Virus genome (UHGV): UHGV-0365212
Source of the DNA: a virus
Length of the DNA stretch: 13,094 nt
Strand: one strand, 5' to 3'
Shown here: positions 1 through 13,094 of the stretch, one piece after another
How the letters are laid out: the number at the start of each line of letters is the position of its first letter
Position numbering within the stretch: position 1 is the stretch's first letter
Notes under the pieces: generated by a model
Databases searched by the model: none
Seen by the model: the letters and a program-made list of their open reading frames with translations, nothing else
What the model was told of the DNA's origin: nothing
Position numbers and translations under genes: made by a program

Positions 1-159
1 ATTCACAGGTTCAAAGTCATGATTAAAGCGGAACATGCTGGCGATACATGTTCTGCCTTTTCGGATGTAGTGAACTTTGTTGTGGGTAGAACGCAGGATT
101 TTGCAGGGAGTGCCGTGGTGGTCGACGTACCAGGTGTTAGGGTAAATCACTCTGAACAT
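1..159 (-). CDS. hypothetical protein, 5' portion only (ORF runs off the window start); lies downstream of exo in the leftward operon
   Basis: ATG at 159-157 (minus) with AAGG about 7 nt upstream; open frame to position 1; translation MFRVIYPNTWYVDHHGTPCKILRSTHNKVHYIRKGRTCIASMFRFNHDFEPVN...; absent from ORF track because it is truncated. No family recognised. Confidence 0.3.
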   Translation of the reverse strand, partial: MFRVIYPNTWYVDHHGTPCKILRSTHNKVHYIRKGRTCIASMFRFNHDFEPVN

Positions 160-249
160 TCTTGACCTTGTGTTGTGCGGATTGATATTCAGTGCTGATA
201 TTCACCTTTATAGCGAACACCTTTACCCGGATATTATCGTGAGGATGCG

Positions 250-930
250 TCATCGCCATTGCTCCCCAAATACAAAACCAATTTCAGCCAGTGCCTCGTC
301 CATTTTTTCGATGAACTCCGGCACCATCTCGTTAAAACTCGCCATGTACTTTTCATCCCGCTCAACCACGACATAATGCAGTCCTTCACGCTTCATACGC
401 GGGTCATAGTTGGCAAAGTACCAGGCATCTTTTTGTGTCACCCACATGCTGTACTGCACCTGGGCCATGTAAGCCGATTTTATGGCCTCGAAACCACCGA
501 GCCGGAACTTCATGAAATCCCGGGAGGTAAACGGGCATTTCAGTTCAAGGCCGTTGCCGTCACTGCATAAACCATCGGGAGAGCAGGCGGTGCGCATACT
601 TTCGTCGCGATAGATGATCGGGGATTCAGTAACATTCACGCCGGAAGTGAACTCAAAGAGGGCTCTGGCGTCGTTCTCGTACTGTTTTCCCCAGGCCAGC
701 GCCTTAGCGTTAACTTCCGGAGCCACACCGGTGCAAACCTCGGCAAGCAGGGTGTGGAAGTAGGACATTTTCATGTCAGGCCACTTCTTTCCGGAGCGGG
801 GTTTTGCTATCACATTGTGAACTTCTGAAGCGGTGATGACGCCGAGCCGTAATTTGTGCCATGCATCATCCCCCTGTTCGACAGCTCTCACGTCGATCCC
901 GGTACGCTGCAGGATAATGTCCGGTGTCAT
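250..930 (-). CDS. exo: lambda exonuclease (Red-alpha, 5'-3' dsDNA exonuclease), 226 aa
   Basis: ORF-track translation [27 protein letters not shown]...GFVFGEQWR matches my recollection of phage lambda Exo almost residue for residue; start codon overlaps bet stop (ATGA), as in lambda. Confidence 0.95.
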
Positions 931-1712
931 GCTGCCACCTTCTGCTCAGTGGCTTTCTGTTTCAGGAATCCAAGAGCTTTCACTGCTTCGGCCTGTGTCA
1001 GTTCTGACGATGCGCGAATGTCGCGGCGAAATATCTGGGAACAGAGCGGCAATAAGTCGTCATCCCATGTTTTATCCAGGGCAATCAGCAGAGTGTTAAT
1101 CTCCTGCATGGTTTCATCGTTAACCGGAGTGATGTCGCGTTCCGGCTGACGTTCTGCAGTGTATGCGGTATTTTCGACAATGCGCTCGGCTTCATCCTTG
1201 TCATAGATACCAGCAAATCCGAAGGCCAGACGGGCACACTGAATCATGGCTTTATGCCGTAACATCCGTTTGGGATGCGACTGCCACGGTCCGGTGATTT
1301 CTCTGCCTTCGCGGGTTTTGAATGGTTCGCGGCGGCATTCATCCATCCACTCGGTAACGCAGATCGGATGATTGCGGTCTTTGCGGTAAATCCGGCATGT
1401 GCAGGATTCGTTGTCCTGTTCAAAGTCCATGCCGTCAAACTGCTGGTTTTCGTTGATGATGCGGGACCAGCCATCAACGCCCACCACCGGAACGATGCCG
1501 TTCTGCTTATCAGGGAAGGCGTAAATTTCTTTCGTCCACGGATTAAGACCGTACTGGTTGGCGACGATCAGCAATGCGATGAACTGCGCATCGCTGGCAT
1601 CACCTTTAAATGCCGTCTGGCGAAGAGTGGTGATCAGTTCCTGTGGGTCGACAGAATCCATGCCGACTCGTTCAGCCAGCTTCCCAGCCAGCGTTGCGAG
1701 TGCTGTACTCAT
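927..1712 (-). CDS. bet: lambda Beta single-strand annealing protein (Red-beta), 261 aa
   Basis: Translation [37 protein letters not shown]...KATEQKVAA matches recalled lambda Bet over its full length; sits between gam and exo on the same strand. Confidence 0.95.
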
Positions 1713-1717
1713 CCGTT

Positions 1718-2014
1718 TTATACCTCTGAATCAATATCAACCTGGTGGTGAGCAATGGTTTCAACCATGTACCGGATGTGTTCCGCCATGCGCTCCTGAA
1801 ACTCAACATCGTCATCAAATGCACGGGTAATGGCTTTTTTGCTGGCCCCGTGGCGTTGCAAATGATCGATGCATAGCGATTCAAACAGGTGCTGGGGCAG
1901 GCCTTTTTCCATGTCGTCTGCCAGTTCTGCCTCTTTCTCTTCACGGGCGATCTGCTGGTAGTGACGCGCCCAGCTCTGAGCCTCAAGACGATCCTGAATG
2001 TAATAAGCGTTCAT
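1718..2014 (-). CDS. gam: lambda Gam, RecBCD inhibitor; only the 98-aa short form (GamS) is encoded because the upstream long-form start is lost at a deletion junction
   Basis: Translation [44 protein letters not shown]...[10 protein letters not shown] matches recalled lambda Gam C-terminal 98 aa; AGGAG Shine-Dalgarno 7 nt upstream of the ATG; lambda-like 5' sequence persists only to about position 2090. Confidence 0.9.
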
Positions 2015-2350
2015 GGCTGAACTCCTGAAAATGGCTGTGAAAATATCGCCCGCGAAATGCCAGGCTGATTAGGAAAACAGGAAAGGGGATTAGTGATTGA
2101 GGCCGTTACCGCGTCCGTCGAGAAAAACTTCCACGAGCAAATCACGGGTATAAGTGCGCTCGATGCCGCGATGCAGATAAAGCCGTCCGCGTAAATTAGC
2201 TGATGCAGTCCAGGTACCGGATACTGAAAAATTACGCCAAAACGCTGACAGTAACAGGCGTATGAAGTCAGAGATAACGACCGGTTGATACCGTTTTATT
2301 GATTTTTGCTGGCAATTGTCATGCTGGTCTGATTTTTGTGGAGAAAGTTG

Positions 2351-2734
2351 ATGCGTGATATTCAGATGGTTCTTGAGCGTTGGGGGGCATGGGCGGCTAA
2401 TAACCATGAGGATGTGACCTGGTCGTCCATTGCTGCCGGTTTTAAGGGATTGCTTCCTTCAAAAGTAAAATCCCGTCCGCAATGCTGTGATGATGACGCG
2501 ATGATCGTTTGCGGGTGCATGGCCCGTCTGAAAAAGAACAACAGCGATTTGCACGATTTATTAGTGGATTATTATGTCGGCGGTATGACATTCATGTCAC
2601 TGGCAAGTAAGCATCGTTGCTCTGATGGTTATATCGGGAAAAAGTTACAGAAGGCTGAGGGAATAATTGAAGGGATGTTAATGGCATTAGATATCCGGTT
2701 AGAGATGGATATCGTTGTTAATAACTCTAATTAA
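2351..2734 (+). CDS. Q: late-gene antiterminator Q, short phage-21/DLP12 QuuD-like type (127 aa)
   Basis: ATG at 2351 preceded by GGAGA with 7-nt spacer (the ORF-track start at 2336 is a TTG); product [26 protein letters not shown]...[16 protein letters not shown] is Cys-rich and resembles the short Q family as I recall it; positioned just upstream of a porin/lysis module as in DLP12-type prophages. Confidence 0.7.
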
Positions 2735-2751
2735 TACGCCAATTATTTACT

Positions 2752-2785
2752 AAAAGTTATTAAAAATGGGGCGTTGAAACGCCCC
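2752..2785 (-). terminator. candidate intrinsic terminator for the porin gene (minus strand)
   Basis: GC-rich hairpin GGGGCG-ttgaaa-CGCCCC at 2768-2785; on the minus strand it is followed by a U-rich tract (AUUUUUAAUAACUUUUA); about 140 nt downstream of the porin stop. Confidence 0.45.
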
Positions 2786-2873
2786 CAAAAATAAAGGGTA
2801 ATATATAACAGAAGGTTTGTATAGTTAGAAGCAAGGTTGTGCTTCTAAAGGAAGTGGCTTGAGGGAGCCACTT

Positions 2874-2915
2874 ATATGTTGGGGAGGCAAAGCCTCCCAC
2901 AACATATCTTTTAGT
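2874..2915 (+). terminator. long imperfect hairpin followed by CUUUU; candidate terminator downstream of Q (tR'-like?)
   Basis: About 15-bp stem ATATGTTGGGGAGGC / GCCTCCC(A)CAACATAT with one bulge and AAA loop, then CTTTTAG on the plus strand. Confidence 0.4.
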
Positions 2916-2922
2916 AATCAAA

Positions 2923-4005
2923 TTAGAACTGGTAAACCATACCTACAGCAACGATATCATCGGTAGCAACGCCAGATGCTTTCGTGAAATCGCTCTTATC
3001 AATCAGGTTGATTTTGTAGTCAACAAAAGTGGACATATTTTTGTTGAAGTAATAGGTTGCACCTACATCAACATATTCAACCAGGTCCTGATCACCCCAA
3101 ACACCCAAGTCTTTTCCTTTAGAATGCAGGTAAGCAACGGATGGACGCAGGCCGAAGTCGAACTGATATTGTGCAACAGCTTCGAAGTTTTGTGCTTTGT
3201 TGGCAATATGGTTATTACCAAAAACAGTCATGTTCTGGGTTTCAGAATAGGTGGTGGCCAGATAGATGTTGTTCGCATCATATTTCAGACCAGCTGCCCA
3301 TACTTCAGCATTTTGACCAGAAGCATTCAGACCGTTGTTACCGTAGATAACCTGATTATTAGTGCGATCAGATTTAGCATAGGTTGCACCCACGCCGAAT
3401 CCTTCATACTCATAAGTAGTTGAGAAACCGAAACCATCGCCATTAGCTTCAGTTACTTCTTTTCGGTCATTTTTGCCCTGATACTGAGCTGCAAAGTTCA
3501 GGCCATCAACCAGACCAAAGAAGTCGTTGTTACGATAAGTTGCAACACCTGTGGTGCGACCAGTCATGAATACATCTGTTTGGGTCCAGGTATCGCCACC
3601 GAATTCTGGCAGAACGTCGGTCCATGCACCAATATCGTATGCTACACCGTAGTTACGGCCATAATCGATGGAGCCGTAGTCACCGAATTTCAGGCCAGCG
3701 AAGGCAAGACGGGTTTTATCTTTGGAGGAACCTTGAGATTCAGCGCGGTTGCCTTTGAATTCATATTCCCACTGACCGAAACCAGTCAGTTGATCGTTGA
3801 TTTGGGTTTCACCTTTGAAGCCAAGACGGGCATAAGTAGTATCACCATCATCTGCATCATTAGAGGAGAAGTAGTGCTTAGCATTAACTTTCCCGTACAG
3901 ATCCAGCTTGTTACTGTCTTTATTATAAATTTCAGCTGCCTGAGCAGACATCGCCATCAGTACTGATGCAGCTACAGCAGAAATTGCCACTGTTAATTTT
4001 TTCAT
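2923..4005 (-). CDS. nmpC: prophage-encoded OmpC/OmpF-family general porin (NmpC/Lc-like), 360 aa with signal peptide
   Basis: Translation starts [30 protein letters not shown] (signal peptide) and ends ...VGMVYQF (C-terminal Phe typical of porin beta-barrels); alternating Tyr/Gly-rich strands; AAGGG RBS; sits between Q and the holin on the opposite strand as nmpC/lc does in DLP12/PA-2-type prophages (from memory). Confidence 0.88.
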
Positions 4006-4434
4006 CGTGAGCCCTTTTTTTTGAACTATTATTAAAAAATGATGTCACTGCGCGATAAATATTCATCTAATCAATGTGATTATTTCAAGATGTAAGTTTT
4101 GGTTTCTCGTTTAATTTGTGAAGTAGATCTCTATTTTTATCTGAACTTTTTTCTATCGAATCCTATTCATGGCTCTTGGCTGAATAAAAATAAATCTATT
4201 AGCCAATTTATATTAATGGCTGTTATTTATAAGCGCTCTATAATTTGAAGGTTCAATTTAAATTGGCTAAAAATAACGCTGGAAATTATTTGTTGGTTAT
4301 TTGTTGAGATTTGCTTATGTATTTGTAGTGGTGTTTTCAATACTCGGTAGCATTCTCGCAAATATCATTTAGTGGTTTACGTACGTAAAAAATTGGTTAT
4401 GCTGTTAAGATTGGTTACTTCGTCACACAGCTTA

Positions 4435-4466
4435 AACCCGCCGTCGAGCGGGTTTTTCCATTTTTT
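4435..4466 (+). terminator. intrinsic terminator-like hairpin about 110 nt upstream of the holin (possible tR'-type element of the late promoter region)
   Basis: AACCCGC-cgtcga-GCGGGTT stem (4435-4454) followed by TTTTT cca TTTTTT. Confidence 0.5.
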
Positions 4467-4578
4467 GAGTCTCGATATTAGCTGATAACCCAATACCTGA
4501 GTTATTCACTGACTCCGAGTCTGTTACGTTTCGTAGTATTCCCTCAATTTACACCCGCTTTGTCTGCGAGGTGGGGTT

Positions 4579-4794
4579 ATGAAATCCATGGATAAGTTAA
4601 CAACGGGTGTCGCCTATGGCACCTCAGCAGGTAGTGCCGGGTACTGGTTTTTACAGCTGCTCGATAAAGTCACGCCCTCACAGTGGGCAGCAATAGGTGT
4701 GCTGGGTAGCCTGGTATTTGGCCTGCTGACGTACCTGACAAACCTTTATTTCAAGATTAAAGAAGATAAGCGCAAGGCTGCGAGAGGTGAATAA
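4579..4794 (+). CDS. S: class II holin, phage-21 S21-type pinholin with dual-start motif (71/68 aa)
   Basis: [26 protein letters not shown]...[13 protein letters not shown]; Met1-Lys2-Ser3-Met4 dual-start arrangement; two predicted TM segments; strong GAGGTGGGG RBS; stop overlaps endolysin start (TAATG). Confidence 0.9.
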
Positions 4795-5291
4795 TGCCTC
4801 CATCATTACGAAAAGCTGTTGCTGCTGCTATTGGTGGCGGGGCTATTGCTATAGCATCTGTGTTAATCACTGGCCCAAGTGGTAACGATGGTCTGGAAGG
4901 TGTGAGACATAATCCTTACAAAGACATAGTTGGTGTATGGACTGTATGTTACGGGCATACAGGAAAAGACATCATTCCCGGTAAAACGTATACCGAAGCA
5001 GAGTGCAAAGCCCTCCTGAATAAAGACCTTGCCACTGTCGCCAGACAAATTAACCGGTACATCAAAGTCGATATACCGGAAACAACGCGCGGCGCTCTTT
5101 ACTCGTTCGTCTACAACGTGGGTGCTGGCAATTTCAGAACATCGACGCTTCTTCGCAAAATAAACCAGGGTGATATTAAAGGCGCATGTGATCAGCTACG
5201 GCGCTGGACATACGCTGGCGGTAATCAATGGAAAGGACTGATGACTCGCCGTGAGATTGAGCGTGAAGTCTGTTTGTGGGGGAAACAATGA
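4794..5291 (+). CDS. R: SAR endolysin (T4-lysozyme-family muramidase with N-terminal signal-arrest-release segment), R21-like, 165 aa
   Basis: N-terminal weakly hydrophobic Gly/Ala-rich segment [20 protein letters not shown], then E-x8-D-x5-T catalytic spacing ([18 protein letters not shown]) as in T4 lysozyme; immediately follows the holin. Confidence 0.9.
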
Positions 5292-5746
5292 GCAGAGTAA
5301 CCGCGATTATCTCCGCTCTGGTTATCTGCATCATCGTCTGCCTGTCATTGGCTGTTAATCATTACCGTGATAACGCAATCGCCTACAAAGAGCAGCGCGA
5401 TAACAAGGCCAGTGAACTGGAGAAGGCGAACGCCACCATCGCTGACATGCGGAAGCGTCAACGTGATGTAGCAGAACTCGACGCAAGATACACAAAGGAG
5501 CTTGCTGATGCTAACGCGACTATCGAAAGTCTCCGTGCTGATGTTTCTGCTGGGCGTAAGCGCCTGCAAGTCGCCGCCACCTGTGCAAAGTCAACGACCG
5601 GAGCCAGCGGCATGGGCGATGGAGAAAGCCCAGGACTTACAGCAGATGCTGAACTCAATTATTACCGTCTCCGAAGTGGAATCGACAAGATAACCGCGCA
5701 GGTTAACTACCTGCAGGAATACATCAGGACGCAATGCCTGAAATAA
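5288..5746 (+). CDS. Rz: i-spanin Rz (inner-membrane spanin subunit), about 152 aa
   Basis: ATG at 5288 overlaps the endolysin stop (ATGA); [38 protein letters not shown]... with N-terminal TM helix and coiled-coil region; closely resembles recalled lambda Rz. The ORF-track start at 5276 is a GTG four codons upstream; I prefer the ATG. Confidence 0.88.
5508..5693 (+). CDS. Rz1: o-spanin Rz1 (outer-membrane lipoprotein) embedded in the +1 frame of Rz, 61 aa
   Basis: AAAGGAG RBS 7 nt upstream of ATG 5508; [20 protein letters not shown] with lipobox-like VSAC, then proline-rich [13 protein letters not shown]; wholly inside Rz in another frame as in lambdoid spanin pairs. Confidence 0.8.
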
Positions 5747-5778
5747 TTTTTTTGCAAATCACAAAGTCCATTTAATGA

Positions 5779-5802
5779 GCCTCGCGATGCGGGGCTTTTT
5801 TT
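5779..5802 (+). terminator. rho-independent terminator after the lysis cassette
   Basis: GCCTCGC-gat-GCGGGGC 7-bp stem (one G-U pair) followed by seven T; 33 nt downstream of Rz stop. Confidence 0.7.
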
Positions 5803-5951
5803 ACATCTGAATTTCACAGCGCATCTCACGCGCATATTACATCACCCGAGCCTTTCAGAAAGTTGAGCCTGAGAACTGCCGTATATGGTGGCGACCATCT
5901 CGGGGCGGCTTTTCTGTGAGACAGGCTCACTTTCTAAAAGGTAAAGACGCT

Positions 5952-6440
5952 ATGAACCAATTAGAAGAAAAGCTTCAAAGAATGATTTCCTTATACAAGG
6001 AAGATAACTGCCAAAAAGTTCCTGAAAACATCGCAGAGTTAATGGAATTGGCAAGTGAATTTTCTGGCATGCTTAAGTCGTCAGGTGTTCGGTCAGCGTT
6101 CTTTGTTGAAATGCTGATGCACGGCGGACTTATGGCAACAATGAGACGTGTAATGGAAGACCAGAGAAAAGAACCTCCTCAGGTATACGTTTTGTCATCG
6201 AAGAAAACTGGGCTAACCAAAATTGGGTATTCATCCAACATTCCACAACGCATCAAATCGCTTGGCAACTCTGGACCAGACTGCTTGAAGCTTGAGTGCC
6301 TGATCCCTGGTGGAAGAGAAACTGAAAACATGCTTCATCGCAAATTTGCCGCAAAGAGAAAGCACGGTGAATGGTTCGCCCTGTCCAAGGATGACATTGA
6401 GGGATTGAAATCTGTAGCGATTACTTCTGATGGCTATTAA
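5952..6440 (+). CDS. T5orf172/MUG113-domain (GIY-YIG-like fold) protein with an uncharacterised ~75-aa N-terminal region; moron between Rz and cos
   Basis: C-terminal half PQVYVLSSKKTGLTKIGYSSNIPQRIKSLGN...ETENMLHRKFAAKRKHGEWFALSKDDI fits the T5orf172 pattern (hydrophobic-YVL, KIGxT/S, R, E..LH..F, GEWF); ATG 5952 preferred over in-frame GTG 5916; AT-rich relative to flanking phage genes; has its own upstream gap after a terminator. Confidence 0.6.
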   Translation: MNQLEEKLQRMISLYKEDNCQKVPENIAELMELASEFSGMLKSSGVRSAFFVEMLMHGGLMATMRRVMEDQRKEPPQVYVLSSKKTGLTKIGYSSNIPQRIKSLGNSGPDCLKLECLIPGGRETENMLHRKFAAKRKHGEWFALSKDDIEGLKSVAITSDGY

Positions 6441-6754
6441 TGCTTGTTTAGAGCAATTTTCATAACAACTCTTCATTACAAAGCCCATCTACTGGTGGGC
6501 TTGATAATGAAACCGTGATTTACATCCCCACAATCCGGGTATGTAAAAGATAGTTCAGGCGAGAACGGATTTAACTAAATCTGTGCGCCACCAGTTAACG
6601 GCAGTACCACGAAACAACCCAAGCCAGTAAGTGGGGAAATAACACCGGCAGCCACTGAAAGATGAACCTCCTGCCTTATGGCAAAAAAGATTCTTTGTGG
6701 TGGCGGACTGATGGAAAGACATCCTAATTTCAGCCAAACATTGAAGGAGTTGTT

Positions 6755-6826
6755 ATGTCAGCAGAAGGTTTCAATAACCCATCAAAATTCCGGGATGAGT
6801 GGGATAGCAGCGTAAAGAGTAAGTGA
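6755..6826 (+). CDS. possible 23-aa small ORF with consensus Shine-Dalgarno (MSAEGFNNPSKFRDEWDSSVKSK)
   Basis: AAGGAG at 6744-6749, 5-nt spacer, ATG 6755; TGA stop at 6824-6826 overlaps a further tiny ATG; no homology recognised; could equally be a decayed gene remnant. Confidence 0.15.
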   Translation: MSAEGFNNPSKFRDEWDSSVKSK

Positions 6827-7118
6827 TGCCATCACAAAAGCCATTCCCTACAGAGTGGCTTTGATAATGGCTTATACCCTACACGGGATAACTTAACTGA
6901 TATCCCTTTTAAAGGATAAAGGTATTCAAGCCTGACACATCATGCGCTGTATCGTCGCCGTATTCCCGTATTAACAGAGACCGTAGCCCGACGGGGAACT
7001 CCTTCTGCGCGAGTGTGCGGGAATAATCAAAAACGATGCACACCGGGGTTACCGGGTACACATATTTCATCATGCCAGCGAGTCCGGTTCTGGCACGGAA
7101 GAAACCGGACGTTATGAT

Positions 7119-7529
7119 TTAGTGCGGAAATATTTGTGTAGTGTTCTGAATGTTCTCAGTAAAGAGTAATGAATTATCAAAGGTATAGTAATACCTTTTG
7201 TTTTCGTGGATATTTGTAATCCATCTGAAAACCCCTGCTGTAGCAAGATTTTTCCTGTATTCGTAAAATGATAACTCTCCTGATTTGAATCCTTTTAATG
7301 TGGCTTCTATAAGGCATTTATTTTTTGAAAATCTTACATTTACAACCTTACCCTGTCCTTTTATTAAAACCGTATTATCGTTTTCAAGAACAAGATGAAT
7401 ATTCTCTGTGGCTAAATAGTAAATGTAATGTGAGACATTGTGACGTTTTAGTTCAGAATAAAACCAGTGATAGTTTAAATTATTTCGCACTTTATCGAAT
7501 ATTTGTTTAAAAATGGCAACCTGAGCCAT
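7119..7529 (-). CDS. DUF1398-like small protein (YbcV / lambda right-arm orf family), 136 aa; AT-rich moron
   Basis: Start assigned to the second in-frame ATG (7529-7527) because GGAAGG lies 7 nt upstream; product [55 protein letters not shown]...; position between the lysis cassette and cos on the minus strand matches ybcV in DLP12 (from memory); roughly one-third G+C by eye. Confidence 0.55.
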
Positions 7530-7533
7530 TGTA

Positions 7534-7559
7534 GTACCTTCCATGTGATATGAAGGTAC
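7534..7559 (-). promoter_or_regulatory. perfect 8-bp inverted repeat (GTACCTTC / GAAGGTAC, 10-nt spacer) overlapping the RBS and first ATG of the DUF1398 gene; possible translational-control hairpin or operator
   Basis: Read directly from the sequence at 7534-7541 and 7552-7559; in the minus-strand mRNA the GGAAGG Shine-Dalgarno would pair with the upstream arm. Confidence 0.35.
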
Positions 7560-7586
7560 CTAGTCTGCACGATTATCTAAATTGCT

Positions 7587-7820
7587 TCAATCTGGTCTGA
7601 CCTGCTTTCTGAGCAATTCAGTAATGTCACTCTTTTCTTTGTTTGCTTCAGGCGAAACTCTTTTTTCTGAGCACAGTCTTCGGCGGCAGGCTTCAATGAC
7701 CCAGGCTGAGAAATTCCCGGACCCTTTTTGATCAAGAGCGATGTTAATTTGTTCAATCATTTGGTTAGGAAAGCGGATGTTGCGGGTTGTTGTTCTGCGG
7801 GTTCTGTTCTTCGTTGACAT
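7587..7820 (-). CDS. small basic protein, YlcI / lambda orf-64-like (DUF3950-type), 77 aa
   Basis: MSTKNRTRRTTTRNIRFPNQMIEQINIALDQKGSGNFSAWVIEACRRRL... resembles the small ORF found just upstream of cos in lambda and DLP12 (ylcI), recalled from memory. Confidence 0.55.
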   Translation of the reverse strand: MSTKNRTRRTTTRNIRFPNQMIEQINIALDQKGSGNFSAWVIEACRRRLCSEKRVSPEANKEKSDITELLRKQVRPD

Positions 7821-8019
7821 GAGGTTGTCCCGTATTCAGTGTCGCTGATTTGTATTGTCTGAAGTTGTTTTTACGTTAAGTTGATGCAGATCAATTAATA
7901 TGATACCTGCGTCATAATTGATTATTTGACGTGGTTTGATGGCGTAGATGCACGTTGTGACATGCAGATGATAATTATTATCATTTTGCGGGTCCTTTCC
8001 GGCGATCCGACAGGTTACG

Positions 8020-8208
8020 GGGCGGCGACCTCGCGGGTTTTCGCTATTTATGAAAATTTTCCGGTTTAAGGTGTTTCCGTTCTTCTTCGTCGTAACTTAA
8101 TGTTTTTATTTAAAATACCCCCTGAAAAGAAAGGAAACGACAGGTGCTGAAAACGGGCTTTTTGGCCTCTGTCGTTTCCTTTCTCTGTTTTTGTCCGTGG
8201 AATGAACA
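8020..8208 (+). other. cos: lambda cohesive-end site: cosN (GGGCGGCGACCT at 8020-8031) followed by the cosB region up to the Nu1 start
   Basis: Sequence ...GACAGGTTACG|GGGCGGCGACCTCGCGGGTTTTCGCTATTTATGAAAATTTTCCGGTTTAAGG... matches the lambda right-end/left-end junction as I recall it, with only scattered substitutions through to the ATG of Nu1. Confidence 0.85.
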
Positions 8209-11145
8209 ATGGAAGTCAACAAAAAGCAGCTGGCTGACATTTTCGGTGCGAGTATCCGTACCATTCAGAACTGGCAGGAGGCTCAGATTGCGTCCATCAG
8301 CCAGAGTGTGGCGCGTTTCTCCTCTGCATCCGGCGTGGAGGTGGACAAGGTCGCTGAAGCCTTCGGGAAGCTGACCACAGAGGGGAATACCAATATCTCC
8401 GGTGTCACGGTGGTGTTCCGGGCCGGTGAGCAGGAGCAGACACCGCCGGAGGGATTTGAATCCTCTGGCTCCGAGACGGTGCTGGGTACGGAAGTGAAAT
8501 ACGACACGCCGATCACCCGGACCATCACGTCGGCAAACATTGACCGTCTGCGTTTTACTTTCGGCGTGCAGGCACTGGTGGAAACCACCTCAAAGGGGGA
8601 CAGGAATCCATCGGAAGTCCGCCTGCTGGTTCAGATACAACGTAACGGTGGCTGGGTGACGGAAAAAGACATCACCATTAAGGGCAAAACCACCTCACAG
8701 TATCTGGCCTCGGTTGTGGTGGATAACCTGCCGCCGCGCCCGTTTAATATCCGGATGCGCAGGATGACGCCGGACAGCACCACAGACCAGCTGCAGAACA
8801 AAACGCTCTGGTCGTCATACACCGAAATTATCGATGTGAAACAGTGCTACCCGAACACGGCACTGGTCGGCGTGCAGGTGGACTCGGAGCAGTTCGGCAG
8901 CCAGCAGGTGAGCCGTAATTATCATCTGCGCGGGCGTATTCTGCAGGTGCCGTCGAATTATAACCCGCAGACGCGGCAATACAGCGGTATCTGGGACGGA
9001 ACGTTTAAACCGGCATACAGCAACAACATGGCCTGGTGTCTGTGGGATATGCTGACCCATCCGCGCTACGGCATGGGGAAACGTCTTGGTGCAGCGGATG
9101 TGGATAAATGGGCGCTGTATGTCATCGGCCAGTACTGCGACCAGTCAGTGCCGGACGGCTTTGGCGGCACGGAACCGCGTATCACCTGTAATGCGTACCT
9201 GACCACACAGCGCAAGGCGTGGGATGTGCTCAGTGATTTCTGCTCGGCGATGCGCTGTATGCCGGTATGGAACGGGCAGACGCTGACGTTCGTGCAGGAC
9301 CGGCCGTCGGATAAGGTGTGGACCTATAACCGCAGTAATGTGGTGATGCCGGATGATGGCGCGCCGTTCCGCTACAGTTTCAGCGCCCTGAAGGACCGCC
9401 ATAATGCCGTTGAGGTGAACTGGATTGACCCGAACAACGGCTGGGAGACGGCGACAGAGCTTGTTGAAGATACGCAGGCCATTGCCCGTTACGGTCGTAA
9501 TGTCACGAAGATGGATGCCTTTGGTTGTACCAGTCGGGGGCAGGCACACCGCGCCGGGCTGTGGCTGATTAAAACGGAACTGCTGGAAACGCAGACCGTG
9601 GACTTCAGCGTGGGTGCTGAAGGGCTTCGCCATGTACCGGGCGATGTCATTGAAATTTGCGATGATGACTATGCCGGTATCAGCATCGGCGGGCGCGTGC
9701 TGGCGGTGAACAGCCAGACCCGGACGCTGACGCTCGACCGTGAAATCACGCTGCCATCTTCCGGCACCACGCTGATAAGCCTGGTTGACGGGCAGGGGAG
9801 TCCGGTCAGCGTGGAGGTCCAGTCCGTCACCGACGGCGTGAAGGTGAAAGTGAGCCGTGTTCCTGACGGCGTTGCAGAATACAGCGTGTGGGGGCTGAAG
9901 CTGCCGACGCTGCGCCAGCGCCTGTTCCGCTGCGTGAGTATCCGTGAGAACGATGACGGCACGTATGCCATCACCGCCGTGCAGCACCTGACTGCCGAAG
10001 TCACCGCAGACAGCGGGGAGTATCAGGTACTGGCCCGCTGGGACACGCCGAAGGTGGTGAAGGGCGTGAGCTTTATGCTTCGCCTGACCGTGGCCGCGGA
10101 TGAAGGCATTGAGCGGCTGGTCAGCACGGCCCGGACGGCGGAAACCACATACCGCTTCACGCAACTGGCGCTGGGGAACTACAGGCTGACAGTCCGGGCA
10201 GTAAATGCCCGGGGACAGCAGGGAGACCCGGCGTCGGTATCGTTCCGGATTGCCGCCCCGGCAGCGCCGTCGCGGATTGAGCTGACACCGGGCTATTTTC
10301 AGATAACCGCCACGCCGCATCTTGCGGTTTATGATCCGACGGTACAGTTTGAGTTCTGGTTCTCGGAAAAGCGGATTGCGGATATCAGGCAGGTTGAAAC
10401 CACAGCCCGCTATCTTGGTACGGCGCTGTACTGGATAGCCGCCAGTATCAATATCAAACCGGGCCATGATTATTACTTTTATATCCGCAGTGTGAACACC
10501 GTTGGCAAATCGGCATTCGTGGAGGCCGTCGGTCGGGCGAGCGATGATGCGGAAGGTTACCTGGATTTTTTCAAAGGCAAGATATTTTCCCTGACATCAG
10601 ACGGAAAGCTGACCGCTAAAAATGCGGATATCAGTGGCAGTGTGAATGCGAACTCAGGGACGCTCAACAATGTCACGATTAATGAGAACTGTCAGATTAA
10701 GGGGAAACTGTCAGCCAACCAGATTGAAGGTGATATTGTCAAAACGGTCAGCAAGTCTTTCCCCCGCACGAACAGTTATGCCAGTGGCACCATCACGGTA
10801 AGAATCAGTGATGATCAGAAATTTGACCGGCAGGTCATGATACCGCCAGTGTTATTCCGCGGTGGTAAGCATGAGAATTTCAACAGTAATAACCAACAGT
10901 CATACTGGTATTCAACCTGCCGGTTAAGAGTGACCCGCAATGGTCAGGAGATTTTTAATCAGTCCACGACGGATGCTCAGGGCGTATTTTCCTCCGTTAT
11001 AGATATGCCTGCCGGACAGGGGACGCTGACACTGACATTCACCGTATCTTCATCAGGAGCGAATAACTGGACACCAACAACCAGTATCAGCGATCTGCTG
11101 GTTGTGGTGATGAAAAAATCCACAGCAGGTATCAGTATCAGCTGA
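8209..11145 (+). CDS. J: in-frame fusion ORF (978 aa): Nu1 residues 1-24, then a ~33-aa segment resembling tape-measure protein H, then tail-tip/host-specificity protein J from about residue 56 to the end; deletion remnant rather than an intact structural gene
   Basis: N-terminus [24 protein letters not shown] equals recalled lambda Nu1; [33 protein letters not shown] matches a motif I recall from lambda gpH; from [26 protein letters not shown] onward the protein tracks lambda J for about 800 residues, with a divergent C-terminal ~230 aa; junctions at about nt 8280 and 8379. Confidence 0.8.
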
Positions 11146-11163
11146 ATTTTATAACCCAGAACG

Positions 11164-11187
11164 GGCGTCAGAAATGACGCCTTTTTT
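11164..11187 (+). terminator. rho-independent terminator between the J remnant and lom
   Basis: GGCGTCA-gaaa-TGACGCC perfect 7-bp stem followed by TTTTTT. Confidence 0.7.
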
Positions 11188-11211
11188 ATTGCAGAAAAGC
11201 GAGAGGTAATT

Positions 11212-11811
11212 ATGCGTAAACTTTATGCCGCCATTTTGTCCGCAGCCATTTGTCTGGCCGTATCCGGTGCGCCTGCATGGGCGTCTGAACATCAGTCCAC
11301 GCTGAGCGCGGGGTATCTTCATGCCCGGACGAACGTTCCCGGCAGTGATGATCTGAACGGGATTAACGTGAAATACCGTTATGAGTTTACGGACACACTG
11401 GGGATGGTGACGTCGTTCAGCTATGCAGGAGACAAGAATCGCCAGCTGACCCGTTACAGCGATACCCGCTGGTATGAAGATTCCGTGCGTAACCGCTGGT
11501 TCAGCGTGATGGCGGGGCCGTCTGTACGCGTGAATGAATGGTTCAGCGCGTATGCGATGGCGGGTGTGGCTTACAGCCGTGTGTCGACTTTTTCCGGGGA
11601 TTATATCCGCGTAACTGACAATAAGGGGAAAACGCACGATGTGCTGACCGGAAGTGATGACGGTCGCCACAGCAACACGTCTCTGGTGTGGGGGGCTGGC
11701 GTGCAGTTTAACCCGACCGAATCCGTGGCCATTGATGTCGCTTATGAAGGCTCCGGCAGTGGTGACTGGCGCACTGACGGGTTCATCGTGGGTGTTGGTT
11801 ATAAATTCTGA
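11212..11811 (+). CDS. lom: Lom, Ail/Lom-family outer-membrane beta-barrel protein (lysogenic conversion), 199 aa
   Basis: Signal peptide MRKLYAAILSAAICLAVSGAPAWA; C-terminal block SVAIDVAYEGSGSGDWRTDGFIVGVGYKF is identical to recalled lambda Lom C-terminus; GAGAGG RBS; located right after J as in lambda. Confidence 0.9.
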   Translation: MRKLYAAILSAAICLAVSGAPAWASEHQSTLSAGYLHARTNVPGSDDLNGINVKYRYEFTDTLGMVTSFSYAGDKNRQLTRYSDTRWYEDSVRNRWFSVMAGPSVRVNEWFSAYAMAGVAYSRVSTFSGDYIRVTDNKGKTHDVLTGSDDGRHSNTSLVWGAGVQFNPTESVAIDVAYEGSGSGDWRTDGFIVGVGYKF

Positions 11812-11837
11812 TTAGCCAGGTAACACAGTGTTATGAC

Positions 11838-11864
11838 AGCCCGCCGGTTCAGGCGGGCTTTTTT
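11838..11864 (+). terminator. rho-independent terminator after lom
   Basis: AGCCCGCC-ggttca-GGCGGGCT 8-bp stem followed by TTTTTT. Confidence 0.75.
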
Positions 11865-11875
11865 GTGGGGTGAAT

Positions 11876-13094
11876 ATGGCAGTAAAGATTTCAGGTGTAC
11901 TGAAAGACGGCACAGGAAAACCGGTACAGAACTGCACAATCCAGCTGAAAGCAAAACGTAACAGTACCACGGTGGTGGTAAACACGCTGGCCTCAGAAAA
12001 TCCGGATGAAGCCGGGCGTTACAGCATGGACGTTGAGTACGGTCAGTACAGCGTTATTCTGTTGGTGGAAGGATTCCCGCCGTCACATGCCGGGACCATC
12101 ACCGTGTATGAAGATTCTCAACCCGGTACGCTGAATGATTTTCTCGGTGCCATGACGGAGGATGATGCCCGTCCGGAGGCTCTGCGCCGTTTTGAACTGA
12201 TGGTGGAAGAGGTGGTGCGTAACGCGTCCGCGGTGGCACAGAACACGGCAGCCGCGAAGAAGCCAGCCGGCGATGCCGGCACATCTGCCCGTGAGGCGGC
12301 AACCCATGCGACTGATGCTGCAGGCTCAGCACGCGCAGCCAGCACGTCAGCAGGACAGGCCGCGTCGTCGGCTCAGTCAGCGTCTTCCAGCGCAGGAACG
12401 GCATCAACAAAGGCCACTGAAGCGGAAAAAAGTGCTGCCGCTGCAGAGTCCTCAAAAAGCGCGGCGGCCACCAGTGCCGGTGCGGCGAAAAAGTCAGAAA
12501 CGAATGCGGCAGCGTCACAACAATCAGCAGCCACTTCTGCATCCACCGCGACCACGAAAGCGTCAGAAGCTGCCACCTCAGCCCGGGATGCGGCGGCCTC
12601 AAAAGAGGCAGCGAAATCATCAGAAACGAACGCATCCTCGAGCGCCAGTAGCGCAGCTTCCTCGGCAACGGCGGCAGGAAATTCCGCGAAGGCGGCAAAA
12701 ACGTCCGAGACGAACGCCAGGTCTTCTGAGACGGCAGCGGGACAGAGCGCCTCAGCTGCGGCAGGCTCAAAAACAGCGGCTGCGTCGTCTGCCAGTGCCG
12801 CGTCAACAAGTGCCGGGCAGGCCTCAGCCAGTGCCACCGCCGCCGGAAAATCGGCAGAAAGTGCCGCATCGTCTGCTTCAACAGCCACAACGAAGGCTGG
12901 CGAAGCCACTGAACAGGCCAGCGCAGCAGCGAGGTCAGCTTCCGCAGCGAAGACATCCGAAACGAACGCGAAAGCGTCGGAAACCAGCGCAGAATCCTCA
13001 AAAACGGCTGCCGCATCGTCCGCCAGTTCGGCGGCGTCATCGGCCTCATCGGCGTCTGCTTCAAAAGATGAGGCGACCAGACAGGCATCAGCAG
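11876..13094 (+). CDS. stf: side tail fibre protein Stf, 5' portion (continues past the window end); contains a long Ala/Ser/Thr-rich low-complexity repeat region
   Basis: ATG 11876; MAVKISGVLKDGTGKPVQNCTIQLKAKRNSTTVVVNTLASENPDEAGRYSMDVEYGQYSVILLVEGFPPSHAGTITVYEDSQPGTLNDF... matches recalled lambda Stf N-terminus; open to position 13094 with no stop; missing from the ORF track because it is truncated. Confidence 0.85.
   Translation, partial: MAVKISGVLKDGTGKPVQNCTIQLKAKRNSTTVVVNTLASENPDEAGRYSMDVEYGQYSVILLVEGFPPSHAGTITVYEDSQPGTLNDFLGAMTEDDARPEALRRFELMVEEVVRNASAVAQNTAAAKKPAGDAGTSAREAATHATDAAGSARAASTSAGQAASSAQSASSSAGTASTKATEAEKSAAAAESSKSAAATSAGAAKKSETNAAASQQSAATSASTATTKASEAATSARDAAASKEAAKSSETNASSSASSAASSATAAGNSAKAAKTSETNARSSETAAGQSASAAAGSKTAAASSASAASTSAGQASASATAAGKSAESAASSASTATTKAGEATEQASAAARSASAAKTSETNAKASETSAESSKTAAASSASSAASSASSASASKDEATRQASA

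Follow-up and report, generated by a model that had tools for sequence, protein, structure and literature searches.

A 10,284-bp deletion scar between an intact Red module and the antiterminator gene in a defective lambdoid prophage of the DLP12 family

The stretch of DNA analyzed here (the window) is an entire metagenome contig of 13,094 bases (ENA ERZ27281633 k141_1353), in which a lambda-type Red operon and a late antiterminator gene face away from each other across positions 2015–2350. This interval is very probably the scar of one 10,284-bp deletion in a defective lambdoid prophage that occupies the DLP12 site (argU), with the adjacent Red genes probably left silent or transcribed at a basal level.

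Comparison with intact relatives confirmed that the Red operon and the Q region meet at a deletion junction inside 2015–2350, as the initial annotation of the sequence had proposed. Three-way alignment, together with an exact base-by-base extension test, resolved the breakpoint to a four-base microhomology, TACC. Window positions 224–2218 correspond without mismatch to positions 39165–37171 of the intact prophage of E. coli MFDS1016424 (NZ_CP106924.1; hereafter L003), and positions 2215–2950 correspond, again without mismatch, to L003 26890–26155. Identity ends exactly at 2218 on the gam side and at 2215 on the Q side, the two parental flanks overlap by TACC only, and the join contains no inserted or filler DNA. 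The Q-side sequence is likewise 100% identical to ylcG–quuD–porin segments. The segment missing from the window, L003 26887–37170, amounts to 10,284 bp; among the six complete genomes present in both 100%-identity lists (gam side and Q side), the two junction sites lie 10,281 bp apart in four and 10,269 and 10,305 bp apart in the other two.

The flanks are thus collinear and separated in the intact arrangement, and no repeat that could serve homologous recombination was found at their ends. An overlap of at least 4 bp is expected at approximately 1.6% of random joins, and only 7 of 11 bases around the TACC overlap match. The overlap, the low flanking match and the absence of filler DNA point to an illegitimate, microhomology-mediated join and not to homologous exchange. 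The flanks carry zero substitutions in 2,731 bp relative to intact prophages, suggesting that the deletion is recent, and a recent event would explain why exo, bet and the short form of gam are still intact; the lack of flank differences could also stem from later gene conversion. L003 lies at another integration site, next to ybhC, which makes it a sister of the prophage in the window and not its true parent. An argU-site relative, that of E. coli Combat11I9 (L001), was compared on the left arm only.

According to the annotation of L003, the deletion removed a BamE-like lipoprotein gene at the position of N, the early leftward promoter region, an S24-peptidase (cI-like) repressor gene, genes for a cro-like regulator and a YdaT-domain protein, O-type and P-type replication genes, ren, a DUF4041 gene, a gene with a P22AR C-terminal domain, two small hypothetical ORFs, and the nin region up to ylcG (ybcN, ninE, ybcO, and rusA). 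At its two ends, kil lost its start and first 26 codons, leaving a fragment with no start codon of its own, and ylcG lost its first 30 codons, leaving a stub that ends 85 nt upstream of quuD. The parental 68-aa Kil protein resembles Rac KilR by profile comparison, matching NCBIfam PRK11354 ("FtsZ inhibitor protein") with an E value of 1.8e-17 and 63 bits, below the 92-bit cut-off; the remaining fragment covers profile positions 28–70 of 73 and so falls short of a full-length KilR-type protein. In complete E. coli genomes, this segment is annotated "phage encoded cell division inhibitor". The full-length parental YlcG of L003 matches NCBIfam YlcG_phage_expr (E value, 1.9e-22). An ORF of 105 codons running across the join (2090–2407, minus strand) has no Pfam match and, given that it lacks a convincing Shine-Dalgarno sequence and is antisense to quuD, was taken to be a mechanical by-product. 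A scan of the whole window against Rfam returned no family at threshold.

Neither a repressor gene nor pL, O/P or nin genes were found either in the window or in the longer locus that reaches leftward to int and argU, no repressor occurs among the genes called from int to stf, and the remainder of the window contains neither lambda N/pL sequence nor any piece of the deleted parental interval. The initial annotation had described exo, bet, and gam as intact but severed from the early leftward promoter, immunity, replication, and nin region, and the intact relatives bear this out; the pL/N-like segment that would have spoken against such a separation was sought, and none was present. Its list of absent genes holds for the repressor and immunity functions, O/P, and nin, but not entirely for kil, of which 42 codons and the stop remain. 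Nor can a missing N be put down to the deletion, as the closest intact relatives themselves have no annotated or obvious N homologue: none is annotated in L003 or in phage PhiR26_1, and no N-like ORF lies between repressor and kil. In intact relatives, that position holds the BamE-like lipoprotein gene (L003 36232–36612; L002 5185–5565), which is followed by approximately 480 bp with no annotated gene (L003 36613–37092).

The scar itself would have no function, and its consequences would be regulatory. By removing everything from kil to ylcG, a single deletion would have stripped the prophage of its control and replication genes, leaving a noninducible, nonreplicating remnant. The joint loss of the repressor and of everything that the repressor holds in check is what would make such a deletion survivable for a lysogen. 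The Red genes now lie downstream of antisense quuD, cut off from the repressor-controlled early leftward promoter, and quuD is likewise separated from pR.

Table 1. Coordinates of the Red operon, the deletion junction and neighboring features in the window
Feature	Position	Strand	Basis or remark
exo (lambda exonuclease, 226 aa), intact	250–930	-	Pfam YqaJ; 220/226 residues identical to lambda Exo
bet (Red-beta, 261 aa), intact	927–1712	-	Pfam RecT; 260/261 residues identical to lambda Bet
gam, short form only, 98 aa	1718–2014	-	Pfam Gam, E 3.4e-65, full length; 96/98 identical to lambda GamS
kil-gam intergenic region, lambda-homologous	2015–2089	-	same in undeleted relative
Weak terminator-like hairpin in kil-gam intergenic region	2065–2048	-	terminator scan
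kil', 3' fragment of KilR-like cell-division-inhibitor gene (42/68 codons and stop)	2090–2218	-	WP_000233576.1 in relatives
Chance ORF of 33 codons (GTG start at 2093), antisense to kil'	2093–2194	+	same ORF at L003 37195–37296
Deletion junction, TACC	2215–2218		three-way alignment, extension test
ylcG 3' stub, last 16 codons and stop	2215–2265	+	YRILKNYAKTLTVTGV and stop, the C-terminus of the relative's YlcG
ylcG-quuD intergenic region	2266–2350	+	unaltered by deletion; 100% identical to intact relative
Weak terminator-like hairpin in ylcG-quuD spacer	2308–2328	+	terminator scan
quuD (antiterminator Q, 127 aa), intact	2351–2734	+	Pfam Phage_antitermQ, E 6.3e-54; annotated quuD in relatives
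Sigma-70-like match GTGACA-18-CATAAT (10/12), candidate only	2571–2600	-	only match reading toward gam; antisense inside quuD
Four-hairpin cluster downstream of porin gene	2735–2922	-	fold -67.7 kcal/mol, z -8.2 versus shuffles
Phage porin gene (NmpC/Lc/OmpD-like, 360 aa)	2923–4005	-	Pfam Porin_1; annotated ompC in relatives

The adjacent, codirectional YqaJ, RecT, and Gam genes constitute a lambda Red module with 97–99.6% protein identity to that of lambda (Table 1), and exo is 100% identical at the nucleotide level to its counterparts in the intact relatives L001 and L003. The other mark of this module, expression driven by cI-controlled pL with antitermination by N, has no counterpart in the window. 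The AGGAG ribosome-binding site that had been ascribed to GamS is present 8 nt upstream of the gam ATG, at 2022–2026. Compared with lambda, one extra nucleotide lies 13 nt before this ATG, and the undeleted relative has it as well. The long form of Gam (GamL, 138 aa, with an ATG 120 nt upstream of the GamS start) is not encoded: in-frame TAA stops precede gamS at 2069–2071 and 2090–2092, and the GamL start region of lambda is replaced by a different kil allele. It had been correctly noted that the long-form start is gone and that only GamS could be made, but the deletion was not the cause, as the undeleted L003 is base-for-base identical to the window over 2015–2218. Thus, the end of lambda homology is shared with undeleted relatives, and the loss of GamL predates the deletion.

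The same element carries further deletion joins. At 224–227 (context 194–254), a second join also reads TACC and lacks approximately 1.16 kb present in the prophage of E. coli Combat11I9 (L001 1164–2324), namely a hypothetical gene, a TraR/DksA gene, orf61, DUF1382/orf63, and most of DUF1317/orf60a; this join was not found in complete E. coli genomes. Its right-hand site is the same, within 2 nt, as that of the xisD'|exoD' join in K-12 DLP12. Both K-12 DLP12 joins (xisD'|exoD' and exoD'|peaD'; L010 2570–2580 and 2870–2885) read GAGGTAC, so that all four joins, two in K-12 and two here, center on TA(C). Toward the tail end of the window, positions 8209–11145 (plus strand) encode a 978-codon in-frame chimera made up of the first ~24 codons of nu1/nohD, a tape-measure fragment of ~85–100 nt, and the C-terminal ~900 codons of J. 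This is the product of two further deletions, nu1|H and H|J, the latter with a GA microhomology at 8380–8381, and neither of these joins centers on TA(C). The exact chimera protein occurs on 8 public contigs, and prevalence could be obtained only through this exact-protein look-up of the nu1–J fusion, no complete genome spanning the TACC join at 2215–2218.

The origin and position of the junction could be read in other ways. The initial annotation had placed the breakpoint at approximately 2090, with the GamL start thereby removed and a plus-strand ORF ending at 2192–2194 as the stub of the gene that originally preceded Q. Homology to lambda itself does stop close to this position, running over window positions 224–2099 at 97.1% nucleotide identity and then ceasing. 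However, BLAST showed that the gam-side sequence continues past this point to 2218, with identity up to 100%, in thousands of E. coli prophages in which it is annotated as kil. In the intact relative, too, the cited ORF runs antisense to kil; there it lies ~10 kb from Q and therefore cannot be the stub of a pre-Q gene, that role falling to ylcG; neither this ORF nor the kil allele has a Pfam match. The earlier placement is thus off by approximately 125 nt, and positions ~2090–2099 are, by sequence comparison, a kil-allele mosaic boundary at the kil stop codon, common to undeleted prophages. As a reading of the interval, a breakpoint at ~2090 retains virtually no plausibility, and the case serves as a caution for sequence-only interpretation, in which an allele boundary, where homology to a reference phage ends, can pass for a breakpoint. 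It is just as hard to credit that the join is a chimeric metagenome assembly or an engineered laboratory deletion. The window does come from a short-read metagenome contig, and the join was absent from 5,426 complete E. coli genomes searched by BLAST with window positions 1900–2450, from the GTDB species representatives (0 matches to the junction 40-mer GCTGATGCAGTCCAGGTACCGGATACTGAAAAATTACGCC), and from JGI metagenome contigs (0 matches to a junction 32-mer). Yet the whole 13-kb architecture, junction included, recurs at 100% identity in the isolate assembly GCA_037287345.1 and with 2 base differences in a second one, GCA_003291255.1, and the junction-bearing contigs of these independently assembled isolates extend to ~53–55 kb, running into host sequence upstream of argU. 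The join shows neither scar nor cassette nor filler DNA, the two parental flanks account for each of its bases, and the same element contains other natural deletion joins. Its presence in two independent isolate assemblies demonstrates that the junction is real, and its absence from GTDB representatives and JGI contigs indicates a rare, lineage-specific variant. A third reading would attribute the join to a process guided by sequence instead of to random microhomology. The left junction at 224–227 reads TACC as well, the K-12 xisD'|exoD' join uses the same right-hand site, and both K-12 joins share GAGGTAC. These are only four junctions, however, in a 13-kb window where TACC/GGTA occurs 93 times, and the tetranucleotide is missing from two further joins of this element, nu1|H and H|J. 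No recombinase with TACC specificity could be named. TACC was consequently rejected as a site-specific signal, being unsupported at the other two joins of the element; the common TA(C) is probably due to chance, and a directed process appears very improbable.

With the breakpoint fixed at TACC and the preferred reading of a single deletion in place, the sequence upstream of gam comprises, in minus-strand order, kil', antisense ylcG', antisense quuD, the quuD-porin spacer, and the porin gene, the last being the nearest upstream gene codirectional with gam-bet-exo. It can be soundly inferred from this arrangement that expression of Red would need a local promoter or read-through. A consensus scan of 2090–2350 returned no sigma-70-like site of at least 9/12 on the minus strand. 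The scanned region has fewer sigma-70-like matches than its shuffles (2 versus a mean of 7.0), and the match at 2600–2571 is for this reason regarded as a candidate only and not as evidence of function; if active, it would yield an anti-Q RNA in intact phages and would here read into kil'-gam-bet-exo. No CII-type TTGC-N6-TTGC element, as in a paQ-like antisense promoter, was found on the minus strand of quuD, where counts of this pattern are below chance. The minus-strand RNA of 2925–2735 is the folded segment with four strong hairpins, the last of which (2785–2768) has the form of a canonical intrinsic terminator, GGGGCGTT-TCA-AACGCCCC followed by ATTTTT, suggesting that read-through from the porin gene should be limited. 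The short spacer that holds this porin-side cluster also contains the pR'/tR' region downstream of quuD. Luk and Szybalski reportedly described, in 1983, a lambda tL2 terminator cluster between bet and ral; the weak hairpins at 2147–2131 and 2065–2048 were not relied on as terminators. With no recognizable promoter and a terminator cluster on the porin side, Red is most likely silent or read at no more than a basal level, but leakage through the terminators, or the promoter-like site at 2600–2571, may allow some transcription.

The alternative is that Red came, by accident of the deletion, under a constitutive promoter, in an sbcA-like manner, through either the antisense site in quuD or read-through from the strong porin promoter, so that the lineage would express Exo, Bet, and Gam without repressor control. 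A 10/12 minus-strand consensus match does lie ~550 nt upstream of gam, the porin gene is codirectional with Red, no strong terminator is predicted over 2570–2015 (two weak hairpins only), and the Red genes are intact. The consensus match, however, is a lone one in a region that holds fewer such matches than chance would provide, and the promoter-like sequence occurs in undeleted relatives too, so that the join created nothing new: the single site reading toward gam was there beforehand, and none of at least 9/12 lies in 2090–2350. The porin gene, for its part, is followed by the four hairpins and their canonical terminator, and the intactness of the Red genes is already explained by recency. 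Fortuitous constitutive expression is therefore considered unlikely. Slightly less likely still is a lineage with always-on Exo/Bet/Gam activity, in which an intact, repressor-free Red is transcribed at a low constitutive level; if such a lineage existed, raised short-homology recombination and partial RecBCD inhibition would be expected, and a host expressing Red, unlikely as this is, would amount to a natural recombineering-proficient strain.

The genomic setting of the deletion is that of the DLP12 site. In the isolate locus, the sequence leftward of the window holds a DUF4222 gene, a gene for a 387-aa integrase and, beside the latter, tRNA-Arg(TCT) (L004 219–295). Positions 1–1569 of L004 are 99.55% identical to the K-12 stretch that runs from downstream of fimZ through argU and intD. 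The late region has the order quuD-porin-essD-rrrD-rzpD, with 91.6–92.9% nucleotide identity to the K-12 quuD-nmpC-essD-rrrD-rzpD segment, and the element is devoid of immunity and replication genes. The argU tRNA, the integrase, and the identity to K-12 thus identify the window as part of a defective lambdoid prophage that occupies the DLP12 site in a chromosome of Escherichia type. Further along, the window carries a holin-lysozyme-Rz cassette downstream of quuD (plus strand), DUF1398 and DUF3950 genes, lom, and the start of a tail-fiber gene. The Rz gene is followed by a T5orf172/MUG113-domain gene (5916–6440, plus strand); the same slot holds borD in K-12 DLP12 and a KilA-N gene in MFDS1016424, suggesting a variable cargo slot.

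This deletion is ordinary prophage decay, a new variant of a well-known kind of cryptic prophage, and its significance lies mainly in correct annotation: it adds one more decay route for a lambdoid prophage of the argU-site (DLP12) family. It also illustrates how a lysogen can lose, in one deletion that it survives, the repressor along with every early lethal and replication function. The intact Red genes left behind would either degenerate or be salvaged when incoming lambdoid phages recombine with them. Such rescue has been shown for other DLP12 genes (De Paepe et al. 2014, PMC3945230).

Among known elements, K-12 DLP12 is the closest, but it has decayed differently. Both occupy the argU site with the same integrase, share the late layout quuD-porin-essD-rrrD-rzpD-ybcV-ylcI-nohD at 83–97% identity, lack immunity and replication functions, and have several internal deletions each. 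In K-12, however, the exoD'|peaD' join connects the 3' part of exo to a fragment of P, with loss of bet and gam and retention of ren and nin, whereas the element in the window has exo, bet, and gam intact and lacks the whole stretch from within kil to within ylcG. The porin gene is uninterrupted in the window, while K-12 nmpC carries IS5, and the tail end is a nu1-H-J fusion here as opposed to nohD-aaaD-tfaD in K-12. Intact counterparts of the PhiR26_1, mEp332 and MFDS1016424-prophage type are 98–100% identical over exo-bet-gam-kil and ylcG-quuD-porin and share both the KilR-like kil allele and the short-form-only gam, but they retain the 10.3-kb immunity/replication/nin segment and complete head and tail genes. 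The Red region of phage lambda has the same gene order and overlaps. In contrast, lambda Kil has 47 aa and is unrelated in sequence to the 68-aa KilR-like allele, and here the GamL start is missing, pL and its operators are gone, and N is absent, as it is in the intact relatives.

A functional analogy is offered by recET of the Rac prophage, likewise a recombination module in a defective prophage that is normally not expressed. According to De Paepe et al. 2014 (PMC3945230), repression of recET is complete in MG1655, and the genes become active either through rare sbcA mutations or when lambda captures them. Rac, unlike the present element, has kept its own repressor and promoter, both of which are deleted here with no activating fusion detected, and it encodes RecE/RecT in place of Exo/Bet/Gam. 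Engineered defective lambda prophages of the DY330/DY380 type also carry chromosomal exo-bet-gam; in these, cI857, pL, N, and kil are kept, the cro-bioA segment is deleted, and Red is heat inducible. The controlling region retained in those strains is precisely what was deleted from the prophage described here.

Follow-up and report, generated by a model that had tools for sequence, protein, structure and literature searches.

A T5orf172 family gene and the structured leader RNA preceding it at a cassette position closing the lysis operon of lambdoid phages

The window (the whole 13,094-nucleotide stretch of viral DNA analyzed here, to which all coordinates refer) contains at 5952–6440 an intact gene under selection that encodes a two-domain protein. 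The sequence immediately upstream is a conserved structured leader of ~150 nt that ends at the start codon, and comparisons with other phages indicate that the lysis operon of lambdoid and P22-like phages closes with a cassette position, of which this gene is one allele. The explanation that we favor for the locus as a whole, with a probability of roughly 0.45, is that it encodes a late-operon accessory nuclease, gated by the leader and acting on non-packaged DNA.

The gene, its product and its boundaries

The features of the locus outside of the leader are as follows.

5777–5804, plus strand: intrinsic terminator after Rz/Rz1, GAGCCTCGC-GAT-GCGGGGCTT followed by TTTTT
5952–6440, plus strand: coding sequence of the T5orf172/MUG113 protein, 162 aa, with stop codon TAA at 6438–6440; the product is identical to RefSeq WP_016245257.1
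5952–6176, plus strand: N-terminal domain, residues 1–75, an acidic three-helix bundle (helices at residues 3–20, 23–43 and 49–71; pI 5.4)
6177–6437, plus strand: C-terminal T5orf172/MUG113 domain, residues 76–162, with a GIY-YIG-like fold
6472–6511, plus strand: downstream hairpin, −22.2 kcal/mol, z = −7.2
6474–6723, no strand assigned: conserved non-coding right flank of the cassette slot, ~96% identity

The gene lies 3′ of Rz/Rz1 (5276–5746) and 5′ of cosN, an exact match to GGGCGGCGACCT at 8020–8031, and has the orientation of the late operon. An earlier note on this DNA recognized this as the bor-equivalent position between Rz and cos, and the K-12 prophage DLP12 does carry borD at the corresponding place; window positions 5558–6942 substitute for a DLP12 segment holding the 3′ end of Rz together with borD. 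The likeness to bor of lambda and borD of DLP12 is in this Rz–cos interval of an otherwise homologous prophage, but bor is on the opposite strand, is unrelated in sequence, and lacks the shared leader. The prophage in the window is a remnant without immunity and replication genes and with Nu1 fused to J, such that late expression may never occur in this particular host.

An ORF listing begins the frame at a GTG codon (5916–6440, 174 aa), which we rule out as the start because the conserved hairpin of the leader encloses it and the leader homology with unrelated genes reaches ATG 5952. This ATG is the exact end of the shared leader homology and is also the start annotated in the RefSeq and HK106 records, and the product is thus 162 residues long rather than the 163 proposed earlier. 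The reading frame is not a decayed fragment, with a dN/dS of ~0.08 relative to a Klebsiella homologue and constraint on both domains. It is present in 80 of 5,426 complete E. coli genomes (1.5%), at 100% identity in at least 25 of them, and phages HK106 and Chlobot carry it at the same place after their lysis genes; HK106 gp64 has 99.8% nucleotide identity with the window coding sequence. The AT-richness relative to the flanks that had been remarked upon is present but modest, with a GC content of 0.429, where the lysis genes have 0.497 and the window as a whole 0.496, and the neighboring DUF1398 gene is far more AT-rich (0.315).

Pfam membership, taken as a score above the curated gathering cut-off, is clear for both MUG113 (PF13455; 7.4e-15, 55.7 bits against a cut-off of 22.3) and T5orf172 (PF10544; 3.3e-10, 40.8 bits against 20), in each case over residues 78–151 of 162. 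The domain had been called previously from a motif (VYVL, KIGYSS, R, E..LHRKF, GEWF) that is indeed present. Its residues in the window protein are Y79, K90-I91-G92, R100, E125, H129 and E140-W141-F142, with R100 eight residues past the glycine of K90-I-G, which is the version of the active-site motif that T5orf172 domains carry. When 53 diverse members of the family are aligned, Y79, K90, I91, G92, R100, E125 and E140 are invariant and H129, G139, W141 and F142 at least 90% conserved; the window protein has all of them. The C-terminal domain is basic and by fold comparison has the GIY-YIG alpha/beta fold (a three-stranded sheet with flanking helices), with the GIY-YIG defence nuclease PD-T4-3 among the matches, confirming by fold the suspected GIY-YIG relatedness. 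The Pfam GIY-YIG model itself gives no significant match at E ≤ 0.01, a PDB sequence profile search no meaningful match, and NCBIfam no match.

The residues expected of a GIY-YIG active site are present in part. The first tyrosine (Y79) and the catalytic-type arginine and glutamate (R100 and E125, corresponding to residues retained in ICP1 Odn) are there, but the second tyrosine is replaced by lysine (K90) and no histidine or tyrosine of helix 1 is found in R100-IKSLGNSGP. Catalysis is therefore not assured, and the protein differs at both of these places from the canonical GIY-YIG nucleases (I-TevI, SLX1, UvrC, Eco29kI and PD-T4-3). Lysine at position 90 together with an absent helix-1 His/Tyr is the usual T5orf172 deviation, one that the active nuclease Odn shows as well (PMC8263062).

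The N-terminal ~75 residues, which the earlier note could not assign, match no Pfam or NCBIfam entry and no PDB sequence, and no DNA-binding family is recognized in them by Pfam. The AlphaFold model is confident across the bundle (pLDDT ~90 or more), with generic helical-bundle fold matches (MIT and katanin-type domains, designed proteins), and in the searches run the domain is accompanied by T5orf172 domains or occurs in truncated fragments, never with another domain. The acidic bundle resembles protein-interaction bundles.

The terminator that had been placed at 5779–5802 consists of a 9-bp stem (5777–5797, six GC pairs) and a T-run, and folds with −14.1 kcal/mol (z = −3.9); a rho-independent terminator is annotated at the equivalent position in the HK106, epsilon34 and phi80 records. 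Between it and the ATG (5800–5951) a consensus scan, which weak or non-sigma-70 sites could escape, finds no sigma-70-like promoter, and there is no conserved -35/-10 across the aligned leaders. One candidate picked by eye (TTTCAC-17-TATTAC, 5812–5841) was rejected as weak and not conserved in other leader classes. The hairpin noted previously at 6481–6502 is the core of the larger downstream hairpin, which has no U-tract and is not called as an intrinsic terminator. The right flank is common to HK620, APC_JM3.2 and HK106 and in part to HK97, Sf6 and ST64T; two small ORFs within it (6555–6737 on the minus strand and 6678–6815 on the plus strand) were discarded, having no Pfam match and being broken by an indel in Chlobot. 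The locus had been read as a moron, a unit of promoter, gene and terminator inserted in a phage operon (PMC3594210). The domain, fold and position invoked for that reading hold up, but its self-contained expression signals do not, as no promoter was found and the gene is oriented with the late operon.

A conserved leader RNA with two predicted conformations

What had been taken for the gene's own upstream gap is the structured leader, which is common to the rha and kilA-N genes of the slot in other phages. It contains the following elements.

5819–5833, plus strand: predicted small 5′ hairpin P0, GCGC-ATCTCAC-GCGC
5845–5850, plus strand: segment a, CCCGAG, the 5′ strand of an alternative helix a:a′, pairing with 5899–5904
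5850–5942, plus strand: long imperfect hairpin, from the predicted fold and compensatory changes
5899–5904, plus strand: segment a′, CTCGGG, the 3′ strand of a:a′, unpaired in an internal loop of the long hairpin

The outer stem of the long hairpin pairs GCCTTT (5850–5855) with AAAGGT (5937–5942), which includes the Shine-Dalgarno sequence AAGG, and inside it are a stem c:c′ (5878–5882 with 5905–5909, followed by TTTTCT) and a hairpin d (5885–5898). The minimum free energy of 5770–5965 is −65.5 kcal/mol (z = −4.2). Across 35 leaders 86.6% of cells are paired in the long hairpin, and 14 pairs have changes on both sides as compared with 3.6 ± 1.5 in shuffles, a number that none of 500 shuffles reaches. 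The same architecture is also predicted in the diverged leaders L011, L014, L006, L178, L179 and L181, and the P0 stem covaries in diverged leaders as well (GTGC..GCAC in L011, GCTC..GAGC in L181, and GCGCC..GGCGC in L178 and L179). G-U/G-C alternations in the leader fit an RNA of the plus strand.

Seven variants of a:a′ are complementary (CCCGAG/CTCGGG, CGAGAG/CTCTCG, CCCAGAG/CTCTGGG, CAAGAGC/GCTCTTG, CATCGAG/TTCGATG, CACAGAG/CTCTGTG and CGTCGAA/TTCGACG), and folds of truncated transcripts predict the helix for a transcript ending at 5905. Judged from these comparisons, a:a′ and the long hairpin that pairs the Shine-Dalgarno sequence are predicted to be mutually exclusive, with compensatory substitutions supporting both. 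The a:a′ helix is short (6–8 bp) and class by class such a helix arises in 1–25% of shuffles, so that its support comes from positional consistency over the seven variants and not from rarity within each class. It was tested segment-wise, column-wise counting on a MAFFT alignment having been dropped because the a′ register shifts by one base between leader classes. A different alternative pairing from the partial-transcript folds (CCUGAGA:UCUCGGG) was rejected since it, unlike a:a′, is not kept in L024, L014 and L011.

Two other candidate elements were set aside. A leader peptide of 19 codons from ATG 5885 is not conserved by inspection, with class B leaders lacking the ATG and the frame shifting elsewhere; and the sole consensus match to an IHF site in the leader has one mismatch and overlaps the ATG (5951–5963), with 16 such matches window-wide against 12 expected, a chance-level number. 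An Rfam search of the whole window at E ≤ 1 gives nothing in or near the leader and two weak, chance-level matches elsewhere, and a 261-nt scan at E ≤ 10 gives sub-threshold matches, the best of them scoring 17.9 bits where the gathering score is 47.

We suggest tentatively that the leader (~5819–5951) may function in lambdoid and P22-like phages as a previously undescribed RNA switch acting in cis, a proposal that is possible though on balance somewhat doubtful. It would alternate between a:a′ and a hairpin that sequesters the ribosome-binding site and includes a terminator-like stem, and would constitute a portable 'safety catch' that gates potentially toxic late genes (Rha, KilA-N, ANT and T5orf172). 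A structured leader with alternative conformations, one of them translationally silent, is described for IsrK-orf45-anrP of the lambdoid Salmonella prophage Gifsy-1, where it gates an antirepressor-like gene and the downstream effect is toxic (PMC4825925). The Gifsy-1 leader differs in that it is directly 3′ of the Q-like antQ and depends on an upstream ORF and on an sRNA isoform working in trans, and the two have no sequence or Rfam similarity; a Nature 2026 paper on Gifsy-1 has nothing on the window gene or the slot.

The cassette position and its occupants

In eight phages with unrelated ORFs the leader homology ends at ATGAA. A scan with the hairpin arms finds them in at least 120 viral-contig stretches, and in more than 100 contigs of lambdoid and P22-like phages the gene behind the leader is of the Rha, KilA-N or ANT type. 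Among the matches listed, a start codon is 19–23 nt past the motif in ~110 of 121, and 72 of 90 leaders are downstream of an Rz-like gene. The leader-linked ORFs among the matches listed (n=107, counting ORFs of at least 100 aa) are 66 Rha, 22 KilA-N, eight T5orf172, four ANT, four of an unassigned family, and three singletons that are likely chance matches. The T5orf172, Rha, KilA-N and ANT alleles share a size class of 160–235 aa.

The phi80 rha, HK620 hkbK and other Rha and KilA-N genes of the slot, including the KilA-N gene HK97 gp73, resemble the window gene in position, in the leader up to the ATG, and in size. They differ in having unrelated folds (Phage_pRha or KilA-N, with or without ORF11CD3 or P63C), and as the other occupants are DNA-binding regulators and not nuclease-like, the shared position does not imply a shared activity. 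In the phi80 record rha is directly after the lysis genes. The part of PMC4936722 that cites Henthorn and Friedman 1995 gives P22 rha (orf201) as a late-operon gene that is regulated by IHF, with Rha blocking phage growth in IHF-defective hosts; from this phenotype, as cited there, we argue that the slot genes are under tight control. P22 rha is likened to the window gene by its late-operon status, the leader comparison covering phi80 rha, HK620 hkbK and others. If the leader is a switch, it could physically underlie the old finding that rha expression must be restrained.

A module of leader, ORF and terminator also recurs at two genomic locations, with 88% identity along 635 nt: in L011 it separates the genes for the tail tube and the tail chaperone (TAC), in L181 it comes after the lysis genes, and both copies finish with a canonical terminator; in L013 it is likewise within a late structural operon. 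In 41 viral contigs the coding sequence is 98.4–100% identical amid mosaic surroundings, the leader being 85–100%, the Rz segment 20–100% and the downstream flank 76–100% identical. As regards the hallmarks of homing genes, the conserved post-lysis site carries the gene in some phages and other alleles in others, and the module has more than one location between conserved genes; of the expected pair of a nuclease and a sequence-specific DNA-binding domain, only the nuclease-like one is recognized. A 901-bp region has matches in 1,771 of the 5,426 E. coli genomes (~1/3), mostly to the conserved flanks and not to the T5orf172 gene. With that frequency and the number of viral contigs that have the leader arms, regulation by the leader would be widespread.

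The T5orf172 gene alone changes little, being an ordinary member of a known family that is already annotated in databases. The leader, which is not in Rfam, is the more interesting part, and the context could matter in that a single, sharply bounded post-lysis position accommodates interchangeable Rha, KilA-N, ANT and T5orf172 genes behind one leader. It bears on the means by which temperate phages keep toxic late accessory genes in check and on whether T5orf172 nucleases in coliphages are homing elements or weapons against rival elements, and the system is tractable in phages HK106, HK97, HK620, P22 and phi80.

Possible functions of the gene

The description of T5orf172 domains as poorly characterized is outdated. 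Nuclease activity that needs the conserved glutamate has been demonstrated for the T5orf172 protein Odn (Gp88) of vibriophage ICP1, as stated where PMC10448857 cites the Odn study, and putative T5orf172 homing endonucleases have been surveyed as a whole class (PMC10448857). Odn is an origin-directed nuclease that a phage encodes for conflict; it keeps the catalytic arginine and glutamate, lacks the His/Tyr of helix 1 and, like the window protein, has a C-terminal T5orf172 domain and a separate N-terminal domain (PMC8263062). However, at its N-terminus Odn binds DNA through a RepA_N domain that was copied from the satellite it targets, whereas the N-terminal domain of the window protein is an acidic three-helix bundle showing no hint of DNA binding, and Odn is larger, comes from a lytic phage, and has no sequence similarity to the window protein outside of the T5orf172 domain.

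The gene could instead encode a free-standing homing-type endonuclease, which we consider unlikely. Such an enzyme would cleave slot alleles without the gene (rha, kilA-N, bor) in lambdoid phages that co-infect or reside in the same cell, and recombinational repair would then copy the gene in. The near-identical coding sequence amid a mosaic leader, Rz segment and flank in the 41 contigs agrees with such behavior, as do the module at two genomic positions and the copy in a late structural operon. A hairpin that sequesters the ribosome-binding site is also reportedly the device by which phage T4 restrains its homing endonucleases, in work attributed to Gott et al. 1988 and to Gibb and Edgell 2010. 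In phages, T5orf172 genes are taken to be homing endonuclease genes, being near the terminase in 35% of neighborhoods and at recombination boundaries (PMC10448857), and the window gene is similar to those of ICP1, T5-like and other phages in its domain family, in its intergenic insertion within an essential late operon near terminase or structural genes, and in its exchange boundaries. Its product is much smaller, however, and has an acidic bundle (pI 5.4) with no DNA-binding domain, whereas 87% of the surveyed T5orf172 homing endonucleases have Zn-finger DNA-binding domains (CapR, DUF723, DUF4397; PMC10448857). The non-nuclease Rha and KilA-N alleles moreover have equally sharp junctions and the same leader, so that ordinary homologous recombination in the conserved flanks explains the exchange, and T5orf172 is a minority allele (~8% of the sampled ORFs among the matches listed, and 1.5% of E. 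coli genomes).

The slot, leader and size class shared with the Rha, KilA-N and ANT alleles would suit a non-catalytic regulator, with the T5orf172 domain serving as a DNA- or protein-binding module that does the job of Rha, KilA-N or Ant, for example in antirepressor-like cross-talk with prophages or satellites; the missing second tyrosine and helix-1 His/Tyr are in keeping with this. We regard it as quite improbable, since 53 divergent relatives show no variation in the catalytic-type arginine and glutamate or in the remainder of the motif, strong purifying selection keeps these two residues, and the only tested T5orf172 protein is, in the citation of the Odn study by PMC10448857, an active nuclease needing that glutamate. 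Least probable, and in our estimation very unlikely, is a moron that the prophage expresses autonomously and that serves in lysogenic conversion or in defence against phages. Bor is a lipoprotein expressed in the lysogen, and the gene takes the place of this moron, has a GC content below that of its neighbors, lies between a terminator and a strong hairpin, and is kept intact in a decayed prophage. PD-T4-3 is a fold match, and PADLOC gives a weak partial match to the candidate PDC-S57 (E = 7e-6, 23.8 bits, residues 73–146) with no partner genes; this match is limited to the shared T5orf172 domain, however, and the leader has no promoter-like site, no conserved -35/-10, and a ribosome-binding site sequestered in the predicted fold. 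The gene is also co-oriented with the late operon, is carried in the same place by phages HK106 and Chlobot, and has in rha a positional analogue that is a late-operon gene in P22 according to the relevant part of PMC4936722.

The preferred reading, a leader-gated late-operon nuclease acting on non-packaged DNA, accommodates these observations as follows. The gene would be transcribed within the Q-antiterminated late transcript, which would read through the Rz terminator and the terminator-like stem in the leader, and the leader would gate translation, making this a tightly controlled late lytic gene and not a lysogen-expressed moron. Late lytic expression rather than lysogenic conversion is likely on our analysis, by reference to P22 rha as the late-operon gene described in the cited part of PMC4936722 and to phi80 rha in the corresponding post-lysis position. 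The product would be a putative Mg-dependent DNA endonuclease or nickase, and because there is no recognizable DNA-binding domain the N-terminal bundle would target or regulate it via a protein partner or oligomerization. Its target may be DNA other than the packaged phage genome, i.e. that of the host, of a co-resident prophage or satellite, or of rival slot alleles, and the function would be a conflict or accessory one that is dispensable for the phage, like that of the alternative Rha and KilA-N alleles. That the N-terminal domain offers no clue to a target counts against this explanation. If the leader is a switch, a nuclease payload would have captured a regulated slot in the form of the T5orf172 cassette, moving with the leader between late-operon sites.

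HK106 gp64 (YP_007151734), Chlobot CDS0088 and WP_016245257.1 are the same gene as that in the window (99.4–100% amino acid identity, with no substantive difference). More distant relatives are g341c gp64 and epsilon34 gp68, the latter a 33% identical homologue that is alike in both domains, slot and leader; the epsilon34 genome paper has no discussion of gene 68. Database labels for all of these relatives are annotation only, either 'GIY-YIG nuclease family protein' or 'hypothetical'. A scan of genome contigs for relatives yielded a single locus, on a probably misbinned MAG contig, and in one Klebsiella prophage the homologue overlaps a downstream Endonuclease_NS gene by 4 nt.

The slot behind the lysis genes of a remnant prophage

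A lambdoid prophage of the DLP12 (K-12) type makes up the window, and its genes other than the T5orf172 gene under study (5952-6440, plus strand) are as follows.

Features of the prophage (window coordinates)
250-2014, minus strand: exo (YqaJ), bet (RecT) and gam
2336-2734: Q
2923-4005, minus strand: intact porin gene, 360 aa, NmpC/Lc type
4579-4794: P21-type holin gene
4794-5291: lysozyme gene
5276-5746: Rz, with Rz1 embedded
7119-7544, minus strand: DUF1398 gene (YbcV-like)
7587-7820, minus strand: YlcI/DUF3950 gene
8020-8031: cosN (GGGCGGCGACCT), intact and an exact match
8209-11145: ORF fusing the first 29 residues of Nu1 to tail-tip protein J
right of the Nu1-J ORF: lom, then the start of a tail-fibre gene

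Only a remnant of the prophage is left, with immunity, replication, head and tail genes missing. The Nu1-J junction is in frame, with the J part beginning at the FNIII-A domain (ORF 8209-11145), and the deletion at this fusion took out the head and most of the tail genes. A second large deletion is evident where exo-bet-gam directly adjoin Q (250-2734), and N, cI, cro, O, P and the nin region are absent. The porin gene is intact, whereas its K-12 counterpart is interrupted by IS5, and a very AT-rich stretch (GC 0.28-0.33, within 2923-4570) lies upstream of it. The DUF1398 gene, the most AT-rich gene of the stretch (GC 0.315), has the cassette on one side and cos on the other, an arrangement also seen in DLP12.

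Homology to K-12 DLP12 covers 2215-5557 and 6943-8279, and the intervening 5558-6942 stands in place of the DLP12 segment with the Rz end and borD; the earlier note was right to place the gene at the bor position, between Rz and cos. The T5orf172 signature it recognized is real, with profile matches to MUG113 (7.4e-15) and T5orf172 (3.3e-10) that are both well above the curated cut-offs. The gene starts at ATG 5952 to give a 162-aa product, as in RefSeq and the phage HK106 record, and nucleotide homology to phages with unrelated genes in this slot ends a few bases past this ATG. An alternative GTG start at 5916 was rejected, as it lies inside a conserved RNA hairpin. The other features described earlier are also borne out: there is a terminator after Rz (5777-5797 plus a T-run), the downstream hairpin is larger than noted (6472-6511, -22.2 kcal/mol, z = -7.2), and the AT-richness of the coding sequence is moderate (GC 0.429 versus 0.497 in the lysis genes). 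No U-tract accompanies the downstream hairpin, which is not a terminator of the canonical kind, and no promoter was detected upstream of the gene.

A related hairpin is present at 6828-6871 (-21.1 kcal/mol), both ending in ...GGCTT(T)GATAATG, and the pair flanks a conserved non-coding stretch (6474-6723), common to many lambdoid and P22-like phages, and a variable piece (6724-6852). These hairpins may mark the boundaries of the cassette, or serve in RNA processing or stability.

A conserved leader with two alternative pairings

The region upstream of the gene had been taken as a mere gap but is instead a widespread RNA leader, and it matches no Rfam family. The ~150 nt separating the Rz terminator from the ATG fold far better than shuffled sequences (-65.5 kcal/mol, z = -4.2).

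Elements of the leader (window coordinates)
5819-5833: small hairpin P0
5845-5850: segment a
5850-5942: long imperfect hairpin
5878-5882 with 5905-5909: stem c:c', inside the long hairpin, then UUUUCU
5885-5898: apical hairpin d, inside the long hairpin
5899-5904: a', unpaired in an internal loop of the long hairpin and complementary to segment a

The outer stem of the long hairpin is GCCUUU:AAAGGU, with the Shine-Dalgarno sequence AAGG, located 10 nt upstream of the ATG, inside AAAGGU. Among 35 leaders 86.6% of cells are paired, and two-sided changes occur in 14 pairs, compared with 3.6 +/- 1.5 in shuffles (0/500) and 7-11 in slid controls. The architecture also persists in strongly diverged leaders whose sequences differ, where the pairing is UUAG-GUAAUGAGUCUUUG with CAAAGGCUCAUUAC-CUAA in locus L011, GUGUGAGCCUG with CAGGCUCACAC in L014, and AGCCUCG with CGAGGCU in L178; G-U/G-C alternations are consistent with a plus-strand RNA.

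Complementarity between a and a' is kept in seven variants across the leaders, with the a strand always immediately 5' to the long hairpin and a' lying 1-2 nt before c'.

Variants of a/a'
1-4: CCCGAG/CTCGGG; CGAGAG/CTCTCG; CCCAGAG/CTCTGGG; CAAGAGC/GCTCTTG
5-7: CATCGAG/TTCGATG; CACAGAG/CTCTGTG; CGTCGAA/TTCGACG

Any single a:a' helix is short, and its occurrence by chance is not rare (1-25% of shuffles); the case for this pairing is that compensation recurs at fixed positions. Segment a lies directly against the base of the ~29-bp helix and a' is near its top, one base from c', so on geometric grounds a:a' should be unable to coexist with either the long hairpin or c:c'. Folding of truncated transcripts gives a:a' when the transcript ends at 5905, and the long hairpin once it extends past 5940. 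Its closest analogue among described systems, the two-state IsrK-orf45-anrP leader of Gifsy-1, differs in both sequence and locus (PMC4825925). The leader (5819-5951) is also found in loci L002-L010, L011, L014, L015-L134 and L178-L181.

Interchangeable occupants and movement of the unit

Phages with other genes in this slot have both flanks of the ORF in common with the window: the left flank (5778 to ~5956) and right flank (6474-6723 and 6853-6920) are 86-96% identical to HK620 and APC_JM3.2, in which the ORFs are unrelated. The aligned leader ends at the ATG in eight phages, and is followed by T5orf172 (the window, HK106, epsilon34 gp68), by Rha with or without ORF11CD3 (a Stx2a phage, APC_JM3.2, phi80), or by KilA-N with or without ORF11CD3 (HK620 hkbK, SF3). 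HK97 gp73 (KilA-N plus P63C) is in the equivalent position and has only the right flank in common with the window.

When viral contigs were scanned using both hairpin arms of the leader, at least 120 stretches were identified. Among the matches listed, a start codon lies 19-23 nt past the motif in about 110 of 121, and the 107 ORFs of at least 100 aa comprise Rha (66), KilA-N (22), T5orf172 (8), ANT/KilAC (4), an unassigned 198-aa family (4) and three singletons that are likely chance matches; an Rz-like gene is upstream in 72 of the 90 listed leaders with enough upstream sequence. This is thus a cassette slot with interchangeable occupants, and it is the rha position. In the phi80 record rha directly follows the lysis genes, and PMC4936722 (citing Henthorn and Friedman 1995) describes P22 rha (orf201) as a late-operon gene, regulated by IHF, with Rha blocking phage growth in IHF-defective hosts. 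The sequence TATGAACCAATTA (5951-5963), which overlaps the start codon, is one mismatch away from the IHF consensus WATCAANNNNTTR; across the window, matches of this kind are no more frequent than chance predicts.

In 41 viral contigs the coding sequence is 98.4-100% identical to the window, compared with 85-100% for the leader, 20-100% for the Rz segment and 76-100% for the downstream flank; in HK106 the values are 99.8% (coding sequence), 81.5% (leader), 83.8% (Rz) and 96.1% (downstream). A T5orf172 subfamily at ~50% amino acid identity occupies two different positions, the post-lysis slot in L181 (2875-3506) and a site between the tail-tube and tail-chaperone genes in L011 (3882-4512), and in locus L013 a copy lies between structural genes. 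L011 and L181 share 88% identity over 635 nt, corresponding exactly to the leader from segment a, the ORF and its terminator, and the unit therefore moves as a block.

The T5orf172 protein and its possible role

The product is a two-domain protein with a T5orf172/GIY-YIG fold, and it is under selection. An AlphaFold model from the family alignment is confident (pLDDT 87) and has an N-terminal three-helix bundle (helices 3-20, 23-43 and 49-71) and a C-terminal domain in the order beta-beta-alpha-beta-alpha-beta-alpha. The N-terminal domain is acidic (pI 5.4; C-terminal domain, pI 9.4) and has no match in Pfam, NCBIfam or PDB sequences; among 1.84 billion representative proteins searched, it is partnered with T5orf172 domains, or occurs in truncated fragments, in proteins of ~160 aa. 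T5orf172 proteins as a whole form a very large superfamily, with 38,349 representatives at E <= 0.001. Across 53 diverse T5orf172 proteins there is no variation at Y79, K90, I91, G92, R100, E125 or E140, and the catalytic-type Arg and Glu are therefore present (R100 and E125). Lys replaces the second Tyr of the canonical motif, and the Arg is not followed by a His or Tyr; this helix-1 His/Tyr is also missing from Odn of vibriophage ICP1 (PMC8263062), the only T5orf172 protein with demonstrated nuclease activity.

Comparison with a Klebsiella homologue (76% amino acid identity) gives pN 0.154 and pS 0.713, a dN/dS of ~0.08, with both domains constrained. The identical protein is WP_016245257.1, annotated "GIY-YIG nuclease family protein"; the full-length gene is present in 80 of 5,426 complete E. 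coli genomes and in phage Chlobot, and HK106 gp64 is one nucleotide apart. The few truncated copies are a minority (proteins P0010-P0012 and P0015, loci L106 and L180, the last with a match at 1089-1346) and are decayed: one is without residues 1-71 and has unrelated upstream sequence, another is a 95-aa truncated ORF, and the rest are several partial proteins from assemblies. Neither outcome that would have spoken against the earlier note, a lack of any significant profile hit or a decayed ORF with frameshifted homologues, was observed.

The reading we favor, at a probability of about 45%, is that late, Q-dependent transcription would run through the terminators, the leader would gate translation of the gene, and the product may act as a nuclease aimed at non-self DNA or rival alleles. 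Block movement fits either a homing-type element or an ordinary mosaic module, and Rha and KilA-N alleles with the same leader behave identically, so exchange is explicable without a nuclease. A true homing endonuclease is unlikely, the main obstacle being the missing DNA-binding domain, as Zn-finger domains are present in 87% of the T5orf172 homing endonucleases surveyed (PMC10448857). We consider it somewhat less probable still that the protein is a non-catalytic regulator resembling Rha, a slot companion, given the invariant Arg and Glu. The self-contained moron of the earlier note, a lysogen-expressed or defence gene, appears improbable, the main obstacles being the missing promoter and the sequestered ribosome-binding site. 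The observation of the earlier note was correct, and its interpretation stands in part. In the favored reading the leader would gate a family of swap-in late genes. The T5orf172 gene belongs to a known, already annotated family and its own novelty is therefore low; it is the leader, rather than the gene, that is worth an experiment.

The 2.9-kb contig JAEWTL010000129.1, from a Bacillota-labelled metagenome-assembled genome, also has the 100% identical gene; it is most likely prophage DNA of enterobacterial origin that was misbinned. In a Klebsiella variicola prophage (L014, 4001-5187) the 76% identical homologue has a GTG start and the same leader type, and shares a 4-nt overlap with the Endonuclease_NS (non-specific DNA/RNA nuclease) gene that follows it, possibly forming a two-nuclease late operon.

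What the first reader, a model, noticed from the sequence alone, without database searches (positions are those of the whole stretch)
6441..7118. About 680 bp of apparent non-coding DNA with small ORFs, an imperfect direct repeat and several hairpins
No ORF of 60 aa or more lies between the T5orf172 gene and the DUF1398 gene, yet the segment is structured. (a) A 23-codon ORF (6755-6826) has a consensus AAGGAG RBS, and its TGA overlaps another ATG; reading through the TGA would extend the frame by about 33 codons. (b) A GC-rich 54-codon minus-strand ORF (7073-6909, MMKYVYPVTPVCIVFDYSRTLAQKEFPVGLRSLLIREYGDDTAHDVSGLNTFIL) sits immediately downstream of the DUF1398 gene, behind a perfect 8-bp hairpin (GTCCGGTT-13nt-AACCGGAC, 7085-7113). 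(c) An imperfect ~20-nt direct repeat, CTACTGGTGGGCTTGATAATG (6490-6510) versus CTACAGAGTGGCTTTGATAATG (6850-6871), brackets the central part. (d) A hairpin plus T4 (GGGATA-10nt-TATCCC-TTTT) lies at 6885-6910. The base composition also shifts within the segment. This could be a decayed moron, a small-protein or sRNA locus, or the scar of an insertion.
Basis: seen in the sequence. Interest (0 to 1): 0.5.

Follow-up and report, generated by a model that had tools for sequence, protein, structure and literature searches.

The report
Non-coding linker patchwork in a prophage
This 680-bp stretch is not a hidden gene but a patchwork of short non-coding modules, shared with hundreds of lambda-like and P22-like phages, whose conserved hairpins sit at the points where accessory genes are swapped in and out; it is an ordinary feature of these phages, now mapped in detail.

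Summary
They are not one decayed gene. The window is a heavily deleted DLP12-like E. coli prophage, and 6441-7118 lies in the accessory-gene ("moron") zone between the lysis genes and the packaging genes.

It is a chain of five modules, each shared at about 85-100% identity with other phages but in different combinations.
- The "direct repeat" is two copies of one stem-loop family (hp1 6474-6509, hp2 6830-6869). Its 12 pairs show strong covariation.
- These copies bracket an optional cassette: block B (6584-6728) plus a cargo slot that holds at least five alternative plus-strand cargo types, or none, in other phages. Here the slot holds only a 23-codon ORF.
- Phages without B carry a single hairpin. 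In one group it is the hybrid that a crossover between the two copies would leave.
- The GC-rich right part (6943-7050) is phage lambda's bor-DUF1398 spacer.
- The 54-codon ORF there shows no sign of coding: no codon-position bias, frameshifts, and in-frame stops in relatives.
- The 8-bp hairpin (really 7082-7110) is conserved with compensatory changes.

No Rfam family matches. What the hairpins do is inferred, not shown. Interest is low to moderate.

The parts
6474..6509 (+). hp1, stem-loop type I. Outer stem CATTA (6474-6478) with TAATG (6505-6509). Inner stem AAGCCCA (6481-6487) with TGGGCTT (6496-6502). Loop of 8 nt.
   Evidence: Seen in sequence. Inverted repeat I2. Family covariation over 45 distinct variants: 96.7% of cells paired, 6 of 12 pairs changed on both sides, 0 of 500 shuffles reach the observed values for cells paired, cells changed on both sides and covariation score, slid controls 29-51%.
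6510..6583 (.). Tail of module A, plus a 61-bp segment (6523-6583) that is present in Sf6 and in the window but absent from HK544 and Chlobot. The segment is flanked by short GATTTA repeats.
   Evidence: Local blastn joints and alignment A1.
6584..6728 (+). Block B (core 6598-6723), a non-coding module found in P22, HK022, HK620, Sf6, epsilon34, phage L, Stx phages and others. It always lies downstream of a Rha/KilA-N/T5orf172-type gene or of hp1, and upstream of the cargo slot.
   Evidence: Found in 165 phage records and in 1123 of 5426 complete E. coli genomes, with no gene annotated over it in the 30 sampled rows apart from the 3' end of a Rha-family gene. Few variable sites among 106 contexts, though these were retrieved through an exact 31-mer. 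No ORF is conserved: the ATG at 6678 is lost and a stop appears in the 21-aa frame in 6 variants, and the 6597 indel changes the minus-strand frames. Only a sub-threshold Rfam hit: Proteo-phage-1, 19.8 bits against 42, E 0.49.
6729..6829 (+). Segment C, the cargo occupying the slot in this window. It holds GAAGGAG (6743-6749) and a 23-codon ORF (6755-6826). This is a rare cargo type.
   Evidence: Among 50,697 phage records it occurs only in HK544 and Emek. It is one of the cargo classes found between B and hp2. Both substitutions in Emek are synonymous. A change in the ribosome-binding site occurs in 2 loci. No significant family match: DUF2740 at E 0.075.
6830..6869 (+). hp2, stem-loop type II. 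Outer stem CATCA (6830-6834) with TAATG (6865-6869), including one C-A mismatch. Inner stem AAAGCCA (6837-6843) with TGGCTTT (6856-6862). Loop of 12 nt. This is the right copy of the direct repeat.
   Evidence: (I1). Annotated as a 'terminator' in the phage Ayreon record. In other phages it directly follows a canonical terminator.
6870..6920 (+). Module D: GGCTTATACCC, then hp3 (GGGATA 6885-6890 with TATCCC 6901-6906) followed by T4 (6907-6910). In P22-like phages it ends about 12 nt before the ribosome-binding site of the first head-region gene (hkbM / Sf6 gene 67).
   Evidence: Shared by Sf6, HK544, the Stx2 phage, Kati, Ayreon, PhiR49_1 and Chlobot. An Stx2 variant, TATCCT, keeps the pair as G-U on the plus strand only. 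It does not reach the terminator scan's threshold.
6943..7050 (+). E core, a GC-rich conserved island homologous to phage lambda about 46,868-46,975 (between bor and the DUF1398 gene lambdap78) and to the K-12 DLP12 borD-ybcV spacer. Predicted plus-strand long imperfect hairpin: 6943-6945 with 7038-7040, 6951-6955 with 7033-7037, 6961-6971 with 7015-7025, and an apical 6987-6989 with 6994-6996.
   Evidence: Lambda and K-12 homology. It is kept next to at least 3 left-flank and 4 right-flank types. 99.3% of cells are paired, 7 pairs vary while staying paired, and one pair is compensated in the lambda/K-12 type. Consensus folding energy is -29.4 on the plus strand and -15.7 on the minus strand. 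It also occurs without a DUF1398 gene, in the Stx2 phage and in Ayreon.
6909..7073 (-). The 54-codon ORF from the finding, judged not to be a protein-coding gene.
   Evidence: Flat distribution of variable sites by codon position: 15/12/17 in the core, against 33/18/59 for DUF1398 and 2/4/15 for the ylcI-like gene. A 1-nt indel breaks the frame in K-12 and lambda. The N-terminal part is not conserved and carries in-frame stops in several flank types. Only 61 short hypothetical proteins of varying length turn up among 5.8 billion. No Pfam or PHROG family.
7082..7110 (.). hpE, an 8-bp stem-loop (GTCCGGTT 7082-7089 with AACCGGAC 7103-7110) ending 8 nt from the DUF1398 stop codon. It is a conserved junction hairpin; the strand on which it acts is not resolved.
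   Evidence: Compensatory variants CCGGT/ACCGG, CCTGT/ACAGG and CCGGC/GCCGG. It is present in Qin-type ydfO loci that lack the E core, and in Ayreon, which lacks DUF1398. 85.2% of cells paired, 3 pairs changed on both sides, 0 of 500 shuffles reach the observed cells paired and covariation score.

Best explanation
Window 6441-7118 is non-coding linker DNA in the accessory-gene zone that lambdoid and P22-like phages carry between the lysis cassette and the packaging genes. It is a chain of separately inherited modules:

hp1, then block B, then a cargo slot (here a 100-bp insert with a 23-codon ORF), then hp2 with module D, then the E core, then hpE.

**Shown**
- Each module recurs in many phages next to different neighbours.
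- The two repeat copies are members of one stem-loop family that is maintained by compensatory change.
- B plus the cargo slot is an optional unit bracketed by these hairpins.
- B-less phages with a type I hairpin carry exactly the hybrid that a crossover between hp1 and hp2 would leave.
- The right part is lambda's own bor-DUF1398 spacer.
- The 54-codon ORF carries no coding signal.

**Inferred mechanism**
- The hairpins and the E core act in the plus-strand (late-operon sense) RNA, as processing, 3'-end-protecting or weak termination structures that separate neighbouring expression units.
- Their conserved 12-40 bp sequences also supply the short homology at which phages exchange or lose accessory cassettes. 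This is the 'boundary sequence' idea for phage mosaicism.

In this particular prophage the elements are probably idle relics. The prophage has lost its head genes, most of its tail genes and much of its early region, and no antiterminator gene was identified upstream.
For: **Context.** The gene order is exo/bet/gam, porin, holin, lysozyme, Rz, T5orf172, [finding], DUF1398, ylcI-like, and an in-frame Nu1(1-29)::J fusion.

**Mosaic joints.** They fall at 6464-6474, 6522/6584, 6723-6728, 6827-6831, 6920, 6943 and 7050 against nine phages and K-12.

**hp family.** 96.7% of cells paired. 6 of 12 pairs are changed on both sides (56 cells). 0 of 500 shuffles reach the observed values for cells paired, cells changed on both sides and covariation score. 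Slid controls give 29-51%.

**Strand.** About 36 G-U cells are compatible only with the plus strand, against about 9 compatible only with the minus strand (my count). The E-core stems are 99.3% paired on the plus strand. 55 of those cells are G-U, so at most about 92% could pair on the minus strand. Consensus folding energy is -29.4 against -15.7.

**Cargo slot.** The distance from the end of B to D falls into discrete classes of 43, 149, 287-289, 397-398, 424, 434-458 and 702 bp. These correspond to:
- no cargo
- the 23-codon ORF
- a 61-62-aa gene
- an int-alpA RNA leader plus a 72-aa DUF551 gene or an 80-aa gene
- the Sf6 gene-66 family (PF13876)
- a tandem of two of these

All cargo is on the plus strand.

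**Hairpin type against presence of B.** Type I next to D never has B (11 of 11 contexts). Type III next to D has B in 65 of 66. Type II occurs both ways.

**hpE.** Covariation supports it.

**Not coding.**

**No known RNA family.**

**Literature.**
- Short conserved boundary sequences as sites of homologous exchange: PMC3029335, citing Susskind-Botstein and Clark et al.
- Morons in late operons: PMC2629481, PMC4104026.
- Late genes of a P22-like prophage are read as one polycistronic transcript: PMC7067206.
Against: - No transcript, processing or termination data were available, so the RNA-level role is inferred from wobble asymmetry and covariation only.
- The covariation rests on a few inherited hairpin types (three main ones), so there are fewer independent events than cells.
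- The shuffle control does not correct for relatedness.
- Single-sequence folding is no more stable than shuffled sequence.
- hp1 and hp2 lack a U-tract, and in many phages they sit directly after a canonical terminator. Termination is therefore not obviously their job.
- Identity of 92-98% is common for recently exchanged lambdoid DNA, and my B set was retrieved with an exact 31-mer. The near-invariance of B is therefore weak evidence for selection.
- Block B has no assigned function at all.
- The strand of hpE is unresolved.
Confidence: 0.6

Rival explanations
1. Neutral relics only. The modules are leftovers of repeated illegitimate and homologous recombination. They look conserved because lambdoid DNA is exchanged recently and often. 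The hairpins are former terminators with no present role.
For: - This prophage is heavily deleted.
- Identity of the shared modules (92-98%) is within the usual range for lambdoid mosaics.
- Folding z-scores are unremarkable.
- Block B shows no covariation and no function.
- In phage L and in P22, module D is truncated right after the hairpin, so D is dispensable.
Against: - The hp stems keep pairing through double substitutions in both the inner and the outer stem across three sequence types, and hpE does the same. Neutral decay would break pairs.
- The E core is retained next to many different flanks while those flanks turn over, and it is better conserved than the 3' end of the adjacent gene.
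- The wobble asymmetry points to one strand.
Confidence: 0.2
2. A small-gene or small-RNA locus. Either the 23-codon ORF (6755-6826) is a translated micro-protein cargo, or block B or the E core is released as an independent regulatory RNA.
For: - There is a strong GAAGGAG 5 nt upstream of the ATG.
- Both substitutions seen in Emek are synonymous.
- The slot it occupies holds genuine small genes in other phages.
- Prophage late regions are known to carry short sRNAs (PMC4104026) and many uncharacterised ncRNAs (PMC7067206).
- B (126-145 nt) is of sRNA size and is bracketed by hairpins.
Against: - Only two informative substitutions exist, and two loci carry a G-to-A change in the ribosome-binding site.
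- Segment C occurs in only two of 50,697 phage records, and there is no significant family match.
- No sigma-70-like promoter or intrinsic terminator flanks B or the E core on the plus strand.
- No Rfam family reaches threshold.
- The candidate short ORFs inside B lose their start or gain stops in variants.
Confidence: 0.12
3. A site-specific mobile cassette. The unit hp1-B-cargo-hp2 moves by a dedicated recombinase that recognises the folded hairpin, in the manner of an integron attC site, and the direct repeat is its duplicated target.
For: - An optional unit is bracketed by about 36-bp direct repeats that are themselves hairpins.
- Many alternative cargos lie between conserved hairpins.
- The hairpin sequence is kept while the cargo changes.
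Against: - No integrase or transposase is linked to the unit in any locus examined.
- Across about 270 loci, the search used (pattern GAYAATG plus a stem and an upstream ACARA motif) found the hairpin only at this one genomic position, apart from a few spurious matches.
- The joints are not at a fixed nucleotide. The left edge of B varies among 6584, 6589 and 6598, and the right edge between 6723 and 6728.
- The hairpin lacks the attC R/L box pattern. This comparison rests on my own knowledge, not on a tool test.
- Ordinary homologous or microhomology recombination explains the hybrids.
Confidence: 0.05

Closest known systems
Moron insertion zones of lambdoid late operons (lambda bor and lom; the P22 'ant moron'; the PR'-proximal slot carrying stx and anti-sRNAs)
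   Same: This is a stretch inside or beside the late operon where unrelated accessory genes replace one another between phages. Some carry their own terminator. The window sits where lambda and DLP12 carry bor, and the slot after B holds at least five different cargo types (PMC2629481, PMC4104026).
   Different: The cargo here is reduced to a 23-codon ORF, and no promoter was detected. What stands out is not the cargo but the conserved non-coding scaffold around it (hp, B, D, E core). I found no published description of this scaffold with the searches I ran.
Conserved 'boundary' or linker sequences between phage modules (Susskind-Botstein modular theory; the bsq features annotated in Sf6 and described for HK620)
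   Same: These are short sequences conserved between phages at the junctions of non-homologous modules, proposed to be crossover points. Here the hybrid hairpin in B-less phages is what such a crossover would produce (PMC3029335).
   Different: The annotated Sf6 boundary sequence in this region (bsq7) lies inside Rz, not here. The elements here are also structured hairpins with compensatory change, which implies a function beyond supplying homology.
Intercistronic stem-loops that process or stabilise polycistronic phage and bacterial mRNAs (T7 RNase III sites, the lambda sib site, REP elements). This comparison rests on my own knowledge.
   Same: They are imperfect stem-loops with internal loops, lying between genes of one long transcript, conserved in structure, and lacking a U-tract.
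   Different: No cleavage or stabilisation was tested. hp has only 12 pairs, which is short for an RNase III substrate. It bears no sequence resemblance to REP or to the T7 sites.
Rfam Proteo-phage-1 (RF03044) and int-alpA (RF02996) RNA motifs
   Same: Block B shares the 3' string AACACCGGCAGCC with the Proteo-phage-1 consensus. It also shares a CACCG(G/C)CAGCCACTGAA string with the int-alpA leader found in some cargos of the very same slot.
   Different: B scores 19.8 bits against a gathering score of 42 and lacks both hairpins of the Proteo-phage-1 model. int-alpA does not hit B at E <= 10. B is not a member of either family.

Membership tests
Intrinsic (Rho-independent) terminator | A G+C-rich stem-loop followed immediately by a U-tract | tested here: not met
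   The scan of 5600-8300 reports no site at hp1, hp2, hp3 or hpE. hp1 and hp2 are followed by TTGATAATG or TTTGATAATG, and hp3 by only four T. The canonical terminator of the region is at 5777-5797, after Rz. In other phages a canonical terminator sits directly upstream of hp2.
Conserved structured RNA or DNA element (general criterion) | Base pairs maintained through compensatory substitutions across homologues | tested here: met
   hp: 6 of 12 pairs changed on both sides, 96.7% paired, 0 of 500 shuffles reach the observed cells paired and covariation score. hpE: 3 of 8 pairs, 85.2% paired. E core: 1 pair changed on both sides and 7 on one side, 99.3% paired. Caveats: there are few independent lineages, and the E-core structure was derived from the same alignment.
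Protein-coding small gene (the 54-codon ORF 7073-6909) | Reading frame and start codon conserved in homologues | tested here: not met
   A 1-nt indel gives a premature stop in K-12 and lambda. Several flank types carry in-frame stops upstream of the conserved core, with no alternative ATG.
Protein-coding small gene (the 54-codon ORF 7073-6909) | Excess of third-position variation | tested here: not met
   15/12/17 in the E core. The controls in the same loci give 33/18/59 (DUF1398) and 2/4/15 (ylcI-like).
Protein-coding small gene (the 23-codon ORF 6755-6826) | Ribosome-binding site, conserved frame, synonymous bias | tested here: inconclusive
   GAAGGAG with 5-nt spacing. Two of two substitutions in Emek are synonymous. 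A G-to-A change in the ribosome-binding site occurs in 2 loci. There is too little variation to decide.
Known Rfam RNA families (including the prophage sRNAs AgvB, AsxR, Esr41, STnc100, IsrK) | Covariance-model score at or above the family's gathering score | tested here: not met
   Nothing falls in 6441-7118 at E <= 1 over the whole window. With lax filters only mir-458 (22 bits against 59) and Proteo-phage-1 (19.8 against 42) appear.
Moron (independent accessory expression unit) | Its own promoter, a gene and a terminator, inserted relative to related phages | tested here: inconclusive
   Insertion relative to relatives is shown. Other cargos have a gene and a canonical terminator. In the window no promoter-like site was found, and the 'gene' is a 23-codon ORF.
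Boundary or linker sequence of mosaic phages | A short sequence conserved at the junction of modules that are otherwise non-homologous between phages, with recombinant arrangements observed | tested here: met
   hp is flanked on the left by T5orf172, KilA-N, Rha or gene-65 types, and on the right by B or D. Hybrid type I-D junctions occur only in B-less phages, 11 of 11.
Type I toxin-antitoxin (hydrophobic short ORF plus overlapping antisense RNA) | A conserved short hydrophobic ORF with a start codon and ribosome-binding site | tested here: not met
   The minus-strand GTG ORF in B (6655-6575, MAAGVISPLTGLGCFVVLPLTGGAQI) lies 11 nt from AGGAGG. It is truncated to 19 aa by the 6597 indel in 60 of 106 variants, and it is rich in Gly and Pro. 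The more hydrophobic frame has no start codon.
Integron-like cassette (attC hairpin) | A linked tyrosine recombinase and conserved R/L boxes, with cassettes at more than one site | tested here: not met
   No recombinase lies next to the unit in any annotated relative. The pattern search found the hairpin at this one position only. The R/L box comparison rests on my own knowledge.

The most novel reading that the evidence does not exclude
The hp stem-loops, block B, module D and the E core could together form an undescribed set of structured RNA 'punctuation' in the late transcripts of lambdoid and P22-like phages. In this reading they direct processing or insulate neighbouring units, and they double as dedicated exchange joints that make the lysis-to-packaging interval a plug-in site for accessory or anti-defence genes. 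That would be an RNA-structured counterpart of a cassette array, working without a recombinase.
Probability: 0.15. Interest if true: 0.55.

Novelty: new member of a known kind. Interest (0 to 1): 0.3.

Why it matters
For annotation:
- The 54-codon ORF should not be called as a gene, although phage records and protein databases carry it under varying lengths.
- Likewise, 'orf118' of ST64T and phage L and 'orf25' of P22 lie across these linkers and are probably over-calls.

For phage biology:
- The map shows that the interval between the lysis and packaging genes is organised as cargo slots separated by a small set of conserved hairpins.
- One of these modules lies in phage lambda itself and is unannotated in the lambda record examined.
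- If the hairpins prove to be processing or insulation signals, they would be useful parts for engineering accessory genes into temperate phages, and useful markers for finding moron cargo, including candidate anti-defence genes.

As it stands, this is a well-resolved but ordinary piece of phage mosaic.

Tried and rejected
- **Rfam.** I scanned the whole window at E <= 1, the segment alone at E <= 10, and 15 related loci at gathering score. No family covers the segment.
- **Pfam and PHROGs on all short ORFs.** Nothing significant; DUF2740 at E 0.075 for the 23-aa ORF.
- **Large protein database search with the 54-aa ORF.** It returned only short Escherichia/Shigella hypotheticals, and no longer parent protein. 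A remnant of a larger gene is therefore unlikely.
- **B as the N-terminus of a real gene.** The epsilon34 record notes similarity to ST64T orf118. In phage L that ORF starts at the ATG inside B and reads through the hairpin into the hkbM-like gene, which has its own ribosome-binding site and ATG. I rejected it as an over-extended call.
- **Type I toxin in B.** Rejected.
- **Promoter in B, hp or D.** No consensus site. By eye, the TTGATA and GATAAT hexamers in the hairpin tail have no partner hexamer at the right spacing.
- **Chi site.** Read by eye: ACTGGTGG in the hp1 loop and in B (minus strand) is 7 of 8 and is not Chi.
- **Known prophage sRNAs (AgvB, AsxR, Pas, STnc100).** These map upstream of the holin, not here, and are in Rfam.
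- **PdhR site near ybcV.** It lies on the other side of the gene.
- **Deeper homologues through the DUF1398 protein in one-genome-per-species contigs.** This returned only Escherichia, Shigella and apparent lambda contamination, so it added little divergence.
- **Thermodynamic stability.** Uninformative.
- **Casjens-Hendrix lambda review.** Not held in the library.
Full report
**Setting.** The window is a DLP12-like lambdoid prophage of E. coli. The 951 bases around the finding are 100% identical in at least 25 complete genomes and are covered to 80% or more in 67 of 5,426. In one of these genomes the element sits beside tRNA-Arg and intD.

The gene order is as follows:
- exo, bet and gam on the minus strand
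- a porin gene
- holin (4579-4794), lysozyme (4794-5291) and Rz (5276-5746)
- a T5orf172/GIY-YIG-type gene (5916-6440)
- the finding
- a DUF1398 gene (7119-7544, minus strand)
- a ylcI-like DUF3950 gene (7587-7820, minus strand)
- a 978-aa ORF that fuses the first 29 residues of Nu1 to tail-tip protein J

The prophage has therefore lost its head genes and most of its tail genes. I did not identify a late-gene antiterminator upstream of the porin gene. The region under study lies where lambda and K-12 DLP12 carry bor.

**Checking the observation.** All four features are in the sequence.
- Two sets of coordinates are slightly off. The 8-bp hairpin is at 7082-7110, and the repeat copies are at 6489-6509 and 6848-6869.
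- One TTG-start ORF of exactly 60 aa lies at 6555-6737 on the minus strand.
- The composition shift is real: GC is 0.54-0.55 at 6950-7100 and 0.30-0.33 in the DUF1398 gene.
- Folding energies of single sequences are no better than shuffles, with z from -0.5 to -1.0. Any claim of structure therefore has to rest on comparison.

**The segment is a mosaic of separately shared modules.** Local blastn against nine annotated phages, K-12 and lambda gives sharp joints. About 200 further viral contigs, retrieved with two exact patterns, show the same picture.

| Module | Coordinates | Content and distribution |
|---|---|---|
| A | about 6464-6522 | Holds hp1 |
| indel | 6523-6583 | 61 bp; present in Sf6, absent from HK544 and Chlobot |
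| B | 6584-6728 (core 6598-6723) | In P22, HK022, HK620, Sf6, epsilon34, phage L, Stx phages; 165 phage records and 1,123 of 5,426 E. coli genomes. In the 30 sampled rows no gene is annotated over it, apart from the 3' end of a Rha-family gene |
| C | 6729-6829 | Among 50,697 phage records, only in HK544 and Emek |
| hp2 + D | 6830-6920 | In nearly all the relatives compared |
| E | 6921-7118 | Shared with Kati, PhiR49_1, Chlobot, Ayreon and part of an Stx2 phage. At about 82% identity from 6943 onwards it is shared with the K-12 borD-ybcV spacer and with lambda about 46,868-47,041, between bor and lambdap78, which is a DUF1398 gene |

**The direct repeat is a conserved stem-loop.** Each copy is a hairpin with two stems separated by a small internal loop. 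The outer stem is 5 bp (CATTA with TAATG). The inner stem is 7 bp.

Across the loci there are three sequence types:
- Type I: AAGCCCA with TGGGCTT
- Type II: AAAGCCA with TGGCTTT
- Type III: GAG(G/A)CCA with TGGTCTC, with outer stem ATTG with CAAT

There are also rarer variants, such as AAGCGTC with GGCGCTT.

On 45 distinct sequences, 96.7% of cells are paired and 6 of the 12 pairs are changed on both sides (56 cells). None of 500 shuffles reaches the observed values for cells paired, cells changed on both sides and covariation score. Slid registers give 29-51% pairing. The events behind these counts are few, because the types are inherited, but pairing is clearly maintained.

Wobble pairs compatible only with the plus strand outnumber those compatible only with the minus strand by about 36 cells to 9. 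This is my count. It modestly favours an RNA made in the late-operon direction.

These hairpins are not canonical terminators. They lack a U-tract and the scan does not report them. In Ayreon, Kati and several cargo classes, a canonical terminator lies immediately upstream of hp2.

**The repeat brackets an optional cassette.** PhiR49_1 has a single hairpin with a type I stem joined directly to module D, and this hairpin aligns to both window copies.

I counted hairpin type against the presence of B over all distinct contexts:
- A type I hairpin next to D never has B upstream (11 of 11).
- Type III next to D almost always has B (65 of 66).
- Type II occurs with B (38) and without it (20).

Both a never-inserted arrangement and the hybrid expected from a crossover between hp1 and hp2 therefore exist.

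Between the 3' end of B and D the spacing falls into discrete classes:
- 43 bp with no cargo (62 loci)
- 149 bp, the window type with segment C (21 loci)
- 287-289 bp, with a 61-62-aa gene
- 397-398 bp and 424 bp, with an Rfam int-alpA leader followed by a 72-aa DUF551 gene or an 80-aa gene
- 434-458 bp, with the Sf6 gene-66 family (PF13876)
- 702 bp, with a tandem of two cargos

All cargo is on the plus strand. Three classes end in a canonical terminator just before hp2.

A second slot lies upstream of hp1. It is filled by T5orf172 here, by KilA-N in HK544 and PhiR49_1, by a KilA-N- or Rha-like gene in viral contig L060, and by gene 65 in Sf6. Where hp1 is absent, as in P22 and the Stx2 phage, the Rha gene abuts B directly.

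A third slot lies between D and the E core. It is empty here, while lambda and K-12 carry bor to the left of the E core and lack D.

**Block B.**
- Its core is nearly invariant in my sample. However, the sample was drawn with an exact 31-mer, and identities of 92-98% are usual for lambdoid DNA, so this is weak evidence for selection.
- No reading frame is preserved. Six variants lose the ATG at 6678 and gain a stop in the 21-codon frame. A common 1-nt indel at 6597 alters the minus-strand frames. Variable sites fall 14/13/9 by codon position.
- 'orf118' of ST64T and phage L starts at the ATG inside B. It reaches 118 codons only by reading through the hairpin into the hkbM-like gene, which has its own ribosome-binding site and start codon.
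- B shares a 13-nt string with the 3' end of the Rfam Proteo-phage-1 consensus, but it scores 19.8 bits against 42 and lacks both model hairpins.
- Its function remains unexplained.

**The right part.**
- The 54-codon ORF fails every coding test that was possible. The frame is broken in K-12 and lambda. The N-terminal third differs completely between flank types, several of which carry in-frame stops. Variable sites are flat across codon positions (15/12/17), while the neighbouring genes show the expected third-position excess (33/18/59 and 2/4/15). A search of 5.8 billion proteins returns only 61 short hypotheticals of 34-79 aa from Escherichia and Shigella.
- What is conserved is a 108-bp island (6943-7050), kept next to several different left and right flanks.
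- On the plus strand this island can form a long imperfect hairpin. 99.3% of cells are paired. Seven pairs vary while staying paired, and one pair is compensated in the lambda/K-12 type. Because 55 of these cells are G-U, at most about 92% could pair on the minus strand. The consensus energy is -29.4 on the plus strand and -15.7 on the minus strand.
- The island also occurs without any DUF1398 gene, in the Stx2 phage and in Ayreon.
- The 8-bp hairpin next to the DUF1398 stop codon is conserved with compensatory changes. It is present in Qin-type ydfO loci that lack the island and in Ayreon, which lacks DUF1398. It is therefore another junction element. Its active strand is not resolved.

**The 23-codon ORF.** It has a strong ribosome-binding site. 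Both differences in Emek are synonymous. Against this, two loci carry a G-to-A change in the ribosome-binding site, the segment is rare, and there is no significant family match. It may be a real micro-protein cargo or an accident of a deletion. The data cannot decide.

**Interpretation.** The best-supported reading is that 6441-7118 is linker DNA of the lysis-to-packaging accessory zone.

The following points are shown:
- modular sharing of the segments
- covariation in the hairpins
- the cassette structure
- the hybrid junctions
- the identity of the right part with lambda's spacer
- the absence of a coding signal in the 54-codon ORF

The following points are inferred:
- The hairpins and the island act in the late-sense RNA, as processing, 3'-end-protecting or weak termination structures.
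- Their conserved sequences serve as crossover points for cassette exchange, as proposed for phage boundary sequences (PMC3029335).
- This fits what is known of morons in late operons (PMC2629481, PMC4104026) and of polycistronic late transcription in a P22-like prophage (PMC7067206).

In this deleted prophage the elements are probably idle. Three rivals remain possible at lower probability: pure neutral relics, a small-gene or sRNA locus, and a hairpin-directed mobile cassette.

**Verdict.** The finding is real but ordinary in kind: a well-resolved example of phage mosaic linkers and a moron slot. There are three modest new points. The stem-loop family shows solid covariation and is absent from Rfam. 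A widespread block remains unexplained. A conserved structured island lies in lambda itself. I rate interest at 0.3.

Noticed in passing
window 8209-11145 (+): A 978-aa ORF fuses Nu1 residues 1-29 in frame to tail-tip protein J domains. A single deletion removed all head genes and most tail genes. Together with exo/bet/gam lying next to a porin gene, this marks a heavily deleted prophage.
   Followed up: partly
L060 6828-6890; also L099 and L035 cargo: An Rfam int-alpA RNA (RF02996, 42 bits against a gathering score of 35.8) sits as a leader in front of small cargo genes (an 80-aa gene and a 72-aa DUF551 gene) in the slot between block B and hp2. This is far from any integrase or alpA gene. 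Its 3' tail resembles a string inside block B.
   Followed up: partly
L248-L273 (genome-contig hits): About 25 contigs from unrelated taxa (Kitasatospora, Brevibacillus, Flavobacterium, Cohnella, Shewanella and others), many about 3.5 kb or about 48.5 kb long, carry a DUF1398 allele that is uniformly 71-76% identical to the query. The two whose spacer I compared (L270, L273) match the window's E region at 82%, the same level as lambda. This looks like phage-lambda DNA contaminating genome assemblies.
   Followed up: partly
L279 1390-1746 (phage L / ST64T orf118); L278 1659-1736 (P22 orf25): Both annotated ORFs lie across the non-coding linkers. orf118 starts at the ATG inside block B and reads through the hairpin into the hkbM-like gene, which has its own ribosome-binding site and ATG near 1505. 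orf25 spans the type III hairpin. Both are probably over-calls.
   Followed up: partly
window 7119-7544 (-): PHROG phrog_413 labels DUF1398 proteins 'head protein', and several phage records copy this label. Yet the gene is a minus-strand moron next to bor in lambda and in K-12 (ybcV, ydfO). The label is doubtful.
   Followed up: no
window 6688-6667 (-), inside block B: A G-U-rich stem followed by a U-rich tail on the minus strand is reported as terminator-like by the scan. The same site is annotated as a minus-strand terminator in the phage L record. A common T/A polymorphism at 6672 breaks one of its pairs.
   Followed up: partly
window 8125-8187: A long, near-perfect inverted repeat lies just upstream of the Nu1 start, where cos would be expected. 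It gives a spurious sub-threshold mir-578 match.
   Followed up: no
L278 about 1737-2040 (P22, between the hairpin and orf80): By eye, an unannotated minus-strand ORF of roughly 90 codons, with a ribosome-binding site and a bidirectional-looking terminator (AAAAAAGCCGCTTACTTAGCGGCTT), occupies the slot after the hairpin in the P22 reference record.
   Followed up: no
window 12913-13075 (-): A weak, sub-threshold match to the Salmonella island sRNA family isrG (20 bits against 100, E 0.06) lies inside a 329-aa minus-strand ORF. It is probably chance.
   Followed up: no

Follow-up and report, generated by a model that had tools for sequence, protein, structure and literature searches.

Hairpins that bury the Shine-Dalgarno (SD) sequence are the closest described counterparts of the structure analyzed here. 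In the work of de Smit and van Duin on the MS2 coat-gene initiation hairpin, initiation reportedly falls as the stability of the hairpin at the ribosome-binding site (RBS) rises. The present locus likewise has a short stable stem, which pairs an upstream, anti-SD-like pyrimidine stretch (ACCUUC) with the SD (GAAGGU) and whose predicted stability clearly exceeds the range in which initiation drops; here, the occlusion is predicted and belongs to a minority allele rather than being a fixed feature of the gene. RNA thermometers of the ROSE and fourU types similarly carry the SD in the 3' arm of a 5'-leader hairpin, whereas our locus exhibits a perfect 9-bp stem devoid of destabilising mismatches and matches no Rfam family. 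The lambda S gene has a dual-start motif with the sdi stem-loop at its initiation region. As in S, the gene under study is lambdoid and bears close in-frame starts with a stem-loop at the initiation region; in contrast to S, its upstream ATG does not keep its frame among homologues, the hidden SD is that of the downstream start, and the structure is not conserved. Finally, inverted repeats can be changed by the quasipalindrome template-switch mechanism, which is established in E. coli (PMC7202029), and a model in which template switching makes inverted repeats perfect has been put forward for proteobacteria (PMC5941160). The quasipalindrome hot spots of the E. coli thyA and lacZ reporters (PMC7202029) resemble our site in the clustering of changes in one arm and in the near-identical flanks; they differ in that one of the four changes observed here (position 7560) is untemplated under the inverted model, and in that our event is reconstructed from natural alleles.

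The locus lies in a stretch of 13,094 nt, hereafter the window, and centers on the leader of a gene that the first-pass annotation had described as DUF1398-like. The product indeed belongs to Pfam PF07166 (E = 3e-43), is 100% identical to WP_000079508.1, as annotated at the matching locus in E. coli L73, and is approximately 76% identical to lambda p78 and to YbcV of DLP12, being related as well to YdfO of Qin (PDB 2HH8, E = 2.9e-67). Around its start, a perfect 8-bp inverted repeat with a 10-nt spacer holding the first in-frame ATG had been reported, and each of these elements was recovered: the arms GTACCTTC (7534-7541) and GAAGGTAC (7552-7559) are 100% complementary, the spacer (catgtgatat, 7542-7551 on the + strand) contains the ATG at 7544-7542, and the + strand across the site reads cattgtaGTACCTTCcatgtgatatGAAGGTACctag. 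On the minus-strand RNA, the order is GGUACCUUC (7560 to 7552), AUAUCACAUG, GAAGGUACU (7541 to 7533), ACAA and the second AUG (7529-7527), and the stem gains a ninth pair, G7560.U7533, to reach 9 bp (eight Watson-Crick pairs and one G.U). The SD GGAAGG runs from 7542 to 7537 of this RNA, 7 nt 5' of the second ATG. Its bases GAAGG (7541-7537) are paired in the 3' arm, and its first G, which doubles as the G of the upstream ATG, is the last base of the loop, so that the earlier description of a base-paired SD for the second ATG is accurate, with five of the six bases in the stem.

Table 1. Coordinates of the main features at and around the DUF1398 leader in the window
Feature	Position	Strand	Remarks
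DUF1398 gene	7119..7529	-	136 aa; ybcV / ydfO / lambda p78 family; start codon 7529-7527
Second small hairpin	7512..7530	-	AAUGGC/GCCAUU, 6 bp, 7-nt loop; encloses the DUF1398 start codon
3' arm of mRNA hairpin	7533..7541	-	GAAGGUACU; holds 5/6 bases of the SD GGAAGG
Hairpin loop	7542..7551	-	AUAUCACAUG, 10 nt; last 3 bases are the upstream ATG (7544-7542)
5' arm of mRNA hairpin	7552..7560	-	GGUACCUUC; occupies the hypervariable C-rich tract
YlcI/YnfO-family gene	7587..7820	-	DUF3950, 77 aa; upstream of the DUF1398 gene, same strand
Palindrome GGTCTGACC (GGTCAGACC on -)	7594..7602		3' end of the ynfO-like gene; matches PdhR SELEX sites
cosN	8020-8031		lambda cohesive-end sequence GGGCGGCGACCT

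RNA folding, which had been suggested as a check, returned the 9-bp hairpin with a minimum free energy of -11.9 kcal/mol for a 37-nt piece (ViennaRNA; z = -3.3), a value equalled by none of 200 shuffles. According to this prediction, the hairpin of the window allele is stable and sequesters the SD of the true start, the second ATG. Perfect 8-bp inverted repeats with loops of 3-20 nt number 16 in the real 13-kb window versus 4.0 +/- 2.5 in its dinucleotide shuffles, from which the chance expectation was taken; since shuffled windows also hold such repeats, one repeat alone is not beyond chance, and the hairpin is notable only for its position on the RBS. The second small hairpin (Table 1) derives from an AATGGC/GCCATT repeat that is present in most alleles, including the lambda type and the window type, and absent from the ydfO type. 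Its wide occurrence is explained by the fact that the sequence codes for M-A-Q-V-A-I; 94.7% of its alignment cells are paired, and compensatory changes are absent. Another perfect 8-bp repeat, GTCCGGTT/AACCGGAC, with a 13-nt loop and lacking a U-run, was observed at 7082-7110, 9 nt past the DUF1398 stop codon on the minus strand.

The window allele offers two in-frame ATGs 15 nt apart, and the listed ORF (7119..7544, minus strand, 141 aa) begins at the first of them, in the spacer, with the second at 7529-7527. This upstream ATG has no SD of its own. Additionally, an extra T between both ATGs places the first one out of frame in lambda and in ybcV; hence the five-residue MEGxx extension is not a conserved product. 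RefSeq begins the CDS of these genes at the second ATG (136 aa), a choice that is, on sequence grounds, the correct one, and the first ATG used by several annotations and by the PDB construct is not a conserved start. Annotation of the start is inconsistent across the family: the product measures 136 aa in RefSeq, several phage records list 141 aa, and the lambda entry (lambdap78) has 177 aa. The alignment of the PDB 2HH8 construct begins at residue 6 of that construct, consistent with initiation at the first ATG. It was also observed that PHROGs (PHROG 413) and RefSeq phage records call the DUF1398 protein a 'head protein', a label that looks doubtful given that the place and orientation of the gene resemble those of the moron gene bor.

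A tblastn search against 50,697 phage records recovered 43 homologues, all with at least 71% identity and nearly all from E. coli lambdoid phages, and none below 71% identity was found among these records, which leaves no more distant phage leaders for comparison. Among the loci collected, those of the lambda type also occur in assemblies filed under Pseudomonas, Kitasatospora, Brevibacillus, Flavobacterium and other names, where the contigs measure either about 48.4 kb or about 3.5 kb; these look like lambda control-DNA contamination. An E. coli-type gene with 100% identity was likewise seen on a contig of a 'Candidatus Nanosynbacter' metagenome-assembled genome.

Conservation of the palindrome upstream of DUF1398 homologues in other prophages, which the first-pass annotation had put forward as a check of its proposal, was not borne out; such a lack of conservation in homologous loci is among the outcomes that it had named as counting against its reading. 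In most homologous loci, the tract reads CGCCCC(C)TC or CGCGCCCTC, versus GGTACCTTC in the window. The place of the 5' arm is taken by CGCCCCCTC in K-12 ydfO and by CGCGCCCTC in K-12 ybcV and lambda, and the hairpin is not formed in the leaders of K-12 ydfO and ybcV (z = +0.6 and +0.1, respectively). The perfect allele was found in none of the six sequenced phages inspected (lambda, Tritos, PhiR49_1, Kati, Chlobot and ev099), four of which encode an identical DUF1398 protein; the palindrome is hence absent from lambda, ybcV, ydfO and five other phages, all of which have the C-rich tract at this place and do not form the hairpin. Across 80 IMG/VR loci whose protein is 99-100% identical, the 3' arm is constant and the 5' arm is polymorphic, with the alleles CGCCCCTC, CGCCCCCTC, CACCCCTC, GGTACCCTC, GGTACCTTC, CGCCCCATC and CCCCCC(C)TC.

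The census pointed in the same direction. In an unbiased IMG/VR scan whose sole anchors were the loop, the SD and the start, the perfect allele accounted for 5 of 120 loci (4%) among the matches listed, and the one-mismatch allele also for five, the respective counts within the clade that bears the window-type right arm being 10 and 8 of 119. Exact 54-nt allele matches against complete E. coli genomes placed the perfect allele in 133 records, corresponding to 134 of 5,426 genomes (2.5%), with the alleles CGCCCCCTC, CGCCCCTC and GGTACCCTC counted 1137, 539 and 44 times, respectively. At least eight alleles coexist at this hypervariable spot, most of them adding no pairing. When 19 distinct leaders were aligned, four of the nine pairs were unpaired in at least 13 of the 19 alleles, no pair was altered on both sides, and the consensus fold reached only -1.6 kcal/mol. 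Rfam returned no match at gathering thresholds for the whole window, nor at E <= 1 for positions 7300-7900. Together, the rarity of the allele, the lack of covariation and the lack of an Rfam family indicate that the palindrome is not a conserved element of DUF1398 leaders.

Comparison of the alleles also enabled the reconstruction of how the window sequence may have arisen. The C-rich state is common to all outgroup clades (ydfO type and lambda type) and can be taken as ancestral, and the single flanking haplotype shared by all GGTACC alleles argues for a single origin. Within this GGTACC lineage, GGTACCCTC and GGTACCTTC both occur, even on the same flank haplotype, which makes the palindrome-completing C-to-T change a second step. 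The changes are strongly clustered: the window and the nearest CGCCCCCTC allele differ in 4 of 750 flanking bases (~99.5% identity) versus 4 of 9 positions in the arm, and 5 of the 19 polymorphic columns of a 500-nt alignment (counted when three or more of 47 loci had the minor allele) sit in a 7-nt stretch at this very spot. Pairing with the other arm rises from 5/8 in CGCCCCCTC to 7/8 in GGTACCCTC and 8/8 in GGTACCTTC, and each of the four derived changes pairs a formerly unpaired position, three by Watson-Crick pairs and one by G.U; because the site was picked as a perfect palindrome, this argument from all four changes is subject to ascertainment bias.

The ancestral state is an imperfect inverted repeat, CGCCCCCTC...GAAGGTAC, with five of eight positions paired, which in one lineage was perfected by a clustered change of CGCCC to GGTAC followed by C to T. 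The neighboring SD arm could have served as the template for the new arm, by a switch of the quasipalindrome kind. Three of the four new bases match the complement of the opposite arm, whereas the C-to-G change at 7560, where A would be expected, does not and fits only a direct-repeat reading or a G.U pair in RNA. GTAC being self-complementary, the derived AGGTAC equally reproduces the right arm in direct orientation. A templated, template-switch origin of the allele is plausible, this being the kind of pattern that correction of quasipalindromes by template switching yields (PMC7202029; model in PMC5941160). Further variants found at this position (CACCCCTC, CGCCCCATC, CCCCCCCTC and the C4-C7 length classes) add no pairing, which indicates that the hot spot is not generally hairpin-directed.

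The predicted consequences for translation were evaluated as the cost of opening the SD, computed from the partition function of a 130-nt leader with the SD forced open. At 37 C, this cost amounts to 8.7 kcal/mol for the window allele, 7.0 kcal/mol for GGTACCCTC and 3.3-4.5 kcal/mol for five other alleles. For the window allele, it varies little with temperature (9.1 kcal/mol at 25 C and 8.0 kcal/mol at 50 C), and the predicted probability of an unpaired SD stays at or below about 1e-6 across 25-42 C. Among 12 genes of the window, the DUF1398 gene ranks at the top for the opening cost of the ribosome footprint (17.2 kcal/mol), and the holin gene exhibits the highest cost for the SD region. The tract of the window allele would thereby act as a strong anti-SD, the 9-bp hairpin burying GAAGG. 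In view of the inverse relation between stability and initiation, the window allele should translate DUF1398 substantially less than the common alleles do, and a cost that moves from 3.3 to 8.7 kcal/mol and remains flat between 25 and 50 C suggests constitutively lower translation rather than a switch. The folding model therefore predicts reduced DUF1398 translation, with initiation that would be constitutively lower than with the common alleles.

The genomic neighborhood of the hairpin is that of a lambdoid right end. A distance of 57 nt separates the stop codon of the YlcI/YnfO-family gene from the DUF1398 start, and 26 nt separate it from the hairpin. The pair formed by both genes occupies the extreme right end of the lambdoid genome, adjoining cos and running against late transcription, as bor does. 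Between cosN and the ynfO-like start, two further palindromes were noted, ATCAATTA/TAATTGAT at 7890-7897 / 7915-7922 and ATGATAATAATTATCAT at about 7960-7985, in the region (7890-7985) that must hold the ynfO-DUF1398 promoter. A simple consensus scan of positions 7000-8300 found no sigma-70-like promoter on the minus strand.

Judging from its gene content, the window represents a cryptic prophage that has undergone heavy deletion. A YqaJ-like exonuclease, RecT and a Kil-like ORF directly adjoin a porin gene (2923-4005, minus strand) within 250-4005, with no immunity, replication or Q genes between the recombination/Kil-like genes and the porin gene, and this junction is a second large deletion or a mosaic joint. 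Lysis genes come next, then a GIY-YIG gene and then an ORF of 978 aa (8209-11145, plus strand), whose residues 1-29 match Nu1, the terminase small subunit, and whose remainder consists of tail-tip protein J domains. This Nu1'-'J fusion implies a deletion that took out the whole head and most tail genes, and not one of the retrieved GGTACC loci matches the window past about 8250, the site of the fusion. Among complete E. coli genomes, likewise, none contains 80% or more of the window at a single location. The GIY-YIG / T5orf172-domain gene (5952-6440, plus strand) is located between Rz and the DUF1398 gene, which is the bor slot in lambda and DLP12, and weakly matches PDC-S57, one of the candidate defence families of PADLOC (E = 8e-6). 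For DUF1398/YnfO, an anti-phage defence role was considered and dropped, PADLOC having returned no match.

On balance, the palindrome is probably a rare, lineage-specific, recently derived, SD-occluding allele of a hypervariable C-rich tract, and neither a conserved switch nor an operator. It might instead be a neutral chance polymorphism at a mutational hot spot, generated by C-run slippage and substitutions and having no meaningful effect on expression or fitness. Such an origin would suit the roughly four perfect 8-bp repeats expected per shuffled window, the coexistence of eight or more alleles mostly lacking added pairing, the absence of covariation and the residence of the allele in a heavily deleted cryptic prophage. 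However, four of the four derived changes create pairs, and a stem of -11.9 kcal/mol over the SD far exceeds the stability at which initiation reportedly falls in the experiments of de Smit and van Duin; a stem so stable can hardly leave translation unaffected, provided that transcription of the gene takes place. We therefore regard neutrality as a rather unlikely account, if one deserving of attention. Much less credible is a regulated translational switch, opened by temperature, by an RNA or protein acting in trans, or by ribosomes ending the upstream ynfO-like gene. What the first-pass annotation had called an architecture for structure-gated translation survives as the SD-sequestering geometry of the window allele, and falls short in conservation, compensatory change and temperature response. 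The transcript levels of K-12 ydfO and ybcV are strongly condition-dependent, with a 116-fold response to ionic liquid by qPCR (PMC4077768) and 10-fold lower ybcV mRNA in a pdhR deletion of K-12 (PMC7660256), so the locus is regulated at some level; yet more than 90% of homologous loci lack the hairpin, including these regulated K-12 genes, predicted SD accessibility is near constant from 25 to 50 C, and Rfam gives no match even at E <= 1. An RNA thermometer was rejected on the predicted temperature profile, which shows no melting at 30-42 C, and translational coupling on geometry, as the spacer measures 57 nt and the stem starts 26 nt past the upstream stop, out of the reach of a terminating ribosome. 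In the literature on ydfO, ybcV, ynfO, ylcI and lambdap78, no translational control of these genes was found. Nor is the hairpin a terminator, since no U-run follows the stem (which continues into CUACAAUGG), and a terminator scan also left it unreported.

The perfect symmetry of the arms had likewise suggested a palindromic DNA operator, on which a dimeric protein, either of the YlcI/YnfO family or PdhR, would bind two 8-bp half-sites. A small YlcI/YnfO-family (DUF3950) protein is encoded directly upstream, its DNA binding being a guess. The half-site on the 5' side of the mRNA, however, is replaced by the C-rich tract in most loci, including homologues that keep the same neighbor gene, the half-site centers are 18 bp apart and so not on the same helix face, and the site falls inside the transcribed ynfO-DUF1398 spacer and not at a promoter recognised by the simple consensus scan. 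This lack of conservation and this location make an operator role unlikely, indeed barely credible in our estimate. PdhR SELEX sites have been reported in K-12 beside ybcV (ybcV/ybcW) and within ynfO-ydfO (PMC7660256), and the published bound sequence is another palindrome, GGTCAGACC, which maps to the 3' end of the ynfO-like gene (Table 1) and varies in some phages (GGTTAGACC, GATCAGACC); the hairpin repeat was accordingly discarded as the PdhR operator. Equally hard to credit is a start-site selector resembling lambda S sdi, in which the structure would hide the SD of the second ATG and show the first one in the loop, yielding the 141-aa form. The stem-loop does lie between two in-frame ATGs 15 nt apart, several phage annotations begin at the first of them, and the PDB construct aligns from residue 6, but that ATG has no SD, is out of frame in lambda and ybcV, and the hairpin itself is allele-specific.

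A broader extension of the SD-occluding allele would treat the C-rich tract 5' of the DUF1398 SD as an evolvable anti-SD 'tuning knob' that templated mutation, of the quasipalindrome or short-repeat type, would have repeatedly remodelled in lambdoid prophages, which we consider improbable, although not to the degree of the switch or the operator. As a separate observation, loci of a lambda-like sub-clade carry the variants CGCGCCATC, CGCGCTATC and CGCGTCATC at the same spot, and these strengthen, step by step, a hairpin about 30 nt upstream of the SD that forms with the upstream ACGATAATGC. The outer stem of this hairpin grows from 5 to 6 bp and the inner stem from 3 to 4 bp, the outer stem of lambda having only 4 bp. 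If the tuning-knob idea were true, the window lineage would pair the SD and lower expression, the sub-clade variants would free the SD, and the natural alleles would span graded expression states of a moron gene.

As for the derived SD-occluding allele itself, the site illustrates neatly, in natural sequences, how an imperfect inverted repeat becomes perfect through clustered changes, which is of relevance to template-switch mutagenesis. For regulation in general it carries little weight, being at most a naturally occurring variant that keeps a prophage gene with no assigned function at low expression. The alleles GGTACCTTC, GGTACCCTC and CGCCCCCTC, which precede an identical protein, nevertheless constitute a natural experiment on RBS occlusion of a lambda-type moron gene.

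Follow-up and report, generated by a model that had tools for sequence, protein, structure and literature searches.

The locus examined here raises the question of why a cos closely resembling that of phage lambda persists in viral DNA from which the terminase genes have gone, and of what becomes of such a site when a phage with a matching terminase grows in the same cell. The preliminary description of the window (the whole stretch analyzed, 13,094 nt of UHGV virus genome UHGV-0365212) took the cos to be functional and cosmid-like, open to cutting and packaging in trans by a lambda-type phage with transduction of flanking host DNA or morons, and offered as an alternative that cos had not had time to decay since the deletion. 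Our analysis suggests that the site is probably a complete cos of lambda specificity, surviving passively as a relic in a defective prophage of the DLP12 family, which a helper phage would cut with dead-end packaging or recombination as the outcome.

The 12-nt cohesive-end sequence GGGCGGCGACCT has a single exact match in the 13-kb window, at 8020-8031 on the plus strand. Because this match is embedded in a 622-bp lambda-like stretch (7658-8279), which aligns gap-free to lambda from 48146 to bp 260 across the joined cohesive ends with 96% identity, it reflects homology and not a chance 12-mer. Lambda bp 1 was set at window position 8020 and the subsites were placed from there (Table 1); the cos alignment comprised eight sequences, including lambda record PV340536.1. 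Between 7980 and 8208, the window and lambda differ by eight substitutions over 229 positions (7984, 7988, 8003, 8072, 8092, 8121, 8153 and 8156) and by no indel, so that the "essentially lambda-identical" cohesive end and cosB of the preliminary description correspond to 221 matches, or 96.5% identity. None of these changes touches cosQ, cosN, the R3 core, R2 or R1, and identity with lambda is unbroken from 8004 to 8071.

Comparison with the lambda cos across cosQ, R1-R3 and I1, which had been proposed as a check, recovers all subsites at lambda spacing. We take the lambda coordinates of cosQ to be 48473-48479. This subsite is required for packaging termination (PMC4669245), while cosN is by definition a 16-bp nicking site (PMC9026076). 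R3 is the critical TerS binding site, with a core at bp 55-63 and genetically critical positions at bp 56, 58 and 59 (Murialdo and Feiss 2022, PMC9026076; Feiss et al. 2015, PMC4669245), and its distance from cosN tolerates one or two bp of change only (PMC4669245). In the window, the contact core TTTCCGTTC is lambda-identical and the cosN-R3 spacing is unchanged, the substitution at 8072 (lambda bp 53, C to T) falling within the 16-bp R3 and outside the core. The position of an IHF-consensus-like 13-mer between R3 and R2 suggests that it is the mapped I1 site. By every feature that can be checked in sequence, the interval 7990-8184 thus appears to be a complete cos of lambda specificity.

A minor point concerns numbering. 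The classical lambda reference presumably has one more G between R2 and R1, with the Nu1 ATG at bp 191. This ATG lies at bp 190 in PV340536.1 and in all seven other aligned sequences, the region concerned being alignment columns 225-235 (window ~8150-8165), and ten matches from Stx1a-converting phages span 225 bases against the 224-base query. To the right of about bp 138, our numbers may trail the classical ones by one; cosQ, cosN and R3 are unaffected. An Rfam scan of the window matched no RNA family and thus gave no hint of an RNA element within the interval.

Table 1. Features of the cos region and its surroundings, in window coordinates.
Feature	Position	Strand	Remarks
ylcI/ynfO-type DUF3950 gene	7587-7820	-	Pfam PF13132, E 5e-21; conserved left neighbour of cos in lambda, DLP12 and Qin
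cosQ heptamer GGGTCCT	7990-7996	+	Same in 8/8 aligned sequences; no cosQ-cosN indel relative to lambda
cosN 16-mer CGGGGCGGCGACCTCG	8018-8033	+	12-nt GGGCGGCGACCT (8020-8031) with 2 bp on each side; lambda-identical; partly symmetric
cosB R3 AGGTGTTTCCGTTCTT	8069-8084	+	Lambda bp 50-65; single change, bp 53 C>T
IHF-consensus-like 13-mer, candidate I1	8098-8110	-	Lambda bp 79-91; one mismatch to WATCAANNNNTTR; lambda-identical; between R3 and R2
cosB R2 AGAAAGGAAACGACAG	8128-8143	-	Inverted R element; reverse complement equals R1; lambda-identical
cosB R1 CTGTCGTTTCCTTTCT	8169-8184	+	Lambda-identical; perfect 16-bp inverted pair with R2
Nu1 ATG	8209	+	
Nu1 (TerS) remnant, codons 1-24	8209-8280	+	tblastn 24/24 identical to lambda Nu1; Pfam Phage_Nu1 covers residues 1-29 only
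Gene H (tape-measure) internal fragment, 104 bp	8278-8381	+	Lambda 11135-11238, 100% identical
J remnant	8370-11145	+	Lambda J aa 53-822 and 947-1131; extra 372-bp internal deletion at 10584/10585
lom (Ail/Lom outer-membrane protein)	11212-11811	+	Pfam PF06316, E 1e-118, full length; first intact gene rightward of cos

Each variant base of 7980-8208 is also present in phage 2H10, which is identical to the window at 228 of the 229 positions; at the sole difference, 8169 (the first base of R1), it is the window that has the lambda base. The T at bp 53 is common to phages 2H10 and PhiR29_1 and to the DLP12 prophage of K-12, while PhiR42_1 and K-12 Qin vary at bp 54 rather than bp 53. The Nu1 N-terminal regions of 2H10, PhiR29_1 and PhiR42_1 are the same as that of lambda, apart from one K-to-R change in PhiR42_1, and since the phages with bp 53 or bp 54 variants of R3 thereby encode lambda-type Nu1 N-terminal regions, lambda-type TerS would work with these variants. 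The records of 2H10 and of the PhiR phages were deposited as phage genomes and name a propagation host, which suggests that these phages are viable. We therefore consider it quite improbable that natural substitutions or the chromosomal context block productive terminase binding and that the cos is no longer functional. The changes open to such suspicion are R3 bp 53, lambda 48486 between cosQ and cosN, and bp 73 and 102 between R3 and R2, and for the first of them the suspicion has some ground, the C at bp 53 being conserved in lambda's own R1, R2 and R3. Nevertheless, all of these variant bases occur in 2H10 next to a lambda-identical Nu1 N-terminal region, bp 56, 58 and 59 and the cosN-R3 spacing are as in lambda, and the cos region of K-12 DLP12, also with T at bp 53, recombines into viable lambda (PMC3945230). 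The cos looks functional, with lambda packaging specificity, as had been supposed, and at the level of sequence we find no counter-argument.

The terminase genes themselves are gone, in the manner that the preliminary description had indicated: Nu1 is lambda-identical over codons 1-24 and then gives way to gene H, and gene A is absent from the 13-kb window, where tblastn with the lambda A, W, B and E proteins returned no match. What is left of Nu1 includes the recognition helix, the wing and everything downstream being lost. The Nu1/H junction shows a 2-bp microhomology, while the H/J junction lies at an imperfect 12-bp repeat and J is entered at codon 53. The extra 372 bp missing from J are present in the closest phage J genes among the matches listed (PhiR29_2, 2H10 and others). 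These features are consistent with a loss of the head and tail genes by illegitimate deletions, which would have removed lambda bp 261 to 11134 and 11239 to 15659, plus the 372 bp in J. All three deletion junctions are in frame, and a Nu1'-H'-J' ORF of 978 aa results (8209-11145, plus strand), stop-free over 2.9 kb where 0 of 2000 shuffles stay open. This ORF calls for caution in annotation, being a non-functional deletion chimera and not a tail gene. Annotation pipelines label parts of it "TipJ family tail tip protein", and lom lies just downstream.

According to Pfam and the lambda map, the window reads, in order, exo, bet and gam; a junction in kil; Q; a porin gene; holin, lysozyme and Rz genes; a GIY-YIG gene; ybcV (a DUF1398 gene); ylcI; cos; the chimera; lom; and stf, which runs past the window end. 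Pfam families are matched over their full length by exo, bet, gam, Q, porin, holin, lysozyme, Rz and lom alike, and the position of the DUF3950 gene matches ylcI in DLP12 and ynfO in Qin. Lambda-like exo-bet-gam homology runs to 2099, inside kil, and from 2215 onward, upstream of Q, the sequence is again DLP12-like; no replication genes, O/P included, were revealed in the window by the Pfam scan or by the lambda and DLP12 homology maps. The layout is that of defective DLP12/Qin-type prophages, with Q, lysis genes, ybcV and ylcI, then cos, a terminase remnant and a tail-fibre remnant, the head genes being deleted. The BE2-5 copy of the element occupies the DLP12 locus, at argU beside intD and with appY-ompT after it, and F138 also has the argU-intD arrangement; the window itself stops short of the attachment site. 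Since relatives with an identical junction lie at argU-intD, we assign the window to the DLP12 family of defective prophages.

Several details of this element may be recorded. The 2099-2215 junction removes the whole immunity and replication region, and its ~115 bp match neither lambda nor K-12 DLP12. The nmpC-type porin gene (2923-4005, minus strand) is uninterrupted, encodes 360 aa with a full-length Porin_1 match, and sits between Q and the holin gene in the opposite orientation to the late genes; in K-12 DLP12, nmpC is split by IS5. Between Rz and ybcV, a 174-aa ORF (5916-6440, plus strand) with GIY-YIG-related T5orf172/MUG113 domains occupies the place that bor has in lambda and K-12 DLP12, and it is kept in the further-deleted relatives inspected (BE2-5 and F138).

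The two K-12 prophages of this type offer the closest comparison. DLP12 (ylcI - cos - nohD - aaaD pseudogene - tfaD, at argU) occupies the same locus as the relatives with the identical junction, shares the left neighbours ybcV and ylcI and, like the window, has no functional large terminase; over 229 bp the two cos regions differ by 6 substitutions, none of which alters a subsite, and both have T at bp 53. The Nu1 homologue of DLP12, nohD, is of full length, and 308 bp of A remain (aaaD), whereas Nu1 ends at codon 24 in the window; another difference is the right-hand deletion endpoint, which lies in tfa in DLP12 and in H and J here. Conversely, exo-bet-gam, an uninterrupted porin gene and lom are still present in the window. 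Qin (ydfO - ynfO - cos - nohA - stfQ) likewise combines DUF1398 and DUF3950 genes, an intact cos, and a Nu1 running into tail-fibre genes without A, but it lies at another chromosomal site, keeps more of Nu1, and has stf as the fusion partner instead of H and J.

A 611-nt segment comprising cos and the junction is found, identical, in ten complete E. coli records. In a whole-window search, no complete E. coli genome covered at least 80% of the window, so the exact arrangement is absent from that collection and the relatives are further-deleted versions of it; the exact 40-nt Nu1/H junction had 0 matches among GTDB species representatives. BE2-5 equals the window minus 145-5520 and 8866-12152, without a single substitution in the remaining 4.4 kb (100% identity), and the distance from intD to cos among junction-bearing genomes is about 1.5, 3.0, 4.1 or 6.9 kb. 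The identity of BE2-5 despite two more deletions, together with these varying distances, indicates that deletions and IS events outrun point substitutions in this lineage. With the retained genes that were checked still open, the BE2-5 pattern points to recency as the reason for the intact cos, and of the two readings in the preliminary description we favour the alternative one, a deletion so recent that cos is still undecayed. An undecayed cos of 200 bp would be expected without any selection, and recency is the better-supported explanation, though it would also be compatible with selection. The cos would thus be intact through a lineage that loses DNA by deletion much faster than point substitutions build up, and would not be maintained for the host; the locus is a clean example of prophage decay, in which nested deletion outruns point mutation.

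Orphan sites of this kind are abundant. Of 5426 complete E. coli genomes, 4591 contain the segment made of cos and the 5' end of Nu1, which is present at 8830 places in all. The lambda-type A gene is present at 5371, so that some 3,000 cos copies or more are without a lambda-type large terminase gene. At least 80% of A is found in 3260 of the 5426 genomes, and about 60% of genomes therefore hold a potential resident helper. K-12 itself has two such sites, DLP12 and Qin being both terminase-less (no functional A) with cosQ, cosN, R3 core, R2 and R1 as in lambda. Feiss et al. picked E. coli C as indicator for having no cosN-lambda in defective prophages, unlike K-12 (PMC4669245), a choice which indicates that the field is aware of orphan cos sites; the study of "grounded prophages" (PMC6379469) contains nothing on cos. 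An orphan, terminase-less cos is an ordinary and already known feature of E. coli cryptic prophages, and holds little new biology. In some E. coli genomes, similarity to the cos query is confined to its first 76-111 bases, covering cosQ and cosN and ending at about bp 40-75, which fits cos sites sharing cosQ and cosN with a different cosB specificity. A cos with a different cosB specificity has reportedly been described in phage 21.

This abundance, and the unchanged cosQ, cosN and R sites of DLP12, Qin and the window, could also be read as the mark of selection, the orphan cos being kept as a decoy that wastes the terminase and proheads of lambda-specificity invaders, or as a recombination landing pad helping the host or the phage. 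Packaging from a prophage cos does lower the output of viable progeny (Feiss et al., PMC4669245), and the independent deletions in the window, Qin and DLP12 all begin just right of cos. However, our relatives were found with the cos junction as query, which biases the sample to genomes that kept cos and confounds the pattern of deletion endpoints. Active phages are equally conserved at cos, moreover, and recombination with them can refresh the site (PMC3945230), while the rest of the remnant, where checked, is equally undecayed. As a terminase sink, one to few chromosomal copies would be negligible. Replicating phage genomes far outnumber such copies. We regard maintenance by selection as very unlikely, and give still less credence to the broader proposal that orphan lambda-type cos sites are maintained as non-neutral elements, whether phage decoys or sites from which cos would initiate transfer of the region near argU (lom, appY, ompT, nfrAB, cus), which seems extremely unlikely.

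When a phage of lambda specificity grows in the cell, TerS would bind R3, R2 and R1 with IHF, and TerL would nick cosN. The resulting double-strand end at cos would stimulate recombination with the phage on the left side, which would give ylcI, ybcV, the GIY-YIG nuclease gene and the lysis region a route of exchange to phages. Such events have a precedent in K-12: the DLP12 cos is part of a 3.35-kb homology with lambda, and cos was the immediate neighbour of 10 of the 19 lambda-DLP12 recombination junctions sequenced (De Paepe et al. 2014, PMC3945230), a position attributed to terminase breaks stimulating left-side recombination (PMC3945230). Resident cos sites can in this way seed recombination between infecting lambdoid phages and cryptic prophages.

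On the other side of the cut, packaging would run rightward through J'-lom-stf and then into host DNA, until a headful stall leaves tailless, non-infectious heads, with transduction at most very rare. Lambda packaging is polar, proceeding left to right from the Nu1 side (PMC10287942), so the DNA entering the head would be J'-lom-stf-tfa, then appY, ompT, envY and nfrAB (order from BE2-5), and the porin, lysis and nuclease genes, lying left of cos, would not be packageable from it. Cos terminases need a second cos to finish packaging (PMC6687093), and according to Feiss et al. (2015, PMC4669245), packaging that starts from a lone prophage cos fills the head with neighbouring host DNA and then stalls, so that the particle stays tailless and non-infectious. 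No second cos is found in the window, and the BE2-5 chromosome holds only one of lambda type; the stall would follow from the lack of a second cos.

The picture of a chromosomal cosmid, in which a lambda-type phage cuts the cos and packages flanking DNA into infectious particles with appreciable transduction of host genes or morons, therefore seems improbable to us. It has an intact cos of lambda specificity in its favour, as well as the commonness of helpers, given the 3260 of 5426 E. coli genomes with a near-full-length lambda-type A. For passive chromosomal prophages with a cos at either end, packaging gives 0.1-0.67 virions per cell (PMC4669245), Sp4 of O157 Sakai is packaged in trans with a disrupted nu1 (PMC2669165), and a 42.7-kb circular record, pF138-4, carries the same cos with about 40 kb of chromosomal genes. 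Yet completion requires the second cos (PMC6687093) that both the window and the BE2-5 chromosome lack, there is no replication module to make concatemers, and Sp4 undergoes excision and amplification, unlike the present element. The porin and lysis genes are upstream of cos and outside the reach of packaging. K-12 DLP12, at about 21 kb, is below the minimum for a lambda head. We found in the window neither an amplification module nor paired cos sites in direct order a capsid length apart, such as a mobilisable cos element would have. The "cosmid-like" label and the transduction of flanking DNA or morons suggested with it are not supported as worded, in view of the single cos, the absence of replication genes, the tailless particles that a lone cos yields (PMC4669245) and the restriction of entry to right-side DNA. 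Nor is the idea new, since trans packaging and the interplay of the DLP12 cos with lambda have been published (PMC2669165, PMC3945230).

Three known systems offer further comparisons. Sp4 of E. coli O157:H7 Sakai is, like the window, a lambdoid element with an intact cos and no working terminase (Asadulghani et al. 2009, PMC2669165), and the terminase of a co-resident prophage has been proposed to act on the shared cos (PMC2669165). It is, however, near full size, excises, circularises and is amplified, whereas in the present element the genes for replication, the head and most of the tail are gone, and no second cos is available. The strain MF532 of Feiss (gal-attL-imm434-cos-delta[Nu1...attR]) also keeps cos with Nu1 onward deleted, and works as a helper-packaging cos (PMC4669245). 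Strains of this type differ in being engineered or selected, with a second cos supplied in tandem. Sternberg and Weisberg reportedly described in-situ packaging from a prophage cos in 1975. The cos-type E. coli PICIs share with the window a chromosomal location, a cos and the lack of a terminase, and depend on lambda-like helpers for packaging (PMC9026076), but they excise, replicate, are capsid-sized and use the Rpp protein. Their cosB equivalent is proposed to be completely different in sequence from that of the helper (PMC9026076), while the cosB of the window is of lambda's own type. The PICI hallmarks (integrase, regulator, replication, Rpp) were not seen among the window ORFs, where the Pfam scan returned lambdoid genes only.

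One of the ten junction-bearing records is not a chromosome. pF138-4 (NZ_OY754386.1) is a 42,747-bp circular "plasmid" without plasmid genes, which carries the GIY-YIG gene, ybcV, ylcI, the same cos, Nu1'-H'-J', tfa, appY, ompT, nfrAB, RHS/VgrG, cusSRCFBA and ybdK, closed by one IS150; the corresponding part of the window is ~5900-8865. A size of 42.7 kb falls within lambda's packageable range, to which we attach no further meaning. Were orphan cos sites maintained after all, this IS150-closed circle of packageable size, with the same cos, would be a natural substrate; as a monomeric circle with one cos and no origin, it is not a good one for packaging. At the corresponding place, the F138 chromosome record (14261-19899 of the examined locus) reads lysis'-IS150-hokE. 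The two layouts are thus reciprocal products of recombination between two direct IS150 copies or, equally, an assembly ambiguity, since both configurations share the same IS-flank junctions.

Follow-up and report, generated by a model that had tools for sequence, protein, structure and literature searches.

A Nu1-H-J chimeric open reading frame in a DLP12-type prophage of Escherichia coli is probably a young deletion scar

The window, i.e. the whole stretch of 13,094 nucleotides (virus genome UHGV-0365212) analyzed here, carries between cos and a lom-family gene a long open reading frame (ORF) made of pieces of three lambda genes. Its features are as follows.

7881 to 7894, no strand assigned: perfect FNR-type site, of sequence TTGATGCAGATCAA, 5' of cos
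7957 to 7988, plus strand: promoter-like element GTGACA-16-TATCAT (7957-7984), overlapping a Fur-box-like sequence at 7970-7988 (16/19)
8019 to 8020, no strand assigned: cosN, where lambda 48502 meets lambda 1 (window 7658-8019 corresponds to lambda 48141-48502)
8209 to 11145, plus strand: chimeric ORF Nu1'-H'-J' with two J-internal deletions, 978 codons
8209 to 8279, plus strand: Nu1 codons 1-24 with their own start codon and ribosome-binding region (blastn, PF07471, 1J9I)
8278 to 8279, plus strand: joint 1, where Nu1 (lambda 260-261) and H (lambda 11136-11137) share the 2-bp microhomology GA
8280 to 8381, plus strand: codons 199-232 of H, the tape measure gene, in the H frame (104/104 versus lambda)
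8380 to 8381, plus strand: joint 2, where H (lambda 11238-11239) meets J (lambda 15670-15671) at a GA microhomology
8382 to 11145, plus strand: J-derived part, which starts at J residue 57 and ends with J's own stop codon (blastn, Pfam, PDB)
9976 to 9986, plus strand: joint 3, a 96-bp in-frame J deletion at 11-bp direct repeats GC(C/G)GTGCAGCA, each encoding AVQH
10584 to 10585, plus strand: joint 4, a 372-bp in-frame J deletion without microhomology
11212 to 11811, plus strand: intact lom-family outer-membrane protein gene, directly downstream of the ORF

When the window was compared with lambda (J02459) by blastn, positions 8020-8279 matched lambda 1-261 (98.1%), positions 8278-8381 matched lambda 11136-11239 (104/104 identical), which fall within H (10542-13103), and positions 8370-9986 matched lambda 15660-17276 (95.9%), within J (15505-18903). 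The cos region is unbroken and contiguous, as a prophage would show, and the ATG at 8209 corresponds to lambda 191, directly 3' of cos, where Nu1 is expected. The codon phase agrees at joints 1 and 2 and Nu1, H and J are each read in their native frame, the ORF comprising Nu1 residues 1-24, H residues 199/200-232 and J from residue 56/57 onwards. In a PDB sequence search, ORF residues 1-27 matched Nu1 (1J9I, 7LW0), residues 23-75 gpH (8IYK_H 198-250) and residues 53-604 gpJ (8IYK_J). Altogether, these data bear out the preliminary description, which had seen three pieces joined in frame within a single 978-codon ORF and had attributed the middle one to H. Since the pieces follow each other in the collinear order Nu1 < H < J on a single strand, plain deletions are enough to account for their arrangement. 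The 978-aa protein has a RefSeq/GenBank record, WP_375686951.1, under the name 'host specificity protein J'; a search of its first 130 residues against a set of 5.8 billion proteins returned short J fragments only and no known chimera.

In lambda coordinates, joint 1 removes 10,876 bp and joint 2 removes 4,432 bp, so that about 15.3 kb are missing between the pieces rather than the 20 kb or so initially estimated. Joint 2 is surrounded by a 9/12 imperfect repeat (GCTGACCACAGA versus GCTGGACACTGA). The two in-frame junctions first noticed are thus real, but the J part holds two more, joints 3 and 4, which we defined against the 99.7-100% identical intact J of E. coli LWY6. Joint 3 was present in none of 5,426 complete E. 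coli genomes. The deletion at joint 4 takes out the whole Phage_Tail_Tip domain (PF09327), and its left end, lambda 17970 (AAGATA^), also breaks in the unrelated contig L045.

One would wonder whether such a chimera is an artefact of metagenome assembly, or whether its middle segment is just the native N-terminus of a variant J. The window is indeed a 13-kb contig of a gut-type metagenome (ERZ27281633 k141_1353), and the several similar lambdoid prophages of an E. coli genome can mislead assemblers. However, a search with the exact 401-bp joint region found the Nu1/H/J joint in 10 of the 5,426 complete genomes, and at least 8 contigs of independently made assemblies encode the exact 978-aa protein, which rules out an artefact; the identical ORF occurs in the isolate assemblies GCA_037287345.1, GCA_003291255.1 and GCA_002207185.1 and in one Logan assembly. 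A variant J is ruled out as well, since the segment is lambda H over its entire length and in the H frame, and the 55 residues with which intact J alleles begin are different ones. We thus give next to no credit to either explanation.

The prophage at this locus is a defective lambdoid one of the DLP12 type, located at the E. coli tRNA-Arg gene argU. All ten complete genomes with the joint have it at argU, in the arrangement argU-intD ... appY-ompT. Contig L015, which does not differ from the window for 6 kb on the upstream side and 4.8 kb on the downstream side, shows the tRNA-Arg(TCT) gene at 219-295 followed by the integrase gene at 311-1474. The carrier lineage with an open ORF was found on four continents and in several hosts. 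The prophage has lost essential particle genes, A through I being absent and H and J fragmentary. DLP12 of K-12 is likewise devoid of morphogenesis genes, with a deletion that begins just past cos. Its nu1 is reported to be functional in lambda (PMC3945230). The two prophages share tRNA-Arg(TCT) and integrase upstream, appY and ompT downstream, and a backbone consisting of a Q-type antiterminator, an opposite-strand porin, holin-lysozyme-Rz, DUF1398 and YlcI genes, cos and a Nu1 homologue. The order in K-12 is intD ... quuD, nmpC, essD-rrrD-rzpD, ybcV, ylcI, cos, nohD, truncated A, tfaD, appY, ompT, with nohD of full length and the deletion beginning within gene A. In the window, by contrast, Nu1 ends with codon 24, from which the frame runs on into the H and J pieces. 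Unlike DLP12, the window prophage also retains exo-bet-gam, an intact porin, lom and stf, whereas its immunity and replication genes are wholly deleted, lambda 33196 now abutting the ylcG/quuD region.

In lambda itself, Nu1 lacks a promoter and is transcribed from pR'. The native promoter-proximal start that had been proposed for the ORF is correct only in part, although three regulatory-looking sites do lie 5' of cos. Promoter and terminator scans of 2000-4650 gave no convincing candidate for pR'. The promoter-like element is possibly a weak local promoter, about 225 nt 5' of the ATG; such sites are no more numerous in this region than in shuffled sequence. The FNR-type site TTGATGCAGATCAA is identical to the FNR target upstream of K-12 nohA/nohB (PMC1802558), and DLP12 has the same FNR and Fur sites 5' of its Nu1 homologue (PMC1802558, PMC2189734). 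In K-12, the region upstream of nohA/nohB is bound by FNR and Fur and showed low promoter::lacZ activity (PMC1802558, PMC2189734). As the predicted FNR, Fur and promoter-like sites are conserved upstream of the ORF, it could still be expressed.

What would the product be able to do? The Nu1 part comprises 24 of the 68 residues of the N-terminal winged helix-turn-helix DNA-binding domain (1J9I 1-68) and matches positions 1-29 of the 164 in the Nu1 family profile (PF07471). Nu1 is a protein of 181 aa that includes self-association and gpA-binding regions. The H part is limited to codons 199-232 of the 853-aa gpH. The J-derived part keeps the FNIII-A, Phage-tail_3, Ig_J, Ig_J_second and C-terminal receptor-binding domains; compared with the complete gpJ/TipJ domain set, for which intact LWY6 J served as reference, it is missing 55 residues at its start, some 32 residues leading up to and into Ig_J, and PF09327 in its entirety. 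The predicted chimeric product would be without what each parent protein requires and is most likely functionless. In some genomes, such long chimeric ORFs are annotated as intact 'TipJ family' or 'host specificity protein J'. Such annotations call for caution, since chance alone can leave the frame of a very young scar open over this length.

That the deletions are recent, as had been suggested, is clear from the comparison with LWY6. At the same chromosomal site this strain has an intact 1,132-aa J, to which the J part of the window is 100% identical over 1,607 bp, together with intact lom and stf and a separate Nu1->L deletion of its own; overall, 3 positions differ in about 4.7 kb. Among 15 near-identical loci we found 3 synonymous and 1 non-synonymous SNPs. 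The corresponding protein cluster contains five single-residue variants and a frameshifted 353-aa form, as well as members of 190 aa and 213 aa. The carriers are almost identical, which makes a dN/dS analysis of the J part impossible; being nearly clonal, they render the open frame uninformative on selection. Decay has gone further in this lineage. In the complete genomes with the joint, additional loss has left an 840-codon Nu1'-H'-J'-Stf' ORF, for which J was fused to stf by one deletion and 1,083 bp of stf were removed by another; the genomes with this form have also lost the Q gene and the lysis region. In F138, an additional out-of-frame deletion shortens the product to 353 aa. The lineage thus displays a graded decay series of 978 aa, 840 aa and 353 aa.

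Two junctions that both preserve the frame had been given a probability of 1 in 9, which is too small. In lambda late genes, GA dinucleotides fall in the same codon phase in 44% of cases, and since joints 1 and 2 both lie on GA, the chance that both are in frame is about 1 in 5. More generally, a microhomology joint between two coding sequences preserves the frame with a frequency of 37-56% instead of 33%, and the probability of a phase match increases with microhomology length. These figures are relevant wherever in-frame deletions are taken as a sign of selection. The joints are in frame in 4 cases out of 4 in the 978-codon ORF and in 6 out of 6 in its 840-aa sister form; for the former we estimate a chance of roughly 0.04 (0.44 x 0.44 x ~0.6 x 0.33), which would carry some weight against pure chance if ascertainment were left aside. 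Related junctions found afterwards were in frame in 3 cases out of 6. Other Nu1 fusions numbered about 18 in frame against about 13 out of frame, a biased count since short-tailed out-of-frame products, which cluster with normal Nu1 or give no tblastn match, were missed. Allowing for these missed products, the in-frame share among dozens of Nu1 fusions is compatible with one third.

We propose that the ORF is, in all likelihood, a young deletion scar, open by chance, in a decaying DLP12-type prophage. A lambda-like prophage inserted beside tRNA-Arg argU, the DLP12 site, would have lost its head genes and most of its tail genes by illegitimate recombination at 2-bp GA microhomologies, either through two successive deletions or in a single event of replication template switching that made two jumps. 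The Nu1 start, a 102-bp H island and J from codon 57 would have been left behind, and two further small deletions would later have occurred within J. The frame would have been kept at the four junctions by chance, all the more easily because coding-coding microhomologies are in phase more than one time in three, and no stop codon would have arisen because very little time has elapsed. Any transcription would be either late-operon read-through or initiated 5' of cos, at a weak FNR/Fur-associated promoter. As to the two routes, it is conceivable, and we say so tentatively, that Nu1/H/J was made in one complex event, by serial microhomology-primed template switches (MMBIR/FoSTeS) with the H island copied between jumps, along the lines of the published MMBIR model (PMC2621351). 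Joints 1 and 2 have the 2-bp microhomology GA in common, the H island is very short, collinear and 100% identical to lambda H, and none of the genomes in our collection has just one of joints 1 and 2. Comparable patchworks exist in other strains; that of L021, for example, consists of Nu1, Z-U-V', a similar island of 151 bp from T with a joint on either side, and tfa. On the other hand, two successive deletions with an unsampled intermediate would look alike, and stepwise decay is directly visible in the lineage, from 978 to 840 to 353 aa.

A quite different explanation would be that selection maintains the open frame, from the Nu1 start to a native tail-gene stop, through successive deletions. 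The chimera could be useful to the host, for instance in an anti-phage or receptor-blocking role via the J receptor-binding domain or the Stf C-terminus; alternatively, unbroken translation could shield the downstream genes lom, stf and tfa from Rho-dependent polarity. Besides the unbroken run of in-frame joints in both forms, this idea can draw on an ORF end that is always a native stop (of J or stf), on the wide geographical range of the carriers, on a J receptor-binding domain and a Stf C-terminus that are whole, on the predicted FNR, Fur and promoter-like elements upstream (PMC1802558, PMC2189734), and on the precedent of StfE2, a chimeric cryptic-prophage tail-fibre protein reported to block T2 adsorption (PMC12529663). 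However, no constraint is seen in the sequence, be it in the SNPs or in the five single-residue protein variants, half of the independent related junctions are out of frame, and the ORF was chosen for its length, which is a source of ascertainment. For a receptor blocker, neither a signal peptide nor a means of export was noticed. Furthermore, the loss of the Q gene and lysis region from the 840-aa genomes and the weak activity of the cloned nohA/B promoter in K-12 also speak against selection, which we regard as very unlikely. The retention of an expressed chimeric protein, which the preliminary description had offered as an alternative to a recent deletion, is therefore unsupported, given the frame lost in F138, the 3/6 related junctions in frame and the loss of parental domains.

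A parallel can be drawn between this presumed deletion scar and StfE2 from e14, likewise a chimeric cryptic-prophage tail ORF whose receptor-recognition end is kept. StfE2 is made by a PinQ-driven inversion within the cryptic prophage and is a reported blocker of phage T2 adsorption (PMC12529663). It thus stems from a reversible site-specific inversion and has experimental support, whereas the window ORF would stem from irreversible illegitimate deletions. Related cases are the other Nu1-fusion pseudogenes of defective lambdoid prophages, such as that of the Qin nohA region and numerous variants of 185-312 aa that RefSeq names 'terminase small subunit' or 'DNA-packaging protein'. These likewise keep the Nu1 start, which is joined with 0-4 bp of microhomology to fragments of A, B, C, E, FI, FII, Z/U, V, K, I, J, lom or tfa, giving products in frame and out of frame. 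The window ORF differs from them by its internal H island and its much greater length, and also by its point of departure from Nu1, which is lambda 261 (residue 24) instead of lambda 697-699 (residue 169-170) as in most of them. Taken alone, it is one more example of lambdoid prophage decay.

Many defective prophages reveal a nucleotide-sharp deletion hot spot at lambda 697-699, just 5' of gene A, at GATACCGGGG. Breaks at this point were seen at three different chromosomal prophage sites and are used from both sides. The hot spot is not a natural module boundary, as functional phages are continuous across lambda 697, nor a palindrome or hairpin, none being present (fold z = +0.4), and selection alone is rejected for a break that is 3 nt sharp and two-sided. 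Judged by eye only, the resemblance to Chi, to ^CCNGG restriction sites, to cosN (TTACG^GGGCGG versus ATACC^GGGG) or to gix/hix cores (AAACC-NN-GGTTT versus ATACC-GG-GGTTG) is in no case close enough to account for the joints with any assurance. The hot spot would point to a new site-specific DNA break driving lambdoid prophage decay; if it does reflect a specific nick or break, it would go some way towards explaining how prophages become disarmed, and it may be of more consequence than the ORF itself.

The chimeric open reading frame is present as first described, with 978 codons at window positions 8209-11145 (+). When the window was compared with lambda (J02459) by blastn, the region of this ORF was found to be made up of three collinear lambda pieces:

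8020-8279, lambda 1-261, 98.1% identity: cos left end, cosB and the first 71 nt of Nu1
8278-8381, lambda 11136-11239, 104/104 identical: piece inside the tape-measure gene H
8370-9986, lambda 15660-17276, 95.9% identity: piece inside J

To the left of 8020, the window runs on as lambda 48141-48502, which adjoins lambda 1 at this position, and cos is thus intact and contiguous, as in a prophage. The codon phase is the same on either side of the Nu1/H and H/J joints, and a GA dinucleotide common to both parents is observed at each of them (8278-8279 and 8380-8381). The H/J joint lies within a 9/12 imperfect repeat where Leu, Thr and Asp/Glu codons are in register. The predicted product consists of residues 1-24 of Nu1, 199/200-232 of H and then J from residue 56/57. 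A PDB sequence search agrees on the three parts, Nu1 (1J9I/7LW0), gpH and gpJ (lambda tail structure 8IYK). Altogether, blastn, codon phases and PDB search bear out the composition, coordinates and peptide strings of the preliminary description, although the missing DNA, put there at about 20 kb, amounts to 15.3 kb in lambda coordinates. The chimeric ORF does not count as an intact Nu1, gpH or gpJ family member: it keeps only 24 residues out of the 68 in the Nu1 DNA-binding domain and 34 residues of a tape measure of about 850, and its J share is devoid of the N-terminus and of one whole domain. Opposite the J part lies an antisense ORF of 440 codons (9145-10467, -), which is probably open by chance in this GC-rich coding DNA.

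The window is an ENA metagenome contig, and at least eight contigs, three of them E. coli isolate assemblies, encode the exact 978-aa protein. One of these contigs, L015, does not differ from the window over 6 kb on the upstream side and 4.8 kb on the downstream side; with tRNA-Arg(TCT) and an integrase at its left end, it lies at the argU/DLP12 site. The genes follow in the order int, DUF4222, exo, bet, gam, [immunity/replication deleted], Q-type antiterminator, porin (opposite strand), holin, lysozyme, Rz, GIY-YIG/T5orf172, DUF1398, YlcI, cos, chimeric ORF, lom and stf. Intact genes among these include:

5952-6440 (+): GIY-YIG/T5orf172-type gene, between Rz and cos
2923-4005 (-): 360-aa porin gene, between the Q-type gene and the holin

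The window prophage is a DLP12-family defective prophage with a private deletion pattern. A second large deletion, at about 2099-2351, has brought lambda 33196, at the kil end just beyond gam, next to the ylcG/quuD region; kil, cIII, N, repressor, cro, cII, O, P and nin genes were lost, leaving the Red genes and a Q-type antiterminator with neither repressor nor early promoters. As for DLP12 remnants in general, De Paepe et al. have shown that lambda can recombine with DLP12 across cos/nu1 (PMC3945230), so that remnants double as phage spare parts, whether the frame is open or not.

At the same chromosomal site, E. coli strain LWY6 carries an intact J of 1,132 aa with lom and stf. The window J part is 100% identical to this allele over 1,607 bp, then 99.7% and 99.96%, and displays two additional deletions, each a multiple of three:

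9976-9986: 96-bp deletion in J, between 11-bp direct repeats both coding AVQH
10584/10585: 372-bp deletion in J, without microhomology

The latter removes the whole Phage_Tail_Tip domain PF09327. Neither deletion was found in any complete E. coli genome; the best matches there to this stretch are all three-piece and span the extra 468 bp.

Ordinary illegitimate recombination fits the collinear order, the single strand and the 2-bp microhomologies. The Nu1/H and H/J joints could have arisen through two successive deletions or through one template-switching event with two jumps (MMBIR-type, PMC2621351); both fit the data equally. No genome with just one of the two joints was found among 5,426 complete E. 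coli genomes. In this prophage family, short islands are repeatedly kept between deletions, as illustrated by L021, an argU/DLP12-site remnant (GCA_047311825.1, 3001-4716) composed of Nu1 (1-697), Z'-U-V' (8514-9215), a 151-bp T island (10175-10325) and tfa (22250-).

The exact Nu1/H/J joint is carried by ten of these 5,426 genomes, in every case at argU and upstream of appY and ompT. These strains originate from China, Singapore, Ecuador, the USA and France, and were obtained from pigs, birds, humans and river water. In the ten, the left half of the prophage is gone via IS3-associated loss, a deletion links J at window 8865 with stf at window 12153 and 1,083 bp are deleted within stf. Both of the latter deletions keep the frame, giving 840 codons from the Nu1 ATG to the native stf stop, an ORF that PGAP labels as an intact 'TipJ family' protein in M37H and as pseudogene pieces in other genomes. 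In isolate F138, an additional 1,450-bp deletion breaks the frame (353 aa). The nuclease-like GIY-YIG/T5orf172 gene survives even in the most decayed relatives (WP_016245257.1, most of the ten). The 42.7-kb L007 (NZ_OY754386.1, 'plasmid pF138-4') is labelled a circular plasmid, yet the ordinary chromosomal genes pheP, ybdG, nfsB, ompT and nfrA flank its DLP12 remnant. The record probably represents a piece of the chromosome wrongly assigned during assembly, or possibly a circle that had been excised. The 978-aa ORF is identical in five assemblies and has one third-codon-position change in a sixth, and nine complete genomes show two synonymous changes and one non-synonymous change at the locus. 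The carriers are near-clonal and the ORF is nearly the same as intact alleles; there has thus been too little time for stop codons, and there are too few changes for dN/dS.

Lambda Nu1 is transcribed solely from pR' under Q antitermination. The window keeps a Q-type gene (2351-2734) whose driving early promoters are deleted, and the 840-aa genomes have lost the Q gene and the lysis region too. Just left of cos lie three regulatory-looking sites:

7881-7894: perfect FNR site
7957-7984: 10/12 promoter-like site
7970-7988: Fur-box-like sequence, overlapping the promoter-like site

FNR binding to the equivalent region upstream of K-12 nohA/nohB has been shown both in vivo and in vitro, and the promoter::lacZ activity of this region was low (PMC1802558); Fur binds it too (PMC2189734). 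On the basis of these sites and binding data, low-level transcription of the chimeric ORF is plausible.

One would wonder whether the open frame means anything. The preliminary description set the odds of both joints being in frame at about 1 in 9 and proposed either a recent deletion or a retained, expressed chimera. However, GA dinucleotides in lambda late genes are in phase with one another with probability 0.44 (for shared k-mers in general, the value rises from 0.35 at 1 nt to 0.56 at 6 nt), which brings these odds to about 1 in 5. For all four joints our product is about 1 in 25 (0.44 x 0.44 x ~0.6 x 0.33), which is unremarkable since many prophage remnants exist and the ORF was noticed for its length. 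Related junctions found later are in frame in three cases out of six:

J/stf junction, 840-aa form: in frame
stf 1,083-bp deletion, 840-aa form: in frame
LWY6 Nu1(695) to L(13502): in frame
F138 1,450-bp deletion: out of frame
Qin-site Nu1(583) to J(15670), strain 160-11H1: out of frame
Qin-site Nu1(697) to J(15685), strain 17MR471: out of frame

A wider search with Nu1 returned fusion products both in and out of frame, in numbers that agree with an in-frame third if hidden short-tailed products are taken into account. Youth, expected odds, later junctions, this wider sample and the incomplete product argue that frame preservation is not meaningful. A recent deletion is supported by the near-clonal carriers and by the almost complete lack of difference from intact alleles. 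On the other hand, we found no evidence for retention of the protein, given the three of six later junctions and the incomplete product. A chimeric protein useful to the host would have a precedent in StfE2, a chimeric tail-fibre protein of a cryptic prophage that has been reported to block adsorption of T2 (PMC12529663), but we hold this to be improbable here. The ORF is an ordinary kind of feature, its unusual in-frame run being adequately explained by chance and ascertainment.

Outside the window, whose Nu1 ends at lambda 261, many unrelated Nu1 fusions break off at lambda 697-699 (CTGATA^CCGGGG), 14 nt before the start of gene A. This break, a nucleotide-sharp deletion hot spot of defective lambdoid prophages, is seen in loci L004, L005, L020, L021, L023, L025-L027, L029-L039, L042-L047, L061 and L133; at the DNA level, it occurs at three chromosomal sites (argU, Qin and the att-lambda side). 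Its left end does not vary, and the right ends spread from A to tfa; in the mirror case L025, A is kept from 698 and cos and Nu1 are lost. Deletion joints in IMG/VR, by lambda position after which the break falls:

682: 0
690: 0
697: 11 contigs (7 joint types)
699: 2
704: 0
712: 0
720: 1

There are thus 13 joints at 697-699 versus 1 at any other tested position in 682-738, with at least 115 contigs intact across the stretch tabulated above. Among complete genomes, lambda 497-897 is not fully covered in about 8% of records, and of five sampled breaks, four fall at lambda 697-701. No boundary was found at 697-699 in functional phages, where the sequence is uninterrupted, and no hairpin at this site. 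Right-hand partners of 697 breaks tend toward microhomology with GATACCGGGG. The simplest idea would be a site-specific nick or break.

A weaker cluster in J, lambda 15670-15690, takes in the window H/J joint. Four independent break points lie here within 20 bp: window 8380-8382 (lambda 15670-15672), L003 9502, L004 9616 and L023 4472, the J fragment of L023 ending at lambda 15690. The Qin Nu1/J joint of 160-11H1 has the same J start nucleotide (+/-1) as the window, and that of 17MR471 lies 15 bp beyond. As single-stranded DNA, this stretch folds better than shuffled sequence (z = -2.6), and it is similar to the Nu1 hot spot (CATATCCGG versus GATACCGG). The 372-bp deletion of the window has its left end at lambda 17970/17971 (AAGATA^ACCG), which is also the right-hand partner of a Nu1-697 deletion in L045, an unrelated IMG/VR contig, and GATA precedes several more break points (lambda T 10325, J 17305 and stf in L006 at 11506).

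Follow-up and report, generated by a model that had tools for sequence, protein, structure and literature searches.

The tip attachment protein or central tail fibre gpJ of phage lambda (NP_040600; PDB 8IYK, 8XCG, 8XCI and 8XCJ) carries a receptor-binding domain (RBD) that binds LamB. The roles of the gpJ domains and the limits of the shaft and the central straight fibre have been described; helical shaft and central fibre parts connect the RBD to the hub and pass on the receptor signal (PMC11101478). A peptide of the J central fibre (residues 902-933, F924) is the trigger of HepS-type abortive-infection nucleases (PMC13043305). The A8 gpJ chimera allows DNA delivery via OmpC in place of LamB (Brodel et al., Nature 2024), and this use of OmpC was shown for the full-length chimera only (PMC11338833). 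The native receptor of phage 21 is reported to be LamB, and the use of OmpC and OmpF is easily gained (PMC11336670). J sequences also occur as relics: ECB_00512, found in the DLP12 prophage of E. coli B REL606, is a documented J donor: with relic DNA in place of nucleotides 1545-2796 of lambda J, the phage doubled in fitness (Borin et al., bioRxiv 10.1101/2020.11.02.365361).

We analysed the open reading frame at positions 8209-11145 (+) of a 13,094-nt stretch of DNA (virus genome UHGV-0365212), referred to as the window. Nucleotide BLAST and protein alignments were carried out against J from lambda (NC_001416), phage 2H10, phage 21 and the intact J of the DLP12 prophage of E. coli LWY6. The ORF was found to be a chimera of 978 codons starting at the Nu1 ATG and made of Nu1 codons 1-24, H codons 199-232 and J from codon 56 on, with all joins in frame (Table 1). 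Pfam and protein alignment assigned the first 57 residues of the product to Nu1 and H, not J; PF07471 matched residues 1-29, the N-terminus was identical to lambda Nu1, and the DNA match to LWY6 nohD stopped at 8279. The H fragment was 100% identical to lambda 11136-11239, overlapped the neighbouring segment by 2 nt at both ends and encoded H residues 200-232. J residues 1-55 were missing, leaving the N-terminal hub incomplete. Segment A of J (PF24801 and PF13550) was 100% identical to LWY6 J (L003 9283-10889) and 96% identical to lambda at the nucleotide level, and segment B (PF24421 and PF24489) had one mismatch to LWY6 J. J 56-587 and 620-822 were approximately 97-98% identical to lambda gpJ, and the shared Pfam domains came in equal order. 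Unlike lambda gpJ, the product lacked J 1-55, 588-619 and 823-946 and had a Nu1-H leader instead.

Table 1 Features of the chimeric ORF and its surroundings (positions in the window).
Feature	Position	Strand	Remarks
cosN, lambda-type (GGGCGGCGACCT)	8020..8031	+	exact 12-nt match; 189 nt upstream of ORF start
Nu1 (terminase small subunit) ATG and codons 1-24	8209..8279	+	supplies the ribosome-binding site and start codon of the chimera
H (tape-measure gene) fragment, codons 199-232, native frame	8278..8381	+	104 nt
J segment A, J codons 56-591, hub domains (FNIII-A, Phage-tail_3)	8380..9986	+	BLAST and Pfam
Deletion 1 junction (96 nt, 32 aa, J 588-619)	9974..9986	+	overlapping BLAST segments, junction sequences
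J segment B, J codons 624-822: Ig_J/FNIII-1, Ig_J_second/FNIII-2, start of alpha-helical shaft	9987..10584	+	BLAST and Pfam
Deletion 2 junction (372 nt, 124 aa, J 823-946)	10583..10585	+	microhomology TA, 2 nt; product residue 792/793
J segment C, J codons 947-1132 and stop: lower central fibre and complete RBD	10585..11145	+	OmpC-type A8/2H10 allele, by sequence
Terminator-like hairpin and T-run, directly after stop codon	11163..11182	+	predicted; consensus scan only
lom (Ail/Lom outer-membrane protein, 199 aa), intact downstream neighbour	11212..11811	+	PF06316; annotated Lom in 2H10 and LWY6
stf (side tail fibre), 5' part, runs off window	11876..13094	+	called gene in L004 and L005; MAVKISG... 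start

An earlier note on this DNA, made without database searches, had proposed that J carried in-frame internal deletions and a divergent end, and this was borne out almost to the residue. Compared with the intact J of lambda, 2H10 and LWY6, the ORF lacked 32 aa (J 588-619, 96 nt) and 124 aa (J 823-946, 372 nt), both deletions preserved the frame, and alignment with lambda J confirmed both gaps, with no gap-free collinearity. The small gap anticipated at AITAVQH/LTAEV corresponded to the 32 residues, lost between two direct repeats that encode AVQH (GTGCAGCA, exact at 9979-9986, 12/13 nt overall). The lambda block from DFFKGKI to FSLT(P/S) was indeed absent; its size was exactly 124 aa, not the approximately 130 aa estimated. 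Deletion 1 took out the linker between hub and FNIII-1 and cut into the start of the first Ig-like domain, so that the Ig_J profile was matched from position 8, as compared with position 1 in intact J. Deletion 2 took out shaft residues 823-861 and the central straight fibre from about 862 to 946, including the whole HepS trigger peptide with F924. PF09327 (Phage_Tail_Tip), detected in lambda and LWY6 J, was absent from the product. Among the best 120 protein-search matches, this domain was missing only from the 978-aa protein and from a 936-aa version of it called from an alternative start, and none of them was an intermediate in which the Nu1-H-J fusion lacked one or both internal deletions (expected sizes 1134, 1102 or 1010 aa).

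In contrast to the deleted shaft and fibre, the Ig-like RBD was complete. PF12421 matched residues 854-978 (nt 10768-11142, E = 3.8e-36), and these last 125 aa did not differ from 2H10 or LWY6 (100% identity), with identity falling to 81% for phage 21 and to 42% for lambda. Nucleotide similarity to lambda ended at 10692. The divergence from lambda noticed earlier was therefore real; it was shorter than the roughly 230 residues proposed, NVTINENC to the end amounting to 158 aa. LWY6 J, which is the same as the window in the RBD, showed zero mismatches to chain J of "A8 gpJ 713" (PDB 9wca, A8 gpJ alone) from residue 952 to the C-terminus, and A8 gpJ has also been solved together with OmpC chains (PDB 9wcb). 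The published A8 DNA (supplement of PMC11338833) matched window 10585-11145, OCR noise notwithstanding. By sequence identity, the C-terminal domain is an intact copy of the widespread, predicted OmpC-binding A8/2H10-type allele, not the LamB-binding lambda allele, which supports the previous suggestion of a different specificity allele. Phage 21, a LamB user with 81% identity in the RBD, had been considered as a guide to the receptor; it was dropped after the 100% identity to A8 gpJ was found, the use of OmpC by the latter being documented by the Nature 2024 paper and 9wcb. The phage 21 J (OL657228) belongs to the same RBD sequence family and shares a 10-residue C-terminal motif, but 19% of its RBD residues are different, and its shaft and fibre are longer, for a total of 1160 aa. 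The OmpC-type allele was the best match at ≥95% identity in approximately 1,500 of the 5,426 complete E. coli genomes and was also found in many Stx/lambdoid phages. The divergent J end is thus nothing unusual: the allele is common, and both its structure and its receptor, OmpC, have been published.

The genes surrounding the ORF identified the locus as DLP12. The called genes were, in order, int, YqaJ, RecT, Gam, Q, porin, holin, lysozyme, Rz, the chimeric ORF, lom and stf; the order quuD - porin (nmpC) - essD - rrrD - rzpD ... ylcI - cos/Nu1 (nohD) is that of DLP12, and the corresponding genes of LWY6 are annotated as quuD/essD/rrrD/appY. DNA identity between the window and the annotated LWY6 DLP12 was 93-99%, and the stf part was 100% identical to the stf of M37H and LWY6. 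The flanks of the prophage lie outside the window, and the integration site was read from related DNA: isolate contigs containing the window carry an integrase, and closed genomes with 100% identical shared DNA have the order fimZ - tRNA-Arg (argU) - intD ... appY - ompT. By co-linearity of REL606 and lambda, lambda nt 1 falls at window 8020, and the ORF starts where the late genes begin with Nu1; both cos and an intact gene for the antiterminator Q lie upstream of it. Ahead of J, late-operon sequence was limited to cos plus 71 nt from Nu1 and 104 nt from H, in place of an H, M, L, K, I tail cluster; no V, G, T, M, L, K, I or other tail gene was found in the window or the 54-kb isolate contigs.

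Two other DLP12 prophages were compared with the window. In LWY6 (NZ_CP072204), the prophage and flanking genes are the same, and identity across the DNA of J, lom and stf is 99.7-100%; unlike the window, LWY6 keeps a partial L followed by K, I and the full 1132-aa J, and there Nu1 has L as its partner, with the join at another point. ECB_00512 occupies the same locus, after cos-Nu1 and before stf and appY, and is likewise an N-terminally truncated J left after deletion of head and tail genes. It differs in that it arose from an independent deletion joining lambda nt 699 to J nt 631, out of frame with Nu1, keeps both the 32-aa and the 124-aa segments, and has neither the H scrap nor lom.

The window comes from a metagenome assembled from short reads (contig ERZ27281633 k141_1353), and J-like places are frequent in E. 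coli (median of 5 per genome), conditions under which the deletions and fusions could have been assembly artefacts, for instance chimeric joins between co-resident lambdoid prophages. This explanation is scarcely credible and was refuted by independent assemblies. In all, 8 independently assembled contigs encoded the exact protein (NCBI isolates, of which three assemblies carried the identical ORF, as well as Logan and ENA), five of these contigs were read and showed 0-1 nt differences, and a 54.7-kb isolate contig was 100% identical to the window across 13,052 nt. The Nu1-H-J join was also present, with further loss, in 10 of the 5,426 complete E. coli genomes; this M37H-type derivative has lost lom and the RBD and contains a join between J217 and Stf93. 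A long query found the full window structure in none of these 5,426 genomes; 81-nt probes spanning the junctions did not discriminate among complete genomes, since hits in two pieces on intact J ranked as high as hits in one piece or higher. Neither internal junction was found in 2.9 million IMG/VR viral contigs, in which the intact boundary used as a positive control was detected in at least 120 contigs, nor in the phage records among the best matches, all of which had full-length J. The structure is real but rare.

Taken at its strongest, the earlier note's proposal would make the ORF a working J of reduced length, belonging to a viable phage whose host range has changed. In favour of this, functional phages, 2H10 among them, and the A8 chimera have this very RBD, which is intact here. 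However, A8/2H10-type J proteins, including those of many Stx/lambdoid phages, are full-length (1132 aa), have an intact shaft and fibre and work in virions, whereas the product described here is a truncated chimera with a Nu1-H leader: the shaft and central fibre linking the RBD to the hub are largely gone, all other head and tail genes are absent, and none of the 2.9 million viral contigs or best-match phage records contained either junction. We regard a functional shortened J as highly improbable, and the gene content already contradicts it. Judging from the structural papers and the gene content, the product cannot act as a tail tip, because the J N-terminus, the linker, most of the shaft and central fibre and the partner tail genes are missing.

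We consider it probable that the ORF is a decay product of the DLP12 late operon in E. coli in which the OmpC-type RBD has been left intact. The lambda-like morphogenesis region (Nu1 ... H ... J-lom-stf) would have shrunk through deletions whose ends shared short homology or none. The 104-nt H scrap would have been joined to Nu1 codon 24 on one side and to J codon 56 on the other; within J, 96 nt would have been lost between the AVQH-coding repeats and 372 nt at the 2-nt microhomology. Every join would have been in frame by chance, giving rise to the 978-codon ORF. The J DNA differs from the intact LWY6 copy by 1 mismatch in 2,766 nt, so that the openness of the ORF needs no purifying selection; it appears to be open through the recency of the deletions, not through conservation. 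The proposal of the earlier note that a receptor-recognition gene had been kept open was therefore not upheld, given this near-identity, the absence of the internal junctions from the viral contigs and a Nu1-H-J chimera without J 1-55, the linker, most of the shaft and fibre, or any partner tail gene. The sole plausible role of the relic would be passive, as a stock of J, lom and stf for infecting lambdoid phages via homologous recombination. It is J-homologous DNA in a defective prophage, and for most of its length the ORF has 92-97% nucleotide identity with J from, among others, lambda, phage 21 and 2H10. We infer this donor role by analogy with ECB_00512 only. Deletion 2 lies only 108 nt upstream of the end of similarity to lambda, which would limit crossovers with lambda itself. 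Receptor masking by an expressed RBD was judged unlikely: as read from the sequence, the N-terminus has no signal-peptide-like hydrophobic stretch, so the product would remain cytoplasmic and the RBD could not reach OmpC at the cell surface.

The in-frame state of every junction weakly hints at selection, and is the only such hint. All four illegitimate junctions of the lineage (Nu1/H, H/J, J822/J947 and, in the M37H-type derivative, J217/Stf93) are in frame. The chance of this outcome is (1/3)^4 = 0.012, or 0.037 if the Nu1/H/J double join is counted as one event, and an out-of-frame join would end translation within 1-38 codons. This leaves room for selection on translatability: the chimeric ORF may have been kept translatable either for a new use of the protein or to protect transcription of lom, stf and tfa from polarity, and the 124-aa deletion may have been favoured in either case, since loss of the HepS-triggering peptide (902-933, F924) would make expression harmless. 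Consistent with this explanation, one of the four junctions comes from an independently ascertained derivative, deletion 2 spans the trigger peptide described in PMC13043305, and the Nu1 ribosome-binding site and ATG are retained downstream of the intact Q gene and cos. On the other hand, the independent J relic of REL606 has an out-of-frame Nu1/J join, indicating that in-frame joins are not a rule at this locus, and a frameshifting deletion would abolish the HepS trigger equally. The form is rare, as seen above, and there is no divergence from which purifying selection could show; the RBD, for want of a signal-peptide-like N-terminus, is cut off from surface OmpC, and selection cannot have acted on lom or the RBD, both of which the derivative has lost. 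Selection on translatability is thus an unlikely alternative to recent decay. More doubtful still is its fullest form, in which the run of frame-preserving deletions (Nu1/H, H/J, the 124-aa deletion in J and later J/Stf) would be non-random, a single long ORF translated from the Nu1 start being beneficial to the cell or the prophage and loss of the central-fibre segment being favoured by stripping the peptide that triggers HepS-like anticodon nucleases. If true, the relic would exemplify how an abortive-infection sensor can exert pressure that remodels a structural phage gene. Both the in-frame bias and the removal of the HepS trigger peptide could be tested cheaply at scale.

As a probable product of decay, the ORF represents one further stage in the well-known erosion of DLP12 and matters little in itself. 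It does provide a clean and datable deletion series, from the intact LWY6 type through the window type to the M37H type, in which point mutations are all but absent and which shows the speed and the junction types of the collapse of a prophage late operon. By analogy with ECB_00512, such relics may store an OmpC-type tip, lom and stf in the chromosome, and incoming LamB-type lambdoid phages could recombine them in. A stored OmpC-type tip would be relevant to host-range shifts and to phage "training".

The window is the metagenome contig ENA ERZ27281633 k141_1353 (13,094 nt), and an E. coli isolate carries a 54.7-kb contig that matched it at 100% identity across 13,052 nt. The genes called in it encode a YqaJ exonuclease, RecT, Gam, the Q antiterminator, a porin on the opposite strand, a holin, a lysozyme and Rz, followed by a GIY-YIG protein, a DUF1398 protein, ylcI, the ORF analysed here (the relic), lom and the start of stf. 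This order matched the annotation of E. coli LWY6 (quuD, porin, essD, rrrD ... appY; 93-100% DNA identity), and closed genomes whose common DNA was 100% identical to the window carried the flanks fimZ, tRNA-Arg, intD ... appY, ompT. Based on this gene order and these flanks, we identified the window as the DLP12 cryptic prophage. Within region 250-2734, the recombination module lies about 340 nt from the Q gene, indicating that the immunity, replication and nin regions have also been deleted. The porin gene, whose nearest solved relatives are OmpK37 and OmpC, differs from its REL606 counterpart, which is broken by IS1. The position of cosN places the ORF exactly at the start of the late operon; a helper lambdoid terminase could in principle cut or package the relic region via this site.

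Coordinates of the features analysed (window positions unless another sequence is named)
Feature	Position	Strand	Description
YqaJ exonuclease	250-930	-	recombination module
RecT	927-1712	-	recombination module
Gam	1718-2014	-	recombination module
Q antiterminator gene	2351-2734		
DLP12 porin gene, nmpC-like	2923-4005	-	360 aa, uninterrupted
cosN, lambda-type, intact	8020-8031		GGGCGGCGACCT; lambda-like flanks; 189 nt upstream of Nu1' start
Nu1-H-J ORF (relic)	8209-11145	+	978 aa
H scrap	8278-8381		104 nt, 100% identical to lambda 11136-11239
Antisense ORF inside J	9145-10467	-	440 codons
Deletion 1 junction	9974-9986		96 nt = 32 aa lost (J 588-619)
Deletion 2 junction	10583/10585		372 nt = 124 aa lost (J 823-946)
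Nu1-H-J(56-217)-Stf(93-end) ORF	L012 5970-8492 (M37H)		840 aa; also in L011 and L013; abuts tfa
ECB_00512	L014 11307-14658 (REL606)		J relic

The ORF opens with the N-terminus of Nu1, the terminase small subunit (residues 1-24; Pfam PF07471), whose sequence is the same as in lambda, and continues with H, the tape-measure gene, from which codons 199-232 appear in their native frame (residues 24-57). The part encoding the tail-tip protein J starts only from J codon 56. From Nu1 codon 25 to J codon 55 only the H scrap survives; the stretch lost once carried the genes for the large terminase subunit and the head, together with tail genes Z, U, V, G, T, M, L, K and I. Identity to lambda is complete in the H scrap but about 96% in the J DNA next to it; this contrast is a small sign of mosaic ancestry in the lost tail region.

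Alignment of the ORF with J of lambda, phage 2H10, phage 21 and the intact LWY6 DLP12 showed that two in-frame gaps in the J body, described in the earlier note, are real and that its account of lambda J was accurate. Deletion 1 is flanked by two AVQH-coding repeat copies (GTGCAGCA exact; 12/13 nt). Deletion 2 has a microhomology of just 2 nt (TA) and fuses ...DFFKGKI with FSLTSDGK... Deletion 1 strips the linker and the initial residues of the first Ig-like domain (FNIII-1), the Ig_J profile match beginning at position 8, and deletion 2 strips most of the fibre together with shaft residues 823-861. The ORF product lacked Pfam PF09327, a domain that lambda J and LWY6 J both have. In hub opening, the receptor-binding signal travels up the fibre and shaft (PMC11101478). 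From domain roles and gene content, we infer that the product would be unable to function as a tail tip, owing to both deletions, the 55 missing N-terminal J residues and the lack of encoded partner tail proteins.

Nucleotide similarity to lambda stops at 10692. Identity of the last 125 aa was 42% with lambda, 100% with both phage 2H10 and the LWY6 prophage, and 81% with phage 21, whose native receptor is LamB and for which one mutation suffices for OmpC use (PMC11336670). The C-terminal divergence from lambda described in that note was confirmed, but it covers 158 aa (from NVTINENC) rather than about 230. A search of solved structures returned "A8 gpJ 713" (PDB 9wca/9wcb) as a better match than lambda, with zero mismatches from residue 952 to the C-terminus of LWY6 J, which is identical to the window here; 9wcb additionally holds three outer membrane porin C chains. 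"A8" is a chimera described by Brodel et al. (Nature 2024), in which lambda gpJ was fused to the C-terminal portion of the gpJ of a natural E. coli phage (PMC11338833). It delivers DNA into lamB-deleted cells via OmpC and works on most of 23 OmpC variants (PMC11338833). The A8 DNA in the supplement of that paper and window 10585-11145 matched at 96%, with OCR losses accounting for the gaps. Judged by this identity to A8 gpJ, the receptor-binding domain (RBD) is a known, already characterised OmpC-binding domain. Its allele is common. Of 5,426 complete E. coli genomes, about 1,500 had a best match of at least 95% identity (925 at ≥99%, 583 at 95-99%), and the allele also occurs in many phage records, among them those of Stx1a- and Stx2a-converting phages, 2H10, Turner, Chlobot, YYZ-2008 and CP-1639. 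The suggestion of a different specificity allele was thus correct, the receptor being OmpC by identity to the A8/2H10 RBD.

The same note held that this end had been "kept open". Across its three J segments the ORF shows 1 difference in 2,766 nt from intact LWY6 J, and five independent contigs with the ORF differ among themselves by 0-1 nt. The ORF is so young that stop codons have had no time to appear, which accounts for the open state and argues against conservation of the ORF. The exact protein was found on 8 contigs. The whole structure had no match in the closed E. coli genomes searched, and neither internal junction was found in 2.9 million viral contigs, where the intact boundary occurred in at least 120. 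No intermediates appeared among the best 120 matches listed in a large protein search; among these, PF09327 was missing only from the 978-aa protein and from a 936-aa call that starts the same sequence at an alternative codon. In that search, several E. coli/Shigella "J" proteins of 1295-1512 aa (P0001-P0007) outscored normal J (1132-1160 aa), a sign that J may be internally duplicated or fused in other prophages. The antisense ORF lies in a part of J with 58-62% G+C and is most likely a composition by-product and no gene. The ORF is a chimeric, deletion-scarred, pseudogene-like sequence in a cryptic prophage, and its allele is common and already characterised; the note's interpretation had missed both points and was therefore right in part.

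The identical Nu1-H-J join was present in ten closed E. coli genomes (M37H, BE2-5, FG31-1 and others). The three that were read (L011, L012 and L013) contain a further-deleted derivative, 100% identical in the DNA in common. It lacks window 145-5520, the exo-to-lysis region, and 8866-12152, so that J codon 217 is joined in frame to stf codon 93 and both lom and the J RBD are lost; PGAP annotated the resulting M37H ORF as intact. When the count was restricted to joins with at most 2 nt of microhomology, the frame was preserved at all four (Nu1/H, H/J, J822/J947 and J217/Stf93); deletion 1 is in frame of necessity, as both repeat copies encode the same peptide. An out-of-frame join at these sites would have led to a stop within 1-38 codons. 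Four in-frame joins would arise by chance with a probability of 0.012; treating the Nu1/H/J double join as one event raises this to 0.037. Against a general rule stands the J relic of E. coli B REL606, of independent origin but at the same locus: there lambda nt 699 meets J nt 631 out of frame, and Nu1 runs through 20 junk codons to a stop. HepS, the abortive-infection nuclease of Gifsy-1, takes its activating signal from a 32-residue peptide of the J central fibre (residues 902-933, key residue F924; PMC13043305), and this peptide falls inside deletion 2. If a cell possessing a HepS-like sensor expressed the relic, deletion 2 would spare it a self-toxic trigger. Because a deletion that shifted the frame would also remove the trigger, trigger loss does not explain the frame. 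The in-frame bias is unexplained and most likely due to chance.

Borin et al. reported that lambda J nt 1545-2796 was swapped for sequence from ECB_00512, the J relic of a defunct REL606 prophage, and that fitness doubled on hard-to-infect hosts. ECB_00512 occupies the same DLP12 position as the window relic but arose by an independent deletion; its 948-codon J frame is still open despite the out-of-frame Nu1 join. In the window relic, lambda would find just 108 nt of upstream homology beside the tip, because deletion 2 lies directly before it. Overall, the relic is best regarded as inert except as raw material for recombination, offering infecting lambdoid phages a J body (92-97% identical), an OmpC-type tip, lom and stf.
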